64,000 nt of DNA from Lysobacterales bacterium (lineage in GTDB: Bacteria; Pseudomonadota; Gammaproteobacteria; Xanthomonadales; SZUA-38): positions 6,920 through 70,919 of the forward strand of contig JANQOZ010000044.1 in assembly GCA_028285525.1 (NCBI GenBank), given 5' to 3'. Below, one piece after another: positions 1-64,000 of the stretch. The notes beneath the pieces are model-generated. The model was not told the DNA's origin. It worked only from the letters and a program-made list of their open reading frames with translations, and did no database searches. A program made the position numbers and the translations under genes. Each line of letters begins with the position of its first letter. Positions within the stretch are counted from its first letter, which is position 1.

Positions 1-2189
1 TCGTCCAGCAGGTTATCGACCCAGAGTGAGAGCTCGCTGCTGTCGCCGCGGATACCCGTGCGGAAGTTCAGCAGGCTGATGCTCGGCGTCTGACCGATGT
101 TCAGGCTTTCCAGGAAGCGGCCGGCCTCGTAGGAATGGGAGGCCTGAATGTAGCCGTCGTAACCGGAAAACAGGTCAGGCCAGGTGTAGATACCGGCGAT
201 GAACGTCTGCACGTCGCTGGTGTTGGCGATCTGGTTGCCGCCCACCTGCGCTGAACAGGTCGACACCGGCGTGAGCGACGACGCATTGACGCCGCAGCGG
301 GCTTCAACGGCCGCGTCCACAAAGTCGCCGTCGTACGTGGCGTCTACGTAGGTGGCCGCCAGCCGGACGGTGAAGTTCTCTGTCACGTCAAACGAGCCGT
401 CGACCTCGATCCCCATGGATTCAGCCCCCGGTCCGTTGACCACCACCGGGCCGGCCGCGAGGCTGGCCGGCGCCGTGGACTGCAGGTCGGTCCAGTCGAT
501 GAAGTACACCGCGGCGTTAACGGTGCCGCGTCCGTCCATGATGTCGGTTTTGATCCCCAGCTCGTACGTCCAGTTGGTTTCCGGGTCGAAGGTGAAGAAC
601 TGGCTGCCCGGTTCGGCCGGGTTGATGCCGCCCGACTTCACGCCGCGAGCGGCATAGCCGTAGAGCAGCGTATCGTCATCCAGGCTGAAGTCGGCACCCA
701 GCCGGCCGCTCCAGTAGTCGAAGTCGGTCATGGTGGAGGTCAGCGGGCGACTCAGCGCCGGCAGAAAGAAGATCTCGGCCTGGTCGGTGAGCTCCTGGTC
801 TTCCTGCGTGTAGCGCAGCTCACCGGTGATGTTCCACCGATCGTTGACCGGGTAGTTGACCGACCCGTAGAACGCGTCGATGTCGGCAATCAGCCGCTCT
901 TCGACGTTGGTGATTCGCTCCAAGGTATCGGGGTCTTCAAACAGCGGTGTGGTGGTGCCGAGGACCGCGCCGGTCACGCTCTCGAAACGCGAGTAGCCCA
1001 CCAGCCATTCGAAGGGTGCGCCCTCGTTGGAGGTCAGGCGCAGGTCGTAAGAATCCTGCTCACCGAGATCGCCTGTCAGATCGGTCAGAAATTGACGCGT
1101 AAACCGGCCGAAGAACGGGATATTGATCGCGTTCGGGTCACCGATGCTGTCCAGGAAGGAGCTGTATTCCGACTCGGAGCGCGACACGTTGGCGGTCAGG
1201 GTTGCCGGCCCAAGATCCCAGTCAACGTTGATATAGCCGAGCCAGTAGTCGCCCTTGTTGCCGCGGGCGCGCGGATCGAGCGTCACGTTCTCCAGGGGCG
1301 GGAGGTCGCCGGTGAGAATGGTGAACAGGTCTATGGTTCCACCCATCCCGTCATCCACTCGATAGAGCGAACCGCCGTCGTTGAGCTCGAAGCTGGTCAG
1401 GCGCAGCGCCGGGGTGTCGTTTTCCACGTCGTTGCGGGTGAAGAACACTTTGGTCGTGACGTTCTCGGTTTCCCAGAGGCCCGAAAAGCCGATGGTGGTT
1501 CTTTCATCCCAGCCGCCGATGTTGTCGCTGCCGCGGACGTTGTCGATGGTGCCGTCGAACTCGCTCGTGCCGGCAAAGAAGCGCACCGCCCCAGACTCGC
1601 CCAGCGGAATGTTGGCTGAGCCGCGGAAGGTCAGGCGCTCGTCGCTGCCGGCCTCGAGATCAACGGTTGCGTCAAACTCGCCGATGCGGGCCGGGTTTGA
1701 AATGTAGTTCACCGCGCCCGCAAAGGTGTTGCGACCGAAGAGCGCGCTCTGTGGACCTTTCAGCACTTCGATCTGCTGGAGGTCCATGTTGTTGAAGTCG
1801 ATTGACGATCGGTTGTTCAAAAACACTCCGTCGATAAAGACCCCGACGTTGGCCTGCAGGCCGAGCAGGTCGGTCTGTGCAAGGCCGCGCATCGTGATCT
1901 CCGGCGTCCCGCCGATTTCGCGAAACTGCACGCCCGGCGTGAGTTCTGCGATGTCTTCCAGCCCGATGGCGTTGAAGTCTCGGAGCGTCTGCTCAGAGAA
2001 CGCGCTGATAGAGATCGGCACATCCTGGATGTTCTCCTCGCGCCGACGCGCGGTCACTACCAGCTCTTCGAGGAAGCTGTCGTCTTCCTGATCCTGAGCC
2101 AGGGTTACCGTTGGCAATGACGTGCCAAGGACGGATAAGGAGATCAGCGTCGCCAGATACCGGCGCGGATAAGACACGGCATTTCTCAT
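1..2189 (-). CDS. TonB-dependent outer-membrane receptor (partial; C-terminus runs off the window start)
   Basis: Not in the ORF track because there is no stop in the window. My minus-strand translation from the ATG at 2187-2189 reads MRNAVSYPRRYLATLISLSVLGTSLPTVTLAQDQEDDSFLEELVVTARRREENIQDVPISISAF...IEVLKGPQSALFGRNTFAGAVNYIS, giving a signal peptide and plug-domain motifs. The same frame at 3-74 reads LLNFRTGIRGDSSELSLWVDNLLD, typical of the barrel C-terminal region. Confidence 0.85.
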   Translation of the reverse strand, partial: MRNAVSYPRRYLATLISLSVLGTSLPTVTLAQDQEDDSFLEELVVTARRREENIQDVPISISAFSEQTLRDFNAIGLEDIAELTPGVQFREIGGTPEITMRGLAQTDLLGLQANVGVFIDGVFLNNRSSIDFNNMDLQQIEVLKGPQSALFGRNTFAGAVNYISNPARIGEFDATVDLEAGSDERLTFRGSANIPLGESGAVRFFAGTSEFDGTIDNVRGSDNIGGWDERTTIGFSGLWETENVTTKVFFTRNDVENDTPALRLTSFELNDGGSLYRVDDGMGGTIDLFTILTGDLPPLENVTLDPRARGNKGDYWLGYINVDWDLGPATLTANVSRSESEYSSFLDSIGDPNAINIPFFGRFTRQFLTDLTGDLGEQDSYDLRLTSNEGAPFEWLVGYSRFESVTGAVLGTTTPLFEDPDTLERITNVEERLIADIDAFYGSVNYPVNDRWNITGELRYTQEDQELTDQAEIFFLPALSRPLTSTMTDFDYWSGRLGADFSLDDDTLLYGYAARGVKSGGINPAEPGSQFFTFDPETNWTYELGIKTDIMDGRGTVNAAVYFIDWTDLQSTAPASLAAGPVVVNGPGAESMGIEVDGSFDVTENFTVRLAATYVDATYDGDFVDAAVEARCGVNASSLTPVSTCSAQVGGNQIANTSDVQTFIAGIYTWPDLFSGYDGYIQASHSYEAGRFLESLNIGQTPSISLLNFRTGIRGDSSELSLWVDNLLD

Positions 2190-2343
2190 CGGTGGTCCTT
2201 CTAAGAGTTATTGGTGGAATGGAACGGTCGCCTGCTACGTGAATAATCTTATTGACATCGTTCCGCGGCGGGTAATGCTCATTCAGCATCAGTGCATACC
2301 TGCCGGTCATGCGCGGCAAAAGACCGCGCCAATAGCTAGAGTC

Positions 2344-3204
2344 TCAGGACCGATTCAGAGCGAAGGGATTGCGGGCGATAGCGGGGAAGTGGGTTTGAAG
2401 CAGGTTGATTGTCGAGCGAGGCAGATCATCCAGCTCTTGCAGCTTGCTGCCGCTGGCGCGGGTGTACAGACCGCCGCTTTGTCCCGCCATGCCCATCCAG
2501 GGAAGCCATTCGGAGATGATCTCGAGATTCAGCGTGGCGTCGGCAATCGACTCCCGCTCAAGTTCACGAAGATTGCCCTGATACGAGAGAAACTCGGTGC
2601 TAGTGAAAACGGGTGGATCAGTATCGTTTGTCCTGACCACGATGCGCTTTTCGCTGTGGGCCCACAGGCTGTCTCCCAGCAGGAACGGGTCACTCTCGGT
2701 TTCGGTGATCTGAAGGGTCTTCGGAACGTTGCGTTCACAGTGCGAGGCGGCGTCGCACCTCATCGTCACGGGCGTAGGATCGGGTAAAAATACCTTTCGC
2801 GTTACTCCCGAGTACGGATTGAGCCAGCTCGTGAGCCGCTTACCCGACGTCAGCTCGGTATAGAAGACCACCTCCAGCGTGCGGACCTCATAGGCCCCGC
2901 CTTCCAGGTAGCGGATTTTTGAGAACGCCACGGTGTTCGTGTCCCAAAGGGGCGTCAGGCGGGTGTCGCGCATGCCGTATTTCCGACCGAGGATCGACCA
3001 CATGACCTCCGCGTCACGGTTGGCGTAGACCAGCCGGCGGCGCCAGGTCGGATCGTCGAGGGCTTTACTTGCCCTGGGGATCGCGCCGGTGTGCGCTACG
3101 CATCCAGCAAGCGCGGCAGCGGGCAAGCTGAGTAAAGCTCGCCTCGTTAGACCGCCGTGGGGTACATATCGCTGGTCATCGTTGCGCGGTTCATCCATAC
3201 TCAT
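2344..3204 (-). CDS. DUF1838-like protein with twin-arginine-type signal
   Basis: 286-aa ORF. The N-terminus GGLTRRALLSLPAAALAGC looks Tat/lipoprotein-like. Length and sequence pattern are recalled as DUF1838; the assignment is from memory, not searched. Confidence 0.6.
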   Translation of the reverse strand: MSMDEPRNDDQRYVPHGGLTRRALLSLPAAALAGCVAHTGAIPRASKALDDPTWRRRLVYANRDAEVMWSILGRKYGMRDTRLTPLWDTNTVAFSKIRYLEGGAYEVRTLEVVFYTELTSGKRLTSWLNPYSGVTRKVFLPDPTPVTMRCDAASHCERNVPKTLQITETESDPFLLGDSLWAHSEKRIVVRTNDTDPPVFTSTEFLSYQGNLRELERESIADATLNLEIISEWLPWMGMAGQSGGLYTRASGSKLQELDDLPRSTINLLQTHFPAIARNPFALNRS

Positions 3205-3285
3205 TCTCTCATCGCGCGCGACTCAGTCGGCCTGATCGGTCGATCTTTCCGCCGAGTTCGCCAGGCGCGAGTGCTGACACGGACC

Positions 3286-4194
3286 ATGTATTTCGAGATT
3301 AAACAGCTTCGCCATTTTGTCTCGGTTGTCGAGACCGGCAACATCACGCGCGCCGCGGAACTTCAGCACATCACCCAGCCGGCACTGACCCGAAGCGTTC
3401 GCAACATGGAAGAGCGCATCGGCGGAGACCTGCTGAACAGGCAGCATCACTCTATCACGCCGACCGAAGCCGGCGAGGTGCTCTACCAGTACGCAAAACT
3501 CATTATTCGTCAGGCGGAGCTGGCGATTAGCGACGTCAAGGCGATCTCCAAGGGTCACAAGGGTCATGTACACGTCGGTATTGCTGCGCTCTTCGCGCCA
3601 ACGCTCGCCGGGGCTTTGGCCTCGCACCTCGCGAGCGTATTTCCGGAGCTTCAGGTTCGTCTGACGGAAGGTTTCTTTGAGGACCTGGTGGCGCAGCTCC
3701 ATAACGGGGAGATCGACGTCCTGCTGTCCAACTTCCCGCCGGGCGAAGTGCCTCCTGAGGTAACGCTCAAGCCGCTCTTTGAGATTCGCACCGAGTTTGT
3801 CGTCAGCGCTGAACACCCGCTGGCCAGCGTTGAGCAGCCCTCACTCAACGACATGCACAAGGCGCGCTGGGCAATCGTTAAACACCCTCACATCACCAAC
3901 TTTCTCAACGGCTATTTCGCCGCTGAGTCGCTGCCACCGCTGGACATCGCGGTTGAGACCACATCTTTGGTGTCGCTGAAATCGCTGGTCATGACGGGCG
4001 AGTACATCGCCATGCTGCCCCATCGCTGGATTAAGGATGAGCTGGCCACTGGCACGCTGACCACGCTGCGAACGGCACTGGTTCGGGAGGCCGGCCTGAT
4101 CGTGCGTCCGGACGAGACCCTGCGGCCCACCGTGATCAACATCATCCCGGAAGTTGAGCGGGCCTGCGTGGAGTGGGCCGCCGACCGCAGGTAG
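3286..4194 (+). CDS. LysR-family transcriptional regulator
   Basis: An internal ATG at 3286 of ORF 3157..4194 gives MYFEIKQLRHFVSVVETGNITRAAELQHITQPALTRSVRNMEE, a canonical LysR wHTH, followed by a substrate-binding-domain-sized remainder. The 43 upstream codons overlap the divergent gene. Confidence 0.9.
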   Translation: MYFEIKQLRHFVSVVETGNITRAAELQHITQPALTRSVRNMEERIGGDLLNRQHHSITPTEAGEVLYQYAKLIIRQAELAISDVKAISKGHKGHVHVGIAALFAPTLAGALASHLASVFPELQVRLTEGFFEDLVAQLHNGEIDVLLSNFPPGEVPPEVTLKPLFEIRTEFVVSAEHPLASVEQPSLNDMHKARWAIVKHPHITNFLNGYFAAESLPPLDIAVETTSLVSLKSLVMTGEYIAMLPHRWIKDELATGTLTTLRTALVREAGLIVRPDETLRPTVINIIPEVERACVEWAADRR

Positions 4195-4320
4195 CGTTTT
4201 ACGGTCGGGCCGGGCCGTCGGCTGACACCATTCTCGCCGCGCATTCGCGCATGCCGACTCGACATTGGCGCAGCCGCCTCAGGCGCGGCACGCTGGCGCG
4301 TTTCCTGTGCGGGTTGACCG

Positions 4321-5520
4321 ATGTTTGATGCTGACGTTTTGGTGGTGGGCGCTGGACCGGTAGGTGCGGTGGCGGCGTACCGGATGGCCGAAATGGGTCT
4401 GGACGCAATGCTGCTCGAGGGCGAAGCGGAACCCGTTGAAGACCTCCGTGCGTCGACCATTCATCCGCCGACGCTCGAGATGCTGGCGGAGCTCAAGGTT
4501 GTTGATTCGCTGATCGAGCAGGGGATCAAGACGCCGGTCTACCACTTTCGCGAGCGGCAGACGGGCGAGCGGGTGGCCTTCGATTTTTCTGAGCTGGGCG
4601 AGCATACGCCCTATCCGTATCGGCTGCAGTGTGAGCAGTACAAGATAGTCCGCCTGCTGGTGGAGCGGCTGCAGCGAGACTTCAGCCGTGAGGTCAAATT
4701 TTCGCATCGGGTCGCCTCGGTGGCGCAGGACGACGACAGCGTGACTGTGACCGCAGAGACTCCGGAAGGCACTCGTCAGTTTCGCGCACGGTACGTCATT
4801 GCGTCAGACGGTGGCGGCAGCGCGGTGAGAAAGTCTGTCGGCGTGCCTTTTGAAGGTATGACCTACCCGGAGAAATTTGTCACCTTCAGCACCGACACGC
4901 CGCTCGACGAATATTTCGAGGGTTTTGCGGGGGTGAACTACGTTGCCGACGAGCGCGAATGGGCGTCGATCATTCTGACCCCCAGCGGCTGGCGGGTGCT
5001 GGTGCCGGCAGCCGGTGAGCTGACCAATGAGCATCTCGTGTCGGACGGCTACAAGAACACGGTGTTCAACAACCTGATTGGGCAGGGCGAATCGGTCGAA
5101 ACGCACCACCGCACGGTCTACCGGGTCAACCAGCGCGTTGCGGTCAAATACAACCACGGCCGGGTGATCCTCGCCGGCGACAGTGCGCACGTACACAACC
5201 CGCTCGGCGGTTTCGGCATGAACAGCGGCATCCACGACGTTTGGAATCTGACCGGTCAGCTGGCGAAGATCCTCCGGGACGGCGCCGACGCGCGTTCGCT
5301 GCTCGATCTCTATGACCGGCAGCGCCGCACCATCATGTGCCGCTTTGTCCAGGCACAGACGGCAGAAAACAAGAGCTACATGGAGGCGGGTTCAGCCGTA
5401 GCGCACGCCAGAAAGCGTCAGCAGCTCGAAGAGATCGCGGCTGATCCGGATCTGCGTCACGCGTACCTGCTGAGGCAGTCGATGCTTCAGAGTCGGCTGG
5501 ACGAGGCGGCGATTCAATGA
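4321..5520 (+). CDS. FAD-dependent (group A flavoprotein) monooxygenase
   Basis: Contains DVLVVGAGPVGAVAAY (GxGxxG), ASDGGGSAVR (DG motif) and AGDSAHVHNPLGGFGMNSGIHD (GD motif). Confidence 0.88.
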   Translation: MFDADVLVVGAGPVGAVAAYRMAEMGLDAMLLEGEAEPVEDLRASTIHPPTLEMLAELKVVDSLIEQGIKTPVYHFRERQTGERVAFDFSELGEHTPYPYRLQCEQYKIVRLLVERLQRDFSREVKFSHRVASVAQDDDSVTVTAETPEGTRQFRARYVIASDGGGSAVRKSVGVPFEGMTYPEKFVTFSTDTPLDEYFEGFAGVNYVADEREWASIILTPSGWRVLVPAAGELTNEHLVSDGYKNTVFNNLIGQGESVETHHRTVYRVNQRVAVKYNHGRVILAGDSAHVHNPLGGFGMNSGIHDVWNLTGQLAKILRDGADARSLLDLYDRQRRTIMCRFVQAQTAENKSYMEAGSAVAHARKRQQLEEIAADPDLRHAYLLRQSMLQSRLDEAAIQ

Positions 5521-5568
5521 GCCTCACCAGGCTATTCCGACCGCTTATGGTGGCCTAAACGCTCAGTA

Positions 5569-6486
5569 TTGGAGGTCTGTCGCCGGGTCTGCTCCAATTC
5601 TCGGCTAGCCACCAAAAGGAACTTTCCCTTGACCATTTTGCTAACGGCGGCCAACGGCCGAACAGGGCGGGCCGTGCTGACCGCGCTTAAGGAGGCTGGC
5701 GCCTCGGTCAAAGTTTTTATTCGCGACGAGGGGCAGTGGCCGGAGCTTCAGGCGCTCGGCGCCTCAGCGTATGCGGTTGGCGATATGGAAGATGCGGCGA
5801 GTATCGAGGCGGCGGTTGAGGGCTTCGAAAAGCTCGTGCACATCGGTCCGCCGATGCATCCCCATGAGATCGAGATCACCGACCGACTGATCGACGCTGG
5901 CCTGAAGACTGGTCTAAAGCAGTTCATTTACTATTCCGTGATGCACCCGCTGCGGCGCGCTGTGCGTCACCATCGGCTGAAGCTTGACGCGGAAGAGCAC
6001 GTGATCGAGTCCGGTCTGCCGTATACCATCGTCCAGCCAACCCGCTATATGCAGCATCTCGCGCCGATCTGGAGCAGCGTGAAGGACAAAGGTGAACACG
6101 CCATGGCGTTCAGCACCGAGGTGAAGTTCAACGTGGCTGACCTGCGTGACCTGGCCGACGCGACGGCCGTCGTTGCAACGCAGCCCGGGCACCTGTACGC
6201 CACCTACGAGCTGGCCGGCCCTGAGCCGCTCAGCCAGACCGACATGGCCGCGATCATCAGCGAGGTGCTCGGACGAGACGTTACCGCGCGGGCTATCCCG
6301 CTGGATGAACTCGAGCAAAAGGCCAGAGCCGCAGGTGCGTCCGACGACCGCGTCGAGCAGATGCTGACGATGAACGATCACTACGATCGGTTTGGCTTTC
6401 GCGGCAACCCCAACGTGCTGCGCTGGCTGCTTGGTCGCGAGCTTCGCCGTTTTCAGGACTACGTCAAAGATCTCGCGCAGCAGTAG
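5569..6486 (+). CDS. NmrA-family / atypical SDR NAD(P)H-binding protein
   Basis: The ORF starts at TTG 5569. An in-frame TTG at 5629, preceded by AAAAGGAA, gives LTILLTAANGRTGRAVLTAL (GxxGxxG), so the true start is probably 5629. Confidence 0.8.
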   Translation: MEVCRRVCSNSRLATKRNFPLTILLTAANGRTGRAVLTALKEAGASVKVFIRDEGQWPELQALGASAYAVGDMEDAASIEAAVEGFEKLVHIGPPMHPHEIEITDRLIDAGLKTGLKQFIYYSVMHPLRRAVRHHRLKLDAEEHVIESGLPYTIVQPTRYMQHLAPIWSSVKDKGEHAMAFSTEVKFNVADLRDLADATAVVATQPGHLYATYELAGPEPLSQTDMAAIISEVLGRDVTARAIPLDELEQKARAAGASDDRVEQMLTMNDHYDRFGFRGNPNVLRWLLGRELRRFQDYVKDLAQQ

Positions 6487-6513
6487 CGGCCGGGAGGCCT
6501 ATGCCGACCCGCC

Positions 6514-7599
6514 TCAGCTGTTCGGGCGGGTCGCAACAATCGTTTGCAGGAAACCGTTGGAGTTCTTTGGGCCGGGCGCCAGCTCGAAGCCCGCCTCGCG
6601 CAGCAGCGCGTGAAAATCCAGATAAACAAAGCCGGGAGAGTAGGGCTCGCAGTTGTTGTTGGAGTCATAGTCGATCAACCAACGCTGTGACGCCGGCATG
6701 TCCGCGCTGGCGCTGGGGAACTCAAAGATACAGAAAGTGCCGCCGGGTCGCAGGACACGAGAGGCCTCTTTGACCGTTGCCTGGATCACCGGCACCGGAA
6801 TTTCGTGGAACAGGATGTAGGACAGGATCGTGTCGAAGTGACCGTCTTCAAACGGCAGATCTTCTGACAGCCCCTGCACATAGTTGACGGCTTTCTGCCG
6901 CGCTACTGCCTGATAGTGAGCGTAGCGAAGCAGCGGCAGCGCCACGTCCAGACCGGTGACCTCAGCGTCGGGAAAGCGGTCCTTGAGCAGGGTGGTGGCC
7001 TGTCCGATGCTGCAGGCCAGGTCTAGGACGCGATTGACGACGCCGTCCGCGGGCGGCGTCAGTGTGTCGACAAGCTCGGCATGCATCTCGTCCTGGTCGT
7101 TGCCGCCGGCGTAAAAAACCTTGGTGCCGTAGTGATAGACCACGCCGCCGATCGGGTCATCGGTATAGCCTCCTGGCTGGAGGTGGATCTCCCTTCTCGC
7201 GTAGTCCGGCGGCGTAAAGTTGGGATCGTACACCAGCTTCCCCGGCCCCTCCGACTCGGCAGCCTTCATCGCATCCAGCAGCGCTTCGTCGAACGGCAGA
7301 AAGGAGCCTCGGGTGCGTCGCCACATCATCTCCTGATGCGACCGCATCAGCCGCTGCCAGGCGGCGGGAAACGGCAGCGCGTTGATCACCTCGCGGATGT
7401 CCTCAATCGGCGTTGTGTCGTCGGTCTCGCCGAGCTGCTGCCGGACGGCTTCGTCGCCAGTCTGGGCAACCTGGTCGTAGTTGCCGTATCCCGCGATGCC
7501 GCGAAATGTCTCGACAAAGTCCAGGTAGCTCTCGTCAGCCAGGCGGGTGGTGCGGGGAAGCAGGCCCCGATAGCCGCGGGGCAGGTCAATCAGATTCAT
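6514..7599 (-). CDS. class I SAM-dependent methyltransferase with ~170-aa N-terminal extension
   Basis: Contains VLDLACSIGQATTLL (SAM motif I) and RVLRPGGTFCIFE. The ATG overlaps the stop of the upstream ORF (7596-7599). Confidence 0.8.
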   Translation of the reverse strand: MNLIDLPRGYRGLLPRTTRLADESYLDFVETFRGIAGYGNYDQVAQTGDEAVRQQLGETDDTTPIEDIREVINALPFPAAWQRLMRSHQEMMWRRTRGSFLPFDEALLDAMKAAESEGPGKLVYDPNFTPPDYARREIHLQPGGYTDDPIGGVVYHYGTKVFYAGGNDQDEMHAELVDTLTPPADGVVNRVLDLACSIGQATTLLKDRFPDAEVTGLDVALPLLRYAHYQAVARQKAVNYVQGLSEDLPFEDGHFDTILSYILFHEIPVPVIQATVKEASRVLRPGGTFCIFEFPSASADMPASQRWLIDYDSNNNCEPYSPGFVYLDFHALLREAGFELAPGPKNSNGFLQTIVATRPNS

Positions 7600-7949
7600 G
7601 AGTCGACTCCGTTTTGGGCGGGGCTTACGCCCGGTACCGGGCGTCTGGAGAAGCTGCGGAAAACGCTTTGAACCAGCTCCGCTCTCGCGGCGGCCCTGGC
7701 TGCCTCCTGCTGAGCGCTCGGCTGGTAGGCCTCCACGAGCTCAGCGACGTTGCGGTTGTCCCCAACGAGGTCGGACAGGACGTTTTCCAGGATCATGATG
7801 CGATCCTGACAGGTCCAGACTGCTGCCGTCAGCTCGAGCAGCGACTCGAGGAGATTGTCGTGAACCACGTTGTCGAAGAACTGTTTCCCTGGGCCAAAAA
7901 CCTCCTGGCCGATGGCGGGGGCGGGCGTATCCTGAGCTGAGTCCGTCAT
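7596..7949 (-). CDS. hypothetical protein (117 aa) inside the PhyH-methyltransferase operon
   Basis: The 181-aa track ORF over-extends into the PhyH gene. An internal ATG at 7949, 7 nt after the PhyH stop, gives MTDSAQDTPAPAIGQEVFGPGKQFFDNVVHDN... I recognise no family. Confidence 0.5.
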   Translation of the reverse strand: MTDSAQDTPAPAIGQEVFGPGKQFFDNVVHDNLLESLLELTAAVWTCQDRIMILENVLSDLVGDNRNVAELVEAYQPSAQQEAARAAARAELVQSVFRSFSRRPVPGVSPAQNGVDS

Positions 7950-7956
7950 CGTAAGC

Positions 7957-8880
7957 CTAAACCTCTTTTTCGAGCAGCTCCTTGAACAGCGCATCGTCGT
8001 TGACGTTTTCGCGCCGCTCAGCGGACCAGCTTGTCGCAAAGCCTCGTGGATAGTATTCGTCGGTGTCTTTGCGTCCGTCCGCAGACCACAGCAGCGGGAA
8101 CAGCGGCCCGGCCGGCGCCTCGCCCTCCAGCATTTCGTCAAAGCTCACGCCCGCCAGGTTCACGCAGTCCGGTCGCGGTGCCCAGCGAATATCGTCCCCG
8201 AAGACGCGAACCGACAGCGACAGGCGCCACTGGTCATCGGTGTTGCCGGACGAATGGTGCATGGTCCATGGGTGCACAACCAGCATGTCACCTGTTTCCA
8301 TCTCCCAGTTAACGAATCGGTTCTTCGGATCGGCGCGCAGCTTTTGCTCGTCGGGGTGCTTCGGGCGGTCATCCGGGCGAATCATCTTTCGCGCGTTCGG
8401 CGAAAAGAGCCAGTGCGGATAATCGACCCGGTGTGAGCCCGGAATCACCTCCAGACAGTTCTCCCTGCTGACCGGGTGAAGCGGTATCCACAGTGACGGA
8501 ACCATGCTCCCTACGACCGGCCACCCCATGCGGTCGGAGTGCCATAGCGTTTTTGAGTCGGAAGAGGGCGGCTTGGCAAACAGCTCGTCGAAAAAGAATC
8601 GCACCGCATTCGATTGCATCACCCGTGCAGCCGCCTCCCCGAGGGGAGATTCAAAGATAAAGCGTCGAATCGGAACGATGGTCCTCGCCATGTAGCGGCC
8701 CGGCATGGTCGGGAGCAGCCCAAACTCGCCGGATCCGTCGGCAATCTGTTGACAGCTCGGGCGCATGCTTTCGATCCACTCTGGGTCAAAGACCTTTCTC
8801 AGGCAAACAACGCCGTCGTCGATCCAGGCTTGCTGGTCTTCCTCACTGATGTTTCGCAACGGCGACGTGTTGTAGGCCAT
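7957..8880 (-). CDS. phytanoyl-CoA dioxygenase (PhyH) family Fe(II)/2-oxoglutarate oxygenase
   Basis: 307 aa. TLWHSDRMGW carries the HxD of the facial triad, and VVHPWTMHHSSGN carries the distal His region. Confidence 0.8.
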   Translation of the reverse strand: MAYNTSPLRNISEEDQQAWIDDGVVCLRKVFDPEWIESMRPSCQQIADGSGEFGLLPTMPGRYMARTIVPIRRFIFESPLGEAAARVMQSNAVRFFFDELFAKPPSSDSKTLWHSDRMGWPVVGSMVPSLWIPLHPVSRENCLEVIPGSHRVDYPHWLFSPNARKMIRPDDRPKHPDEQKLRADPKNRFVNWEMETGDMLVVHPWTMHHSSGNTDDQWRLSLSVRVFGDDIRWAPRPDCVNLAGVSFDEMLEGEAPAGPLFPLLWSADGRKDTDEYYPRGFATSWSAERRENVNDDALFKELLEKEV

Positions 8881-8913
8881 GGCAGCGATCCTGCTGATTC
8901 GATATTCAACGCA

Positions 8914-8945
8914 TTATTGGTTGGGGGCGGGGAACTAGCCAATAA
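8914..8945. promoter_or_regulatory. inverted repeat TTATTGG-N18-CCAATAA upstream of the PhyH operon
   Basis: Arms at 8914-8920 and 8939-8945, 34-65 nt upstream of the minus-strand ATG at 8880. Confidence 0.2.
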
Positions 8946-9017
8946 CTATTGTTTTGCTTGCGATACGACCGGGGAATAGAACCGGACGTCTCCGCGAATC
9001 GTACGGTGCATAGCGCG

Positions 9018-9638
9018 CTAGAGGCGCTTAAGCGTTTCCACGAGCGTCGCCCAGAGCTCGCCGGCCTGCGGCGTGGATGATCCGCCAGTGGGCCTGTTGT
9101 CGCCGAAGATCCGGCGCAGGTCGGAGGCAGCGAGATGGTCCGGGTGATGGACCTCCGCAATTTGCGCATAGGGGATGCGCAGGTCATCCCGCGCGGCGCT
9201 GAGCGTATAAAGATGCACGGCCAACGGCGTTTGCGGGGCTAGCCGCATCATTGTCGCCAGCCCAGGCCCCGCGGCCACTGCGCGAAATCCCAGACTCCTT
9301 TTCTCGACTCGCCAGCCTGCTGATTTTAAAGTGGCACCCAGCGATCCGCCGGCCAGAATTTGTTGGTGAAGCTCGTTGAGCGCATTGTCCACCGGCCTCG
9401 TAAAGCGGACCACCGCCAGCGTCCGGGTAGTGCGCTCGCTTTCGCTCCCGGAGTAGAGATCGGTCACGCGTCGGTCGGCTGACTGGCTGATCACCTCTAC
9501 GCCATACGACCCGAAGCGGTCCGCGATCATCTCGCTGTTGAGCGGTGCCCTGGCGACGGCGCACGCCGCCAGCAGTCCAAGCAGCAGCGCGAGGCCGGGC
9601 AGGCGTATCAGGGAAAGACGCGGCGAAACTGCTCGCAT
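9018..9638 (-). CDS. putative lipoprotein, unknown family
   Basis: An internal ATG at 9638 gives MRAVSPRLSLIRLPGLALLLGLLAAC, a signal peptide with an LAAC lipobox. Confidence 0.55.
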   Translation of the reverse strand: MRAVSPRLSLIRLPGLALLLGLLAACAVARAPLNSEMIADRFGSYGVEVISQSADRRVTDLYSGSESERTTRTLAVVRFTRPVDNALNELHQQILAGGSLGATLKSAGWRVEKRSLGFRAVAAGPGLATMMRLAPQTPLAVHLYTLSAARDDLRIPYAQIAEVHHPDHLAASDLRRIFGDNRPTGGSSTPQAGELWATLVETLKRL

Positions 9639-10072
9639 AACACCGGCATCCGAAGATCTGGTTTCTTGCCGATCCGGCGGCACTCCCGTTCGTAGTAGGG
9701 CCAGTGAACGCTTTGCCAGTACGCCAAGGACCCGTCTCCTTCACCTTCGATGGCCGCAAACTCCGCGGTGACGTCCTCGTAGGGAACCACGTCAACCTGG
9801 GTTGTCTCGACGACGCACTTCGCCTGACCCAGCCAGTTCACGATCACCCTGAGAGAACCGGGTTTAGGCGGAGGATCCCCGTCAAATTCGTACGACCACA
9901 GGAGCGGCGCGGTGCCGCGTTTCACGCCGGTTAGGACCAGCTCAGCAAGTTCGTCGACGTCCTGCTGGTTGTCGCCGAAGCAATCGGTACCCAGCAGGCG
10001 ACCGGGTGCGTCAGCGGGCCCGACCCGGAGAAAACGATTCCAAAACGGTTCAACGTCTGGTGGCAAGTCCAT
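9608..10072 (-). CDS. ASCH-domain protein
   Basis: 154 aa. FGDNQQDVDELAELVLTGVKRGTAPLLWSYE ... VVPYEDVTAEFAAIEGEGDGSLAYWQSVHWPYY matches the ASCH/YqfB-like pattern. Confidence 0.7.
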   Translation of the reverse strand: MDLPPDVEPFWNRFLRVGPADAPGRLLGTDCFGDNQQDVDELAELVLTGVKRGTAPLLWSYEFDGDPPPKPGSLRVIVNWLGQAKCVVETTQVDVVPYEDVTAEFAAIEGEGDGSLAYWQSVHWPYYERECRRIGKKPDLRMPVLCEQFRRVFP

Positions 10073-10078
10073 CAGTTT

Positions 10079-10705
10079 TTGCTGAAAGAAGTATGGCTGG
10101 CCGAAAGCGCGCCATTGTACTCGACGGCGGGTCTGATCGTGCTACGCTCCGCGGTCACGCAGCCGGCGGCGCACAGGCCGCAGAGTCACGGGAAAGCAGT
10201 GGAAGATAACCAGCCAAGCGAATCGGAGGGGCCCGTCAGCCAGCGGGTACGCACGCTGGCCCAGCGCGGGAAAGATGAGCTGCTGCGCCCCGGTGGTATT
10301 GGCGACGGCGCCCATGGACTGTTACGCCGCTGGTTTCGCAAGGTCTGGGAATCGCGCGGCGGCGGCATGTACGCGCTGGGCTTTGCCGTCACATTTCTCT
10401 ATCTGGAGATTGTCGAGCTGTTCAGCGAGGACATACCGCAGCTGTTCTCCATCAATATTCTCAGCAGCGAACTGGTGGAATTTGTGGTCTCCTTCATTAT
10501 CGACACGCTGTTGAACACGCTGATGGCGTTTCTTTGGCCGGTCACGCTCATTCAGTGGCAGTGGCCTCTCGGCATCATCGCGCTGGTGGTGGGATTCACC
10601 ATCTTTCCCACCGTGATCCAGCAGCCGCTGGAGCGATGGATCTTTGAAAATCAGCCACCGCCGCCGAAGAAAACGAAGAAAAAGCGCAAAAATCGGCGGC
10701 GCTGA
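10079..10705 (+). CDS. hypothetical membrane protein with polybasic tail (start uncertain)
   Basis: Starts at TTG 10079, with an alternative GTG at 10199. It has hydrophobic helices (MYALGFAVTFLYLEIV, FVVSFIIDTLLNTLMAFLWPV, LGIIALVVGFTIFPTVI) and the tail PPPPKKTKKKRKNRRR. Confidence 0.5.
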   Translation: MLKEVWLAESAPLYSTAGLIVLRSAVTQPAAHRPQSHGKAVEDNQPSESEGPVSQRVRTLAQRGKDELLRPGGIGDGAHGLLRRWFRKVWESRGGGMYALGFAVTFLYLEIVELFSEDIPQLFSINILSSELVEFVVSFIIDTLLNTLMAFLWPVTLIQWQWPLGIIALVVGFTIFPTVIQQPLERWIFENQPPPPKKTKKKRKNRRR

Positions 10706-10765
10706 GTGAGGGTGCCTCGGTGGGAAACTCAGTATTATTGAAGGGTACCTAAAAGGAACCCAAAT

Positions 10766-12406
10766 ATGCCGTTACACGAGCTTGCCGGAAAGCGTCCGCC
10801 GCAGGCGTTGCTGGAAAATATTCCCCGGCTCGTTGCTAACTATTACGCGTTCTCTCCCGATCCCGGGGAGGCGTCACAGCGCGTTGCGTTCGGCACCTCC
10901 GGGCATCGCGGCAGCTCGCTTGGCGGCAGCTTTAATGAGGCGCACATCCTGGCGGTGAGTCAGGCCGTGGCGGACTACCGAAAAGCGCAGGGCATCACGG
11001 GCCCCCTGTTCCTTGGCATGGACACACACGCACTGTCCGAGCCGGCGCTGGTCAGCGCGGTTGAGGTGCTGGCAGCCAACGGCGTCTCGGTACATCTGGA
11101 CAACGAGGGTGGCTATACCCCAACGCCGGTGATCTCGTTTGCGATCCTCTCTCACAACCGGAGCCATCCCGATTCTCCGGCAGACGGGATTGTGATCACG
11201 CCGTCCCACAATCCGCCGTCTGACGGAGGCTTTAAATACAACCCGCCGAACGGCGGTCCAGCCGACAAAGCCGTGACGAGCTGGATCGAGCAGCGCGCGA
11301 ACGAGCTGCTGGCGGCGCCGGAACAGATTCGGCGGTGGACCTGGGAACGGGCCCGGACTTCCGATCAGGTTGTCCGGTTCGACTTTCGATCGCCCTACAT
11401 CAACGGCCTCGAAGAGGTGGTGGACGTGGTGGGCATTGCCCGGTCCGGCATCCGAATCGGCGCGGACCCGATGGGTGGGTCGGGCGTGCACTACTGGGAG
11501 CGGCTGGCCGATCGCTACGGCCTGAACCTGGTGGTGGTGAACGACGCGATCGATCCGACGTTTCGTTTTATGACCGTCGACAAGGACGGCAAAATTCGCA
11601 TGGACTGCTCATCGCCGTCGGCCATGGCGAGCCTGATCGAGCTGAAGGACGGTTACGACATCGCCTTCGGAAACGACACCGACTTTGACCGGCACGGCAT
11701 CGTGACGCCCAGCGGCGGCTTGATGAATCCCAACCACTATCTGTCGGTGGCGGTCTCCTGGCTGTTTGAGCGCCGCACCCGTTGGCCCGCCGCGTCGGCG
11801 GTGGGCAAAACGCTGGTGAGCAGCAGCATGATCGACCGAGTCGCGGCCGACCTTGGGCGTGAGCTCCACGAGGTTCCGGTCGGCTTCAAGTGGTTTGTCC
11901 AGGGGCTGCAGGAAGGCAGCCTGGGTTTTGGCGGCGAGGAGAGCGCGGGCGCGTCGTTTCTGCGTCGCGACGGGTCGCCCTGGTCGACCGATAAAGACGG
12001 CATCATTCTCAATCTGCTGGCCGCGGAGATCACCGCAGAGACCGGCGACGATCCGGCGGTGCACTACCGCAAGCTCGAATCGCGTTTCGGATCGCCGCGC
12101 TATACGCGTATTGACACCCCGGCCGGCGCCGAGGAAAAGGCCCGGCTTGCCGGACTGTCACCGGATCAGGTGACGGCCAAGGAGCTTGCGGGTGAGCCGA
12201 TCGTTGCCCGCCTGACCCGCGCCCCGGGGAATGATGCGCCGCTCGGCGGGCTGAAGATCACGACCCAAAACGGCTGGTTTGCCGCCCGTCCCTCGGGTAC
12301 GGAAGATCAGTACAAGATCTATGCGGAAAGCTTCAAGGACCAGGCCCACCTGGACGACATCGTCGAGCAGGCCAAGGCGATTGTCGGCAGCGCGCTGAGC
12401 GGCTAG
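10766..12406 (+). CDS. pgm: phosphoglucomutase (alpha-D-glucose phosphate-specific)
   Basis: 546 aa. Contains [10 protein letters not shown], the [12 protein letters not shown] phosphoserine loop, the [11 protein letters not shown] metal loop and the GGEESAG sugar loop. Confidence 0.92.
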
Positions 12407-12421
12407 CGAGCCGCTTGGGAA

Positions 12422-14128
12422 CTATGGGGTGGCGCTCAGCGCCTGTTCGATGAGCTGGGTGACCGGCCCTCGCTGACTCAGCGCCAGAATCAGCATCAGG
12501 TCACCGACTCGCGCCCATTCCAGGGCGAAGCGGGTGCCGTCGACTGGGCTGGCGGCTCGGTGTATGGCCTCCGGCGGCATGCCCGCCGCCACGGCAATTC
12601 TCGTGATCAGGTCGGGGACGTCATCGGGCAGGCGGCCGCGTTCGTAGCCCGGCAGGCGGCAGACGACCAGCTGATCGGGATTTGCCTTCAGGGCGGCGTG
12701 CACCAGCCCTTCGATCAGCTCGTCACTGCGGTCGCCGGCCTGTCCCAGCAGCACCAGGCGCCGCTGCGCGGGCATCGCCGCCACCGTTTGTGCAACCGAA
12801 GAGAGTCCGTGCTCGTTGTGGGCAAAGTCGACAATCGCCTGCACGCCTTTGCCTCGAAAGATGTTGCCTCGGCCGGGATTTTCCGCGGGCCCGCCGCGGA
12901 AATCGCGTAGTCCTTTGCTGATCGCCCGATGGTCGCAACCGAGCACGTGGCCTAACGCTGCAGCGGCGAGCGCGTTCTGCACGTTGTGCCGAGCTTTGCC
13001 GAACAGCGTTACCGGGATGTCGTTGATCGGCATGATCAGCTGCTCGCCGCTGCGGTCCCGGTACGCGATGTGCCCTTTGCTGACGACAAACCCTTCGCCG
13101 CCAGCCATGCAGTGGCCTTCGATCAGCGGGTGTTCGGGGTTCTCGCTGAACCAGATAAACCGCTGCGCCGGCAGCTGGCGCGCGAATTCGACGATGCCGG
13201 CGTCGTCGGCGTTCAGCACCAGGAACTTCCGGTCGGCGAGACCCTTGTGAACAATAAACTTGGCGTCGCGGAGTTCTTCTACCGTGTGGATGCCGTATTC
13301 ACCCAGGTGGTCAGCCGCAATGTTGGTGATCAGTGCCGCGTCAGCGTTGGTCACGCCGAGCCCGCGTCGCAGCATGCCACCCCGGGCCACCTCCAGCAGC
13401 GCAACCTGCGTCTGCGGGTGGCGCAGCAGGGTGCGGGCACCGCCAGGGCCGGAGTAGTCGCCGGTGTCGAGTGTCTCGTCACCGACGCGGATGTAGTCGG
13501 TGGACGTCACGCCGGTGGTTCGCCCGGACGCGGCCACAATCGATGCGGTGAGCCGCACCGTCGTTGACTTGCCGTTGGTGCCGGTGACTAGGGCAACCGG
13601 GACCTCACCGTAGTGGCCCGCCTGGTCCCAGTCCACCTCTTCGGGTGCCGGCAGGTTGCCGCTTTCCCAGATCTGCGCCCGATGACCGTAGCCGACCGAG
13701 ATTTCATCATCGTCAGCTAGGAAGGGGGTCCCCCGGGCCGCGGCTGCCGCCTGCAGCGCGATGAGCATGGGGTTCTGCTCCTCCGCGATCAGCGTTTTGA
13801 GCCGGGTGACGGTGTCGTCCAGCGGCGGGAGCGCGGCGTTTTCCAGCTCGCAGCGGGCAAACTCAAAGGCCGCTTCGTTGACCTCCGTGGCGGCGTAAAG
13901 CGCATCGATGGGGGCGGTGATGACCAGGCATACGCCGGTTTCGTGGAGGCGATGAAAACACTGGCTGTTGCCCCAGCCGACCGCCTCAAGCAGGTCTCCG
14001 ACGTGACGCCGCCAGGCAAACGCCAGGTCGGCCTGGCGATGGCGGTCGATCAGAATGTCGCAGATGGCGCCCGGCAGCTGGCTGAACAGGTTAGGGCCGG
14101 TAAGTCGCCGCGAGTCTTCCAGCACCAT
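12422..14128 (-). CDS. second cyanophycin-synthetase-like protein (CphA N-domain-like region + Mur-ligase domain, no ATP-grasp)
   Basis: 568 aa. The P-loop VTGTNGKSTTVRL follows an N-terminal region of about 180 aa. It starts 5 nt after the cphA stop. Confidence 0.75.
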   Translation of the reverse strand: MVLEDSRRLTGPNLFSQLPGAICDILIDRHRQADLAFAWRRHVGDLLEAVGWGNSQCFHRLHETGVCLVITAPIDALYAATEVNEAAFEFARCELENAALPPLDDTVTRLKTLIAEEQNPMLIALQAAAAARGTPFLADDDEISVGYGHRAQIWESGNLPAPEEVDWDQAGHYGEVPVALVTGTNGKSTTVRLTASIVAASGRTTGVTSTDYIRVGDETLDTGDYSGPGGARTLLRHPQTQVALLEVARGGMLRRGLGVTNADAALITNIAADHLGEYGIHTVEELRDAKFIVHKGLADRKFLVLNADDAGIVEFARQLPAQRFIWFSENPEHPLIEGHCMAGGEGFVVSKGHIAYRDRSGEQLIMPINDIPVTLFGKARHNVQNALAAAALGHVLGCDHRAISKGLRDFRGGPAENPGRGNIFRGKGVQAIVDFAHNEHGLSSVAQTVAAMPAQRRLVLLGQAGDRSDELIEGLVHAALKANPDQLVVCRLPGYERGRLPDDVPDLITRIAVAAGMPPEAIHRAASPVDGTRFALEWARVGDLMLILALSQRGPVTQLIEQALSATP

Positions 14129-14133
14129 GTTAG

Positions 14134-16947
14134 TCAGTCGCCGTCTTCCACTTCCCTGGCGGCCAGCCTCACGCCGCGCTCATCGCGGATCAGCTGATCC
14201 TCATCTGAGAGCTCGAAGGCCTGCGCCACGAGGCTGGTATTGCTGACGGTCGGGGCGGGCTCGGGCGGTTTGGCGCTCTTTTCGCCGGCAAACTCAAAGT
14301 GAATGATCTGCTTCCAGCAGCGCGTGATCTCGTCTCCGAAGATCACGAGCAGGTCGCCCTCGGCTGCCTGAAGCAGCGCATTGTCCACCGCGAGCTGCTC
14401 ATCAGCGATCATTTCGATCTGGCCTGCGTCTACCCCGTTGGCCTCGAGAGACGCCTTCAGCATGCGGGGCACCTCACCCTCTGCGCGACCGCGCAGGTTG
14501 TCGTCCGCTTTGAGAATGTAGTGATCGAAATGCCCGGCGGCCTCCATAGCGATAGCGGCGATATCTTCGTCGCGCCGGTCGCCGGGCGCAGCCAGCACAA
14601 CAATGCGTCGGCCTGCAACGTCCAGCCGGTCGACCGTCTCGCACATGGTGGAAACGGCAGCAGGGTTATGGGCGTAGTCCAGAATCACCCGGAACGGGTG
14701 CTCGTCGAAGACGTTCATGCGGCCCGGCGCCTGGAAGAAGCTGGTGCTGAAGGTGCGCAGACCGTGGCGGATGTCCTCGAGCTTTTTGCCCATCGAAAAA
14801 GCCAGAGCGCTGGCAAACATGGCGTTTTGCACGTTGTGTGCCGCCTTGCCCTCGAGCGTGGCCGGAATCAGGTGGGTCCAGACCAGCGGGATGTGGTTGC
14901 CCCCTTCATAGATCGTGATCATGTCACCGTTCATGCCCTGTTCCAGCACCACCGCCCGGCCGCCGGCGCGGGTGTGCTCCCTGACAAGCGGGTGAGCTGG
15001 GTTCATGGTGACGTAACACAGGTTGCGGGCCTTCGTGTAGTCGGCCATACGCAGGCAGTGTTCGTCGTCGGCGTTCAGCACGGCCGTATCCTCGGCCACC
15101 TCTACCACCACGCGCTTGATTTCAGCGAGCTGCTCAAGCGTGTTGATGCCCTTCTGGCCGAGGTGATCGGCGCTGATATTGAGGCAGGCGGCAACGTCGC
15201 TGCGCCGGTATCCGAGTCCCGCACGCAAGATGCCGCCGCGAGCCGTCTCCATGACCGCGACGTCGACCGTTGGATCCCGCAGCACAATCTGGGCGGCCGA
15301 GGGTCCGGTCATGTCACCCTTGACGGTCAGGTGGCCATCGATGTAAACGCCGTCGGTTGAGGTTGACCCAACGATGTGCCCGGCGGTTTTGAGGATGTGG
15401 GACAACATCCGAGCGGTGGTGGTTTTACCATTGGTGCCCGTGATGCCGGCGATGGGAATGGTGCTCTGTGAGCCCTCCGGAAAGAGCATATCCAGCACCT
15501 TTCCCGCCACGTCACGGGGCTCACCTTCTGACGGCGCCACGTGCATGCGAAAGCCGGGGGCTGCGTTCACCTCGACAATCGCGCCGCCGATGTCTTTATA
15601 AGACTGGGTGATGTCGTCGGTCAGGAAATCCACCCCGCCCACGTCCAGGCCCACCGCGATCACCGCGCGCTCGGCCATCGCGCGGTTGTCCGGGTGGACT
15701 ACGTCGGTAACGTCCACCGCCGTGCCGCCGGTCGAGAGATTGGCCGTCGAGCGGAGGTAGAAGACTTCGCCGTCAGGCAGGACGGTGGACTCGTCATAAC
15801 CTGCGTTGCTCATGAGGCGCTTGGCCTGCTGGTCGATCTCGATTTTGGTCAGCACCTTTTCGTGACCGATGCCGCGCCGCGGGTCGGCGTTGACCCGGTC
15901 GATCAGCTCGCTGATCGTGTGTTCACCGTCGCCAACCACGTGGCCGGGCACCCGCTTGGCAACGGCCACGAGGTTGCCGTCAACCACCAGCATCCGGTGA
16001 TCCATGCCGGAGATATAGGACTCGATCAGCACCGCTCGTGAGTTGCCACGCTCACGCGCAACCTTAAAGGCCTCCTCTACAGCGTCGTCTTCGCTGAGGT
16101 TGATCGACACGCCCCGGCCATGGTTGGCGTTCAGCGGCTTGACGACAATGGGGTAACCGATGCGGCGCGCGGCTCGGACGGCCTCGCGGGGTGAGTACAC
16201 CATCCGCTGCTGCGGCACCGGCAGGCCAAGGTCGTTGAGCAGATTGTGGGTGTCTTCCTTATCGCAGGAGATCTCGACCGCGATATGGGTGGTTTTGCTC
16301 GTGATGGTGGCCTGGATCCGCTGCTGGTACTTGCCGTGGCCGAACTGCACCAGCGAATAGTCGTTCAGGCGCAGCCAGGGAATGTCCCGTGCCTCCGCGG
16401 CGGCAACCAGCGACGCCGTGCTCGGACCCAGCTCCTTGCGCTGAGCAAAGCGGATGAACGAGTCGCGTTCTTCCTCAAAAACAAAGTCTTTGTCGATTTG
16501 GTCAGCGAGAGACTCGCACAGATGCTCCGGCAGCAGCGAGAGGATGAGCTGGCGGCCGATTCGGGCCGCCTCCAGGCCGACGTCCCGCTGGTGGTACTGA
16601 AAGACCACGTTGTAGCAGCCGGGCTGCCCTTCGATGGATCGCGTCCGCCCAAAGCTCACGTCTGAGCCGGCAATGGTCTGCAGCTCGAGGATCAGGTGTT
16701 CCCACAGGTGCCCCAGCCAGGTGCCTTCGTCCTCGTGCATGCGCCGCAGAAACCCGCCGGCGACGCCGTAGGAGCAGCCGTGCTCGGCAAGGCCGGGGAG
16801 GGCACGGCTGATCCCCTCGAGAAAGTCCGTTCCCAGCTTGGCGGAGGGCCACTCTTCCAGGATCCCCAGATCGATCTGGTGTCGGATCACCGGAAAGTGT
16901 GCGTACAGGTTGGGGCCGCGGTAGACGTTCGTGCTGAGTATTTTCAT
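14134..16947 (-). CDS. cphA: cyanophycin synthetase
   Basis: An ATG at 16947 in the track ORF gives MKILSTNVYRGPNLY, a typical CphA N-terminus. There is an ATP-grasp segment (PIVVKPLNANHGRGVSINL) and then the Mur-ligase P-loop GITGTNGKTTTARM. Confidence 0.92.
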   Translation of the reverse strand: MKILSTNVYRGPNLYAHFPVIRHQIDLGILEEWPSAKLGTDFLEGISRALPGLAEHGCSYGVAGGFLRRMHEDEGTWLGHLWEHLILELQTIAGSDVSFGRTRSIEGQPGCYNVVFQYHQRDVGLEAARIGRQLILSLLPEHLCESLADQIDKDFVFEEERDSFIRFAQRKELGPSTASLVAAAEARDIPWLRLNDYSLVQFGHGKYQQRIQATITSKTTHIAVEISCDKEDTHNLLNDLGLPVPQQRMVYSPREAVRAARRIGYPIVVKPLNANHGRGVSINLSEDDAVEEAFKVARERGNSRAVLIESYISGMDHRMLVVDGNLVAVAKRVPGHVVGDGEHTISELIDRVNADPRRGIGHEKVLTKIEIDQQAKRLMSNAGYDESTVLPDGEVFYLRSTANLSTGGTAVDVTDVVHPDNRAMAERAVIAVGLDVGGVDFLTDDITQSYKDIGGAIVEVNAAPGFRMHVAPSEGEPRDVAGKVLDMLFPEGSQSTIPIAGITGTNGKTTTARMLSHILKTAGHIVGSTSTDGVYIDGHLTVKGDMTGPSAAQIVLRDPTVDVAVMETARGGILRAGLGYRRSDVAACLNISADHLGQKGINTLEQLAEIKRVVVEVAEDTAVLNADDEHCLRMADYTKARNLCYVTMNPAHPLVREHTRAGGRAVVLEQGMNGDMITIYEGGNHIPLVWTHLIPATLEGKAAHNVQNAMFASALAFSMGKKLEDIRHGLRTFSTSFFQAPGRMNVFDEHPFRVILDYAHNPAAVSTMCETVDRLDVAGRRIVVLAAPGDRRDEDIAAIAMEAAGHFDHYILKADDNLRGRAEGEVPRMLKASLEANGVDAGQIEMIADEQLAVDNALLQAAEGDLLVIFGDEITRCWKQIIHFEFAGEKSAKPPEPAPTVSNTSLVAQAFELSDEDQLIRDERGVRLAAREVEDGD

Positions 16948-17010
16948 GCCGATCCTCTGCTGGAGGCCTGCCATGCTAGCAGCCCGCAGGGCGGTGGGAA
17001 ACGCGGTTGC

Positions 17011-17823
17011 TCAGTTGAGCGTAATGGCCTGCGCCTGTCGCGTCTCCAGGTTGAAGTGGTCGCCTGCCGTGAGGATGTGCAGCGTCAGGCCGATGAGGCT
17101 GATCGGGTCCTGGTCGGAGGCGTCGTGCATCGACGAATGCTGCAGCCCCGACGGGTCGACCACCGTGATGGCGCCGCTGCCGACGACCTCGAGCGTTCCC
17201 CTCGGACTGATGAAAGCCGCCGTGTCTTCATCGATCCCCAGACCGGTAGCAAAGGGGTTGTAAGACAAAGCGGTCAGCAGCCGGCCAAGGCGGTCGCGCT
17301 GGCGAAAGTGCTGATCGACGATCGCCTTGTTGGTCAGACCTAGGCCCGGCGCCATCGTGACGCCGTTCTCCGTGGGTGTAGGCCCGGTGGGGCCGCCGGC
17401 GATCATGTGCTCACAGACGATGGCAGCGCCGGCGGAGGTGCCGGCCACGTGGACACCCTTGGCGAATCGATCGCGGATGGAGCGGGCGACCGGGGTTCCG
17501 CCGAGGATGGTCGAAAGCCTGAGCTGATTCCCGCCGGTCAGAAAAATTCCGCTGGCTCGCTCCAGCGTGGAGACGATCTCTTCAGCGAAGCAGTCCTCCC
17601 GCTCATCGATCGGAATGTAGCGCGAGCGCGCGCCCATTTCTTCGAACAGGGACACGTAGTTTGGTCCGGTCTCAGCCAGTTCAGAGGCGGTGGGGATTAC
17701 GAGGATCCTTGCGTCGCGGCCGCCGCAGAGCTCCATAAACCGGCGCAGGATCAGTGCGTCCGTGGAACGTTCCTCAGCGCCGCCGATGGGAATCAGCCAG
17801 CCGCGTTTTGATGTGTCGCTCAA
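17011..17823 (-). CDS. cphB: cyanophycinase (peptidase S51)
   Basis: 270 aa. Contains LIPIGGAEE and VAGTSAGAAI (Ser nucleophile context), and lies adjacent to cphA. Confidence 0.9.
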   Translation of the reverse strand: MSDTSKRGWLIPIGGAEERSTDALILRRFMELCGGRDARILVIPTASELAETGPNYVSLFEEMGARSRYIPIDEREDCFAEEIVSTLERASGIFLTGGNQLRLSTILGGTPVARSIRDRFAKGVHVAGTSAGAAIVCEHMIAGGPTGPTPTENGVTMAPGLGLTNKAIVDQHFRQRDRLGRLLTALSYNPFATGLGIDEDTAAFISPRGTLEVVGSGAITVVDPSGLQHSSMHDASDQDPISLIGLTLHILTAGDHFNLETRQAQAITLN

Positions 17824-17988
17824 ATCTTCTCGCTCCCGTGAAGCCTGAAAGCCGGTTAGGTCAATAAAACCGCGGCATTCTAGCTGCTGGGCGCAGCAAG
17901 AGCCATCGTCCGCGCGCGAGTCCGCTTGCCGTGCGAAAAACTATCGGAAATTCTTGACTGTGGCTGCCCTATCGGTAGCCTGCGCGAC

Positions 17989-18477
17989 ATGATGAATAAA
18001 TCCATGATTTTGACGCTGCTGCTGCCGGTCCTGCTGCTAAGGGTCTCCGTTTCCGCAGCGGAAGAAGTCGACAGCCGCAAGCTCTACGCTCAGCTCGGCG
18101 CCTATGCACACTACAGTGACGACGAAGACTTTTCGGGCGCGCCGCTGATGGCGTCTTTTGAGATCCGGAACAGCCGGAACCGACTTTACGGGCTGTCGCT
18201 GTTTAACAACTCTTTCGGACAGTTCTCACAGTTTGTCTACTACGGCTGGGAATTCCCGCTGCCTCGTCTGCACCGCTACGCGCGTGCGAAGCTCGCCTTG
18301 GGCATTGTGCATGGGTACCGCGACGAGTTCGAAGACGAACTGGCGCTGAACTTCGGACGATTTGCACCGGGGCTCGTCCCAGCCATCGGGTTCAAGAAAG
18401 ACGGACTGGGCGTGGACCTGGTGGTGCTCAGCAACGCGGCGCTCATGATTGCGGTCGGCAAAGACTTCGATCTGTAG
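17989..18477 (+). CDS. small secreted / outer-membrane-type protein, unknown family
   Basis: An internal ATG at 17989 gives MMNKSMILTLLLPVLLLRVSVSAAEE (signal peptide). The protein is aromatic-rich, has an alternating pattern, and ends ...AVGKDFDL. Confidence 0.55.
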   Translation: MMNKSMILTLLLPVLLLRVSVSAAEEVDSRKLYAQLGAYAHYSDDEDFSGAPLMASFEIRNSRNRLYGLSLFNNSFGQFSQFVYYGWEFPLPRLHRYARAKLALGIVHGYRDEFEDELALNFGRFAPGLVPAIGFKKDGLGVDLVVLSNAALMIAVGKDFDL

Positions 18478-18518
18478 GCGCAAACTTTTGGCTTTATAAC
18501 AACGAGGAGTGCTCGGCT

Positions 18519-18968
18519 ATGCCGCGAGACGTTCAATATGGAGAGATCGAGTCGCTGGTCGGTGAGGAGTTGGGCGTTTCCGACTGGCTGACCATCGATC
18601 AGAATCGGGTCAACGCGTTTGCTGACGCGACACTCGACCCGCAGTGGATTCACGTAGACATTGAGCGAGCTACCCAGGAAATGGGCGGCACGATCGTACA
18701 CGGCTTTCTGACCCTGTCCTTAATGGTGCACCTGAGCGAACAGGTTGTCGCCTGGAAAGGGGTTGCCCGGGTGATCAACTACGGGTGCAACAAGATCCGT
18801 TTCACCGGGATGGTGCCTACCGGATCCCAGGTACGCATGCGCATCACGCTCCCGGCGGCCGAGCCGAAGGGTGACGGCATGCTGGTGACGCTCAACTGCG
18901 TTGTCGAAGTCGAGGGCCAGGAACGCCCGGCGCTGATCGCCGAGTGGCTCTGCGTGCTGTTCCCCTAG
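18519..18968 (+). CDS. MaoC-family (hotdog fold) dehydratase
   Basis: 149 aa. Contains VNAFADATLDPQWIHVDIERA...GGTIVHGFLTLSL. Confidence 0.85.
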   Translation: MPRDVQYGEIESLVGEELGVSDWLTIDQNRVNAFADATLDPQWIHVDIERATQEMGGTIVHGFLTLSLMVHLSEQVVAWKGVARVINYGCNKIRFTGMVPTGSQVRMRITLPAAEPKGDGMLVTLNCVVEVEGQERPALIAEWLCVLFP

Positions 18969-18973
18969 ATCGC

Positions 18974-19939
18974 TTAGCGGCTGGCGTAGTAGTCCGCAAA
19001 AGTCTGGATGAAGCGATCCAGCTGATCGGGCGGTAGCTGGTTGATGCCGGCCGCCGCCTTGCGGCCACCCCCGGTTTCGAACTGCCGACAGATATCGTCG
19101 GCGCCGGTACGGCGGTTGACCGGCGCGCGGACGCTGACCAACAGTCCCCGGTCGCCTTCGGTGACCACCGCGTGGGCGCAGTCCGGCGCCTGGTTGGCCA
19201 ACTCGTTGCCAAAGACGCCGCTGACGCGGCGAGACCAGGCCGCGTTCGGCAGGCCGACCACCGCTGCATGCGGGAGGTCGAGCAGGCGGCTTGCGCCCCT
19301 CGCCCGGGCCAGATCGTCCTCATAACCCTGCTGCAGCTTGGGGAACGTGTCCGCATCGTCGTCGACAAACGCCAGCGGATCGGGGTAGGGCAGCAGCCGT
19401 TGATAGAGGTCTTCGGGAGGAAAATGAAGGTCCTCGACCGTGGCGCCGTAGGCGTTGTAGTTGATGCAGGTACCAAGAGTTTTTAGTTTGGCAAAGGATT
19501 CCGGTGAGACCTCGGCCTTGTCCGCCAGGGCCTGCGCTGATGTCGCGAGGTTGTCGCCGAGCGTGCCCGCGATGGCCCAGTTGATGTACTGACCGCTTAG
19601 CTCCCGGTTGACCAGCATGCTGGTGCAGACGTTGGGCTCGGTGTTGATCCGAGTCGTCAACCCCGGATGCTCGGGGACCTCGCCAGCGAAGTGGTGGTCC
19701 ACATAATGGACCTCAGCGCCGCGCTCCAGCAGTACCTCTAACGCCTCCCGGTTCTTGTCGAGCGAGATATCGAGCACGGTGACCTGGTCACCAGCGCTGG
19801 CTGAGACCCGCTGCAGAAGGCTGATGTCACGCTTCACGCCCGTGACGTTCACGGCGTCTGGCTCGGGCTTTGCCAGCCGAAGCTGGATCAGCGCGCAGAT
19901 GCCGTCCGCGTCACCGTTGAAGACGTCAAACGCGGTCAA
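18974..19939 (-). CDS. DHH-family phosphoesterase
   Basis: 321 aa. Contains NGDADGICA (motif I), VTVLDISLD (motif II) and YVDHHF (DHH motif). The TTG start overlaps the ppa stop. Confidence 0.65.
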   Translation of the reverse strand: MTAFDVFNGDADGICALIQLRLAKPEPDAVNVTGVKRDISLLQRVSASAGDQVTVLDISLDKNREALEVLLERGAEVHYVDHHFAGEVPEHPGLTTRINTEPNVCTSMLVNRELSGQYINWAIAGTLGDNLATSAQALADKAEVSPESFAKLKTLGTCINYNAYGATVEDLHFPPEDLYQRLLPYPDPLAFVDDDADTFPKLQQGYEDDLARARGASRLLDLPHAAVVGLPNAAWSRRVSGVFGNELANQAPDCAHAVVTEGDRGLLVSVRAPVNRRTGADDICRQFETGGGRKAAAGINQLPPDQLDRFIQTFADYYASR

Positions 19940-20550
19940 GACCCGTAGCCACCGTAATGTCGCTTGTAGTCGAGCACCGCGGCGTTGACCACCGCATGCG
20001 CGTGTTCCTTGCCGTAGGGCTCAATCGACGACACCTTCTGCGGCTGGTCGGGAGGTGACTTGTAGGTCAAAAAGTAGTGTCGAAGCCGCTCGGTCATGAT
20101 GTCCGGCAGTTCGGTCAGATCCTCGGTGTCCGCCAGCACGTGGTCACCCTCCAGCACCGCCACAATCTTATCGTCGGCCTCATCGTCGTCGATCATCTGG
20201 AGCCCGCCGATCACCCGGGCTTTCAGAATGATCTCGGCGCGGGCCACGGGTCGCTCGCTGAGCACACAGATATCGAGCGGGTCGAGATCACCTCGCTTGG
20301 ACTTTGGGCTCAGCTTATGCACCTCCTCCGCGCAGTAGGTCTGCGGCATAAAGCCGTAGAGGCACGGAAGCTGTGAGGTCGTCCGCTGCGGCCGATCGAT
20401 TGAGAGAAAACCCGTTTCTTTGTCGAGCTCGTACTTGACGTAGTCAAACGGCGTCATCTCGACGAACACCGTGATGATCTCCGGGGATTTCCTGCCGGGG
20501 TTGAGCCCGTGCCAGGGGTGAGGGCGGTGTAGCGCGTAGCGAATGCTCAT
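19936..20550 (-). CDS. ppa: inorganic pyrophosphatase (family I)
   Basis: 204 aa. Contains KRGDLDPLDICVLSE and DDEADDKIVAV, acidic metal-binding motifs. Confidence 0.85.
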   Translation of the reverse strand: MSIRYALHRPHPWHGLNPGRKSPEIITVFVEMTPFDYVKYELDKETGFLSIDRPQRTTSQLPCLYGFMPQTYCAEEVHKLSPKSKRGDLDPLDICVLSERPVARAEIILKARVIGGLQMIDDDEADDKIVAVLEGDHVLADTEDLTELPDIMTERLRHYFLTYKSPPDQPQKVSSIEPYGKEHAHAVVNAAVLDYKRHYGGYGS

Positions 20551-20551
20551 G

Positions 20552-22264
20552 TCAGCGGAGGTATCCCATTTTTTCCAGCGTGATCAGAATGCGATGCGCC
20601 GCAAGGTCCGGCGACATCTCGGCCGTATTGATCACCACCTCGGCGTTTTCCGGCGCTTCGTACGGGTCATCAATACCGGTGAAACCTTTGAGTTGACCGG
20701 CCCGAGCTTTGGCGTAGAGCCCTTTCCGGTCTCGCGCTTCGCAAACCTCCAGCGGTGTCGAAACGTGAATCTCCAAAAATCCGCCCAGCGGTTCGATCAG
20801 CTCGCGGACCGCCCGGCGCGTCTGAGTATACGGCGCAATCGGTGCGCATATGGCAATTCCGCGGTTTTTTGTGATCTCGCTGGCGACGAATCCGATCCGC
20901 AGGATGTTCAGGTCGCGATGCTCTTTGGAAAACGACAGCTCGCTCGACAGATTTTTCCTGACCACGTCGCCATCCAGCAGGGTCACCGGCCTTGAGCCTT
21001 CCTCCAGCAGCTTGACCATCAGCGCGTTGGCGACGGTCGACTTGCCAGACCCGGACAGACCGGTGAAGAAGACGGTAAAGCCCTGCTGATTCTTAGGGGG
21101 ATAGGCGCGACGCAGCTCCTCAACAATTTTCGGATACGAAAACCATTCGGGGATATCCAGACCCTCGCGGAGCCGCCGCCGGAACTCGGTGCCCGAGAGA
21201 TTCAGCACCGTATCGCTGTCGCTCGTCTCGTCAGCCGGCAGGTATTCGGCCTTGTTCTCCACGTACACCATCATCTTGAAGGGCACCATCGTGATGTCCA
21301 GCTCCTGCTCGTGCTCTTTGAAAAGCTCTTGGGCATCGTAAGGGCCGTAAAACGGCTGACCGTTGCGATCGTTCCCGGGGCCGGCGTGGTCGCGACCGAC
21401 GATAAAGTGGGTGCAGCCATAGTTCTTTCGAATGATGGCGTGCCACAGCGCCTCCCGAGGACCGGCCATCCGCATGGCGAGGTTGATGAGGCTCAGCTGG
21501 GTGGTCTGGTCGGGATACTGCTCGAGCACGTGCTCGTAGCAGCGGACCCGCGTGAAGTGATCGATATCACCAGGTTTGGTCATACCCACAACGGGCTGGA
21601 TCAGAAGATTTGCTTCAGCCTCGCGCGCTGCACGGAACGTCAGCTCCTGATGCGCGCGATGGAGCGGGTTGCGGGTTTGAAAGGCGACAATCTTGCGCCA
21701 GCCCAGCTTGCGAAAGCGACCCCGCAGCTCCGACGGCGTATCGCGGAGCAGCTTGAAGTCGTAGTAGGTCGGTGGCTCGATGCCGAGGATCTTGCCGCCG
21801 AGGTAAACCGGTCCGGACTGGTTCAGCAGGAAGTTGACGCCGGGATGCAGATCGTCCGTGCTGCCGTAGACGCGCTGCGCCTCCCTGGCGAGATCGGGTG
21901 TCCATTTATCGCTGACTTCGAGAACGGCAATGAGTACACCCTCAGCGTCTCGCAAGGCGACCCGGTCGTCCAGACTGACGCCTTCGGCAAACGTCTCTGA
22001 GACGTCGAGCGTTATCGGGATCGGCCACAGAACGCCTGAGTCAAGCCGCATGGTGTTGCAGACGCTCTCGTAGTCAGCCTGACCCAGAAATCCTTCCAGA
22101 GGCGAGAAGGCGCCGTTCATCAGCAGGTCCAGGTCGCAAAGCTGACGTGCCGATAGATCCCATGATGGGTAGTCTTTCGCGCTGGCTTTCTCCTGGTCCG
22201 CCTGTCCTTCGGTGAGGTAAAGGTCCTTCAGCTCACCGCCATGTGGCTCTTTAAAAGCGCCCAT
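20552..22264 (-). CDS. sat: bifunctional sulfate adenylyltransferase / adenylylsulfate kinase
   Basis: 570 aa. Carries the ATP sulfurylase motifs QTRNPLHRAHQEL and HFIVGRDHAGPG, plus a C-terminal APS-kinase P-loop FFTGLSGSGKSTVA. Confidence 0.92.
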   Translation of the reverse strand: MGAFKEPHGGELKDLYLTEGQADQEKASAKDYPSWDLSARQLCDLDLLMNGAFSPLEGFLGQADYESVCNTMRLDSGVLWPIPITLDVSETFAEGVSLDDRVALRDAEGVLIAVLEVSDKWTPDLAREAQRVYGSTDDLHPGVNFLLNQSGPVYLGGKILGIEPPTYYDFKLLRDTPSELRGRFRKLGWRKIVAFQTRNPLHRAHQELTFRAAREAEANLLIQPVVGMTKPGDIDHFTRVRCYEHVLEQYPDQTTQLSLINLAMRMAGPREALWHAIIRKNYGCTHFIVGRDHAGPGNDRNGQPFYGPYDAQELFKEHEQELDITMVPFKMMVYVENKAEYLPADETSDSDTVLNLSGTEFRRRLREGLDIPEWFSYPKIVEELRRAYPPKNQQGFTVFFTGLSGSGKSTVANALMVKLLEEGSRPVTLLDGDVVRKNLSSELSFSKEHRDLNILRIGFVASEITKNRGIAICAPIAPYTQTRRAVRELIEPLGGFLEIHVSTPLEVCEARDRKGLYAKARAGQLKGFTGIDDPYEAPENAEVVINTAEMSPDLAAHRILITLEKMGYLR

Positions 22265-22290
22265 CGTTATCTCCTTGAATGGTTTCTTGC

Positions 22291-22890
22291 TTAGTCGGTG
22301 GGTTGTTCAGCGAGACCGTTGAACAACAGGTCATTACATTTCTGCGCGAGCGTGACGACATCGAGCTTCGGGTCTCGAACGATCAGTTCGCCCATCGCGT
22401 TGCCAATACCGATGACAGCCTGCGCGGCAAAGTGCGGGTCCAGCTCTCGAACCTCACCGGACGCCATCGCATCCCGGAACATCTGCTCCAGCATTTTCCG
22501 ATAGCGGCTGCCGAGTCGCTTCAGGTCGGCTCTTCGGTTCACCGGAAGGTAGAGACGTTCGTCGTTGTATACCTTCATCGCTTCATCTTGCTCCCGGTAA
22601 CGAAGCAGGTGGGCACTGATGGTTGCCTGCAGCTTGGCCGCAAAGGGTTGCTGGCTTTGAACGATGGCCTCCATCCTGGCGACGTAGTCTTCCAGCGCGA
22701 GCAGGCATACCCGCTCGAGCGCTTCTTCCTTCGAGCTCAGGTAGTAGTACAGGCTGCCTTGTTTGATGCCGAGTCTCGAGGCTATGCCCGCCGTACTGGC
22801 ACCGTGATAGCCGTGACGAGCAAATTCTGCCGCCGCGGCTCTGACGGCGCGATCGCGCTGCCGGGCAAATTTGTCACTGGGTGCAACCAT
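22291..22890 (-). CDS. TetR-family transcriptional regulator
   Basis: HTH AAAEFARHGYHGASTAGIASRLGIKQGSLYYYLSSKEEAL. The track ORF starts at TTG 22911; the ATG at 22890 (MVAPSDK) is more likely. Confidence 0.9.
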   Translation of the reverse strand: MVAPSDKFARQRDRAVRAAAAEFARHGYHGASTAGIASRLGIKQGSLYYYLSSKEEALERVCLLALEDYVARMEAIVQSQQPFAAKLQATISAHLLRYREQDEAMKVYNDERLYLPVNRRADLKRLGSRYRKMLEQMFRDAMASGEVRELDPHFAAQAVIGIGNAMGELIVRDPKLDVVTLAQKCNDLLFNGLAEQPTD

Positions 22891-22923
22891 GGGCGCGCAC
22901 TGTACGTGCAAGGGTGGAAAAAA

Positions 22924-22939
22924 TCTATAGATCTATAGA
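22924..22939. promoter_or_regulatory. perfect 16-bp palindrome TCTATAGATCTATAGA (candidate TetR operator)
   Basis: It is its own reverse complement. It lies in a strikingly AT-rich gap between the TetR gene and the divergent VOC gene. Confidence 0.5.
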
Positions 22940-22948
22940 ATTAAATGC

Positions 22949-22960
22949 TATATCGATATA
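22949..22960. promoter_or_regulatory. perfect 12-bp palindrome TATATCGATATA (second candidate operator)
   Basis: It is its own reverse complement and lies 9 nt from the first palindrome. Confidence 0.4.
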
Positions 22961-23070
22961 AAAGTTTTCAAAAACAGCCTAATAAGGTCGATCAACTTAT
23001 CCTTTTTTTTAGGGTTTTAGGTCGGTGATTGCCGTGAGAGACTGCCTGTTTGTCTGTGAGGGGGTACACG

Positions 23071-23487
23071 ATGCCAACCATTCATCATCTGGGTTTTCTT
23101 GTTCGAGACCTGGGCGCGGCCGTCGAGCGCTACACCCGACTGCTCGGGCAGGAGCCGGTCGCCACCGAAGCACTCAACCGTCGTGGCGTTCTTACCGCCC
23201 GGTTTTCCCTGGGTGGCGTGTGGCTGGTATTGATTGAACCGGTGACCGAAGACAGTGTTCCGGCACGTCACCTGAAAGAGAACGGCGAAGGTTTTTTCAT
23301 GCTGTCGCTCAACAGTGCAAGCCTTGAACACACCGACGAGGAGTTGAACGATCGAGGCATGTCGTTGAACTGGTCAACGCTTCGCCGTGGCTTGAGTGAT
23401 TGGCGCGTTGCCGACCTGAACGATTGGGAGAGCTTCGGCGCCGTGATTCAGTTTGCAGAAAGCGATTCTGATAACGAGGAATACTGA
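23071..23487 (+). CDS. VOC-family (glyoxalase / methylmalonyl-CoA-epimerase-like) protein
   Basis: An ATG at 23071, preceded by GAGGGGG, gives MPTIHHLGFLVRDLGAAVERYTRLLG. Confidence 0.8.
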   Translation: MPTIHHLGFLVRDLGAAVERYTRLLGQEPVATEALNRRGVLTARFSLGGVWLVLIEPVTEDSVPARHLKENGEGFFMLSLNSASLEHTDEELNDRGMSLNWSTLRRGLSDWRVADLNDWESFGAVIQFAESDSDNEEY

Positions 23488-23823
23488 CGCTCACTGCGTG
23501 CGCTAATGCCCGGATGAACAACAGCGCATGCTCGATTCGCAGCGTATGCTCGTTTGCGTGACGACGTCTTTGTCGAACGCGTTAAGGCATTTGTGATCAG
23601 TGCCGAAATAAAAGACACAAAAGGTGACGTAGCTGCTGTGCGTATTGCGGCGCTTACTGGTATAGTTTGCGCGCAGCTTCGGGTCGACGTTTTCTTGGGG
23701 GAATCCTCGATCATCGACCAGCTCTGCGAAACGCGTCATCGTAAGGAACGCGATCCAGGCAACGATGCTCGTTGGGTGGAAACTGTACGGACTAAATCTG
23801 TCAGCAGAAAGAGGAGAGATCCA

Positions 23824-24240
23824 GTGGCGAAGAAAGCGTCAAAGAAAGCCAAAAAGAAGGCGGCTAAAAAGGTTGCGAAAAAAGCAGCTCCCGCTAAGAA
23901 GAAGGTAGCGAAGAAGGTTGCCAAGAAAAAGGTAGCTAAGAAGGTTACCAAGAAAAAGGTAGCGAAGAAGAAAGTTGCCAAGAAAGTGGCTAAGAAAAAA
24001 GTAGCCAAGAAAAAAGTCGCTAAGAAGAAAGTGGCGAAGAAAAAGGTTGCCAAGAAGAAGGTAGCCAAGAAAAAGGTAGCGAAGAAAAAAGTAGCCAAGA
24101 AGAAGGTGGCTAAGAAAAAGGTCGCCAAGAAAAAAGTAGCCAAGAAGAAGGTGGCTAAGAAAAAGGTTGCCAAGAAGAAAGTGGCCAAAAAAGCGGCGAA
24201 GAAAAAAGCTGCCAAGAAGACCGCTCGACGGAAGAAGTAA
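23824..24240 (+). CDS. Lys/Ala-rich histone-H1-like (AlgP-like) basic repeat protein
   Basis: An in-frame GTG at 23824, preceded by AGAGGAGAG, gives 138 aa: VAKKASKKAKKKAAKKVAKK...(KKKVA)x13...KKAAKKKAAKKTARRKK. The upstream 90 codons of the track ORF look non-coding. Confidence 0.7.
   Translation: MAKKASKKAKKKAAKKVAKKAAPAKKKVAKKVAKKKVAKKVTKKKVAKKKVAKKVAKKKVAKKKVAKKKVAKKKVAKKKVAKKKVAKKKVAKKKVAKKKVAKKKVAKKKVAKKKVAKKKVAKKAAKKKAAKKTARRKK
23992..24186 (+). repeat. 13 consecutive 15-nt coding repeats, each encoding KKKVA
   Basis: The units read aag-aaa/aag-aaa/aag-gtN-gcN. The copies differ only at wobble positions. Confidence 0.9.
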
Positions 24241-24246
24241 CGCCGT

Positions 24247-24831
24247 TTGAGCAAGCCGGCGCCGTCAGCGGGCCTTAACCGCACTGCTGCGGCGCCGGTG
24301 CTTTACCTGTTGTTTTGTTTGCTTGTCATATCGGTGCTGGATTCCTCAGCCAGCGCCGCGGATATCCATCGCTGTACCCTTCCCGACGGCTCTGTGGTTT
24401 ACCAGGATCAGAAGTGCCGATCTGGTTCGTCGCAGGTCCTGCGATCTGGCGGCTCATCCGGGTCAATCTCCGAATCACGCTTACGCCAGTGGTTAAGCGA
24501 TCAGCCGAAAAAGCCTGCACAAAAACCGCCAGCGGTTTCAGCGCGGCCGGCTGCCCGCACTATTTCTTCCCTGTCGCTTCCGCCCCGACCTGCGTCCGAG
24601 CATCTGCTGGCGATGTGTTCCGAGCGTGTGTTGGCCTGTGCGGGTGCCGGAACGGCTGGCATGGATGACTGCGTCTCTTCCATTCGTCGCTGTGGTGAAC
24701 AAAGTCGACAGAGCTGTTGTGCCGACTCGTTTGTCGAACGATACGAGCGGTTGCGACAGGCCAACATTGAGCAGCGAGATGCGGTAAGCGGTGCGCTGCT
24801 GGGCGTTGAGGGAGAACGCGACAGCCGCTAG
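24247..24831 (+). CDS. DUF4124-domain secreted protein
   Basis: TTG start and signal peptide (VLYLLFCLLVISVLDSSASA), followed by IHRCTLPDGSVVYQDQKC, which I recognise as the DUF4124 signature. Confidence 0.7.
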   Translation: MSKPAPSAGLNRTAAAPVLYLLFCLLVISVLDSSASAADIHRCTLPDGSVVYQDQKCRSGSSQVLRSGGSSGSISESRLRQWLSDQPKKPAQKPPAVSARPAARTISSLSLPPRPASEHLLAMCSERVLACAGAGTAGMDDCVSSIRRCGEQSRQSCCADSFVERYERLRQANIEQRDAVSGALLGVEGERDSR

Positions 24832-24840
24832 ACGTCGCAC

Positions 24841-25998
24841 CTAGTGAAACAGCAGCTGCCTGATGTTTTCGGCTTCGCGCATGGCGTCCTGATACCCGAG
24901 ATCCATCAATGCCCGGCAGTAGGTAGCCTCGAACAGCAGATAGCTGGCCAGGCGATGATCTGAACGCCAGGCACCTACGCCGGCCAATAACGTTTTGACG
25001 CTGGCCGGCATCAGCGAGACATGCTCCGACACCAGTTCCCGCAGATCTCTACTCGGTCGGATGACCAGGGTCTCGATCGGGCGCAGCGTGCTTTGCCGAC
25101 GATGCGGTTCCGGAATGAGCGCCAGCGTTTGATTGATTCGGTGAAGGCGCTCCAGGTCCGCATCAAGGTTGTCCATAAAAACGATATCGAGGAGGTGGCC
25201 GGCAATCTCACCGGCACTCGGTGTCCTGGATTCTGCGGCGGGCTCGGGATCGTGCCGAGCATCTCTCGCGGTGACGATCAGGATGCGGTCGGCGCCGAGA
25301 TGGATCGCCGGTGAAAGCGGGGCCGTTTGGCGCAGGCTACCATCGCCATAGTATTCGTGACCAATTCGGGCTGGTGGAAATAACAGGGGCAGGGCGGTCG
25401 ACGCCATCAGATGGCTGACGCTGATCGCGTCGCTGCGGCCGCGACGTCGACCGCGGCGCCACGGGGCGTCGTCGCGCGACTGGAAGAAGGTGACGGCCCG
25501 GCCGGTTGCGTAGCCGGACGCGCTGACGGCCAGGGACTCAAGCCGTCCAGCGTCGATATGCTCAGCGACGCGCGCAAGGTGTGTTTCGCGACTCAGAAGT
25601 CGATCGAGTGGCGCCGTGTCGAGCAGCGCCGCTGGTGCACGAACGCCCAGCCGTCCGAACAGCACGGCACCGAGCCAATGGCCGACCGAGCGGAGAACGC
25701 TCAGCCAGTCGGTGCGGTAAACGTGATGACACCGCATCTCAGACCAGAAGGTGGAGAGCCGCTCGACGCCGTGACTGAATCGGTCGGCGTGAGACGCCAG
25801 CACTGAGGCGTTGATGGCGCCGGCTGATGTCCCGGTAAAAATCGGGAATGGGCATCGCTCCGGGCTTGGGTTGAGCTCGCCGATCGCGCGCATGGCGCCG
25901 ACCTGATACGCACCCCGGGCGCCCCCGCCAGGCAGATGCAGCGCAACTCGTGTAGCGTCAGCTTCGACCCGCTCGCCGCCGGAGCCGGCGTTGGTCAC
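24841..25998 (-). CDS. patatin-like phospholipase
   Basis: Contains GGGARGAYQVG (oxyanion loop), GTSAGA (GxSxG) and YGDGS (catalytic Asp). Confidence 0.88.
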   Translation of the reverse strand: MTNAGSGGERVEADATRVALHLPGGGARGAYQVGAMRAIGELNPSPERCPFPIFTGTSAGAINASVLASHADRFSHGVERLSTFWSEMRCHHVYRTDWLSVLRSVGHWLGAVLFGRLGVRAPAALLDTAPLDRLLSRETHLARVAEHIDAGRLESLAVSASGYATGRAVTFFQSRDDAPWRRGRRRGRSDAISVSHLMASTALPLLFPPARIGHEYYGDGSLRQTAPLSPAIHLGADRILIVTARDARHDPEPAAESRTPSAGEIAGHLLDIVFMDNLDADLERLHRINQTLALIPEPHRRQSTLRPIETLVIRPSRDLRELVSEHVSLMPASVKTLLAGVGAWRSDHRLASYLLFEATYCRALMDLGYQDAMREAENIRQLLFH

Positions 25999-27146
25999 GG
26001 ACGCCGGGCCAGCATCGTCGGATTGAGTTCGGCTAGCGATCTCGCGCCCATCAACATCATGTCGCGATGGACCTCATCACGCAGCAGCGTTGCCGCGCGC
26101 AATACGCCTGCGGTACCGCCGGCCGCGAGCGCGTAAAGATAGAAGCGCCCTCCAGAGCAGGCAGTTGCCCCGGCCGCCAGCGCTTTCAGAATATGGGTGC
26201 CGCGCCGGATACCGCCGTCCAGAATAATCTCGATCTGGCCGCCGACGGCATCAGCGATTGCCGGCAGCTGGTCAAAAGGCGAGCGCCCGCCGTCGAGCTG
26301 ACGGCCGCCGTGGTTGGAAATCATGATGGCGCTGGCGCCGATGTCCACGGCGCGTTTGGCGTCGTCCACCGACATCACGCCCTTAAGAACGAAGGGACCG
26401 CCCCATTGCGCAACCATGTCGGCCGCCTCGTCCCAGCTGATGCTGCTTTTCATATGGCTGTCGATATAGTCGATGATCGACGACGATACGCTCGAGCCGG
26501 CGTTGAGGTACCGGCTGACATTCGGCAGGTCGAAACGTTCGCGTAGCAGGTAGTTGAGCGTCCAGCCCGGCTTCGCGGCAAACCCGATCAGGGTTCGCGG
26601 GGTCAGCTTGGGTGGCGTGGTCATCCCGGTGTGATGATCGCGCTCGCGATTACCCGCCACGACCGTATCCACGGTCAGGGCGAGCGCGTTGAAGTTTGCT
26701 TCCTTGCAGCGCCTGATCAGATCGCGAGTCATTTCCGGATCGTTGTGGATATACATCTGAAACAGCTTCGGCGCGTCGAAGCTCCCTCCCAGCTCCTCAA
26801 TGCTGCGCGTGCCCATCGTGGATACACCAAACAGGCTGCCCAGCTCCTGCGCTGCAGCGGCAACAGCGCGCTCGCCGTCGTGGTGAAACAGACGCTGCAT
26901 GGCGGTCGGTGAGAAGAAGAAGGGGACTTTGAGCGGCTGCCCTAGCACCGTGGTCGACATGTCCACCTGGTCCATGCCGGCCAGCACGTTGGGAACGAGG
27001 TCCACACGCTCAAAAGCGTCCGTATTGCGTCTCAGCGTCGACTCATCGTCAGCGCCGCCGTCGATGTAATGGAACAGGGCCGGCGGCAGGCGCCGTTTGG
27101 CCATTCGCCGGAAGTCAGCAGTGCGAAAACAGCGATCGATGCTCAA
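25995..27146 (-). CDS. FMN-dependent alpha-hydroxy acid dehydrogenase/oxidase (LldD-like)
   Basis: 383 aa. Contains SNHGGRQLDG and LDGGIRRGTHILKALAAGA. Its stop overlaps the patatin start by 4 nt. Confidence 0.9.
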   Translation of the reverse strand: MSIDRCFRTADFRRMAKRRLPPALFHYIDGGADDESTLRRNTDAFERVDLVPNVLAGMDQVDMSTTVLGQPLKVPFFFSPTAMQRLFHHDGERAVAAAAQELGSLFGVSTMGTRSIEELGGSFDAPKLFQMYIHNDPEMTRDLIRRCKEANFNALALTVDTVVAGNRERDHHTGMTTPPKLTPRTLIGFAAKPGWTLNYLLRERFDLPNVSRYLNAGSSVSSSIIDYIDSHMKSSISWDEAADMVAQWGGPFVLKGVMSVDDAKRAVDIGASAIMISNHGGRQLDGGRSPFDQLPAIADAVGGQIEIILDGGIRRGTHILKALAAGATACSGGRFYLYALAAGGTAGVLRAATLLRDEVHRDMMLMGARSLAELNPTMLARRP

Positions 27147-27257
27147 CGGCCGAGCCTCGCTGGCTCCGGCCTGTCTGCCTTAAAAACCATGCCCCATTAT
27201 AAGGACACGGACCGAGTGGGTCGCTTAAAAAGAAAGGTAAGTTCAGCGAGTGCGCTA

Positions 27258-28703
27258 TCAGCCCATAAAGCCGAGCGTCTGCTGATTGAAATTCCCGAGG
27301 TTGGGAAACACCGTGTTGAGCTCACCGGTTGGAACGCCGAACCAGCGGGACAGCGTGGCTGCGTATTGATCGACACTCAAGGTCGGGATAATGCGACCTC
27401 GGTTGATGTCCTGCGGACCCTCGAGCGTCAGGTCGGGAAGTTCCCCATAGATCTGGCCGCCCTGGACCGCGCCACCCATGACCAGCTGGTGTCCGCCCCA
27501 CCCGTGGTCGGTACCGTTGCCGTTGCTGTTCAGGGTGCGGCTGAACTCGGTCTGGGTGAACGTCGTGACGTTGTTCTGGACGTTGAGCGCGCCGAGCGCC
27601 GCATTAAAGGCTGCCATGGCCGCGTCGAGCATCTGCAGGAGCTCCGGGAGATTTTCGTTCTGGCCGTCATGCGTATCCCAGCCGCCCAGCTCCACGACAA
27701 ACGTCTGGCGCTCCACCTGCAGGACGTTGCGGATGGCGATCATCCGCGCGACGATCTTGAGCTGATCAAACAGCCAGTTCTCCTCGGGAAAGCCGGCGGC
27801 CACGCCGGCGCCGAACAGCGCGTCGTCGTCGCCCAAGGCGTTGAGCGCCGCATCGATCAGATCGAAGTTGTCCTGGGCGCGCTCTTTCACGACCATGTAT
27901 TCGTCGGCAAACAGATTGTTCGAGGTCGCCATGATGGCCTCTACGACGCTGAGCTTTTCGCCGTCCGGATCCCAGCCGGTTTCGATGCCGATCGGCCCGC
28001 TGGTGCTGATGCTGTAAGGCTGAACCGTTTGCCCTACCTGGAGCAGATTGCTGCCGACGACGCTGATGTTCATCGACGGGGACTGCTGCGTGTTGGACGG
28101 CGCCAGAAGGTCGGCGACGCGGCCAAACCAGCCGCGGTTCTGCTGGCTGTCGGCGTACGCGCGTTCCCACTGCATGAACTGATCGGAGTGGGAAAAGAGC
28201 TGCGGTGGAAGCGCGACGCTGCCGGCCTCGATGCTCGCCTTGGTGACGGGTTCGACCATCGTCCCGACGTTGGCGACCACGGCGAGTCGGTTGCTGTTGT
28301 AAAGCCCCTGCAGGCCGTTGAAGTCGGGATTGAAACCCATCACGGTATTGTTGAGCGGCAATACCGGTGCGGGGCTCCAGCTCCCGCCGCCGGCTTCGCT
28401 GTAGCCAACCGCCATATTTTGCCGCGTCTGCGCGTAAGTGTCGTAGTCAAGCGCCGGGTTGGCGTTGCTGCCGGTAGGGACCAGCATGTTGTAGCTGTCC
28501 GCGCCGCCGTTCAGCATGATGCACACCAGCGCCTTGTAGTCGGAAAAGCCCTTCTGGTGCGAGACCGAAGCATGGGCTCGCTGCAATAGTCCGAGCGTTC
28601 CGAGGCTTGAACCGCTGACGGCAGAAAAGCCGGCAGCCTTGAGGAAGTCTCGTCGACTGAAGGGTCTGCGGTGTGTCATGGCGGAATCCTTGGGCCGTTT
28701 CAT
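27258..28703 (-). CDS. DUF1501-domain protein (Tat-exported, sulfatase-like fold family)
   Basis: Carries the Tat signal SRRDFLKAAGFSA and NGNGTDHGWGGHQLVMGG. Confidence 0.88.
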   Translation of the reverse strand: MKRPKDSAMTHRRPFSRRDFLKAAGFSAVSGSSLGTLGLLQRAHASVSHQKGFSDYKALVCIMLNGGADSYNMLVPTGSNANPALDYDTYAQTRQNMAVGYSEAGGGSWSPAPVLPLNNTVMGFNPDFNGLQGLYNSNRLAVVANVGTMVEPVTKASIEAGSVALPPQLFSHSDQFMQWERAYADSQQNRGWFGRVADLLAPSNTQQSPSMNISVVGSNLLQVGQTVQPYSISTSGPIGIETGWDPDGEKLSVVEAIMATSNNLFADEYMVVKERAQDNFDLIDAALNALGDDDALFGAGVAAGFPEENWLFDQLKIVARMIAIRNVLQVERQTFVVELGGWDTHDGQNENLPELLQMLDAAMAAFNAALGALNVQNNVTTFTQTEFSRTLNSNGNGTDHGWGGHQLVMGGAVQGGQIYGELPDLTLEGPQDINRGRIIPTLSVDQYAATLSRWFGVPTGELNTVFPNLGNFNQQTLGFMG

Positions 28704-30421
28704 CGCTGCACCACGCTTTGGGGCGACGTAATGATGTAGTAAATCGTCTCAGCGACGCGCCGGTCTGCTTCCTGCGGCCGGATGTCGCTGATCCGGTCGA
28801 TGATCAATTGCCGTGCGGTGGGATTGAGCGTACCAAACAGCAGGTCGCGATCTACTCGTTCGACCAGGGCCGATGGATTTCCGGCCAGTGCCAGAAGCTC
28901 GCCGAGCTGTAGCTCATGTTGGGTCTGCCAGGGAACGGGAGCACCCCAGCCCAGGGTGTCGAAAAAGAAATTCGCGAGCTGCACCACCTGCGTTTCGGTA
29001 CTGATCTGAAACTCGGGCGACACCAGCCTCTGATTCTCAATGGCGCCCGGCTGCGCAAAATCCGGCCTGAAGAAGTTGAATACCGACGGCGAGCGCAATG
29101 CAGCCTGTCCGTAGTACCACTGTGGCTGGTAGATTGCCCCGGGCCAGCAGCAGTCTGGGTTGTTAGCAAACTCCTGGCTGATACGGGCGCTGTAGACCCG
29201 GTTGAGCTGGAGCTGGAAAAACAGCGGCTCGCGGAGCTTGCCAAAGGTCGGGTTGTTGGCTGGACCCGCAAGGGCCTCGCCGTCCATGACAATCGCCTTG
29301 AACACGGCGCCCAGGTCACCGCGCACGCCGGAACCGTTGTTGTTGAAAACCGAAGCAACGCGGGCTACGTACGCGGGACTCGGATTGCTGGTCACCAGGC
29401 GCTGAATTAGACGATAGGCCAGGAACGGGCCGACGTTCGGGTGACTGAACAGCGTGTTCAGGGCCATCTGCATGTCCTGCTCCGCTGTCTGGCCCGCGGG
29501 CAGCACCACGTCGCCGACGATCGTTTTAGCGCTGGTGACGTGATAGTTGTCTGGCTGATTCTGGTTGGGGTTCGTCACCAGGCAGGGCGCCATCGGCTGA
29601 AGCCAGTTCGGCTCGGGCCAGCGCCACTCCCAGGGTTCGCAGTCGCCGTCCCCCTGGTCAGCGCCGGCGAAGGTCCAGCCCGTAAATGCTTCGGCCAGGG
29701 CAACGATATGGCGTTGCTCGTAAGTGGGAATCGGATTGCCGCCACTGAGTCTGGGGGTACCGTCGATATTGAGCTCAACCAGCCCGATCGAGAACAGCTG
29801 CATGATCTCGCGAGCATAGTTTTCATCTGGCTCGATGCCGGTTACCGTGTCCCGGGTGCTGCCAAACATGCTTAGGTAATGTCCCATGACGGGAGTGAGC
29901 GTGACCGACTCCAGCAGGTCGCGATAGTTGCCGAAAGCGTGTTCGACGAGCAGGTCGTAATATTGGGTGACGGCCATCGGCTGGCCCTCGAGATCGCCGT
30001 TCAGGTCCGAGACCACTAGGATTTGCGACAGCGCAAAGGCCGCCCGCTGGCGGAACTGGTCGTGCGCGTCCTGCGCCACGTTAAACCAGACTCGCTGCCG
30101 CTCACCCTGACCGATTTCGACGCCGAAGTCGTCGAGCTGGGGCAGGTGATACGTCGGGGGCATGGCCTGCTGCTGATCGACCCACCCTTCAAAGCCAAGT
30201 TCCTCCACGGCGTCGATGTCAGCCTGAGTGGGACCGTAGGTGACGCGCCAGAGAAACGCGCCGGCCTCAGCACGACCGTCCGGTGCAGGGGGTTCAAAGC
30301 CGGTCCGGAAAATCAGGTCGCCACCGGACTGGGCTGCCGCGGACTGGACCAGAACAACCGCGATGAGCAGCCATCGGTTCATGGATAATCCCCTTCGTTG
30401 AAACGCCGCCAATGATCCCAC
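28700..30421 (-). CDS. DUF1800-domain protein
   Basis: 573 aa. Contains LFSHPNVGPFLAYRLIQRLVTSNPSPAYVARVA. It overlaps the DUF1501 start by 4 nt, the usual DUF1800/DUF1501 pairing. Confidence 0.85.
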   Translation of the reverse strand: MGSLAAFQRRGLSMNRWLLIAVVLVQSAAAQSGGDLIFRTGFEPPAPDGRAEAGAFLWRVTYGPTQADIDAVEELGFEGWVDQQQAMPPTYHLPQLDDFGVEIGQGERQRVWFNVAQDAHDQFRQRAAFALSQILVVSDLNGDLEGQPMAVTQYYDLLVEHAFGNYRDLLESVTLTPVMGHYLSMFGSTRDTVTGIEPDENYAREIMQLFSIGLVELNIDGTPRLSGGNPIPTYEQRHIVALAEAFTGWTFAGADQGDGDCEPWEWRWPEPNWLQPMAPCLVTNPNQNQPDNYHVTSAKTIVGDVVLPAGQTAEQDMQMALNTLFSHPNVGPFLAYRLIQRLVTSNPSPAYVARVASVFNNNGSGVRGDLGAVFKAIVMDGEALAGPANNPTFGKLREPLFFQLQLNRVYSARISQEFANNPDCCWPGAIYQPQWYYGQAALRSPSVFNFFRPDFAQPGAIENQRLVSPEFQISTETQVVQLANFFFDTLGWGAPVPWQTQHELQLGELLALAGNPSALVERVDRDLLFGTLNPTARQLIIDRISDIRPQEADRRVAETIYYIITSPQSVVQR

Positions 30422-31317
30422 GATGGTGCCAGGCGACTGTGCTATCGTTCGCCCAATTGAACCATCTGTCGGCGTCGAAAAGTGTGACCTGCAACATAGA
30501 ATACCGTCCGTTTATCGCCTCGTTCAGCCTTCTGGCGGTTAGTGCCGTCCTGTTGCTTCCGTGGTTCGCTGAAACGGCTGCAGCCGGCGAAAAAGGGACG
30601 CCCTCAACCACTGTCGTGCTGGAGCCTGCCGCTGACAGCTCAATCTTTTCGGAAGGCGTGCTGAGCAACGGTGGTGGTGTGTATCTTTTTACGGGTCTGA
30701 CGGTTGTTGGCACCGAGCGTCGCGCGCTCCTGGCCTACGATCTGTCGGCGATACCGTCCGGCTCAACCGTTCAGTCTGTGTCCCTGGATGTGACCGTATC
30801 GCGCACGATCTCCCAAACGATTACCGTCCGCATGCACCGGCTCCTTGCTTCCTGGGGGGAAGGCACGGTCGACGCCGACGGTCAGGAAGGAACCGGTGCT
30901 CCAGCTGAGGCGGGCGACGCCACATGGCTTCAGCGCCGGCTTGGCGGCGATGCCTGGATCAATCCCGGCGGCGATTTTGTGCCCACCGAGTCCGCGCGAA
31001 CCGGGCTGCGCGTGAACGGGACCTATACCTACAGCAGTGGGACCCTGGCTGAGGACGTACAGCTCTGGCTCGACGATCCGTCGCAGAATCACGGATGGAT
31101 CCTGATCGCGAACGCGGCGGCGGGTTTCGGTTCAGCCAAGCGGCTGAACAGCCGCGAGAATGCTGACGCCGCGACAAGGCCACTGCTGACCGTGACCTTC
31201 TCCGGTCCTGTCGCGGCGCCCGCACCGCCGCAGCAGGTTCCGGTCGCGGGAGGCGCGTGGTTGCTGATTCTCGGGCTCGCGCTGCTGCTGCTGGGGAGAC
31301 CGTTTGTTCGCCGCTGA
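30412..31317 (+). CDS. DNRLRE-like domain secreted protein with C-terminal sorting-tag-like tail (start uncertain, GTG 30484 plausible)
   Basis: Signal-like segment FIASFSLLAVSAVLLLPWFAETAAA. The core reads RALLAYDLSAIPSGSTVQSVSLDVTV...LLASWGEGTVDADGQEGTGAPAEAGDATW. The tail is QQVPVAGGAWLLILGLALLLLGRPFVRR. Confidence 0.65.
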   Translation: MIPRWCQATVLSFAQLNHLSASKSVTCNIEYRPFIASFSLLAVSAVLLLPWFAETAAAGEKGTPSTTVVLEPAADSSIFSEGVLSNGGGVYLFTGLTVVGTERRALLAYDLSAIPSGSTVQSVSLDVTVSRTISQTITVRMHRLLASWGEGTVDADGQEGTGAPAEAGDATWLQRRLGGDAWINPGGDFVPTESARTGLRVNGTYTYSSGTLAEDVQLWLDDPSQNHGWILIANAAAGFGSAKRLNSRENADAATRPLLTVTFSGPVAAPAPPQQVPVAGGAWLLILGLALLLLGRPFVRR

Positions 31318-34300
31318 GCTCCTGGTCGGCTGGGGCATCACGCTGGCAGGGCTTCAGCCCGGGCTGAGCGCAGCTGATGCCGAGTATCCGCTGCAGGTCA
31401 GCGCGGGCGCGCCCGCGATTGCCTCGGGCGTTTTTCGGCCACAGCTGTCCGACGACGGCCGCTACGTGCTGCTCACCACCGACTCCGACGAGCTCGATCC
31501 GGCTGACGGCAACGGCCAGCGTGATATCTACCGTCTGGATCGGCGCAGCGGCAGCAGCATACGAATCAGCGACAGCGCCGGGGTCCAGGGCAACCGGGGC
31601 GCGGCCCGCGCCGCCTTCTCGGCTGATGGAGCTACGGTGGCCTTCCACAGCAGCGCGGACAACCTGCTGCCGGCAGACGACAACGGTGTCACCGACGTGT
31701 TTGTGTGGCAGGCCGACCGAGGCCTGAACCAGACTCTGGAGCTCGTTTCCCGCGGCGCAGACGGGGGCCTGGCGAACGGCGGGAGTCTCAACGCTTCGGT
31801 CAGCGGTGACGGACGGTGGGTGGCCTTTTCGTCGACGGCCAGCAACCTCGTACCCGACGACAACAACGACGCGTCGGATATTTTTGTCCGTGATCGCCTG
31901 ACCGCGGAGACCCTCCGCGTATCGATTGCCAGCGACGGCGATGAGGGTGACCGGGGCAGCTTTCAGCCAACGATTTCGGACAACGGTCGGTTCATCGCGT
32001 TTACCAGCGAAGCCACCAATTTTTCAGACAACGAATTCGACGAGCTGCCGGACCTGTTTCTGCACGATCGCAGTACCGGCGAAACCACGCTGATCAACGT
32101 GTCCACCACCGGCGTGCGGTCCAACGCCGACAGCGCCAGCGCGGTCGTTTCGCCAGACGGCAGTGCGGTGGCATTTTACAGTCGAGCCACCACGCTGGAG
32201 CCTGGGCAGGAGAATATTTTCTTTGACGTTTTTGTGCGGGACCTGTTGCGGGTTGAAACCCAGCTGGTCAGCGCACCCGTTGACGGCGCGGCTGACGCCA
32301 ACAGCTTCAATCCTTCGCTGTCGAGTCGTGGTCAGCTTGTGGCGTTTCAGTCCGAGGCGCGCAACCTGACCGACCTGGACGGCAACACCTTCAGTGACAT
32401 CTATGTCATGGACCGTTTTGCCGGCTCAACGTTTATCGCCAGCCGGCGCGCGAGCGGCACCAGCGCCAACGCGGGGAGCTTCGGTGCAAACATCAGCGCG
32501 GACGGCACGCTGCTGGCTTTCGAGAGCGCCGCAACCGATCTGGACACGCTGAGCAGCGGCGCAACAGCCGGCTTTCTTGCCGCGGGTGACAGCGGTGGGG
32601 TGAGTCGGCTGGCGCTCGTGCCTCCAGCCGCAGCGCCTCTCAACGGTCCGTTGCTGGACGCCCGGCTGACCGGAGACGGCCGCTTCGTATTGCTGATCAG
32701 CACCGCAACGAATCTGGTGTCAGACGACCTCAACGGCGTCGCGGATGCTTTTGTGCTGGATCAGCAAACCGGTCGGGTTCGGCTGGTGTCCCGTTCGGTC
32801 GACGGCCAGTTTGTTGACGGCGGCGGGGCCACCACGGCCGGTGACGTCAGCGAAGACGGCTGTCGAACCGCCATTGCCAGCGACATCGACGGCGTCGTGC
32901 TCGGCATCAATCCATCCATCACCGACGCCAACGGGCTGAGCGACGTCATTTTGCGAGACGACTGCGCCGTCTCACCTCCGCGGCTGGCGTCGTTAGATGT
33001 TGCCGGAACGGCCTCCGGTTCTGCGCCGGCGCGCGAACCCGTGCTGTCCGCAGACGGCGAGTGGTTCGCTTTCACCTCTGCGGCGCCCGAGCTTCAGCGC
33101 TTGGCCGGCGCGCCGGGCGTCTCCCAGGTTTACTTTGGAGACTTCGCCGGCCAGGCGGACCTGCGTCAGCTCAGCGTGTCGGCGTCCGCCGGTGGGCAGT
33201 TTGCCAGCGGTCAGCCTCGGCTCGCGAGCGATGGATCGAGCGTCGTGTTTGTCAGTGCTGATCCGGCGCTCGATGCAGGTCTCGCGCCTGGCGAGCGGCC
33301 GTTGCCGGGCCAGGACCAGGTCTATCGCTATGACGTTGCGACAGACACGGTCAGGCTCCTTTCCCGCGCTGCGAACGGCGACGCGCCCGACGGCGCCAGT
33401 TTCAGTCCTCAGGTTTCCGCGGACGGCAGCGTCGTGCTGTTCGCCAGCCGGGCAACGAATCTGACGAGCGTCACGGGGAGTGGCGGCACCGGGCTGTTCG
33501 TTTGGCGGGCGGAAGAAGTTGGCAGTAACCGCATCGTCGAGGTACCGAACTCACTGAGTGCGACCGGCCTGACGCGGGACCCGCTGCTCAGTGATGACGG
33601 CAAGCTCGTGGTGTTTGCGAGCGAGGACGACACGCTCGCGACCGACGACAGCAACGGCGTCAGCGACGTGTTTGCGGTGGATCTGGACACCGGCAGCCTG
33701 TTTACGGTCAGCCGCGATTCGGCCGGCAACCTGCGGCCGAACGGCGGTCTGCGACCGGTGGGCGTGTCGCGCAACGGCGCGCAGTATGAGCTGGCGTACC
33801 TGACGCTGATCGACGGCGTGGAACAGATGGTGACCCAGCCGGTGGTTAGATCTCTGCCCGAGCTCGCTATCGACGCCTTCGCGAGGTCGCCACTGCAGTC
33901 TGTAGAGCGCGGATCTTTCCGACTGCAGGTGCGCAACCTGGGACCGATACCGGTGACCGCAGCGCAGGGTCTTAGCGTGACGCTGCCCCGGCTCGACCAT
34001 CCCCTGGTAGACCTGGCGGGCACACCGCGCTGGCAGTGTGAAAGCGGGCCGCCCGTAACCTGTCTGTTCGTCGGCGACGCGGTGGTGGGTGACAGCATTC
34101 CACCGGGTGCTGCGGAGATGCTGGCGTTCGAGTTCCAGATGTTTGCCGGGGACGAGACGCTGCTCAGCATTGCTTCGGCAGCCGTGGCGTCGGTGCCTGA
34201 GGTTGCTATCCCGGATGCCGAGCTGACGACGGTGCGCGTCGACAGCGGCGTTTTCTGGGAGCCTCAGGCGAGCCAGACGCTCAGGCTTGGCGAGCTCGGG

Positions 34301-34669
34301 GTGTCGCGCGTGTCGGTGATCAACGGCGGGCAGGTGCCCGTGACTGACGTTGAGATCGATATCTCGCCGCTGCGCTTTGGCGACCCCTATCACCTTTTCG
34401 ATCCGGATCCCGGTGCCCCCTGGGCCTGTCAGGCCCTCGATGATCCCGAGCTGCGGCCTCTGACCCTTCGCTGCCGCTACACCGGGCCGGCGCTGCAGCC
34501 GACGGCGGAGGTGTTTCTCGATAGCCCGCTGGTCTTGCCGTCCGGCGTCGGACAGCTCACGACCCTGATCGGTCTGGTGAGCAGTGCGGAGGTGGTTTCA
34601 CCGGCGCCGCTGCAGCTGATGATCACCGAAGCTGAGGGCTTCCTGTTTCGAGGATCATTCGAGGGCTGA
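31304..34669 (+). CDS. large PD40/TolB-like beta-propeller-repeat protein with two DUF11-like C-terminal domains
   Basis: 1121 aa with a TTG start. There are at least 11 repeats of the type SxDGxxVAFxSxAxNLvxxDxNxxxDvFvxD, for example SADGATVAFHSSADNLLPADDNGVTDVFVWQ and SGDGRWVAFSSTASNLVPDDNNDASDIFVRD. The C-terminus carries W.C...C modules. Confidence 0.75.
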   Translation: MFAAELLVGWGITLAGLQPGLSAADAEYPLQVSAGAPAIASGVFRPQLSDDGRYVLLTTDSDELDPADGNGQRDIYRLDRRSGSSIRISDSAGVQGNRGAARAAFSADGATVAFHSSADNLLPADDNGVTDVFVWQADRGLNQTLELVSRGADGGLANGGSLNASVSGDGRWVAFSSTASNLVPDDNNDASDIFVRDRLTAETLRVSIASDGDEGDRGSFQPTISDNGRFIAFTSEATNFSDNEFDELPDLFLHDRSTGETTLINVSTTGVRSNADSASAVVSPDGSAVAFYSRATTLEPGQENIFFDVFVRDLLRVETQLVSAPVDGAADANSFNPSLSSRGQLVAFQSEARNLTDLDGNTFSDIYVMDRFAGSTFIASRRASGTSANAGSFGANISADGTLLAFESAATDLDTLSSGATAGFLAAGDSGGVSRLALVPPAAAPLNGPLLDARLTGDGRFVLLISTATNLVSDDLNGVADAFVLDQQTGRVRLVSRSVDGQFVDGGGATTAGDVSEDGCRTAIASDIDGVVLGINPSITDANGLSDVILRDDCAVSPPRLASLDVAGTASGSAPAREPVLSADGEWFAFTSAAPELQRLAGAPGVSQVYFGDFAGQADLRQLSVSASAGGQFASGQPRLASDGSSVVFVSADPALDAGLAPGERPLPGQDQVYRYDVATDTVRLLSRAANGDAPDGASFSPQVSADGSVVLFASRATNLTSVTGSGGTGLFVWRAEEVGSNRIVEVPNSLSATGLTRDPLLSDDGKLVVFASEDDTLATDDSNGVSDVFAVDLDTGSLFTVSRDSAGNLRPNGGLRPVGVSRNGAQYELAYLTLIDGVEQMVTQPVVRSLPELAIDAFARSPLQSVERGSFRLQVRNLGPIPVTAAQGLSVTLPRLDHPLVDLAGTPRWQCESGPPVTCLFVGDAVVGDSIPPGAAEMLAFEFQMFAGDETLLSIASAAVASVPEVAIPDAELTTVRVDSGVFWEPQASQTLRLGELGVSRVSVINGGQVPVTDVEIDISPLRFGDPYHLFDPDPGAPWACQALDDPELRPLTLRCRYTGPALQPTAEVFLDSPLVLPSGVGQLTTLIGLVSSAEVVSPAPLQLMITEAEGFLFRGSFEG

Positions 34670-35341
34670 CCGAAGCCGTGTGGGATGGTCGGTAATCACG
34701 CTGTCACAGCCGAGCCGATCCAGTCGCTGCAGCTCGAATGTGCTGTTGACGGTCCAGGCGCTCACGTGAACAGGCAGGCGGCGCAGTGTACTCATAGAGA
34801 ATCGGTTCAGCAGGAGGTGGTGAACACAGGCCATCGAGCAGCCGAGTCTGGCGATCTGCGAAGGATCCTGAGAGCGGGTGACGACCAGGCCTCGCGGGAG
34901 CTCCGGCGCCGCTGCTCGAACCGCGGCGAGGAGCATCGGGTCGCTGGAGGTGGCGCAATAGCGCGAAAGCGGAGCGCCAATCTTCTGTAGCGTCCCAGCC
35001 AGTCGTTGGGCGATAGGTCGACGCTCCCGGGCCGGCGCAGGCTTCAGCTCCAGCTGCAGATGGGTGAGTTCCGGGCATGCCTCCAGCAGCTGCAGGAGGC
35101 TCGGTATCGAAAGAGGCTCGCTGCGCCTTGCGAGCGCTGCAGCCGACAGCGATCTCACCGGCCCGGGTATGCCGTGGGTGCGGTGTATCGAACGATCGTG
35201 GAGGACCACCAGCTCACCGTCGCTGCTCAATCGAAGGTCGATTTCCACCCGATACAGGCCAAGCCCGATCAGGTGCCGGACACCGGCCACGGAGTTCTCC
35301 GGGGCCTCCCCGGCGGCGCCGCGATGACCGTAGATCAGCAA
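34655..35341 (-). CDS. glycerophosphodiester phosphodiesterase
   Basis: The N-terminus MLIYGHRGAAGEAPENS is the GDPD motif. Confidence 0.88.
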   Translation of the reverse strand: MLIYGHRGAAGEAPENSVAGVRHLIGLGLYRVEIDLRLSSDGELVVLHDRSIHRTHGIPGPVRSLSAAALARRSEPLSIPSLLQLLEACPELTHLQLELKPAPARERRPIAQRLAGTLQKIGAPLSRYCATSSDPMLLAAVRAAAPELPRGLVVTRSQDPSQIARLGCSMACVHHLLLNRFSMSTLRRLPVHVSAWTVNSTFELQRLDRLGCDSVITDHPTRLRSALE

Positions 35342-35342
35342 G

Positions 35343-38300
35343 TCAGGTTTGAGTCAGCAGGGTGGGCTCACTTGCGGGCTCGGGTTCGGCAACGCCGTGT
35401 CCGCGCATAAACAGCCGATAGAGGGTCGGCACGACAAACAGCGTCAGCAGCGACGCAAAAGCGAGCCCCGCAACGATGCTCGTTGCCACCGGACCCCACA
35501 GCAGCGACTTGCCCCCAAGCCCAACCGCCAGCGAGAACAGGCCGGCGATGGTGGTGGTGGTGGTCATGATGATCGGAATCACCCGACGCTTGGCCGCGTA
35601 GACGGTGGCGTGCAGCGGCCTCATGCCGGCGCGAAGCCGGCTGTTGGCCGCGTCGATCAGGACAATGGCCCCGTTGACGGCGATACCGGTCAGCGCCACC
35701 ACGCCATACAGGGTGTAAAGGCTGAGGGGATTTCCGGTTAGGAACAGCCCGAGCACCACGCCGGTGAAGGCCATCGGCACGGTGACGATAATGAGCAGCG
35801 GCTGGAAGTAGCTCTTGAACTGCGTCGCGATGATAAGATAGATCAGCCCAAGTCCCAGCATAAAGAGCCCGGCCATCGCTCCGAGGCTCTCGTTCAGATC
35901 GTCCAGCTCGCCTGAGAACTCGAGATCGGTGTTGGGGTACTTTGCGGCCACCTTCGCCCATTCCGCCTTGAGCTCATCGTTAGCCTTGACCGTGTCGTTC
36001 AGCTCATCGTTGAGGTCAGCTGAGACGGTGATCGCCCGGCGAAGGTTGTAGTGAAAAATGGTGCTTCGCGTCGCGCGGACGGTGGGATCCACCAGCGCAC
36101 CGAGTGTGGTCGGTTCGCCGGCCGCACCCAGGATTGGGTCGCGCAGAATATCGTTGATGTCGTCGACGGACCCGCGCTCAGCGCGAACCCTCAGCTCAAC
36201 CTTTTCGCCGTCATCGCGGGCGAACGCGACGATATCGCCGTCGACATGCAGCCGGGCCAGGCTGGCCACTTCACCCGAACTCAAACCGGCCCTGGCGGCT
36301 GCGCCGTGGTCGATATTCAGCGTCATCTCCGGGCTGCCGGGCACGTCGTTGTCGCGCACGTCCTTGCTGCCCGGAATCGCGCGCACAATCGCCAGCACCT
36401 CGTCGGTAGCTGCGCGCAGCTCCTCGAAGTTATCACTGCGCACCTTGACGTTGATCGGCAGTCCCGAGGGCGGCCCGCCGGAGATTTCCAGATAGCTGAT
36501 GTCGGCGTTGCCGGCAATTCTTTCCAGCTCCGGGCGAAGCCGCTCGATCAGCTCCCGCGGCTGCTCGGGATGGGCTTCGGAAACGGGATTCAGCGAGACC
36601 TGCAGCTGGCCGTACTGGTCGCCGTAAACAATCTCCGTCTCTGTGAACTTGATGCCCGCCAATGCCGAAATCGCCCGAACCTGTTCGCGCTCGAGCAGCT
36701 CGTCGGTGCGCTCGGCGACAAGCGCGGTTTGCCGAAGCGTTTCCGGCACCGGCGTGCCTGCCGGCATGTCGACATTGACGTAGAACAGCCGGAACGGGTC
36801 AAAGGTGAAAAAGTCCATCTTGACCAGGCCGCCCGCCACGGCGACTGCGGCCAGCAGCATGCCCCCGGTGATGGCGCCAAGCCAGGGCGCGGGGCGTCGG
36901 ATTACGCGACACAGCGCCTTGGCGTAGAGCAGGCGAAGCTTGTGTGTCCAGCGGGCACGCCGGTCGCGCACCTTGCCCCCGCCGGCCGGCGGCGCGGCAA
37001 AATCGATCATGTGGGCGGGCAGGATCCAGAAGGCTTCGATGAGGGAGATCAGCAGGCCGACGGTCACCACAAACGGGATCACGAACATAAACTTTCCGAT
37101 GACCCCGGGCAGGAGCATGAGCGGCAGGAACGCGGCCATGGTCGTGGCGACCGCGGCGGTGACCGGCGCCATAACCTCCCGCAGGCCATCCTTGGCGGCG
37201 TCAAGCACGGCCATGCCGCGCTGGATGCGGTAGTAAATGGCCTCGACCACCACCACTGCGTCGTCGACGAGCATCCCGAGCACAATCACAATCCCCAGCA
37301 GTACAGACTGGTTGACCGTGTTGCCGCTGATCGAGACCACCCAGAGCGTTCCGCAGATCGCAAACACCAGTCCGAGGCTGACGAGTGCGGCGACTCGCAG
37401 ACCGAGAAAGACCCAGCACACCCCAAGGACCAGCAGCAGGCCGAGCAAGGCGTTGGTCTGCATCGTGCTGACCGCCAGCCGGGTGGGGATCGTCTGGTCA
37501 TCCGCCAGCAGGATCTCGGTGGGGCCGCCGGCCAGCAGCTCGTTGCGCTGGGCGATGTATGCGTTGATGCGGTCCACCAGCTCCAGCGTGTTGGCGCCGG
37601 AGGCTTTGGCCACCGAGAGAGTGATCGCGGGGCGGCCGTTGACGGATACAAGCTGCCGCGGCTCGCTGCGCGCGCGTTCGATGCGCGCCAGGTCGCCGGC
37701 TGCGCTGGGCGCCATCCCCGGTATGGGGGAGGCCAGCTGATAGCTCGCCAGGTCTTCGAGGTCTGCCGTAGCGCCCGGGATCCGCGCGATGTACCGGGAA
37801 GATCCAAGCTCGAAGCTTCCCGCGTTGACGTTGCGAAACGCCTGCCGGAAAAAATCGGAAAGCTGTGTCGCTCTAAAGCCTTTGACCGCCAGCGTCGCGG
37901 GGTCGAAACTCACGTGGATCTCGGGCTCATGAAGACCGAAGGCGGTGACCTGATCAACGCCGGAAAGCCGCTCGAGATCGGACTTCACCTGGTAGGCCTC
38001 GCGCCGCAGCACCTCGTCATCCGCTCGGCCCAGGATGGCCACCAGAGCCGTAGGGAAGCCGTTGGACGTGGTCAGCTCCAGCACCGTGGGGTCGATAATT
38101 TCCGGCGGCAGGTCCGAGTTGACGGCGTTCTGGACCGCTCGCCGGACGTCGTTGACCCGTTTGTCAAAGAGCCGGTCGGAGAGGTCCCGAAAGCGAACCA
38201 GGATGTTGGAGCTTCCCTCCCGCGAGCTGCTGCTGATCCACCGGATGTTCTGCACCGTTCGCAGCGAATCCTCCAGCGGACCGGTGATCAGCGTCTCGAC

Positions 38301-38474
38301 ATCCTCGGCGCTGGCGCCCGGGAAGGACGTGTTGATGTTGATCCAGTTGAAGTTCACCTCCGGATCCTGCTCCCGGGGCATCTGGAGGTAGGAGAGGATG
38401 CCCATGAGCACCACCACAACAAACAGAATGTTGACGAGCGGGTGGTTGGTCAGAAGGCGGGTGAAGAGCGACAT
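35343..38474 (-). CDS. RND efflux transporter permease (AcrB/HAE family)
   Basis: 1043 aa. The N-terminus HPLVNILFVVVVLMGILSYLQMPREQDPEV and the duplicated TM/periplasmic-loop architecture fit the family. Confidence 0.93.
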   Translation of the reverse strand: MSLFTRLLTNHPLVNILFVVVVLMGILSYLQMPREQDPEVNFNWININTSFPGASAEDVETLITGPLEDSLRTVQNIRWISSSSREGSSNILVRFRDLSDRLFDKRVNDVRRAVQNAVNSDLPPEIIDPTVLELTTSNGFPTALVAILGRADDEVLRREAYQVKSDLERLSGVDQVTAFGLHEPEIHVSFDPATLAVKGFRATQLSDFFRQAFRNVNAGSFELGSSRYIARIPGATADLEDLASYQLASPIPGMAPSAAGDLARIERARSEPRQLVSVNGRPAITLSVAKASGANTLELVDRINAYIAQRNELLAGGPTEILLADDQTIPTRLAVSTMQTNALLGLLLVLGVCWVFLGLRVAALVSLGLVFAICGTLWVVSISGNTVNQSVLLGIVIVLGMLVDDAVVVVEAIYYRIQRGMAVLDAAKDGLREVMAPVTAAVATTMAAFLPLMLLPGVIGKFMFVIPFVVTVGLLISLIEAFWILPAHMIDFAAPPAGGGKVRDRRARWTHKLRLLYAKALCRVIRRPAPWLGAITGGMLLAAVAVAGGLVKMDFFTFDPFRLFYVNVDMPAGTPVPETLRQTALVAERTDELLEREQVRAISALAGIKFTETEIVYGDQYGQLQVSLNPVSEAHPEQPRELIERLRPELERIAGNADISYLEISGGPPSGLPINVKVRSDNFEELRAATDEVLAIVRAIPGSKDVRDNDVPGSPEMTLNIDHGAAARAGLSSGEVASLARLHVDGDIVAFARDDGEKVELRVRAERGSVDDINDILRDPILGAAGEPTTLGALVDPTVRATRSTIFHYNLRRAITVSADLNDELNDTVKANDELKAEWAKVAAKYPNTDLEFSGELDDLNESLGAMAGLFMLGLGLIYLIIATQFKSYFQPLLIIVTVPMAFTGVVLGLFLTGNPLSLYTLYGVVALTGIAVNGAIVLIDAANSRLRAGMRPLHATVYAAKRRVIPIIMTTTTTIAGLFSLAVGLGGKSLLWGPVATSIVAGLAFASLLTLFVVPTLYRLFMRGHGVAEPEPASEPTLLTQT

Positions 38475-38478
38475 GGCT

Positions 38479-39555
38479 TCAGGGCGCCTCGGGACAGATG
38501 CTGAGACGCTGCTGACCGCTCACGACAATCGCCGTATCGAGCGGGAGCTGATGCGGGGCAGGGCGGCCTTCTTCCGCGGCGGGCAGCGGAACAAAAGCGG
38601 GGCAGTCGTCCGCCTGGACGAACACCCCAAGCTGGCCGTTGCGGCGGACAACAAGATCCACCGGGATCAGAGCGCCGGCCACTTCCCAGGTGACGGTGCC
38701 GGTCGCGCCCGGGAGATCGGTGGGGCCGGCGAAGGCCAGCCGCGCCGGGCTGACCCGGGAGGCGGCGTCGATCGCGGGTACCGCGGAGATCAGTTCGAGC
38801 GGAAAGGTGCCGCGCTGGGTTTCCAGGGCGAAGGTGTCGGCGAGCCGCAGGGTGGCCTGGTCGCGCGCCGGAATGCTGGCAATGACGTGGGGTCGGGCCA
38901 GGTCGACGAGCGTCATGACCTGTTCGCCGGGGCTCAGACGCTGCCCGACCTGGGCGGTGCGCTGGGTCACGGTCGCGGCAAACGGCGCGGTCAGGCGGGT
39001 GTAGCCAAGCCGGCGGTTGGCGAGGTCCCGAGCGACCTTGAGCCGCTGCCGTTCGGCCTCCTGAATCTTGAGCTCGGTCTGGCGGTCGAGCAGGTCGTCC
39101 GCCGAGATAAACTCGCTGTCCCGCAAGCGATTCGCGCGTTCGAGGCGCACCTCAGCCTGCGTCACTCTGGCCGTTGCCGCCGCGAGCAGCGCTTCAGCCT
39201 GCGCAAGCTCCAGGCGCAGGTCCGTATCGTCGAGCTGCAGCAACAGGTCGCCCTTGGCCACCGTTGAGGCCACGTCCACCGGGATGGCCTGAACCACGCC
39301 GCTGACCTCCACCGACACGGCGCTTTGGTTGGGTGGGACCACTTCAGCGAGGGCTCGGAAGCTGGCGTTCACCGCGACTTCCGAAATCGGCCTGGTGACG
39401 ATGTCGAGCTGGGCGTGGGCGGGCAGGGTAAGCCAGCAGATCAGCAGCCACCCGCAGGCGCGCGACCATTTCAATGTTGATCTCCGAAGGGTCAGCGGAA
39501 TTAAGTCCCCTATGGTAGCGAATCGAGAAGAAAAACGGATGATGTTTGCGATCAA
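38479..39555 (-). CDS. RND efflux periplasmic adaptor (MFP) subunit (start uncertain)
   Basis: 358 aa from a TTG start. It has a signal-like segment WLLICWLTLPAHAQ, coiled-coil hairpin segments, and sits directly upstream of the RND gene. Confidence 0.85.
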   Translation of the reverse strand: MIANIIRFSSRFATIGDLIPLTLRRSTLKWSRACGWLLICWLTLPAHAQLDIVTRPISEVAVNASFRALAEVVPPNQSAVSVEVSGVVQAIPVDVASTVAKGDLLLQLDDTDLRLELAQAEALLAAATARVTQAEVRLERANRLRDSEFISADDLLDRQTELKIQEAERQRLKVARDLANRRLGYTRLTAPFAATVTQRTAQVGQRLSPGEQVMTLVDLARPHVIASIPARDQATLRLADTFALETQRGTFPLELISAVPAIDAASRVSPARLAFAGPTDLPGATGTVTWEVAGALIPVDLVVRRNGQLGVFVQADDCPAFVPLPAAEEGRPAPHQLPLDTAIVVSGQQRLSICPEAP

Positions 39556-39750
39556 TTTGCGCGCGAGGTTTCGCGTCTTGAGTTAAGCCGCTGCGGGACA
39601 GGCCCGATACCGGAAGAGGGAGCTCAAAATGTTGCGAAAATGCAACAAAATCAGCCTGGTCCGTTTTACGGTTAATTAACGGCGCTTAGGCTACAGTTTG
39701 TTTTGAGGCTCGCGACCCTCCCCCCTGCTTCCCCCTTTCTTCCGCGAGCC

Positions 39751-40221
39751 TCACCGACCCGCCTCCCCTCCGGAGGCGGGTTTTTTATTGGCAACTCTCG
39801 CTTTTTTGGGCTTTTGGACTTTTGCCTCAGCGCGTTCCAGCACCGTTAGCGCCCGGTTGACGACGCGGACCTCGTCATCGCTCAGCGAGCCGAGCCAGTC
39901 CGGCGCTGATCGCCCGTCGCGGCGGGCTGCCGCGGTGCTGCCCTCGCGCGTAACGATGACGTAAACCACCCGACGATCGCGCTTGTCGCGGGCGCGGCGC
40001 ACGAGCGCCTTACGCTCAAGGTTCAGCAGCATGCGGGAGATGGTTGCGGCGCTGACCTGCTGACGGTCCGCCAGCTGGCCCACGGTCTGCGGACCTTCCG
40101 TGTTGAGCTGGGTGAGCAGGATTTCCTGCGCGGGTGACAGCGCGGATTCGCTGCGACGAAGCAGCCGGTGCAGGCGTGTGACAACCGCCCGCAGCCGCTC
40201 CATGGCCAGCCGCTCGGTCAA
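39751..40221 (-). CDS. MarR-family transcriptional regulator
   Basis: 156 aa. The wHTH reads TVGQLADRQQVSAATISRMLLNLERKALVRRARDKRDRRVVYV. Confidence 0.85.
   Translation of the reverse strand: MTERLAMERLRAVVTRLHRLLRRSESALSPAQEILLTQLNTEGPQTVGQLADRQQVSAATISRMLLNLERKALVRRARDKRDRRVVYVIVTREGSTAAARRDGRSAPDWLGSLSDDEVRVVNRALTVLERAEAKVQKPKKARVANKKPASGGEAGR
39758..39789 (+). terminator. plus-strand rho-independent-terminator-like hairpin with T-run
   Basis: CCCGCCTCC (39758-39766) pairs with GGAGGCGGG (39772-39780) across a 5-nt loop, followed by TTTTTTATT (39781-39789). It lies inside the last codons of the minus-strand MarR ORF. Confidence 0.5.
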
Positions 40222-40240
40222 GTCCTGCGGCCCACCGGTG

Positions 40241-41089
40241 TCAGTCGGTGTTCAGTCGCATCGAGAGGTCGATCGCCCGGATGTTCTTGGTGAGGGCGCC
40301 CACCGAAACGAAGTCGACCCCGGTAGCCGCTATCTGTGCCAGCCGGTCAAACTCAATGCCGCCAGAGGCTTCCAGTTCCACTTTCCCAGCGGCCTGCTTG
40401 ACCGCTTCAGCGGTTTGCGCGAGGTTGAAGTTGTCCAGCAGGACGCGTTGGGCGCCGGCGCTGATCGCTTCGCTGAGCTGCTCCAGGTCCTCCACCTCAA
40501 CTTCGATGAGCTGGCTCTGGCCCAGCGACCGGGCGCGCGCAACGGCGGACGTGATGGATCCCGCCGCCGCAATATGGTTCTCCTTGATCAGGAACGCGTC
40601 GTACAGCCCCATCCGGTGGTTGACGCCGCCGCCGCAGGCCACAGCATATTTCTGCGCCAGCCGCAGGCCCGGCAGGGTCTTGCGGGTATCCAGCACGCGC
40701 GTTGGCCCACTGGACAACGCCTCGACGTAGCGGCGGGTGACCGTCGCCACCGCGGACAGCAGCTGCAGAAAGTTCAGCGCCGCCCGCTCGGCGCTGAGAA
40801 TCGATCGCGCGGCGCCTCGTACGCTGAACAGCTCGCTGCCGGCGGCAACCTTGTCCCCGTCCGCATAGTTCCAGCTCACCTTCAACGCCGCATCGATTTG
40901 GCGGAAGCAGGCGTTTGCCCAGTGTTTGCCGCACAGCACGCAATCCTCGCGAGTGATCACCCGACCGGTCGCCTGCGTGTTGCGGTCGATGAGCTGGGCC
41001 GTGATATCACCGGCATCCCCAAGGTCCTCCTTGAGGGCGCGCTTGACGTCAGCCAGTACTTCGAGCTCGGGGGGCGGCATATGACTCAT
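40241..41089 (-). CDS. nadC: nicotinate-nucleotide diphosphorylase (quinolinate phosphoribosyltransferase)
   Basis: 282 aa. Contains LDTRKTLPGLR, HRMGLYDAFLIKENH and VLLDNF. Confidence 0.92.
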   Translation of the reverse strand: MSHMPPPELEVLADVKRALKEDLGDAGDITAQLIDRNTQATGRVITREDCVLCGKHWANACFRQIDAALKVSWNYADGDKVAAGSELFSVRGAARSILSAERAALNFLQLLSAVATVTRRYVEALSSGPTRVLDTRKTLPGLRLAQKYAVACGGGVNHRMGLYDAFLIKENHIAAAGSITSAVARARSLGQSQLIEVEVEDLEQLSEAISAGAQRVLLDNFNLAQTAEAVKQAAGKVELEASGGIEFDRLAQIAATGVDFVSVGALTKNIRAIDLSMRLNTD

Positions 41090-43350
41090 GATTCGGTCTC
41101 CACTCGGGTTTCCTCGAGGCGCTGGGCGATGGCGTCGAGCGCCCGGTCGAACAGCGGAACGGTTTCCAGCGCGATCGCCTCACCGCTGGCCAGCTCCTGC
41201 GCCAGCTCGGCGACAGGCTTATCCGCCAGCTTGATACCCTTCTGGTCGACAAACAGATAGTTGCCGGTGATCGGGCTTTTCCACGACAGTTTGGCCCGCT
41301 GCTCGCCGCCGTCTTCCGTAATGAACTGGAACCAGGTGCCGGGTTCCAGCGACTCGACCTGGCTGCGCAGGGCCGCCTCAAGCTGCTCCAGCGGAACGGG
41401 TTCGGGCTCGCTGTCGAGATCGTCGAACACGCCATCGGACAGCTCCGCGGCGCCGGAAATCGGCAGCTGAACCGGCGCCACCGCGGCCGGCAGCGACATG
41501 GTAGAGGGCGTGGGCTCGTCCGCCGCCAGCTTGACCTTTTCGCGGAACTGCTTGTCCAGCATCGACTGGTACAGCTTCTTGAGACTCTTGAAGACGTCCT
41601 TCACGTCGTCTTCGTGATAGGCCACCATCTCGAGACCGGCTCGCAGCTGCGCTGACAGGCCCGGCAACAGCTTCTGCAGCTTGGACACTTCAGCGGCGTC
41701 ATCTTTCGGCGCCACGCTCCAAACCATCTGTTCGACGAAGCCCACCGCATCGGAAAACTGGGACGAGTCCTCACCGTGCCTCAGGCAGGTCAGCACCAAC
41801 ACGTTGGCCCAGGGTTTGTTCAGGATTTCCTCCACGATGCGCGGCAGCTCCTGGTCGGCCAGGCGCTCCTCGATCACTTTTGCGGCCGTGCGCCGGGCCT
41901 GCTGCAGGCGCTGCTTGCCCTCGGTGGCCTCCGTGGTCCGTTTCTCGGCGACCTGCGCCCGCTTTTGGAGTTTAGCGACGTAGCTGTTCAGCTCCTGGCG
42001 CAGCTCGTCAAACAGATCCAGGTCGTCATCGAAATCGTTGATGACCCGGTCGACAACGCCGGCCATAAAATCGTGCAGCCGATTGCCGCGGTCGGTTTCG
42101 GCGGCCCACCCCAGCGCCAGGTCGGCCAGCGTATCGAGTAGGCGACGCGCCGGATGGCCACGGCTGGCAAACAGCTGCCGGTCGATTAGCGCCACTTTGA
42201 TATAGGGAATCTGCAGGCGCGACAGCATGACCTGCATGGGCTGCGGGAGGTTTTCGTCGCTCAGGATGAAGTCGAACAGCATCGCCACCAGGTCGATGGT
42301 GTCCTCGTCGTCGCTGCTGGCCTGCGTACCGGTCCCATCGAGCCGGTCCATTTCGCTGAGCAGCATCGACTTCACGTCCGCCGAAGTGCTGACTTCCGGC
42401 GGCGCGGTGCTCTGCAGCACCGACAGCGCGTTGAGCAGCTGCTGCGTCTGAGCGATCGCGTTGGCGGAACCGGCGGTGGAGCCTGCCAGCTCGGGTGCCG
42501 GGTGGCGCTGTCGTCGCGCGGACAGCAGGCTGAGGATGGACTGCATGATCCGCTCGTCTTCCGCGTCCTCGCCCGTGATGTGGGTGTCGACGTAAGGTGC
42601 CTCTTCCAGTGCAGCCGGATCCTGATGGTCGGGCAGTGGCCCCTCGGCGGCGGCGGGCGTCGGACCGACTCCAGCCGGCGGGGGCGTACCTCGGCCCGTC
42701 GGCGGCAGCGAATGCTGAAGCTGCGGCATGACGCCGTCCTGGATAAAGCGCTCGTTGATCTGCTGATACAGTCCGTCGAGCTGCTCCAGCACCTGTCGAT
42801 CAAACAGCTTGTAAATGACCAGCAGGACGGGCAGCTCAACCTCAAACAGCGGGCCGGACTGGCGGAGCGCGCTGCAGATCGAAGCCGGCCCCAGCGGATT
42901 GCTTTCGTCATCGGGCGGCGTCCGGTTGAGCGCCTCGCCCAGGCGTTGAGCAAGCGCAAAGAGCGGCCGGGACAGGCGGTTTTCGCCCTTGGCAACCATT
43001 TCCGAGATGGCGAGGGATTCTTCCAACTCGGCTTCTTCGACCAAACTTAAAGACTCTTCGGAGACTTCCGGCGCGGGGGCTGACGCGCTGCCACCGTCTT
43101 TCTGGTACGTGATCAGGCTCGCGCGAAGGGACTTCAGAATCTCGTTTTCCACCGAGCTCCGGGTCTTGCGAACTTGCCGCATCCCGTCAAAGTAGTGGGT
43201 TTGCAGCGCGTTGCTGTCGGCTTTTTCCGCCATCTCAAAGAGCGCGTTGTCGACCGACTCGAACATGCCCTGCAGCAGCGAAACCATGCCGCGGAGAAAA
43301 ATCCGGGCGCATTGATGGTAGGGCGTGTCCTGGCGGGAACTCCGATTCAT
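41086..43350 (-). CDS. DUF1631-family protein
   Basis: 754 aa. The N-terminal MFESVDNALFEMAEKADSNALQTHYFDGMRQVRKTR matches the DUF1631 pattern. It overlaps the nadC start by 4 nt. Confidence 0.75.
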   Translation of the reverse strand: MNRSSRQDTPYHQCARIFLRGMVSLLQGMFESVDNALFEMAEKADSNALQTHYFDGMRQVRKTRSSVENEILKSLRASLITYQKDGGSASAPAPEVSEESLSLVEEAELEESLAISEMVAKGENRLSRPLFALAQRLGEALNRTPPDDESNPLGPASICSALRQSGPLFEVELPVLLVIYKLFDRQVLEQLDGLYQQINERFIQDGVMPQLQHSLPPTGRGTPPPAGVGPTPAAAEGPLPDHQDPAALEEAPYVDTHITGEDAEDERIMQSILSLLSARRQRHPAPELAGSTAGSANAIAQTQQLLNALSVLQSTAPPEVSTSADVKSMLLSEMDRLDGTGTQASSDDEDTIDLVAMLFDFILSDENLPQPMQVMLSRLQIPYIKVALIDRQLFASRGHPARRLLDTLADLALGWAAETDRGNRLHDFMAGVVDRVINDFDDDLDLFDELRQELNSYVAKLQKRAQVAEKRTTEATEGKQRLQQARRTAAKVIEERLADQELPRIVEEILNKPWANVLVLTCLRHGEDSSQFSDAVGFVEQMVWSVAPKDDAAEVSKLQKLLPGLSAQLRAGLEMVAYHEDDVKDVFKSLKKLYQSMLDKQFREKVKLAADEPTPSTMSLPAAVAPVQLPISGAAELSDGVFDDLDSEPEPVPLEQLEAALRSQVESLEPGTWFQFITEDGGEQRAKLSWKSPITGNYLFVDQKGIKLADKPVAELAQELASGEAIALETVPLFDRALDAIAQRLEETRVETES

Positions 43351-43366
43351 GGCGGACGCGCCAGCG

Positions 43367-43657
43367 TCAGTCCAGCTGGGTCAGCCCGATGCCGCGTTCC
43401 GGGAGCAGCTGCGGGATACCGTCGACAACACGGTAAACCACGTGGTTGTCCTCGGTGACGAGCGCCTGCTCAAGGGGTTCGAGGACGGTGCTGCCGTCCA
43501 CGTACTGTAGCGATCCTGCGGCGATCGCCGCATTGAGCTGGTCCAATACCGTCTGGCCCAGCGGCAGCAGCGCCGCTTTGCTGACGGGGCACGCCAGTAT
43601 CTCCAATAACTTGTTTTCCAGCGCCAATGTATGAATTCCCCCGCGAACTGCGTCCAT
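43367..43657 (-). CDS. Trm112/UPF0434-like small protein (Cys-poor variant)
   Basis: The 252-aa track ORF is over-extended across purE. An ATG at 43657 (or an in-frame TTG further downstream) gives ...LENKLLEILACPVSKAALLPL...VYRVVDGIPQLLPE. Confidence 0.6.
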   Translation of the reverse strand: MDAVRGGIHTLALENKLLEILACPVSKAALLPLGQTVLDQLNAAIAAGSLQYVDGSTVLEPLEQALVTEDNHVVYRVVDGIPQLLPERGIGLTQLD

Positions 43658-43690
43658 GTTGCTGTGCGCGTATCTTAGTACAATGGGGGG

Positions 43691-44206
43691 ATGGACACAC
43701 GAGTTGGGGTCATCATGGGCTCCCAGTCTGACTGGGAAACGCTCAAACACAGCGCCGAAACCCTGGAGGGTTTGGCGGTCGGGTTTGAGACCGCGGTGGT
43801 TTCGGCTCACCGCACGCCGGACCGGCTGTTTGAATACGCCCAGGACGCGGCGTCGCGCGGACTCAAGGTCATCATCGCTGGCGCGGGCGGCGCTGCTCAT
43901 CTGCCCGGCATGGTGGCTGCCAAGACCACCCTGCCGGTATTTGGCGTGCCGGTCCGGTCGGCTGCGCTCGGCGGCGTGGACTCGCTGCTGTCCATCGTCC
44001 AGATGCCGGCCGGCATTCCGGTGGGTACACTGGCCATCGGTCGCGCCGGGGCGGTCAACGCCGCACTGCTGGCGGCCGCGGTGCTGGCGCTGACGGACGA
44101 CGGGCTGCGCCAGCGGCTGGAACAATTTCGTTTAGATCAGACCGCGCGGGTGATGGAGCAACCCGATCCGTCCCGGGCAGCAAGCGGGGACGGCGCAAAG
44201 GAATAG
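43691..44206 (+). CDS. purE: 5-(carboxyamino)imidazole ribonucleotide mutase
   Basis: Contains [18 protein letters not shown] and [14 protein letters not shown]. Confidence 0.93.
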
Positions 44207-44216
44207 GCGTTACGAC

Positions 44217-45338
44217 ATGAAAATTGGGGTTTTGGGGGGCGGCCAGCTGGGCCGCATGCTGGCGCTGGAGGGCGTCAGGCTGGGACAGGAATTCGTTTTC
44301 TTCGACCCGGCGCCGGACGCCTGTGCCGGTCAGCTCGGTCGGCATATTTGTGCCGACTACGACGACGAGGCCGCGCTCACCGAATTTGCCGAGGCGGTGG
44401 ATCTGATCACCCTGGATTTTGAGAACGTGCCGACGGCGGCCACCGACTTCCTGTCGGCATTCAAGCCGGTTCGGCCCGGTTCGCAGGCGCTGAGAATGGC
44501 TCAGGATCGGCTGACGGAAAAGACGTTCTTCTCCGATCTCCAGATCCCTTGCCCGCTCTTTTCGCCTGCCTCGGACTGGCAGCAGCTCCAAGCGAGCTGC
44601 CGGGAAATCGGCTATCCGTGCGTCATCAAGACCCGGCGCATGGGCTATGACGGCAAAGGGCAGGCGGTGGTCCACAACGACGATGAGCTCGCCAAGGCCT
44701 GGGAGACGCTCAAGGATAACGATCTGATCGTCGAGGCGTTTGTCGAGTTCAAGCGCGAGCTGTCGATCATCGGCGTCCGTTCCGTCAGCGGTTCGACCGC
44801 GTTCTATCCGTTGACCGAAAATCGCCACAAAAACGGCATCCTCATCACCAGCTTTGCGCCCGCCGTTGCTGATGACGTCAGGGACGAGGCGCAGCGTTAC
44901 GCGGGGAAAATATTGGATTCGCTGGAATACTGCGGCGTGCTTGCGCTGGAGCTCTTCGACATGGGCGGCAGGCTGATGGCCAACGAGATGGCGCCCAGGG
45001 TCCACAATTCCGGCCACTGGACGCTCGATGGTGCCGTCACCTCACAGTTCGAAAATCACCTGCGGGCCGTCATGGACTGGCCGCTGGGGTCCACCAACGC
45101 CATCGGCGCCACCGCGATGATGAACTGGATCGGCGCCATGCCCGATCCGGCCAACGCGCTCAGCTACCCCAACGCCCGCTGGCATGATTACGGCAAAAAG
45201 CCCCGCGCCGGCCGTAAGGTGGGGCACGTCAACATCTGCGCGGACAACATCCTGGCGCTCCAGGCGGAGCTGGGTAAGTTTGCGATGGCGCTGGGCGAGC
45301 AGCTCAAGAGCTCGGGCGCCGACGCGTTTCTTCGTTAG
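44217..45338 (+). CDS. purK: 5-(carboxyamino)imidazole ribonucleotide synthase
   Basis: 373 aa. The N-terminus is MKIGVLGGGQLGRML, with an ATP-grasp core, ANEMAPRVHNSGHWT, and purE directly upstream. Confidence 0.92.
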   Translation: MKIGVLGGGQLGRMLALEGVRLGQEFVFFDPAPDACAGQLGRHICADYDDEAALTEFAEAVDLITLDFENVPTAATDFLSAFKPVRPGSQALRMAQDRLTEKTFFSDLQIPCPLFSPASDWQQLQASCREIGYPCVIKTRRMGYDGKGQAVVHNDDELAKAWETLKDNDLIVEAFVEFKRELSIIGVRSVSGSTAFYPLTENRHKNGILITSFAPAVADDVRDEAQRYAGKILDSLEYCGVLALELFDMGGRLMANEMAPRVHNSGHWTLDGAVTSQFENHLRAVMDWPLGSTNAIGATAMMNWIGAMPDPANALSYPNARWHDYGKKPRAGRKVGHVNICADNILALQAELGKFAMALGEQLKSSGADAFLR

Positions 45339-46360
45339 TCTTTGTCGGCGGCCTCTGACGCCTGAGGTCGCAGGTCGACAAACACCTTGCCGAGATTGCT
45401 GCCGGCCAGCAGCCGATCTGCAGCGTCGGCGACTGACGCAAGCCCGGTAAACTTTTCGGCATCCAGCAGCGGCTTGAGCGTCCCTTGTCGAACCTCCCGG
45501 AACAGCCGCTCGCGCGCTGCCGGGAAATGTTCCGCAAAGCGGTAGTTCATGAAGCCCCGCACAGACGCCGCCTTCCAGTACAGCCGAGTATACACCCGCT
45601 CCTGGGTGACCCTGGCCGGCGGCAGCCGATCACTGCTCTGACCGTAGACCACCAGCCGACCGTGCGGCGCAAGCTGCTCAAGTATCGTGTCAAAGGTTTC
45701 TCCGGCCATCGAGTCCAGAGCCAGATCCAGCGCGTCGGGGTACTCGCTCTGCAGCACGTCTGCCAGCGACTCCCGGCGGTAGTTGATGACTCGAGCGGCG
45801 CCCTGCTGCGTCAGCCATGCCGCCTTGCGGTCGTCGCCGCAGACCGCCACCACGTGATTGCCGGCGTTGACCGCCAGCTGGGTCGCGATATTGCCAAAAC
45901 CGCCCGCCGCCGCGGTGATCAGGACCGTATCGCCAGATTTCATCTCGCCGGTGAGCTCAAGCGCCAGCAGTGCGGAGACGCCGCTGGGAATCAGGGCGAG
46001 AATTCTTGCTGTCGGTTCGGGAACAGCGATCAGCGCTGACTGGTCGCAACACTTGTACAGGCAATAGCCGCCGCCGATGCTGGCGACCGGGTCCCCAACC
46101 TGAAAGCCGCTGACCTCGCTGCCGACGGCGGTGATTGTGCCGATCGCTTCGACGCCCGCCGCCATAGGCGGCTTGACGTCCAGATGGTCGACGCGATTGG
46201 CGCAGAGCATCTGGTCGTAGATGGCGTTGACGCCGGCATAGTGGTGCCGGATCAGCACCTCACTGGGCCCTGGCTCGGGCACCGGCAGAGTTTTGATGCG
46301 GGTGCAGTCGCGAAAGGACTCGCCCAGCTGCTCGATAGTAATTTGCTGGTTATGCGCCAT
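45335..46360 (-). CDS. MDR-superfamily NAD(P)H quinone oxidoreductase-like protein
   Basis: 341 aa. Contains the GVNAIYD GroES-like region and the nucleotide loop LITAAAGGFGNIATQLA. Confidence 0.85.
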   Translation of the reverse strand: MAHNQQITIEQLGESFRDCTRIKTLPVPEPGPSEVLIRHHYAGVNAIYDQMLCANRVDHLDVKPPMAAGVEAIGTITAVGSEVSGFQVGDPVASIGGGYCLYKCCDQSALIAVPEPTARILALIPSGVSALLALELTGEMKSGDTVLITAAAGGFGNIATQLAVNAGNHVVAVCGDDRKAAWLTQQGAARVINYRRESLADVLQSEYPDALDLALDSMAGETFDTILEQLAPHGRLVVYGQSSDRLPPARVTQERVYTRLYWKAASVRGFMNYRFAEHFPAARERLFREVRQGTLKPLLDAEKFTGLASVADAADRLLAGSNLGKVFVDLRPQASEAADKD

Positions 46361-46409
46361 GGGGCGGCGGCTCGTGATTCGCGACGCTGGGTGGTTTTTG
46401 AGGCTGCCC

Positions 46410-47597
46410 TCAGGCGGCTCGCGCGGTGTGCCAGTGGTCGACGCAGTCAGCGACCACCGTAGCCAGCGTTTGGAGCTCCTCGTGGCTGATCACCAGGGGC
46501 GGGAGCAGTCGGATCACGCGGCCGCGGGTCACGTTGAGAAGCACGCCCAAATCCATCGCCATGGCTTTGATCTCCGGGCAGTCAGCGATCAGCTCGATGC
46601 CGACCATCAGACCCCGCCCACGGATCTCGCTGACCGCCGGGTGCCCAGCCAGGCGCTCTTGCAGCATGGCGTGGAACGCATCCCCATTGGCCGCCGCCTG
46701 CCCGGCGGTATCCTCACGCGCCATGATGTCCAGCACGGTAAGGCCAGCGCGACAGGCGAGCGGATTTCCGCCGAAGGTAGAACCATGGTTGCCGGGCTGA
46801 AACGCCTCCGCGACCTGTTCGGTGGCCAGGCAGGCACCGATCGGCACGCCGTTGCCGAGGGCTTTGGCGCACGTCAGGATATCGGGCTTCATGTCCTCAT
46901 GCTGGAAGGCGAACCAGCGGCCAGTCTTGCAGATCCCGGACTGGACTTCGTCTAGCACTAGCAGCACCTCATGGCGATCGCAAAGCTCGCGCAAGGATTT
47001 GAGGAAACCCAGCGCAGGGACGTTGATGCCGCCCTCACCCTGGATGGGTTCGAGCATGACGGCGCCGATGTTGGGATTCGCTTTGAGCGCCTGCTCAATC
47101 GCGTTGAGGTCGCCGAACTCAACGGGGACAAAGCCGCCAACGATCGGGCCGAAGCCCTCCTGGGATTTCAGGTTGTCGGTTGCGCTGATACAAGCGAGCG
47201 TCCGGCCGTGAAAGCTCCCCTTGGCCACCAGGATGTCGATGTTCTCACGTCCCCGGCGCCAGTGATAAAGGCGCGCGAGCTTCACGGCACACTCCATCGC
47301 CTCGGCGCCGGAGTTGGTGAAGAAGGCGCGTTCGAGACCGCTGATTTCCGCCAACCGATCGGCCAGCTGCTCCTGCAGAGGAATCCGCGGAATGTTGGAG
47401 GTGTGGATCAGTTTCCCGGCCTGGTCGGCGATGGCCTCAGCCAGCTCCGGGTGCCCGTGGCCCAGGCTGCAGACGCCAATACCTGAGATGGCGTCCAGAT
47501 ACTCCCGGCCGTCGTCTCCTGTCAGCCAGACACCGTGACCGCTGACAAATCCGACCGTCAGCCGTCCGTAAACATTCATGAGGTGATCCAGTGACAC
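46410..47597 (-). CDS. argD: class III aminotransferase, acetylornithine aminotransferase-like
   Basis: Contains FFTNSGAEAMECAVKLAR, LDEVQSGICKTGRWFAFQH and DILTCAKALGNG (PLP Lys). Confidence 0.85.
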   Translation of the reverse strand: MSLDHLMNVYGRLTVGFVSGHGVWLTGDDGREYLDAISGIGVCSLGHGHPELAEAIADQAGKLIHTSNIPRIPLQEQLADRLAEISGLERAFFTNSGAEAMECAVKLARLYHWRRGRENIDILVAKGSFHGRTLACISATDNLKSQEGFGPIVGGFVPVEFGDLNAIEQALKANPNIGAVMLEPIQGEGGINVPALGFLKSLRELCDRHEVLLVLDEVQSGICKTGRWFAFQHEDMKPDILTCAKALGNGVPIGACLATEQVAEAFQPGNHGSTFGGNPLACRAGLTVLDIMAREDTAGQAAANGDAFHAMLQERLAGHPAVSEIRGRGLMVGIELIADCPEIKAMAMDLGVLLNVTRGRVIRLLPPLVISHEELQTLATVVADCVDHWHTARAA

Positions 47598-47832
47598 GAG
47601 CGTTCCTGTTGCAAGCTAAACGACTATTTTGCGGCACGATGCCGGGCTGTGTCCACGGTCGAAAACCCCTGGTGGCAAGGCTTCCGGGAGGCTGACAGCG
47701 TGACGTTGCAGCCGTCAGAGGGCGTTGTTCTGGCACATTGTTTTACGGTCAGTTAACGAAGCATGTGCTTTAATTACCAATTCAACGACGGCTAATCAGC
47801 CGCCTTTGATACCGAATGAGGGAGGAAACTGC

Positions 47833-48165
47833 ATGGAAGTGAGCGCGAGGCTCCAGCAGCTGCTGGACCGCTATCCGGTCTGTGTGTTTATGCGGGGCAG
47901 TCCGGAAGACCCTAACTGCCGAGAATCCCGCGAGGCGATCGAGGTACTCGCCGACGCTGGCGTGAGCTTTCACAGCGTCGATATCCAGCGGGACCCCGAG
48001 CTGCGAGCGCTGCTGCAGAAGTCGCCTGACTACTCTGAGCTGCCGCAGGTTTTTCTTAACGGCCAGTGCCTGGGCGGGGCCACGCTGCTGCGCGAACTCC
48101 ACGTGCAGGGTGAGCTGGTTCCCATGGTTGAACAGCTGGACATTCAGTATCAGCTGACCGGCTGA
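47833..48165 (+). CDS. monothiol-glutaredoxin (Grx4)-like protein with CRES instead of CGFS
   Basis: An ATG at 47833, preceded by GAGGGAGGA, gives 110 aa. VCVFMRGSPEDPNCRESREAIEVL aligns by eye to Grx4 ILLYMKGSPKLPSCGFSAQAVQAL. Confidence 0.7.
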   Translation: MEVSARLQQLLDRYPVCVFMRGSPEDPNCRESREAIEVLADAGVSFHSVDIQRDPELRALLQKSPDYSELPQVFLNGQCLGGATLLRELHVQGELVPMVEQLDIQYQLTG

Positions 48166-48183
48166 CGACGGCCAGCAGCCGGC

Positions 48184-48894
48184 TCAATCGGCGGGTTCCG
48201 CCGCCGCTGCATCCGACCAGGGAATGCCCATTTCGCTGTGCCATCGGTTAACGATGGCACAGAACAATGCGGCGGTCTTTTCCACGTCATAAATTGCGGA
48301 GTGGGCCTCGTTCGCGTCCCAGTCGATGCCGGCGGCCCGTGCAGCCCGTGCCAGCACGGTTTGCCCAAACGCTAGGCCACCCAGCGTAGCGGTATCAAAG
48401 CTGCTGAACGGGTGAAACGGCGAGCGCTTGTAGCCTGTGCGACTGATCGCGGCGTTCAGGAACCCAAGGTCAAAAGAAGGGTTGTGCCCGACCAGGATTG
48501 CGCGACCGCATCCCGCTGTTTTCATGGCCTCACGAATCGGCTGACAAAAGGTCTGAAGCGCCACCTTCTCGTCGACGGCCTGCCTCAGCGGGTGGTCCGG
48601 AATAATGCCCGTGATTTCCATGGATTTGGGATCCAGCACGGACCCGGGAAACGGCTCGACGTGTACGGCAACCGTTGGGCCCGGTTTGACGACGCCGTCA
48701 TCCGTCATTTCGATCGGGCAGCCGGCCATTTCGAGCAGCGCATGCTTCTGACTGTCGAAGCCCCCCGTTTCGAGGTCCACCACAACCGGAAGAAACCCGC
48801 GAAAGCGCCGGGCAATAGGTGATTTTTGCTGACTCAACGAATCTGTCCTGGTTTCCGCGGGCTTGCAGGGAGTGCCAGAGCCGAAGGTTAGCAC
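48184..48894 (-). CDS. rnt: ribonuclease T
   Basis: Contains [18 protein letters not shown] (exo I), [11 protein letters not shown] (exo II) and [12 protein letters not shown] (exo III). An alternative TTG start lies at 48837. Confidence 0.88.
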
Positions 48895-48933
48895 GCTGCT
48901 GTCAGCGACAGTTTGAAGCTTTGTAACGGTTGG

Positions 48934-49695
48934 TCAGGTTGACGCTGCGGTGCCGAGAATCACTTCGCGCTTAGCGAGATCGGCCAGAATTCCGGTGCCG
49001 GCTTGAACAATCGTTTCCGCGTTTTCCGCACCCAGCTCGCCGGCGATTTGCTCCAGGTAGCGTCGGCCGGTTTGTCCCGGTTCCTGCTGCAGCAGCTGCA
49101 GCAGACGGGCGGTCACAGCGTTCAGCTTAAGAAAGCGAACCTTGTCGTCGTGCCGTCGGTAAATCACCAGATGGGTGGGTTCCTCCGGCGGCGCGTCGGG
49201 CTGAAACTCGGGCTTGATCAGATGCACCGGGTATTCGTAGCTGAGCAGCCACGCCAGCGGCGACAGGACGGGTACGCCGCTGATCAGGTCGCCATCGGGA
49301 TCGGCGGCGACGTCCGACTGCTCCGCCTCGTCCAGGGACAGCGCTAGTTCCGCCCATTCGTAGTGCGCGAGCTCCAGGATGAACGGGGGGTCGCCCTGGT
49401 CCGGTCCTCGGTGGTCCTGCACAAACTGCAGAAACTCCCGCGGCAGCTCCGGGAACAGCGGCGTGTGGGCCCGATGCCTGACAAAAAAGTCCCGCACCAG
49501 CTTGTTCCAGCGCTCTTTGGTGTAGAGCTTCCGCAGCACCGGAAAGTTGTTGGCGATGAATCCCTGGATGTTGTTGAAGAACAGTTCTCGATAGATCGCC
49601 ATCCGGCGATCCTCGATGTCGCCGGGTGCCGGCGTCTGGCTGGGATTACGGATATGGCCGGCGAACTGCCGCTGCAGCTCGCTGAGCCGGGACAT
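48934..49695 (-). CDS. DUF2063-domain protein (partner subunit of DUF692/MNIO enzymes; BufC/MbnC-like role)
   Basis: 253 aa. [18 protein letters not shown]...RRMAIYRELFFNNIQGFIANNFPVLRKL fits the DUF2063 pattern. The ATG shares 1 nt with the DUF692 stop (TGATG at 49693-49697). Confidence 0.8.
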   Translation of the reverse strand: MSRLSELQRQFAGHIRNPSQTPAPGDIEDRRMAIYRELFFNNIQGFIANNFPVLRKLYTKERWNKLVRDFFVRHRAHTPLFPELPREFLQFVQDHRGPDQGDPPFILELAHYEWAELALSLDEAEQSDVAADPDGDLISGVPVLSPLAWLLSYEYPVHLIKPEFQPDAPPEEPTHLVIYRRHDDKVRFLKLNAVTARLLQLLQQEPGQTGRRYLEQIAGELGAENAETIVQAGTGILADLAKREVILGTAAST

Positions 49696-50573
49696 CAGGC
49701 GCTCGCCTGGACCGCGGGTTCGCCGCGCTCGTTTCGCTTGGGCGCCTGCCGCTGGATGCTGCGAATGGTTTCCACCTCGTCGAGCAGTTCGGCGATGGGC
49801 GGGAAGTTGAAGTCGCGCTCCACCAGCGCCGGGAGCGGGCCCCAGAGCTCACGGGCCTGCCGATACAGATCCCACACCGGCGCAATGATTTCAGCGCCAT
49901 GGGTGTCGACGATCAGATCTTCCGCCTCGTTGTAGTGTCCGGCGACATGGCAATACGTGACGCGTTCGCCGGGCAGGGCAGCCAGAAACTCACCGGCGTC
50001 ATACCGATGATTCACGCTGTTGACGTAGATGTTGTTCAGATCCAGAAGGAGATCGCAGTCAGCGCGATCGATCACTTCGTTGATGAACGTGATTTCGTCC
50101 ATCTCCTTACCGGGCGCCGCGTAGTACGACACGTTTTCGATCGCGATGCGGCGATCGAGAATGTCCTGGGTGCGACGAATGCGGGCGGCAACGTATTCCA
50201 CCGCCTCTTCGGTGAAGGGAATCGGCATCAGGTCGTACAGATGACCGTCGTCGCTGCAGTAGCTCAGGTGATCGCTATAAGAGCGGATCTGGTGCTGATC
50301 CAGAAACGCCTTGAGGCGCTTGAGAAAAGTCTCATCAAGCGGGGAGGGGCCGCCGATCGACAGAGACAGACCGTGGCAGACGAACGGATACTTTTCCGTG
50401 TAGCTGCGAAAGGTGCGTCCGAGCCGGCCGCCGACGTTGATCCAGTTTTCCGGCGCCACTTCCCAGAAGTCGACTGCCGGATCAGCTTGGGTTTCGCTGG
50501 CGTGGGAACGCAGCGGGCCCAGGAGGGCCCGCCGCAGCCCAAGTCCAGCTCCTGCAACCGGATGGTTACTCAT
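49695..50573 (-). CDS. DUF692 / UPF0276 family multinuclear non-heme iron oxidative enzyme (MNIO; MbnB/BufB-like)
   Basis: 292 aa. Contains [60 protein letters not shown] and [10 protein letters not shown], a string of DUF692 signature segments. Confidence 0.87.
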
Positions 50574-50597
50574 GGAGTTGGCAGGGTGTTACCGGGT

Positions 50598-51056
50598 TCA
50601 GGCAGCGCCGCCGCACTTGCCTTCGCCACACTTGCCTTCTTCGCCCTTGTCGCCGCCGCAAGAGCCTTCTTCACCCTTGTCGCCGCCACATGAGCCTTCT
50701 TCGCCCTTATCGCCGCCGCAAGAGCCTTCCTCGCCCTTGTCACCGCCGCAGGAGCCTTCTTCACCTTTGTCGCCGCCGCACTTGCCTTCACCGCAGGCGC
50801 CTTCTTCACCTTTGTCGCCGCCGCACTTACCTTCGCCGCAGGCGCCCTCTTCACCCTTGTCGCCGCCGCACTTGCCTTCGCCACAAGAACCCTCAGCGGT
50901 GTCTTTCTCGCCGGCCAGCTCGTAGCCTGCGTTCAGATCGGTCAGCTCGAACGGGTTATCAGCCGCAGCCGCCGTACCCAGGGCAAAGGTGGAAACAAAC
51001 GCTGCGCCAACAGCGGCGGTCAGGGGCTTGATAACGATCGATGATTGCTTGGACAT
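50598..51056 (-). CDS. secreted Cys-rich EGxCG/GDKGE-repeat protein, putative RiPP precursor of the adjacent MNIO enzyme
   Basis: 152 aa with RBS GAGGA upstream of the ATG. It has the Sec signal MSKQSSIVIKPLTAAVGAAFVSTFALGTAAAA and the linker DNPFELTDLNAGYELAGEKDTA. The final 98 aa are tiled from 12 EGxCG (x = S, K or A) and 7 GDKGE units, then GAA. The gene ends 24 nt upstream of the DUF692 gene. Confidence 0.78.
   Translation of the reverse strand: MSKQSSIVIKPLTAAVGAAFVSTFALGTAAAADNPFELTDLNAGYELAGEKDTAEGSCGEGKCGGDKGEEGACGEGKCGGDKGEEGACGEGKCGGDKGEEGSCGGDKGEEGSCGGDKGEEGSCGGDKGEEGSCGGDKGEEGKCGEGKCGGAA
50601..50894 (-). repeat. tandem coding repeats (30-nt SCGGDKGEEG units and 45-nt ACGEGKCGGDKGEEG units)
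   Basis: Read directly from the sequence. The copies differ almost only at synonymous third positions in the EGxCG frame. Confidence 0.9.
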
Positions 51057-51259
51057 GCTTGTAAATCCTCAGTTTTTAATCGTGGCCTTCAGGGCCGTCA
51101 TTCACCGGGCGTTCGCGGCCAAATCCGCTGGCGCCCCTCTCGATGAAACTCGGTTTTCAATCAGTGCCCGGTTACTTCGCAAGTGTGGCGGGTTGGGCAC
51201 AGCTCCCGGTCACGCTCTAAGAGACCCGGGCCTCGAGAAAACGCTTTCATCATTTTTTC

Positions 51260-51289
51260 ATGCAAATCGTTTTTTGTCGATTTTTGCAT
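51260..51289. promoter_or_regulatory. imperfect inverted repeat ATGCAAATCG-N8-CGATTTTTGCAT in an AT-rich patch
   Basis: Arms at 51260-51269 and 51278-51289, about 200 nt upstream of the precursor ATG (minus strand) and about 280 nt upstream of fimT (plus strand). Confidence 0.2.
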
Positions 51290-51567
51290 ACAATTGAGTG
51301 GCTTAGCGTGCGCTGCGGGGCTTGCCGACGGGCTGAAATTCGCGGTTGCGGAGCCCGAGTGGTCGCCTGAGGGCACGGTTCATCCGGCGATGGCCTTATT
51401 TTGCACCGTCAGACGCCGGCGCCCGGAAGTCACAGTGGTTTGCATTTACCGCAGATCGGCGCGAAATAAGACCCTCGTCGACGCCCCTCCACCGCCTGGA
51501 ACACAATAAAAACCGATCATCGGAGATCGCTTGAGAGGGCGCGGCCGCTCACCTATTAATACCGCCC

Positions 51568-52050
51568 ATGAACAGGACATCTGGATTTACGCTGGTTGAG
51601 CTCATGGTCACCCTGACCGTGCTCGCCATCATGATTGCCGTCGGCGTGCCGGGTTTTAACCAGTTTGTGCAGGGGCAGCGCACCACAACGCAGGTGAACG
51701 CCGTGATTCAAGCGGTCAACCTGGCGCGGTCTGAGGCGCTCAGCCGCGGCCGCCCCACCGCACTGCGATCGATGGACGGCGACTTCAACACCGGCTATGA
51801 GCTGTGGGTTGACGGCAACAGCGACGGCGACTTTGTTGACGCTGAAGATGAAGCCCTGCGCATCTATGAGCCGATTCAGCAGGCGAGCTATACCTTTTCT
51901 GCCGACCCGCTCAACTTTCTCGCTTCCGGCTGGCTCGGCGGCGCCTACACCGTCAACGTGCTTGCCGATGGCTGCAAGCAGCAGAACGACCGCAATATCT
52001 TTATCACCCGCACCGGCGGGATCAACGTTGTAAGGAATAACTGTCCATGA
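51568..52050 (+). CDS. fimT: GspH/FimT-family type IV minor pilin
   Basis: Prepilin N-terminus MNRTSGFTLVELMVTLTVLAIMIAVGVPGF. Confidence 0.85.
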   Translation: MNRTSGFTLVELMVTLTVLAIMIAVGVPGFNQFVQGQRTTTQVNAVIQAVNLARSEALSRGRPTALRSMDGDFNTGYELWVDGNSDGDFVDAEDEALRIYEPIQQASYTFSADPLNFLASGWLGGAYTVNVLADGCKQQNDRNIFITRTGGINVVRNNCP

Positions 52051-52520
52051 TGATCTCACGTTCCCCGAGGCAGGCGCAGCGCGGCACCACGCTGATCGAG
52101 GTGCTGATCGCGGTCCTGGTCCTGTCGCTCGGGCTGCTTGGCCTGGCAGGGCTGCAGGGCATCTCGCTGCGCTCGAGCGGCAACGCGTTCATGCGTACCC
52201 AGGCCACCAACGCGTCGTACGAGATCCTCGACCAGATCCGGGCCAACCGGCAGCAGATCACCCTGAACGGCGGGCCGACCGCAGCGCAGCTTGCCCAGTG
52301 GCAGGCGTTTGTGGCGGGTGTGCTGCCCAACGGCCAGCTTCAGGTGACCGGGCCTGACGGTGCGGCCCTCAACTGCGATCCGACTGACTGCCGGATTGCA
52401 GTTCGCCTGAGCTGGGCGGACACGGTACAGCGCGGCACCGATGCCGCCACGTCGACGGCGGCAGGCTACGACACCACCGATGCGACGCTGCAGTGGTTTG
52501 AAATGGATACGCGGATATGA
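52047..52520 (+). CDS. pilV: type IV pilus minor pilin PilV
   Basis: QRGTTLIEVLIAVLVLSLGLLGLAGLQ. It overlaps fimT by 4 nt. Confidence 0.85.
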   Translation: MMISRSPRQAQRGTTLIEVLIAVLVLSLGLLGLAGLQGISLRSSGNAFMRTQATNASYEILDQIRANRQQITLNGGPTAAQLAQWQAFVAGVLPNGQLQVTGPDGAALNCDPTDCRIAVRLSWADTVQRGTDAATSTAAGYDTTDATLQWFEMDTRI

Positions 52521-53677
52521 GTCGTTTCACCTTTGAACAGGCACGACGTGCTCAGGGATTTGGCCTGATTGAACTGATGATCGCGCTGCTGCTGGGCATC
52601 GTTGTGATGGGCGGTGTGGCGCAGGTGTTTTATTCGACCTCCCAGTCGTATCGCGCGCAGCAGGCGCTGTCGCGCGTTCAAGAGTCGGGCCGGTTTGCCA
52701 TCGAGATTCTCAAGCCGCGGCTGCGGCCTGCCGGGCGCACCAATTTCTGCGTCGCGCGGCTCCAGACCAACGAGGTGCTGGACAACGGTGCCCCGGGGTA
52801 TGAGGCGGCGATCTACAACCCGAATCTGCCGGTTGTGGGCTTCGAATTTAGCGGCACGGACCTGGACGACACCTACGCGCTGCCCGCGACGCTCGGAACC
52901 GGGGCGGTCAACGCGGGCGACTACTCGACGGCCTTTGGCGCTGTTGCGGTGCCGCAGGCGGCGGTAGACAACGCCGTGCCTGGCAGCGACGTGCTCATTA
53001 TCAAATACGCTGATCCCGTCGATCAGGTCACCGCTTGCGGCTATGACGCCGCGTCAGCAGACCTCAATCTGAACTTCCCGGTTGACTGCGGCACCACGCC
53101 GGCGGCGCCCTACAGCCAGACCGAGCTGGACGAAATCTTTCCGCGAGGTGGCCTGGTCATGGTGACCGACTGCAATACCGGCGGCGATCTGTTTCAGCGG
53201 ACCAACTCCGGCTCAGCCGCGTTTTCTCTCAACGACGGCGGAACGACCCCTGGCAATCTCGCCGCCGGGCTCAGCCGCAGCTACAACGATGAAGCTCAGG
53301 TGCTGCCGTTTCACTCCATCATGTTTTTTATCGGCGTGAATGCGGGTGGTCAGCCGGCGCTCTTCCAGATGGATTACGGCACGGACGCAACGCCAGAAGA
53401 AATTATTGAAGGCGTGGAGAACATGCAGCTCCTGTTCGGTGAGCTCGACGGGCTCGGCAACGTGACCTACCTCGAGCCTCATCTGGTGACCACGCCAGCC
53501 AACATTGTGTCGATGCGGGTCTCGCTGCTGCTGCGCTCGACCAACAACGCTGATCTCGAGACCGACGATCAGACGTACAACCTCAACGGCACCACGGTGG
53601 ACCCGGTAGACGACTCGCGTCTTCGCCAGGTGTTCTTCACCACCGTCGCGGTTCGCAACCGCGTCAACGTAATTTAG
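52517..53677 (+). CDS. pilW: type IV pilus minor pilin PilW
   Basis: AQGFGLIELMIALLLGIVVMGGVAQVF. 386 aa. It overlaps pilV by 4 nt. Confidence 0.85.
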   Translation: MSRFTFEQARRAQGFGLIELMIALLLGIVVMGGVAQVFYSTSQSYRAQQALSRVQESGRFAIEILKPRLRPAGRTNFCVARLQTNEVLDNGAPGYEAAIYNPNLPVVGFEFSGTDLDDTYALPATLGTGAVNAGDYSTAFGAVAVPQAAVDNAVPGSDVLIIKYADPVDQVTACGYDAASADLNLNFPVDCGTTPAAPYSQTELDEIFPRGGLVMVTDCNTGGDLFQRTNSGSAAFSLNDGGTTPGNLAAGLSRSYNDEAQVLPFHSIMFFIGVNAGGQPALFQMDYGTDATPEEIIEGVENMQLLFGELDGLGNVTYLEPHLVTTPANIVSMRVSLLLRSTNNADLETDDQTYNLNGTTVDPVDDSRLRQVFFTTVAVRNRVNVI

Positions 53678-53688
53678 GACCGCTACCG

Positions 53689-54240
53689 ATGAAACAACTC
53701 AATCAACCCTTTCCCCAGCGTCAGCGCGGCGTCGCACTGCTGATGGGCATGATGATGCTGCTGGTGCTGACGCTGATTTCCGTTACCGCGATGCAGGGCA
53801 GCACGATGCAGGAGCGGATGGCGGGCAACGTCCGTGAAGCCAACCTGGCATTTCAGACCGCTGAAGACATTGTCCGGCAGGTTGAGGATCAGGTTCGGCT
53901 GGCGGCAGAGACAGGCACCTTCGGAGGCATTCTTCCGCAGGGCTGGGTCGATACGGGCATGGGCGTTTACGATTGCGCCGGCGCCAAGCTGCTGGCCAAC
54001 GCGGATCAAACCACCTGGCCTCAGCCGGCGAGCACCTACACCAACCGCGGCGACATGCGCTACCAGGTGGTAGAGATGAGCGGCGTGGGTGGTCGATCGG
54101 TCGCCTGTAAGCCGCTGGAAGAGGAGCCGCTGGTAGGGGCCGGCAACCGCTCCTCATACTTTCTGGTCTTTGGCTATTCCGAGGGACCCGCGTCACGGGC
54201 CAACGACATGGTCGTAACCACTTATTACTACGAAGACTGA
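53689..54240 (+). CDS. pilX: type IV pilus minor pilin PilX
   Basis: QRGVALLMGMMMLLVLTLISVTAMQ, and its position in the operon. Confidence 0.8.
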   Translation: MKQLNQPFPQRQRGVALLMGMMMLLVLTLISVTAMQGSTMQERMAGNVREANLAFQTAEDIVRQVEDQVRLAAETGTFGGILPQGWVDTGMGVYDCAGAKLLANADQTTWPQPASTYTNRGDMRYQVVEMSGVGGRSVACKPLEEEPLVGAGNRSSYFLVFGYSEGPASRANDMVVTTYYYED

Positions 54241-54286
54241 GACGGAGTTCAGTTTCATATCCCGAACAGGGAGCTGGGAGTTAGAC

Positions 54287-57200
54287 ATGAATAATCGCTC
54301 TGCCAACACAAAAATGTCGCTGCTGCTGGGACTGGCGGCGACCTGCTTTCTGAGCGGCAACGCCTGGGCGCAGCTCGACATCGCCAACCAGCCGCTGGTG
54401 GTCTTTCAGAACGTAAAAAGCAACGTCATCGTGGTGCTCGACGACTCGGGCTCCATGTCGTTCGAGACCATTACGCCCACCAATGACGGTTCGCTCTACT
54501 GGCAGGCCGGGGCCACCGATTCGTTTGTCCAGGCCGACGGAACCTTTTTCTTCGGCACGGCGGGTCGAAAGTACTCCTACGTTTTCCCGTACACCGAAGG
54601 ACCCAATGGTGGGCACTTTGTCATCCCGCCGTTCCCGCAGTTCGGCTTCATGTGGTCGTCGGCCTACAACACCGGCTACTACGACCCGACGCAGACCTAC
54701 GAACCTTGGCCCGACTTCGGCGCGCTGACGTTCAATGACATCGACCCAACGGCGGCTCCGTCCGATCCTTCCGGGTCGACCGGCAACGCCGGTCGTCAGC
54801 ACGATCTGACCCAGAATCTGGCCTTTACCAACGAAGGTTTCCACTTCAACGACGGCATGGTCATTCCGGGTGGAACCCGTTATCGCAACGGCGCCAACAA
54901 CGCCTGGATCGATCAACTCGGTGACCAGGTGTGGAACGGCGGCGACGTTCAGGAACGAGGCGTTGACTACTATCCGTCCTTCTACTACACGCCGGTTGAT
55001 ACGGGCACCTACACGCTGACAATCCCGGGCGTGAATCCGCTGCCGGACGTGGTGGTTAACGGCGACTGCGCAACGCCGGTGCCTGCAAACTACAAGATCT
55101 TCGAGCGGGTACCGAGCGGCATCGCCGGGGATGCTGACGCACTCGGCCCGGACGGTTCCTGCCTGGTGCGGACCGACATCGCTGCCGGAACGCCGGAAAT
55201 GCAGAACTTCGCGAACTGGTTCAGCTACTACCGCAAGCGCCACTTGGCGGTTCGCAACGGTATCGCCGGCGCTTTTGTCGACCTGCCGCTCGGCATGAAC
55301 GTGGGCTACTTCACGATCAATAACCGCAACACGGTCGCGATGCGGGAGTTCGACAACAACCCCGCGGTCGACGAGCGCGATCTATTCCTGACCGACATTA
55401 TCAACGAGAACTTTGGTGGCAGCACGCCAAACCGGCAGGCGCTCAATCATGCGGGCAATCAGTTTCAGCGCAGCAATAACCCGGTGATCGAGTTTGAGTG
55501 CCAGAAGAACTTTGCGGTGATGTTCACCGACGGCTTCTCAGCGCTCGGTGGCATCCCGACGCCCGGTAATGTCGACGGCGCCGAGGGGCAGCCCTACGCG
55601 GATACCTTCGGCAACACGATTGCCGATATTTCGATGGACTATTTCGAAAACTTTGACGCGAGCGGCTTGACCTTCCCGGTCGAGAACCAGGGTGAGGTTT
55701 CTATTCCCCGAGCGTGTGACACCGCCACGCTGCCCACGCCGCTGGACTGTAAAACCGATCTGCACATGAATACCTATATGGTGGTGCTCAACGGCCTGGG
55801 TACGATCTTTGGCGTTACGCACTTCGAAATCGAGGATGCCTACGCCAATCCGCCGACTTGGCCCGACGTGAACGGCGCTCGCGATCCGTCGCAGATCGAC
55901 GACCTGTATCACGCGGCGGTCAACGGCCGTGGCCTGATGCTGAACGCCGCAACGCCGACCGAGATCGCTGAGCGATTCCAAACGGCGCTGGCCGACATCG
56001 TGGCGCGCTCCCGGCCAACGACGTCGTTGACGGCAACCTCGACTCGACTGACCACGGAGAGTCGTCTGTATCAGGCGGCGTTCGACAGCTTCGACTGGTC
56101 GGGTGACCTGGTGGCGGTTGATCTAGAGGGCACCGTCGAATGGTCCGCGGAAGAAGAGCTGCAGGCCCGGACGGCCGACCGGCTGGTCTTCACGATCAAC
56201 GACACCGGCGGCGTGGAGTTCGACGACTTCACCGACCTGGCGGGCAACGTTCAGACGGAGCTGGCCGCGAACCTCGATACGGTCCTCGGGGTCGACATCA
56301 ACGCCGCCTCGCCGGCCTTTACCGGCGATCAGTTTCTCGACTTCATCAAGGGCGACGACGCGCTGGAGGGCACGGTGTTTCGCGATCGCGAAAACCTGCT
56401 TGGCGACGTCGTTAACTCTGAGCCGATCGTCGCAGGTCCCGGCAACGAGGGTTGGGCGCGTCTGCCGGCAGGTGCCGGCGGCGGCGCCACCTACGTGAAC
56501 TACGTTGACGGGCCCAAGCAGAGCCGGCCGCTGACCGTTTACGTGGGTGCTAATGACGGCATGCTGCACGCTTTCGATGCGGAAGACGGCGAAGAGTTTT
56601 TTGCCTACGTGCCGCGGGCGGTAACCCCGAAGCTCGCTGAACTCGGCAATCCCGGCTACCTGCACGAGTTCTACGTCGACGACACCGCAACCGCGGCTGA
56701 CGCGTTCAGCGGCAGTTGGCGCACGGTGCTGGTCGGCGGGCTGGGAGCCGGCGGTCGAGGCGTGTACGCGCTGGACGTGACCAATCCGGGTACGTTCAAC
56801 GCTTCCAACGTGCTCTGGGAACTCACCTCCGATGATGATCCGGACCTCGGCTTTACGATCGGACGTCCCGTGATCTCCCGTACCTCGTCGGGTACCTGGG
56901 TTGCGGTCTTCGGGAACGGACACAACAGCCAGAATAACGACGGCTTCCTGTTCGTGGTAGATCTGTTCAACGGCACCGTGCTGGCCAAGCTGCCTACGGG
57001 GCAGGGTTCCAACGCTGATCCGGCGGGGCTTGCGTCGCCGAGGCTCGAGCTGAACGGCGCCGATGGGCTGTCGATCGCTAACGCGTATATCGGCGACCTC
57101 AACGGCAACATGTGGAAATTCGACCTTTCGGACAACAGTCCGGGTAACTGGGGCTCCGCTTTTACCTCTGGCGGTAACCCGCAGCCGCTGTTCACGGCAC

Positions 57201-58024
57201 GCGACCGGAACAACAACCCGCAGCCGATCACCTCGGCGCCCACGCTGGCGCGCACGCCGCAGGGCGATCTCGCGGTGTTCTTTGGCACCGGTAAGTTCTT
57301 TGAGACCATCGACGCCACCGTCAGCTCCAACCCGTTGCTGGAGACTTTTTACACGGTCGTTGAAGATCGTCCGGACCTGGATCCGCTGGCCGACTTCAAT
57401 ATCGGCAGTCCGGGAACCCGCGCTGACCTGGTTGATATCCGACTCGGTCAGGAAATCACGGACAACGGTTTTGTGGTTCGGCGCATCGACACCAGCACCG
57501 TACCCGGCGAGCTGGGCCGCGGCTGGTTTATCGACCTTGCGCTGAACGTGAACAGCCCCACCGGTGAGCGGGTTGTTGCAACGCCTCGGGTGAGCTTCGG
57601 AACACTGATTTTCACCACCTTTGAGCCGACCAACACACCGTGTCTGCCGGGTGGTATCCCGCGTCTGTACGTCCTGGATGCGGTCACGGGTGGCCCGAGG
57701 CTGGCCAGCAACGTGCTGGACTGCACCGACTGTGTGGGTCTCGAGCTCACAACGGGTGCGCCGCTCGTGCCGCCGGTGGTGATCGACAAGACGGGTGAGG
57801 AGCGTTTGCAGGGTTGCTACGACGATCCGACGGCGCCCGGGTGCTTCTGTATTCTCAACCCGGGTGACGCCGCCTGTACCAACGAACCGGTGGACCAGAT
57901 TCTGTCGGCCTGTGAGCTTGGGTCGAGGCCCGTGGTGGTCATCGATCCGGTCACCCGAAGCCGTATCCCGATCGGCTGCATCAAGGAAGGCCGGACGGTC
58001 TGGGGTGAGCGAGAGCCATACTGA
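54287..58024 (+). CDS. pilY1: PilY1-like pilus tip adhesin with N-terminal vWA domain
   Basis: 1245 aa with a signal peptide. It has the MIDAS-like VIVVLDDSGSMS, C-terminal beta-propeller-type sequence (YIGDLNGNMWKFDL), and sits between pilX and pilE. Confidence 0.88.
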   Translation: MNNRSANTKMSLLLGLAATCFLSGNAWAQLDIANQPLVVFQNVKSNVIVVLDDSGSMSFETITPTNDGSLYWQAGATDSFVQADGTFFFGTAGRKYSYVFPYTEGPNGGHFVIPPFPQFGFMWSSAYNTGYYDPTQTYEPWPDFGALTFNDIDPTAAPSDPSGSTGNAGRQHDLTQNLAFTNEGFHFNDGMVIPGGTRYRNGANNAWIDQLGDQVWNGGDVQERGVDYYPSFYYTPVDTGTYTLTIPGVNPLPDVVVNGDCATPVPANYKIFERVPSGIAGDADALGPDGSCLVRTDIAAGTPEMQNFANWFSYYRKRHLAVRNGIAGAFVDLPLGMNVGYFTINNRNTVAMREFDNNPAVDERDLFLTDIINENFGGSTPNRQALNHAGNQFQRSNNPVIEFECQKNFAVMFTDGFSALGGIPTPGNVDGAEGQPYADTFGNTIADISMDYFENFDASGLTFPVENQGEVSIPRACDTATLPTPLDCKTDLHMNTYMVVLNGLGTIFGVTHFEIEDAYANPPTWPDVNGARDPSQIDDLYHAAVNGRGLMLNAATPTEIAERFQTALADIVARSRPTTSLTATSTRLTTESRLYQAAFDSFDWSGDLVAVDLEGTVEWSAEEELQARTADRLVFTINDTGGVEFDDFTDLAGNVQTELAANLDTVLGVDINAASPAFTGDQFLDFIKGDDALEGTVFRDRENLLGDVVNSEPIVAGPGNEGWARLPAGAGGGATYVNYVDGPKQSRPLTVYVGANDGMLHAFDAEDGEEFFAYVPRAVTPKLAELGNPGYLHEFYVDDTATAADAFSGSWRTVLVGGLGAGGRGVYALDVTNPGTFNASNVLWELTSDDDPDLGFTIGRPVISRTSSGTWVAVFGNGHNSQNNDGFLFVVDLFNGTVLAKLPTGQGSNADPAGLASPRLELNGADGLSIANAYIGDLNGNMWKFDLSDNSPGNWGSAFTSGGNPQPLFTARDRNNNPQPITSAPTLARTPQGDLAVFFGTGKFFETIDATVSSNPLLETFYTVVEDRPDLDPLADFNIGSPGTRADLVDIRLGQEITDNGFVVRRIDTSTVPGELGRGWFIDLALNVNSPTGERVVATPRVSFGTLIFTTFEPTNTPCLPGGIPRLYVLDAVTGGPRLASNVLDCTDCVGLELTTGAPLVPPVVIDKTGEERLQGCYDDPTAPGCFCILNPGDAACTNEPVDQILSACELGSRPVVVIDPVTRSRIPIGCIKEGRTVWGEREPY

Positions 58025-58119
58025 CTTGGCTCCCGGCGGTCTGGCTGGGCTAACATAGGACTTGTTTCCCGCCCACCTGGGCGGGCGCTAAGGAAACACA
58101 CAAAGCGGAGAGAGCGGCC

Positions 58120-58530
58120 ATGCGCCAGCAAGGATTTACTCTGACGGAAATGCTGATCGTCGTCACCATCGTGGCGATCATGGCCAGCATCGCCATCCCG
58201 ACCTACAACGAATTTACCCAGCGTGCACGCCGCACCGAGGCCAAGACCGCGTTAACCCAGGCCTCTCAGGGTCTCGAGCGCTGCTTCACGCGTTTCGGCG
58301 TCTACAACAACGTCAGCTGCGACACGTTTGTGCAGGTCAATGGCGGGTTCAACTCTGAATCGAACTGGTACACGATCACCGGCGTCGTCAATGCGGCGGA
58401 CTATGTGCTGACGGCCAACGGTCTCGGCAGTCAGGCCACCGACGCGAAGTGCGGCGACTACGGTATCGACGAGCTGGGGCAGAAAACTCACACCGGCTCC
58501 GAAGACTTCGAGTACTGCTGGAGTCGCTAG
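58120..58530 (+). CDS. pilE: type IV pilin PilE
   Basis: MRQQGFTLTEMLIVVTIVAIMASIAIPTY. 136 aa, with a C-terminal Cys pair. Confidence 0.88.
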   Translation: MRQQGFTLTEMLIVVTIVAIMASIAIPTYNEFTQRARRTEAKTALTQASQGLERCFTRFGVYNNVSCDTFVQVNGGFNSESNWYTITGVVNAADYVLTANGLGSQATDAKCGDYGIDELGQKTHTGSEDFEYCWSR

Positions 58531-58557
58531 GCCGGCGCCGGGCCTGCCTGGGACCGG

Positions 58558-59148
58558 CTAAATATCCAGCGCGTCGAATTCCGCCAGATTTACCAGAATC
58601 TGGTAGACGCTGCGCTCGAGCTGCTCCCGCTCACCGGACTGCGTCAGCTGGCGCATGGCGTCCGAAATAGCGATCCACCAGTGCATATGCGCAGCGCTGA
58701 GCTGAGCCGCCACGGGAATCAGGTCGCGCGTCAGCGGCAGACTCTCGATCGCCGACTGCTTGAGCAGCACCATGGCGTCCAGCTCAAGCTCGTTTTCCTG
58801 CAGCGAATCCAACAATCCCTGAATCACCTTGGGTTCTGACTCGAGCGCGAGCGTGTTGGCGGGCTCAGCGTTCGCCGGTAAGAACGCAATATCCAGATGG
58901 CTCAAGATATCGCGCAGCGATCCGCGCAGGCTGAGCCAGAGGGCTCTGCGTCGCTCGTGCTCACGCGACTGCTGGAAATAGGATAGGATCCCGACCAGAA
59001 AAAACCCTTCGATACAGAACCCGATCAGCTCGGGCAGCAGGTTGTCATGAAAAGCGCCTTCCAGACCGGGCTGAATGAACCACCAGTAGAGCGATAGTCC
59101 GGCGATGCCGAAGAAGGCCAGCGGCGCAATCAGCACATAGCGTTTCAT
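58558..59148 (-). CDS. hypothetical two-TM membrane protein
   Basis: 196 aa. The TM segments are YVLIAPLAFFGIAGLSLYWWFI and LIGFCIEGFFLVGILSYF, followed by a helical soluble domain. The ATG overlaps the upstream stop (ATGA). Confidence 0.55.
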   Translation of the reverse strand: MKRYVLIAPLAFFGIAGLSLYWWFIQPGLEGAFHDNLLPELIGFCIEGFFLVGILSYFQQSREHERRRALWLSLRGSLRDILSHLDIAFLPANAEPANTLALESEPKVIQGLLDSLQENELELDAMVLLKQSAIESLPLTRDLIPVAAQLSAAHMHWWIAISDAMRQLTQSGEREQLERSVYQILVNLAEFDALDI

Positions 59149-59702
59149 TGGCTGGTTTCGCTGTCGGTGCCGGCGTGCGCCTGGATAATTCGCGCGATTT
59201 TGGCGGCCTCATCGGTTGTCAGGTCCAGCGGCAGGTTCTGCACGTAGACCACCAGCTCAGGCCGGATGGGTATCGGCAGCAGGTCAGGGGGCTGCTGCAC
59301 GGTTGTCAGCTTGATTTGTTCCAGGGCCTGCTGCTCATCGGACGCTGCCTTGCCGGTGGTCTCGGATCGACGTCGCAGCTGGCGCGTTTCCGAAGAGCTC
59401 GGCACAAACGCCTCGGGGTTATCGCTCCATGCGATAAAGTCCTGGAGTGCTGCCTTCAGCCGCTCGCCGTAGATGCTGAGCGTTTCCGCGCGAATCGAAC
59501 TGCCCTGGAGCTTGTGGAAACGCGCACACAGCTGATCGACGTCCAGCTCGCGCAGGTCCGCGGCCTCATCCTCGCCGAGTTGAGAAAGGAGCTGTTCGGC
59601 CGCGTTGCGCCGGCTGCGCGCTGTCGCTGGATTCAGCTGACCGGCCATGGCCGACTGCTTGAGAAATTCGAGCAGTCTTTCAGAAGAGTAAGATTTTGAC
59701 AT
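59145..59702 (-). CDS. hypothetical protein (N-terminal region reminiscent of integrase SAM-like/core-binding fold)
   Basis: An internal ATG at 59702 gives MSKSYSSERLLEFLKQSAMAGQLNPATARSRRNAAEQLL...AALQDFIAW. I cannot firmly name a family. Confidence 0.5.
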   Translation of the reverse strand: MSKSYSSERLLEFLKQSAMAGQLNPATARSRRNAAEQLLSQLGEDEAADLRELDVDQLCARFHKLQGSSIRAETLSIYGERLKAALQDFIAWSDNPEAFVPSSSETRQLRRRSETTGKAASDEQQALEQIKLTTVQQPPDLLPIPIRPELVVYVQNLPLDLTTDEAAKIARIIQAHAGTDSETSQ

Positions 59703-59774
59703 GCGAATCGGCGCGTCCTGGACAGCGCCGATTCTCGACCAATTTCTGGCCGCCGGCAACCAAAGGTTGCCAGG

Positions 59775-59969
59775 CTAGCGGGACTCGGTTTTGTCGGTGA
59801 TGGCCCAGACGGAGGCGCCGAACCACATGACACCGGTCCAGCCGAACAGCAGGTTGAGGACGGCTATCGCCCAGAGGCTATTGGCGTGTCGATAGGCAGC
59901 GATGAAGGTGGGCAGCAGATAAACCGCGCCGACGATGAGCCAGAAGGTTACCCAGGTTGTGCCGCTCAT
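59775..59969 (-). CDS. superinfection-immunity (Imm_superinfect)-like small membrane protein
   Basis: An internal ATG at 59969, preceded by AGGAG, gives 64 aa: MSGTTWVTFWLIVGAVYLLPTFIAAYRHANSLWAIAVLNLLFGWTGVMWFGASVWAI. Confidence 0.65.
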   Translation of the reverse strand: MSGTTWVTFWLIVGAVYLLPTFIAAYRHANSLWAIAVLNLLFGWTGVMWFGASVWAITDKTESR

Positions 59970-60074
59970 ACGCTCTTCCACTCCTGTTGCGGGCTGGTCC
60001 CAACAGTCATTTCCTACATGCACCTAAGCTTAGAGCATGAATATGAACATGCACTGAAGACGACTGAGCGGGGC

Positions 60075-60905
60075 CTAACCCTCACCTTTGAGTTTACGAC
60101 TCAATGCTGACAGCCTTTGTGACAGACGCCCGGAAAGCGTGGATGACTTTTCTTCTTCATATTCCAGGTCTGCGATCTCGCTCTCGAGCATTTCGAGGCG
60201 TTTGGCCTCCTGATCCTTCTGGATGGTTTCGCGAATCTGCTTTTTCACGCCGCTGGGAAGCGTTTCTGAGAAAAGGCTTCGGTCTTCGCCGATCAGGAAC
60301 TTGCCCAGCTTGTCCAGAAATCCGTCGTCGATCTGGCGGGGGTCAGCCCGCCGGCGATGCTGCATGAGCCCGCCATAGTTCACAAACTCAAGCTCGATGT
60401 GCTCTTCGCTGTAGGCCGCTCGAACGACACCCTGCAGGAGGATCTTGCCGTGGATGCGAAAGGTGGCGCCGACAACCTCCCCGCTGGGCGATTTCAGCAC
60501 GCGTTTTTCGCCGTGAAGCGAATAATCGCGCACGAACGTGTCCATGACGTCGACCTGCTGCGGGTTGAGCGTGATATCAGGCGATTTAGCGCGGTCGATG
60601 TGCCCGGTGGCGACAATTTTGATTTCGCTGCGCACGCCCTTTTCGCTTGAAAGGGCGACGGTAAACTCGGGATCAACCTTGGCGGTGACGTCTCCGTAGT
60701 GGGGGATGTGGTAGTCCACCGTCTGCTGATGGTCGAGATATTCGAGGTGCTGGCTGAGCTTCTTGAGATATTCGAAGATCGCGCGCATAGCCGGACCCGT
60801 GTAGGTCCGATAAAAGGCACCTTTCTCCTGGGCCAGCAGATTTTCCTGCTCCTCGCGCTCCCGCCGGTCGCGGGCCTGCTGCTCTAGCTGGTCCAGCAGG
60901 CTCAT
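60075..60905 (-). CDS. hypothetical protein with coiled-coil termini
   Basis: 276 aa. The ends are charged and heptad-like (LDQLEQQARDRREREEQENLLAQEK; QKDQEAKRLEMLESEIADLEYEEE). I recognise no catalytic motif. Confidence 0.55.
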   Translation of the reverse strand: MSLLDQLEQQARDRREREEQENLLAQEKGAFYRTYTGPAMRAIFEYLKKLSQHLEYLDHQQTVDYHIPHYGDVTAKVDPEFTVALSSEKGVRSEIKIVATGHIDRAKSPDITLNPQQVDVMDTFVRDYSLHGEKRVLKSPSGEVVGATFRIHGKILLQGVVRAAYSEEHIELEFVNYGGLMQHRRRADPRQIDDGFLDKLGKFLIGEDRSLFSETLPSGVKKQIRETIQKDQEAKRLEMLESEIADLEYEEEKSSTLSGRLSQRLSALSRKLKGEG

Positions 60906-61083
60906 GGGAATTTATGACCGAAAACGTACACTCGCCGATTATCGCAAGCCATCAAACAAGTTGCCACAGGCTGCGGCTGACGGGGGCATCGGAAAATGTC
61001 GTCCGCGGGTGCACGGAAAACTGTGCCGGTTGCTTTGTCTCGCCGCCAACACGAATCGCTGTTCGCTGCCGACGGGGGATCGC

Positions 61084-61848
61084 TCATCTTGGTGGCTGTG
61101 GTGCGGGTTTGCGTCCGAACATCATGTAGTTGACGTCGAGCCGCGGCGTCAGCGAAAAAAGCCGAGTCATAGGATTAACCCGCACGCCGGTTGTGCTGAC
61201 GGTTTCCAGGCCCCCGTCTGAGAGCAGCGCCTCAACCTCGTCGGGCTTTCGAAGCAGGCTGTAGCGGTGGGTGCCCTTGGGAAGCCAGCGCAGGATGTAC
61301 TCAGCCCCGACGATGGCGGTCAGCCATGACTTGAAGTTGCGGTTGATGGTGGACACAAACATTCCGCCGCCGGGCTTCACGAGACGGCTGCTGGCGTCCA
61401 TGAACACCGGGAAGTCGGCGACATGCTCGACCACTTCCATGTTGAACACGAGGTCGTACGAGTGCCCTTCAGCGGCCAGGATTTCGGCGGTTTCCAGGGT
61501 GTAGCGGATCGCGAGGCGCGACTCGGCCGCGTGCGCTTTGGCGCACTCGATGTTGCGTGCGACCACGTCCACGCCGTGCACCATGGCGCCGAGGCCGGCG
61601 AGCGATTCGGACAGAATGCCCCCGCCGCAGCCCAGGTCGAGAACCCGAAGCCCGCTGAGCGGCTTTTGCCGGTCGTCGGCGGCCATCCCGGTCTCCCGAA
61701 GCTGGGCAACAATCCACTGCATTCGCAGCACGTTGAGCCGATGCAGCGGCCAGAAGGGCCCGGAAGGGTCCCACCAGGAGCCAGAGAGCTTGTCGAAATT
61801 GTCTGCCTCACGCAGATCCACTGTCGCTGCATCCAGCGGCGGTGACAT
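61084..61848 (-). CDS. ubiG: ubiquinone biosynthesis O-methyltransferase
   Basis: An internal ATG at 61848 gives MSPPLDAATVDLREADNFDKLSGSWWDPSGPFWPLHRLN. Also contains VLDLGCGGGILSESLA (SAM motif I) and FNMEVVEHV. Confidence 0.88.
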   Translation of the reverse strand: MSPPLDAATVDLREADNFDKLSGSWWDPSGPFWPLHRLNVLRMQWIVAQLRETGMAADDRQKPLSGLRVLDLGCGGGILSESLAGLGAMVHGVDVVARNIECAKAHAAESRLAIRYTLETAEILAAEGHSYDLVFNMEVVEHVADFPVFMDASSRLVKPGGGMFVSTINRNFKSWLTAIVGAEYILRWLPKGTHRYSLLRKPDEVEALLSDGGLETVSTTGVRVNPMTRLFSLTPRLDVNYMMFGRKPAPQPPR

Positions 61849-61912
61849 TTTGCGTAGTGGCGATCGATCCCGAGAAGTAAAGTTGTGGATCAAACGTTTG
61901 ATGGCTGGGGCC

Positions 61913-62107
61913 CTAGCAGCGGTCTTCCGGAACGGCGTGCGTCCTTTCCGTAGTCGTCAGGTGCAGACGGGTGTTGGACGGAAAATCCTCCATCTGGACC
62001 TTTTTGCGGCTTGCCAGAATCACGGCGCTGATCAGCCCAAGCGGGATCAGCATCAAGCCAAAAGAAACAAGATAAGTCATCATCATTCCCCACCGGAAAC
62101 GCGTCAT
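61913..62107 (-). CDS. possible small single-TM protein
   Basis: 64 aa. MMMTYLVSFGLMLIPLGLISAVILASRKK is one hydrophobic helix with a positive-inside flank. There is no other support. Confidence 0.3.
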   Translation of the reverse strand: MTRFRWGMMMTYLVSFGLMLIPLGLISAVILASRKKVQMEDFPSNTRLHLTTTERTHAVPEDRC

Positions 62108-62219
62108 GTTAGTCAGTAGCCGTGACCTGCGGATAAAACGTCGGTGACGAAAGGGTCAAGATCGTTCAACAACCCTTCATATCAACGATTTCTCGCCCGG
62201 TCTAAGCCGATGTCTAAGA

Positions 62220-64000
62220 TTATTCCTGCGATTGTGACGCCGGCGTATACGAGCTGGAGGGGTGCAAATGGCGCTCGAAGAAGCGAATCATCTTCTTGAA
62301 TGAAAACCGGCGAACGGCGGCCGCTTCGGCATCCCAGCCGTGGCCGACCCCCGGCAGCGTGACCAGCTCGAAGTTTTTCTCCGCATCGATGAGATCCTGG
62401 GTGAGGGCAACCGTGTCGGAGTAAAGGACCACCTGGTCGCGTGTCCCGTGAATGATCATCAGCGGATCGACGAGTCCCTGGCTGTGAAACAGCGGCGACT
62501 GGCTCTCATACCGCCCGGGCTGATCGTCCCCGGTCTCGGGTCCCATCACCCATCGTTGCGCCGGGTAGGCGTGCGCCACGTTGCTCGCCGGTGCGCCCGC
62601 GATGCCGGCCGCATAGACGCCCGGCTTCTTGAACAGAGACATCAGCGTCATCAGTCCGCCATAGCTGGACCCCCAGATGCCCACCCGCTCTGGATCCGCA
62701 ATACCTTCGCTGACGAGGTACTCAACGCCGCTGTGCAGGTCTTCGATATCGACCACGCCATAGCCATGGCGCTGCGCCTGGTTGTGCGCGCGACCCTGGC
62801 CGAAGCTGCCGCGCACGTTGACGCTCAGCAGCACAAAACCCCTCGCCACCAGTGCCTGATCCAGCCCCCAGGTTGGATGTGCCTGACGGCCACCCCACTG
62901 ATTGGTCACGCTGTCGGAATACACGGAGCCGACGATCAGCGGATAGCGCCTGCTGGAATCGTAATTCGCCGGAAGACTCAGGCGACCGACGAGCGGCGCG
63001 CCATCCAGCCGGCTTGGGAACTGCACGTAGCGCACCTCGGCCCAGATGAATCCGGCGAACTCCGGCCGCGGGGAGCGGGTGATGGGTTGAACCGTCAAGT
63101 CAGTCAGATCGACGTGACTTAGCTCATGCGGCGTCGTGTCGTTGGAATACAGGCTAACGGCGTGGCGCATGTCCGGTGAAAAGACCGGGGCGTGCGTGCC
63201 CTGGCCTGTGGTAACACGCTCCACGTCGCCGCCGCTGAGCTTTACTCGGTAGAGCTGGCGATCAGCCGGGTGAGAGCGGTTCGCTAGAAAATATAGCCAG
63301 GTTCCGTCTGGATGACTCCAGAACTGGGATATTTCCCAAGGTCCTGACGTCAGCGGCCGCAGCGCTGATCCGGGCTCAGGCTGGAGATACAGGTGTGAGA
63401 ACCCGTCTTTGTCGGTCAATAGCACCACCCCGGAACGCCCGCTTGCCCAGGCCGCGCGCCAGTCGGGACGCAGATGCAGCGGATCGTGCTCGGCGTAAAG
63501 CTTCCGGCGGCGGCCCGTTGCGACGTCATAGCTGTCGATCTGATGGTGCTTGATAAGCAGGTCTGAGCTGTTGACCAGCAGCCGGTCTCCGGCATCGCTT
63601 AGCGCATAATTCCACACGTAGTGTTTGTCGCTGGGCCGATCCAGGTAGCGCAGGGTGCCGGTTGCCACGTCTGCAACGCCGAGTCGAAATCGCTCGGTAT
63701 CGTCGCCGGGAAAAGCTCGCCGGACCTGCGAGCGCTGGTGTCCGTCGCGCGTGTAGAAATGCAGCTCGCGTTCCGGCAGCGCGCTGCGATCCACAACAAG
63801 AAAGGCGATTTTTGTGCCGTCGCTAGACCACTGGTAGCTGCTGATGGCCTGCGTTTTGTAGTCGAGCTCGACCAGCGGCCGGGCCTGGGGGCGGTCAGCG
63901 TCCAGGTTGAGCGCCAGCAACGCGTCGGGTTTTACCATGGCGAGTCGCGTGCCGGTAGGGGACGCGCTCAGCTGGCGCAGACCTTCGGACTCAAACAATT
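62220..64000 (-). CDS. S9-family serine peptidase (prolyl oligopeptidase / DPP-like; N-terminus probably beyond window end)
   Basis: A beta-propeller-like N-terminal part is followed by GIWGSSYGG (GxSxGG nucleophile), IIHGTRDQVV (Asp) and GVGHGW (His). Confidence 0.85.
   Translation of the reverse strand, partial: LFESEGLRQLSASPTGTRLAMVKPDALLALNLDADRPQARPLVELDYKTQAISSYQWSSDGTKIAFLVVDRSALPERELHFYTRDGHQRSQVRRAFPGDDTERFRLGVADVATGTLRYLDRPSDKHYVWNYALSDAGDRLLVNSSDLLIKHHQIDSYDVATGRRRKLYAEHDPLHLRPDWRAAWASGRSGVVLLTDKDGFSHLYLQPEPGSALRPLTSGPWEISQFWSHPDGTWLYFLANRSHPADRQLYRVKLSGGDVERVTTGQGTHAPVFSPDMRHAVSLYSNDTTPHELSHVDLTDLTVQPITRSPRPEFAGFIWAEVRYVQFPSRLDGAPLVGRLSLPANYDSSRRYPLIVGSVYSDSVTNQWGGRQAHPTWGLDQALVARGFVLLSVNVRGSFGQGRAHNQAQRHGYGVVDIEDLHSGVEYLVSEGIADPERVGIWGSSYGGLMTLMSLFKKPGVYAAGIAGAPASNVAHAYPAQRWVMGPETGDDQPGRYESQSPLFHSQGLVDPLMIIHGTRDQVVLYSDTVALTQDLIDAEKNFELVTLPGVGHGWDAEAAAVRRFSFKKMIRFFERHLHPSSSYTPASQSQE

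Follow-up and report, generated by a model that had tools for sequence, protein, structure and literature searches.

What does an uncultured gammaproteobacterium make from a signal-peptide-bearing protein with 12 regularly placed Cys residues, encoded next to a DUF692 and a DUF2063 gene, and is this a new kind of system or a further member of a known one? The locus lies in a 64-kb stretch of DNA that was analysed as a whole (the window). A preliminary description had read it as an MNIO enzyme pair acting on an EGxCG-repeat precursor, and curated HMMs, metal ligands and synteny at 80 related loci agree with that core reading. The locus is best explained, with a probability of roughly 0.85, as a fonABC/hvfABC-type operon making a "captophorin" (also Buf_EGKCG or oxazolin).

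Organization of the locus

Re-reading of the open reading frames gives three close-packed genes, all on the minus strand: the precursor gene (50598..51056, stop codon included), the gene for the DUF692/MNIO oxidase (49695..50573) and that for the DUF2063 partner (48934..49695). The precursor stop is separated from the hvfB ATG by 24 nt, and the hvfB stop overlaps the hvfC start by 1 nt (TGATG at 49695). The packed trio, the gap and the overlap had all been described before, and every detail was reproduced. This arrangement is shared widely: in each of the 80 related genome loci hvfC comes immediately after hvfB, and an EGxCG precursor is adjacent upstream in 64 of them. One related locus, L007, belongs to Elongatibacter sediminis, a close relative that is in culture.

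A GAGGA ribosome-binding site (51070-51066) is located 9 nt 5' of the precursor ATG. It is contained in an upstream block (51057..51214, minus strand), presumably the promoter and 5'UTR, that is conserved with a close relative, L081. The upstream homology to L081 spans only ~158 nt before the ATG and then disappears; the gene upstream in L081 is nth. The promoter scan returned a single match to a sigma-70-like consensus (51280..51252), no better than shuffle expectation and outside the L081-conserved block, and it was rejected as the operon promoter. The terminator scan found no intrinsic terminator between hvfC and rnt, and no Rfam family reached its gathering threshold anywhere in the window.

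The RNase T gene (rnt) lies downstream of the operon and a type IV minor-pilin operon lies upstream in divergent orientation, confirming the context given earlier. A conserved hvfABC-rnt synteny was considered and dropped because rnt was found only in L001, the closest relative. The window holds no second precursor or MNIO paralog. DoxX was absent from the whole 64 kb by an unfiltered HMM search and by tblastn, for which the queries were ORFs lying downstream in related loci (~40 of these ORFs are DoxX). The preliminary description had counted this absence among the distinctive points of the locus; the absence itself stands, but it is not distinctive, as DoxX is also missing from the fon cluster and from 18 of the 53 related loci with good flanks. 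The DoxX (HvfX) accessory gene is frequent in the HvfABC/FonABC family, not defining.

The oxidase and its partner protein

The 292-aa oxidase is of the hvfB/fonB type. It scores 431.8 bits against the HvfB equivalog model NF003818 (cut-off 360), matches PF05114 with E=1.2e-103 and the structure PDB 3BWW with E=3e-71, and is 67% identical to FonB, 48% to NgoB and 46% to HvfB. The iron ligands are H67, H102, E146, D178, N181, H209, D223, H225 and E252. D254, the equivalent of FonB D249, is the catalytic base, and the substrate-contact residues R14, R15 and F255 correspond to R15, R16 and F250 of FonB, the Lys-Cys substrate class. All nine ligands, D254 and R14/R15/F255 are invariant in an alignment with FonB, HvfB and NgoB, and the metal-ligand and catalytic columns also agree with 3BWW and MbnB. 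The objection raised in advance, that the protein might lack the MNIO ligands, therefore fails.

The 253-aa partner is of the hvfC/fonC type, with a DUF2063 N-domain and an NGO1945-type C-domain (PME1). It scores 332.6 bits against the HvfC model NF050145 (cut-off 142), matches Pfam PF09836 and PF22106 and PDB 3DEE (E=2e-11), and is 50% identical to FonC and 30% to HvfC. The identification of the two proteins as DUF692 and DUF2063 members is borne out by their PF05114 and PF09836 matches. Public records label close relatives of the pair simply as "DUF692 domain-containing" or "putative DNA-binding domain-containing".

The precursor

The precursor is a 152-aa protein with 12 Cys that belongs to the HvfA/FonA family. 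The "HvfA family" domain model NF050137 matches it with 39.9 bits (cut-off 19.5), and the narrow H. influenzae-type HvfA equivalog NF050188 gives 28 bits, far below its cut-off of 95; because of this failure the precursor is classed as a family member and not as an HvfA ortholog. It has no Pfam match, DUF2282 included. It has 2,721 relatives; an exact-sequence look-up found no match on record to the precursor itself.

Residues 1-32 (MSKQSSIVIK / PLTAAVGAAFVSTFALGTAAAA; 50961..51056, minus strand) read as a Sec-type signal peptide by charge, hydrophobicity and the -3/-1 rule: the n-region carries +2, the hydrophobic stretch is 22 residues long, and AxA-type sites run up to AAA|DNPF, the likely point of cleavage. 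The segment also aligns with the homologous FonA N-terminus. By these simple rules and this alignment, the precursor is predicted to carry a Sec signal peptide instead of a classical leader. The post-signal segment, residues 33-54 (DNPFELTDLNAGYELAGEKDTA; 50895..50960, minus strand), contains an NPF...L..GY motif conserved among relatives. Among the best 120 precursor relatives, NPF is found in 109 and [LMV]..G[YF] in all 120, and L41, G44 and Y45 are invariant in a 31-sequence alignment (A5). By analogy with the work on HvfA and FonA, this segment probably docks the HvfC recognition domain. An AlphaFold2 model of the precursor, built from a 31-sequence alignment, has a mean pLDDT of 44 and predicts a disordered core; the low-confidence model has a helix at residues 12-27. 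It speaks neither for nor against the beta-helix reported for other family members.

The repeat core comprises residues 55-152 (50601..50894, minus strand). An exact parse of the translation resolves its 98 residues into 12 EGxCG units (five EGSCG, five EGKCG and two EGACG) and seven GDKGE spacers, then a three-residue GAA tail, in agreement with the composition given before. The 12 Cys of the core are the predicted modification sites. At the DNA level, Tandem Repeats Finder detects a 45-nt unit (x3.1, 92% matches, 50744-50882) and a 30-nt unit (x4.9, 87%, 50634-50780). The repeats are genuine and not a chance pattern. Among the four 10-aa units, each of the 20 pairwise differences is a synonymous change at the third codon position; the three 15-aa units differ by 12 synonymous and two non-synonymous (S/A) codon pairs; and comparison of the window with L081 gives 25 synonymous and two non-synonymous codon differences. 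This pattern of synonymous differences shows that the precursor frame is real and under protein-level selection. Other ORFs over the repeat, in other frames or on the opposite strand (for example 50413..50925, plus strand, and 50570..50884, minus strand), were rejected as repeat by-products because the variation is all synonymous in the EGxCG frame.

At a net charge of -14 the core is strongly acidic, in contrast to the basic cores of FonA (+3), HvfA (+4) and NgoA (+9). Charge is continuous across the family, in which a discrete acidic class is absent. With 12 Cys, the array is among the longest in the sample. L081 carries a shorter, 6-Cys allele of the precursor (P0001), which could reflect either true repeat-number variation or collapse of the repeats in a short-read assembly.

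The preliminary description had called the precursor an unusual mixed-repeat substrate. This did not survive the comparison: dozens of relatives combine S, A and K units with spacers of the GDKGE type, and NgoA mixes its units too. Among the best 120 precursor relatives, S-type and A-type units with GDKGE-like spacers are found in 88 and 18, respectively, and the exact GDKGE spacer in 53. Mixtures of K and S units occur in 11 of 64 precursors, a sample chosen by enzyme similarity.

Relation to known systems

HMM matches, ligands and synteny support the placement of the locus, as an MNIO, a DUF2063 partner and a Sec-signal EGxCG-repeat precursor, in the oxazolin/bufferin superfamily. Within it, the HvfABC/FonABC type (Buf_EGKCG/oxazolin; the Lys-Cys group of captophorins) fits the sequences. 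Since oxazolin, fontiphorin and gonophorin have already been described and tested, the locus is a further member and no new kind of system.

Fontimonas thermophila has, in its fontiphorin cluster fonABC (Gadgil et al., ACS Chem Biol 2026, PMC13097082), the same A-B-C trio without DoxX, and the catalytic and substrate-contact residues of FonB are identical to those of the locus oxidase. FonA resembles the precursor described here in its signal peptide, its L..GY segment and its EGKCG-type repeats. They differ in the core: FonA has seven Cys, only Lys-Cys units arranged in doublets and triplets, basic spacers (EKKADAKAK) and a charge of +3, whereas the present precursor has 12 Cys preceded by S, A or K, acidic GDKGE spacers and four units that stand singly.

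The gonophorin cluster ngoXABC of Neisseria gonorrhoeae (PMC13097082) also pairs an MNIO with a PME1 partner; NgoC is the protein of PDB 3DEE. NgoA mixes single G-S-C-G units with EGKCGEGKCG doublets, as in the present precursor, but its spacers are basic or neutral (ASKSA), it has seven Cys and it lacks EGACG. The cluster further differs from the locus in having DoxX (NgoX), and its MNIO shares only 48% of residues with the locus oxidase.

Nontypeable Haemophilus influenzae carries the oxazolin cluster hvfXABC (Manley et al., PNAS 2024, PMC11252979; bioRxiv 2026.07.17.739211), from which the NCBIfam names HvfA, HvfB and HvfC derive. Like the locus, this cluster has a Sec-signal precursor and an MNIO; there, the MNIO together with HvfC puts Cu-binding heterocycles on the Cys of EGKCG. 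In the HvfB iron site, N175, D242 and H244 are the counterparts of N181, D223 and H225 in the locus oxidase. HvfA, unlike the present precursor, has three AEGKCGEGKCG repeats with six modified Cys, and the hvf cluster, unlike the locus, includes DoxX (HvfX) and belongs to a pathogen in which the protein is a virulence factor.

The bufferins (BufA1, a DUF2282 protein, or BufA2, with BufBC; Leprevost et al., PNAS 2024, PMC11626156) fall in the same MNIO sequence cluster and rely on a partner of the same PME1 type. A Sec signal is likewise present on their precursors, and the product is again a 5-thiooxazole Cu chelator. Bufferin precursors, however, have folded DUF2282 or 6/12-Cys domains where EGxCG repeats are found here. 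The oxidase scores 268.5 bits against the BufB equivalog NF050167, below the cut-off of 310, and this result, with the missing DUF2282 match, would place the locus outside BufABC. It would likewise stand apart from methanobactin MbnABC, which has an MbnC partner and a leader-type MbnA instead of a DUF2063-type partner and a signal-peptide precursor; the oxidase reaches 45.1 bits against the MbnB model TIGR04159 (cut-off 325).

Proposed pathway and alternatives

Characterised homologs provide the basis for a model of Cys modification and its extent, export and copper binding. In this model, the 152-aa precursor would be synthesised in the cytoplasm and held by the HvfC-like partner, probably via the NPF...L..GY segment that follows the signal peptide. 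The partner would also allow the HvfB-like MNIO to reach its active, mixed-valent Fe(II)/Fe(III) state; the active cofactor of these enzymes is a mixed-valent diiron site whose formation requires HvfC. With O2, the MNIO would carry out a four-electron oxidation of each EGxCG Cys to a 5-thiooxazole, with the loss of 4 Da per Cys and an absorbance near 305 nm. All 12 Cys would probably be converted, the S- and A-type units included. The modified protein would then be exported by Sec, the signal peptide removed, and the thiooxazole N/S donors may bind Cu(I) in the periplasm or extracellularly, buffering copper or oxidative stress. Among the traits that characterise the class are an S-alkylatable 5-thiooxazole in place of Cys, 4 Da lighter per residue and absorbing at ~305 nm, and Cu(I) binding by the mature product. 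Conversion to 5-thiooxazoles is complete in FonA, HvfA and NgoA, and Cu binding has been demonstrated for fontiphorin, gonophorin and oxazolin.

One alternative concerns the physiological role. The same chemistry might serve another metal, or redox or thiol buffering, and not copper buffering; we consider this unlikely. The core charge of -14 speaks for it, as acidity of this kind could give a metal preference or stoichiometry different from that of FonA, HvfA and NgoA. In the wider family, fusions to MerC suggest that further metals may be involved, and the authors who described the EGKCG products call metal specificity and physiological role open. In addition, no copper-homeostasis gene, metal-responsive regulator or DoxX is found near the operon, so the only argument for a copper role here is homology. 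Against this alternative, all characterised 5-thiooxazole peptides bind copper, expression of the clusters rises under copper, gold or oxidative stress, and soft N/S donors favour Cu(I). The continuous variation of charge in the family also speaks against it.

The extent of modification is a second point. Only the Lys-Cys units, or the tandem EGxCG-EGKCG doublets, might be converted, leaving the four single EGSCG units (and perhaps EGACG) as free thiols or disulfides in a hybrid thiol/thiooxazole protein. In vitro, minimal FonA peptides were left unmodified when they carried a single repeat but were modified with two, and the conserved F255 has its counterpart in a FonB model contacting Lys3 and Gly5 of the substrate. 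FonBC accepts Ala, Thr and Arg before Cys, which argues for tolerance at this position; Ser is not among the position-3 variants reported, nor explicitly among the FonBC tests. In NgoA, seven of seven Cys become 5-thiooxazoles, three singly spaced G-S-C-G units included (PMC13097082). Single S-type units are also abundant in the relatives and conserved with purely synonymous variation; because this would otherwise be hard to explain, they are likely functional sites. Partial conversion is thus judged decidedly improbable, and conversion of all 12 Cys is the preferred outcome.

Lastly, a methanobactin-like product with oxazolone/thioamide pairs in place of 5-thiooxazoles, the chemistry of the original HvfA assignment (PMC11252979), which is retained in the wording of NCBIfam model names and was named in the preliminary description, can be dismissed with near certainty: it is incompatible with alkylation-assisted HMBC on fontiphorin, oxazolin and gonophorin, the original authors have since reassigned the oxazolin product as 5-thiooxazole, and the oxidase falls far short of the MbnB model.

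Significance

Correct naming is a practical gain, because the public labels of the enzymes are generic and the exact precursor product is absent from the record. The proper names would be HvfB- and HvfC-family proteins and thiooxazole metallophore precursor, with little significance beyond annotation.

A wider interest lies in the acidic precursors (net charge about -14) in which S or A precedes Cys and single units recur every 10 residues; such precursors are present in the source gammaproteobacterium and in Lysobacterales-like relatives. This acidic S/A-containing subtype appears to have no characterised member. There is a small but appreciable chance that it behaves unlike the basic Lys-Cys members characterised to date. 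If so, it might have another metal stoichiometry or selectivity, with its carboxylates assisting thiooxazole ligation; it might remain soluble where Cu-loaded fontiphorin aggregates; and its enzyme would need to process isolated non-Lys units efficiently. The locus is a clean, long-array (12 Cys) example of the subtype. It may thus serve as a test substrate for how an MNIO handles isolated non-Lys units and for the effect of spacer charge on metal loading and aggregation.

Family assignment

By its sequence, the operon belongs to a known kind that has been studied experimentally, its closest counterpart being the fontiphorin cluster FonABC of Fontimonas thermophila (PMC13097082). This bears out the kind of system named in the preliminary description, a bufferin/oxazolin-type operon, and not its view of the substrate as unusual. 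Searches with NCBI curated models, each with its own cut-off, placed the 292 aa oxidase in the HvfB family MNIO-type RiPP peptide maturase equivalog (431.8 bits; cut-off 360), the 253 aa partner in the HvfC family of RiPP maturation proteins (332.6 bits; cut-off 142) and the precursor in the HvfA-family domain model (39.9 bits; cut-off 19.5). The narrow H. influenzae HvfA equivalog was not passed by the precursor (28 bits vs 95), nor were BufB (268.5 bits vs 310) and MbnB (45 bits vs 325) by the oxidase. Together with Pfam matches to PF05114 on the oxidase and to PF09836 and PF22106 on the partner, the models confirm the original DUF692 and DUF2063 assignment. The nearest solved structures are 3BWW, an MNIO from Histophilus somni (E=3e-71), for the oxidase, and 3DEE, the N. 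gonorrhoeae NgoC (E=2e-11), for the partner.

For alignment, reference sequences were taken as printed in the PMC13097082 supplement; they are machine-read and may contain small errors. Identity of the oxidase is 67% with FonB, 48% with NgoB and 46% with HvfB of H. influenzae; that of the partner is 50% with FonC and 30% with HvfC of H. influenzae. Loss of the metal ligands, a possibility raised in the preliminary description, was checked by alignment and all ligands are retained. No substitution occurs in the alignment at H67, H102, E146, D178, N181, H209, D223, H225 or E252, at D254, which serves as catalytic base (equivalent to FonB D249), or at R14/R15/F255, which contact the substrate in the Lys-Cys class. 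The roles of ligand, catalytic and contact residues come from published mutagenesis.

The precursor

The precursor N-terminus has Sec-type charge, a hydrophobic stretch and AxA sites, consistent with the signal peptide originally predicted. A post-signal NPF...L..GY motif, found in 109 to 120 of the best 120 of 2,721 relatives, coincides with the sole short helix of the predicted model beyond the signal peptide. The last 98 residues parse, as first described, into 12 EGxCG units (5 EGSCG, 5 EGKCG and 2 EGACG) and 7 GDKGE spacers, followed by a GAA tail; all 12 Cys are within this repeat core. The repeats have periods of 15 and 10 residues; 17-residue repeats were described in a published survey. 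In the DNA the repeats form a pair of tandem arrays, one with a 45-nt unit (x3.1, 92% matches) and one with a 30-nt unit (x4.9, 87%).

Protein-level selection acts on the precursor reading frame. Pairwise comparison of the four 10-aa units gives 20 differences, every one synonymous and at the third position; the three 15-aa units show 12 synonymous and 2 non-synonymous (S/A) codon-pair differences, and the comparison with the precursor of L081, a close relative, shows 25 synonymous and 2 non-synonymous codon differences. Repeat-crossing ORFs in other frames were rejected as by-products of the repeat, because it is the EGxCG frame that shows this selection.

The exact HvfB and HvfC sequences of the window are on public record without names, and the entries for close relatives carry just the labels "DUF692" or "putative DNA-binding". 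The gene-call collection has no gene for the exact 152 aa product (50598-51056), which may be uncalled, or called with a different start, in the public record. In short-read assemblies of close relatives, the array (window 50601-50894) is where contigs break off or come out shorter. The contig of the closest relative, L001, starts inside it (1-296); L082, a short-read Logan contig with the same HvfB sequence, starts 62 bp before hvfB (1-62); and L081 (2926-3234) has a clean 150-nt (50-aa) in-frame gap that leaves a 6-Cys allele. This allele could reflect genuine variation in repeat number, or the array could have collapsed during short-read assembly.

Related loci

A scan using one genome per species recovered 80 related loci with protein identities of at most 83%, mostly from uncultured Gammaproteobacteria (Lysobacterales, Wenzhouxiangellaceae, Elongatibacter, Thiohalobacter and similar) plus Nitrosomonas. 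The hvfB-hvfC order is kept in all 80, and an EGxCG precursor lies directly upstream in 64. The mixed repeat is not peculiar to the window: among the best 120 of 2,721 precursor relatives in a large protein collection, 88 have S-type units, 18 have A-type units and 53 have the exact GDKGE spacer. There is also an experimental precedent in the gonophorin precursor NgoA, which combines QGSCG and two EGSCG units, ASKSA spacers and EGKCGEGKCG doublets, and FonBC accepts Ala, Thr and Arg as the residue preceding Cys. The L001 precursor has the same plan, with 12 Cys in its visible part alone. The 64 precursors gathered through enzyme similarity form an independent sample, in which 43 are K-only, 11 are K+S and none has A; thus the S/K mix recurs as a minority subtype, with A units less common still. 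With 12 Cys, the array falls near the upper limit of the sampled lengths (median 7 and maximum 13 among the 64; maximum 11 among the best 120 of 2,721), and the family as a whole reaches 58 in a published survey.

The precursors of six loci (L011, L012, L021, L026, L061 and L068) have EF-hand-like D-x-D-G-x-V/I segments between EGKCG units and fit a second type already published, in which Buf_EGKCG is fused to EF-hand_5. Two typical gammaproteobacterial-type operons (L011 and L031; HvfB identity 68-69%) come from MAGs labelled "uncultured Halobacteria archaeon" and "Rhodothermales bacterium"; they may be mis-binned contigs or horizontal transfers.

Neither tblastn nor a six-frame HMM search run without filters found DoxX in the window. 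The absence noted earlier therefore holds, but it is not distinctive, since the fon cluster likewise consists of A-B-C only and, of the 53 related loci flanked by 1.5 kb or more on each side, 18 have no DoxX. Where present, DoxX usually follows hvfC directly; the published survey describes precursor, MNIO, DUF2063 and DoxX "in various combinations". In 7 of 53 downstream ORFs scanned (L022, L034, L039, L048, L049, L053 and L062, membership inferred from ORF size) a HATPase_c (histidine-kinase ATPase) domain follows hvfC in place of DoxX. These are probably the ~240-aa ORFs of Nitrosomonas-type loci and might point to a local regulator.

Operon layout and neighbourhood

The three genes lie on the minus strand at 50598..51056 (precursor, 152 aa), 49695..50573 (DUF692 oxidase, 292 aa) and 48934..49695 (DUF2063 partner, 253 aa), an ORF check of the window reproducing exactly the positions first reported. 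GAGGA lies 9 nt 5' of the precursor ATG, a 24-nt gap separates the precursor and DUF692 genes, and the DUF692 stop overlaps the DUF2063 start by 1 nt (TGATG). RNase T is the downstream neighbour, a type IV minor-pilin operon lies upstream and divergent, and the surrounding genes are housekeeping ones (glutaredoxin-like protein, argD, purK, RND pump, pilins). No copper gene or metal-responsive regulator was seen among the neighbouring genes, and an Rfam search of the window gave no matches.

Upstream of the precursor ATG, homology to L081 covers only ~158 nt (51057-51214) and is lost beyond, so the operon promoter should lie inside this stretch. A consensus promoter scan gave a single match, outside the conserved block and not above chance. 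The block contains an inverted pair, GTGCCC...GGGCAC, ~25 nt apart and flanking a TTGCGA hexamer, which may act as an operator or form a hairpin in the 5'UTR.

The RNase T ORF (48184-48894) is listed with a GTG start at 48894 (236 aa), and its family model aligns from residue 28 only; in L082 the gene is called at 217 aa, equivalent to a TTG start at 48837 with AGGA before it. With that start, the gap between hvfC and RNase T is ~96 nt and holds no terminator-like hairpin. The glutaredoxin-like ORF (47725-48165, plus strand), convergent to rnt, scores 71 bits with the Grx4 model (cut-off 117); its listed TTG start probably over-extends it, because the L082 gene is called at 110 aa. A 754-aa minus-strand ORF (41086-43350) matches the NCBIfam "PacR family protein" at 303 bits, far under the cut-off of 1200.

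Proposed mechanism and the acidic core

By analogy with FonABC, HvfABC and NgoABC we infer that the HvfC-like partner would bind the precursor, probably through the NPF...L..GY segment, and enable the mixed-valent Fe(II)/Fe(III) state of the MNIO. The MNIO would then carry out a four-electron oxidation of each EGxCG Cys to a 5-thiooxazole, and the modified product would be exported by Sec and bind Cu(I). The oxazolone/thioamide chemistry given in the preliminary description is superseded, the oxazolin groups having been reassigned as 5-thiooxazoles by two groups, the original authors included. The class of such products is now named captophorins.

The precursor core has a net charge of -14, in contrast to +3 in FonA, +4 in HvfA and +9 in NgoA. 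Among the enzyme-sampled cores, 12 of 62 have a charge of -5 or lower, the lowest again being -14; thus the window core lies at one end of a continuum. The differences in charge and repeat period are quantitative variation within a known family. As far as we have searched, neither acidic members nor members with A units have been characterised in the searchable literature. Fontiphorin shows Cu-induced aggregation. The acidic core and the repeat differences could alter metal stoichiometry or such aggregation; that the acidic, A-unit subtype differs in this way is improbable.

Follow-up and report, generated by a model that had tools for sequence, protein, structure and literature searches.

The window analysed here, a 64,000-nt stretch of DNA from a Lysobacterales bacterium, carries on its minus strand a gene assigned to the hvfA family of peptide precursors, followed by hvfB and hvfC (Table 1). 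The genes are closely packed, with a gap of 24 nt between hvfA and hvfB and an overlap of 1 nt between hvfB and hvfC, and a GAGGA sequence at 51070..51066 lies 9 nt 5' of the hvfA ATG. The same three-gene arrangement was found in 37 of 41 relatives' genomes searched with HvfB, and each of the 30 related loci that were read carries a signal peptide, a DNPF..DL..GY leader and an EGxCG array.

Table 1. Features of the hvf locus and of the open reading frames that overlap the hvfA repeat array. Pairs are synonymous and non-synonymous differences between repeat copies; CAI, codon adaptation index over the array.
Feature	Position	Strand	Basis
hvfA-family precursor gene, 152 aa	50598..51056	-	ORF list, NF050137 match, homologue search
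Predicted Sec signal peptide, residues 1-32, MSKQSSIVIKPLTAAVGAAFVSTFALGTAAAA	50961..51056	-	read by eye from sequence
Conserved leader DNPFELTDLNAGYELAGEKDTA	50895..50960	-	45-sequence alignment
Three 45-nt copies, EG(S/A)CG-EGKCG-GDKGE	50760..50894	-	8 variable columns, 7 at wobble positions
Four 30-nt copies, EGSCG-GDKGE	50640..50759	-	6 variable columns, all at wobble positions
Terminal EGKCG-EGKCG-GAA	50601..50639	-	in-frame layout
hvfB, MNIO (DUF692) maturase	49695..50573	-	NF003818, 431.8 bits (cut-off 360); PF05114, E=1.2e-103
hvfC, RRE/DUF2063 partner (PME type 1)	48934..49695	-	NF050145, 332.6 bits (cut-off 142); PF09836 and PF22106
Accidental antisense ORF, PSSPLSPP..., 170 codons	50413..50925	+	31/5 pairs, CAI 0.372, no Pfam match
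Accidental +1-frame ORF, KKAPAAKVSAAATKV...	50570..50884	-	0-2 vs 14-20 pairs, CAI 0.503
Accidental antisense ORF, RRRKSLL...	50690..51031	+	0 vs 16 and 20 pairs (0/36), CAI 0.480

The hvfA product is composed of a signal peptide, a conserved leader and a 12-Cys repeat core. The signal peptide, which was judged by eye and whose cleavage site is inferred, shows a basic n-region, a hydrophobic stretch of 22 residues and an AxA-type end (AAAA), and is conserved in 30 orthologues. An alignment of 45 sequences shows little or no variation at residues N34, P35, F36, L41, G44 and Y45 of the leader. When hvfA is compared with the orthologue of a congener (contig L031, assembled from a public run in Logan), 20 of the 22 differences in the 162 nt that precede the array and encode signal peptide and leader fall at codon position 3. 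AlphaFold2, run on the precursor with the 45-sequence alignment, gave a pLDDT of 44 and a pTM of 0.13 and predicted no secondary structure, leaving the repeat units without a confident fold.

Searches with the NCBIfam models returned three matched stretches of NF050137 (KCGExKCG_twice; 39.9 bits, cut-off 19.5), and the product failed the equivalog model of H. influenzae HvfA, NF050188 (28 bits, cut-off 95). Judged from its sequence, the window gene belongs to the HvfA family and is not an orthologue of the characterised H. influenzae protein. A Pfam search gave no match for the precursor itself, and an exact-protein look-up retrieved no protein identical to the 152-aa product. Among 5.8 billion proteins searched, 2545 homologues of the hvfA product were found at E<=1e-5; those whose source is named include proteins from Xanthomonadales MAGs and one from Elongatibacter sediminis, which NCBI labels an HvfA-family metallophore.

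Several further observations concern the surroundings of the cluster. The next gene downstream of the three (48184-48894, minus strand) encodes an RNase T-like exonuclease. Upstream, TCGACA-17-AAAAAT with an extended TG (51252-51280, minus strand) is the sole sequence of the region to resemble a sigma-70 promoter; it is a candidate by consensus match only and lies approximately 195 nt from the hvfA start. In L031, Rnf/Nqr-family and endonuclease III-like genes stand between a minor-pilin operon and hvfA (1360-2753 of that contig), and the window has at this place a 511-bp gap (51057-51567). A search for DoxX (HvfX), whose gene is frequent in such clusters but not always present, found none in the locus or on the contig; in the source genome (G000), DoxX matches occur only on contigs C46, C53 and C107. 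The same genome encodes a second MNIO paralogue, 35% identical to HvfB (G000:C123:17166-17939, minus strand). A second EGKCG precursor was not found in the source genome, and this MNIO thus probably serves another precursor type, e.g. a bufferin.

Composition, age and assembly of the repeat array

The last 98 codons of hvfA comprise 12 EGxCG units, in which x is Ser in five cases, Lys in five and Ala in two, together with seven GDKGE spacers, GAA and the stop codon. On the DNA, the units and spacers form 19 in-register blocks of 15 nt that run from 50894 to 50610 on the minus strand. Tandem Repeats Finder detected periods of 30 (4.9 copies, 87% matches), 45 (3.1 copies, 92% matches) and 15. 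The initial annotation had described four consecutive 30-nt copies that encode one peptide, SCGGDKGEEG in the register used there, with different codons, and this description is accurate. The copies, at 50759..50730, 50729..50700, 50699..50670 and 50669..50640, each encode EGSCGGDKGE; they vary in Ser (TCC/TCT/TCA/TCT in this order), Cys (TGC/TGT), Gly (GGC/GGT), Asp (GAC/GAT) and Glu (GAA/GAG), and the variable columns are all at codon position 3 (6/6). The 45-nt copies (50894..50850, 50849..50805 and 50804..50760) had been said to behave in the same manner. This applies to seven of their eight variable columns; the exception, and the sole position-1 column among them, is a change between TCT and GCC (Ser/Ala; 50888/50843/50798), and the first copy reads SCG, not ACG.

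Altogether, 13 of the 14 variable columns are located at codon position 3 (binomial p=6e-6 for uniform placement). The Nei-Gojobori method, pooled over copy pairs, gave a pS of 0.49 and a pN of 0.008, with a dN/dS of approximately 0.01 among copies; pairwise Fisher tests are only indicative, since the pairs are not independent, and the column counts are the sounder measure. Purifying selection keeps the E, G, C and G residues and the acidic GDKGE spacer, and the synonymous sites have drifted.

Codon choice within the array differs from that of the genome in two respects. The Ser codon of EGSCG is always TCT, TCC or TCA, both in the window (50640-50894) and in the arrays of L002-L006 and L031, and never AGC or TCG; genome-wide, TCT, TCC and TCA make up 6-18% of Ser codons, and AGC and TCG are preferred. 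Glu is mostly GAA in the array, where the genome prefers GAG. This bias possibly reflects the codon set of highly expressed genes or a mutational path between Ala (GCC) and Ser (TCC).

The age of the copies was assessed by comparing the source genome with two relatives, G001 and G006, whose HvfB proteins are 94% and 93% identical to that of the window. The Ser-codon order TCC/TCT/TCA/TCT of the 30-nt copies is common to the three genomes, and wobble differences per codon amount to 0.32 among the copies within the array, compared to 0.20 when the arrays of G000 and G001 are aligned with each other (p=0.06). Based on these two observations, most copies are older than the G000/G001 split. At the same time, whole units have come and gone. 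G001 carries an additional TCT/TCA pair of 30-nt copies and G006 a second, identical TCA unit; the 45-nt copies number three in G000 and two in each of the relatives, in which a single copy corresponds to copies 2 and 3 of the window (both of the Ala type). G001 and G006 differ from each other by one clean 30-nt unit, at a wobble divergence of just 2% in hvfA. The DNA of the terminal EGKCG-EGKCG-GAA segment is near-identical among congeners. As species diverge, the array still gains and loses whole units of 15, 30, 45 or 60 nt through slippage or unequal recombination. The earlier proposal that the copies are not products of recent slippage stands for this array, most of whose copies predate the split, but has to be qualified, since unit insertions and deletions are ongoing within the genus.

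Repeat number was also expected to vary between relatives, and comparison of orthologous loci confirmed that it does: the Cys count ranges from 6 to 12 within the genus and from 4 to 18 across 30 loci of the order. In the best 120 database homologues it lies between 6 and 10, with a median of 8. The L031 array has 6 Cys and may be a collapsed assembly. Such variation in the Buf_EGKCG family is already published (PMC12452194), for precursors that measure 31-506 residues and contain as many as 58 Cys. Neither the hvfA-hvfB junction nor the 3' end of the array was matched when metagenome contigs were scanned for exact patterns.

A separate observation is that synonymous sites diverge approximately 2- to 7-fold more slowly in hvfA than in hvfB and hvfC. 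For hvfA, wobble differences between G000 and G001 amount to 0.15 in the 162 nt that precede the array and to 0.20 within it, compared to 0.32 and 0.37 in hvfB/hvfC; between G001 and G006 they are 0.02 in hvfA, compared to 0.14-0.18 (p=0.0005 to 0.04). This may be due to high expression or to some other RNA-level constraint.

The heterogeneity of the copies could have a source other than age alone. If arrays of identical units are unstable, selection or survivorship would favour units that differ at synonymous sites. Indeed, no 31-mer occurs twice in the array, whose longest exact internal repeat measures 30 nt; neighbouring copies are 3-5 sites apart, and a difference of just one base is seen only between 30-nt copies 2 and 4, which are not adjacent. 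Unit indels are, moreover, frequent relative to point changes, as seen between G001 and G006. However, homogeneous runs do persist, both in G004, where seven identical EGSCG 15-mers are found in 27-nt units, and in the two identical adjacent 30-nt copies of G006, and the divergence of 0.32 among copies is not clearly above what simple drift since before the species split would give. We thus consider this explanation doubtful.

Repeats of this type also raise the question of whether the 12-Cys copy number is an artefact of an array collapsed or expanded during assembly. Assemblies of relatives do fail inside the EGxCG array, with contig ends in L005, L007, L009 and L010 and a run of N in L016, and the congener contig from Logan has half as many Cys as the window. 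Repeat counts from drafts and MAGs are therefore often lower bounds. In the window, however, the array is situated mid-contig, its unit order is collinear with those of G001 and G006, and the uniqueness of all its 31-mers makes the assembled path unambiguous at k>=31; an artefact is improbable here.

The predicted product and its chemistry

The best explanation for the segment 50601..50894 is that it represents the core-peptide part of a minus-strand hvfA-family gene, which would encode a RiPP metallophore precursor of the oxazolin/fontiphorin type ('captophorin', Buf_EGKCG). We consider this reading highly probable. By analogy with characterised systems, the precursor would be made with a Sec signal peptide, its 12 EGxCG cysteines would be oxidised successively to 5-thiooxazole heterocycles by the adjacent MNIO HvfB together with its partner HvfC, and the modified peptide would be exported and would bind Cu(I).

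In H. influenzae, all six repeat cysteines of HvfA are modified by HvfB and HvfC, with a loss of 4 Da each. In its modified form the peptide is a high-affinity Cu(I) binder, for which a model of one Cu(I) per pair of modifications was put forward (PMC11252979). The modification was subsequently reassigned from oxazolone/thioamide to 5-thiooxazole (PMC12668002; 10.64898/2026.07.17.739211). The 5-thiooxazole and its binding of Cu(I) are known only for HvfA, FonA and NgoA (PMC11252979, PMC12668002). FonBC tolerates Ala, Arg and Thr at position 3 of the motif, and NgoA carries EGSCG units (PMC12668002); the EGSCG and EGACG units of the window are therefore plausible substrates. A point against the metallophore reading is that a peptide with a single EGKCG repeat was not modified by FonBC in vitro (PMC12668002), so that the four EGSCG singlets of the window, set apart by spacers, may not all be modified. 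The initial annotation had further suggested that the number of EGxCG units sets the number of modifiable Cys sites and, hence, the metal stoichiometry. By analogy this would be reasonable, but the matter is unsettled in the literature, where stochastic copper binding and aggregation are suspected rather than a fixed stoichiometry (PMC12668002).

We also considered that the product could bind metal through unmodified Cys thiolates in the manner of a metallothionein, in which case the neighbouring MNIO would be irrelevant. The high Cys/Gly/Glu content of the hvfA product would suit such a role, and binding of about 2-3 Cu has been reported for unmodified HvfA; this binding is weak, however, and the unmodified protein failed in competition with BCA for Cu(I) (PMC11252979). 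Together with the tight operon coupling to HvfB and HvfC in 30 genomes, and the fact that all characterised EGKCG peptides are modified, this makes an unmodified binder very improbable.

Synonymy in the overlapping frames

Three other long ORFs cover the same DNA, and the initial annotation regarded them as frame artefacts on the grounds that the wobble pattern betrays selection on the minus-strand EGxCG frame. All three are present at precisely the coordinates that it gave (Table 1). In order to compare the frames, pairwise differences between copies were scored as synonymous or non-synonymous in all six. The sense frame of hvfA yielded 34 synonymous and 2 non-synonymous pairs, the frame of 50413..50925(+) yielded 31 and 5, and the remaining four frames gave at most 4 synonymous pairs, against 32 non-synonymous ones. 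The test rules out 50570..50884(-) and 50690..51031(+) as genes; a Pfam search of the three rival ORFs gave no match. The wobble argument thus succeeds against these two ORFs and fails against 50413..50925(+), the one frame that the substitutions fit essentially as well as they fit hvfA.

The high score of 50413..50925(+) is explained by its third codon positions, which coincide with those of hvfA (at coordinates divisible by 3); this ORF shares its wobble positions with both hvfA and hvfB. A single column separates it from hvfA, that of the TCA Ser codon at 50691, which exchanges Gln and His in the antisense frame. The same behaviour is seen outside the array: when hvfB and hvfC of the source genome are compared with those of its two nearest relatives, 76-84% of the differences that are synonymous in the sense frame are synonymous in that antisense frame as well. 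Quasi-synonymy is thus a generic property of the antisense frame and is unrelated to the repeat.

Codon adaptation separates the two frames. With the genome's own long ORFs as reference, and 3300 windows of 95 codons from real genes for comparison, the sense frame has a CAI of 0.738 over the array, in the top third of real-gene windows (mean 0.69). The value for 50413..50925(+) is lower than that of 3300/3300 windows, and this frame is built from CCT, TCT and TTG instead of CCG, AGC and CTG, the codons that the genome prefers. In addition, 50413..50925(+) starts within hvfB, and in orthologues its open frame ends anywhere between -4 and 368 nt past the array towards hvfB and between 13 and 547 nt past it in the other direction. 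Nearly all of the 30 orthologues keep the rival frames open over the array; since GAR-GGN-AAR-TGY-GGN cannot produce stop codons in them, this openness is a direct consequence of the EGxCG codons, and we discarded it as evidence.

The idea that 50413..50925(+) is a genuine overlapping gene, for which its 170 codons, its 31 of 36 synonymous differences and its openness in nearly all orthologues could be cited, is hardly credible, given that openness and quasi-synonymy are generic to that antisense frame, that its CAI lies under every real-gene window with codons that the genome disfavours, and that it has no family match, a start inside hvfB and limits that are not conserved. The three ORFs are thus frame artefacts, as had been claimed, with codon adaptation, family models, operon context and unconserved limits deciding the case of 50413..50925(+); the selection proposed to act on the minus-strand EGxCG frame is upheld by the 13 wobble columns, CAI, family models and operon context together. 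In general, an argument from wobble positions cannot separate a gene from the antisense frame with which it has third positions in common. As this antisense frame mimics synonymy, claims of this type have to be backed by independent evidence, for example from codon adaptation, family models or the conservation of ORF ends.

Relation to known copper-peptide systems

The locus adds one more ordinary member to a RiPP metallophore family known from publications of 2024-2026, whose variable repeat number is in print, and what is new is the antisense-frame caveat on the wobble argument. The arrays of relatives, with 6, 11, 12 and 18 Cys, may serve as a natural series in which the number of thiooxazoles could be related to copper capacity. 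In a more speculative joint reading, to which we give little weight, array length and unit type would act as a 'capacity dial' for periplasmic copper buffering that evolves fast and is open to selection, the EGSCG-GDKGE singlet would be a separately modified subtype, and the synonymous sites of hvfA would be constrained by expression level or repeat stability. If true, this would explain why hvfA wobble positions diverge slowly alongside a changing number of units.

The bufferins BufA1/BufA2 with BufB/BufC (PMC11626156) resemble the window system in the type of enzyme pair and in the export route and copper-related role predicted for it. Bufferin precursors, however, are DUF2282 or 6/12-Cys domains and have no EGxCG repeats (PMC11626156), and the match to the BufB model, at 268 bits, is under its cut-off of 310.

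[quoted passage not shown] Among the loci read here, L020 and L027 have EF-hand-like inserts (DTDKNGSISKAEMEAA and DTDGDGSISRAEWDAA) between EGKCG blocks, which match the published Buf_EGKCG|EF-hand chimaeras.

As in HvfA/oxazolin of nontypeable H. influenzae, the precursor combines a Sec signal peptide, predicted in our case, with a C-terminal Cys repeat of the EGKCG type, and its gene is adjacent to those for an HvfB-type MNIO and an HvfC partner. The window peptide has 12 Cys where HvfA has 6 modified Cys, arranged in units of 15 aa (doublet and GDKGE) and 10 aa (EGSCG singlet and GDKGE), whereas HvfA has three AEGKCGEGKCG motifs. It is also without the N-terminal disulfide Cys pair of HvfA, and its locus is without a DoxX gene.

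Precursors with repeats of an EGKCG 5-mer are likewise found in the 'captophorins' FonA/fontiphorin of Fontimonas thermophila and NgoA/gonophorin of Neisseria gonorrhoeae. FonA and NgoA are modified to 5-thiooxazoles by PME1-dependent MNIOs (PMC12668002), a modification that is predicted for the window peptide. The spacers differ, being acidic (GDKGE) in the window and Lys/Ala-rich linkers in FonA and NgoA, but NgoA also has EGSCG singlets, as does the array described here.
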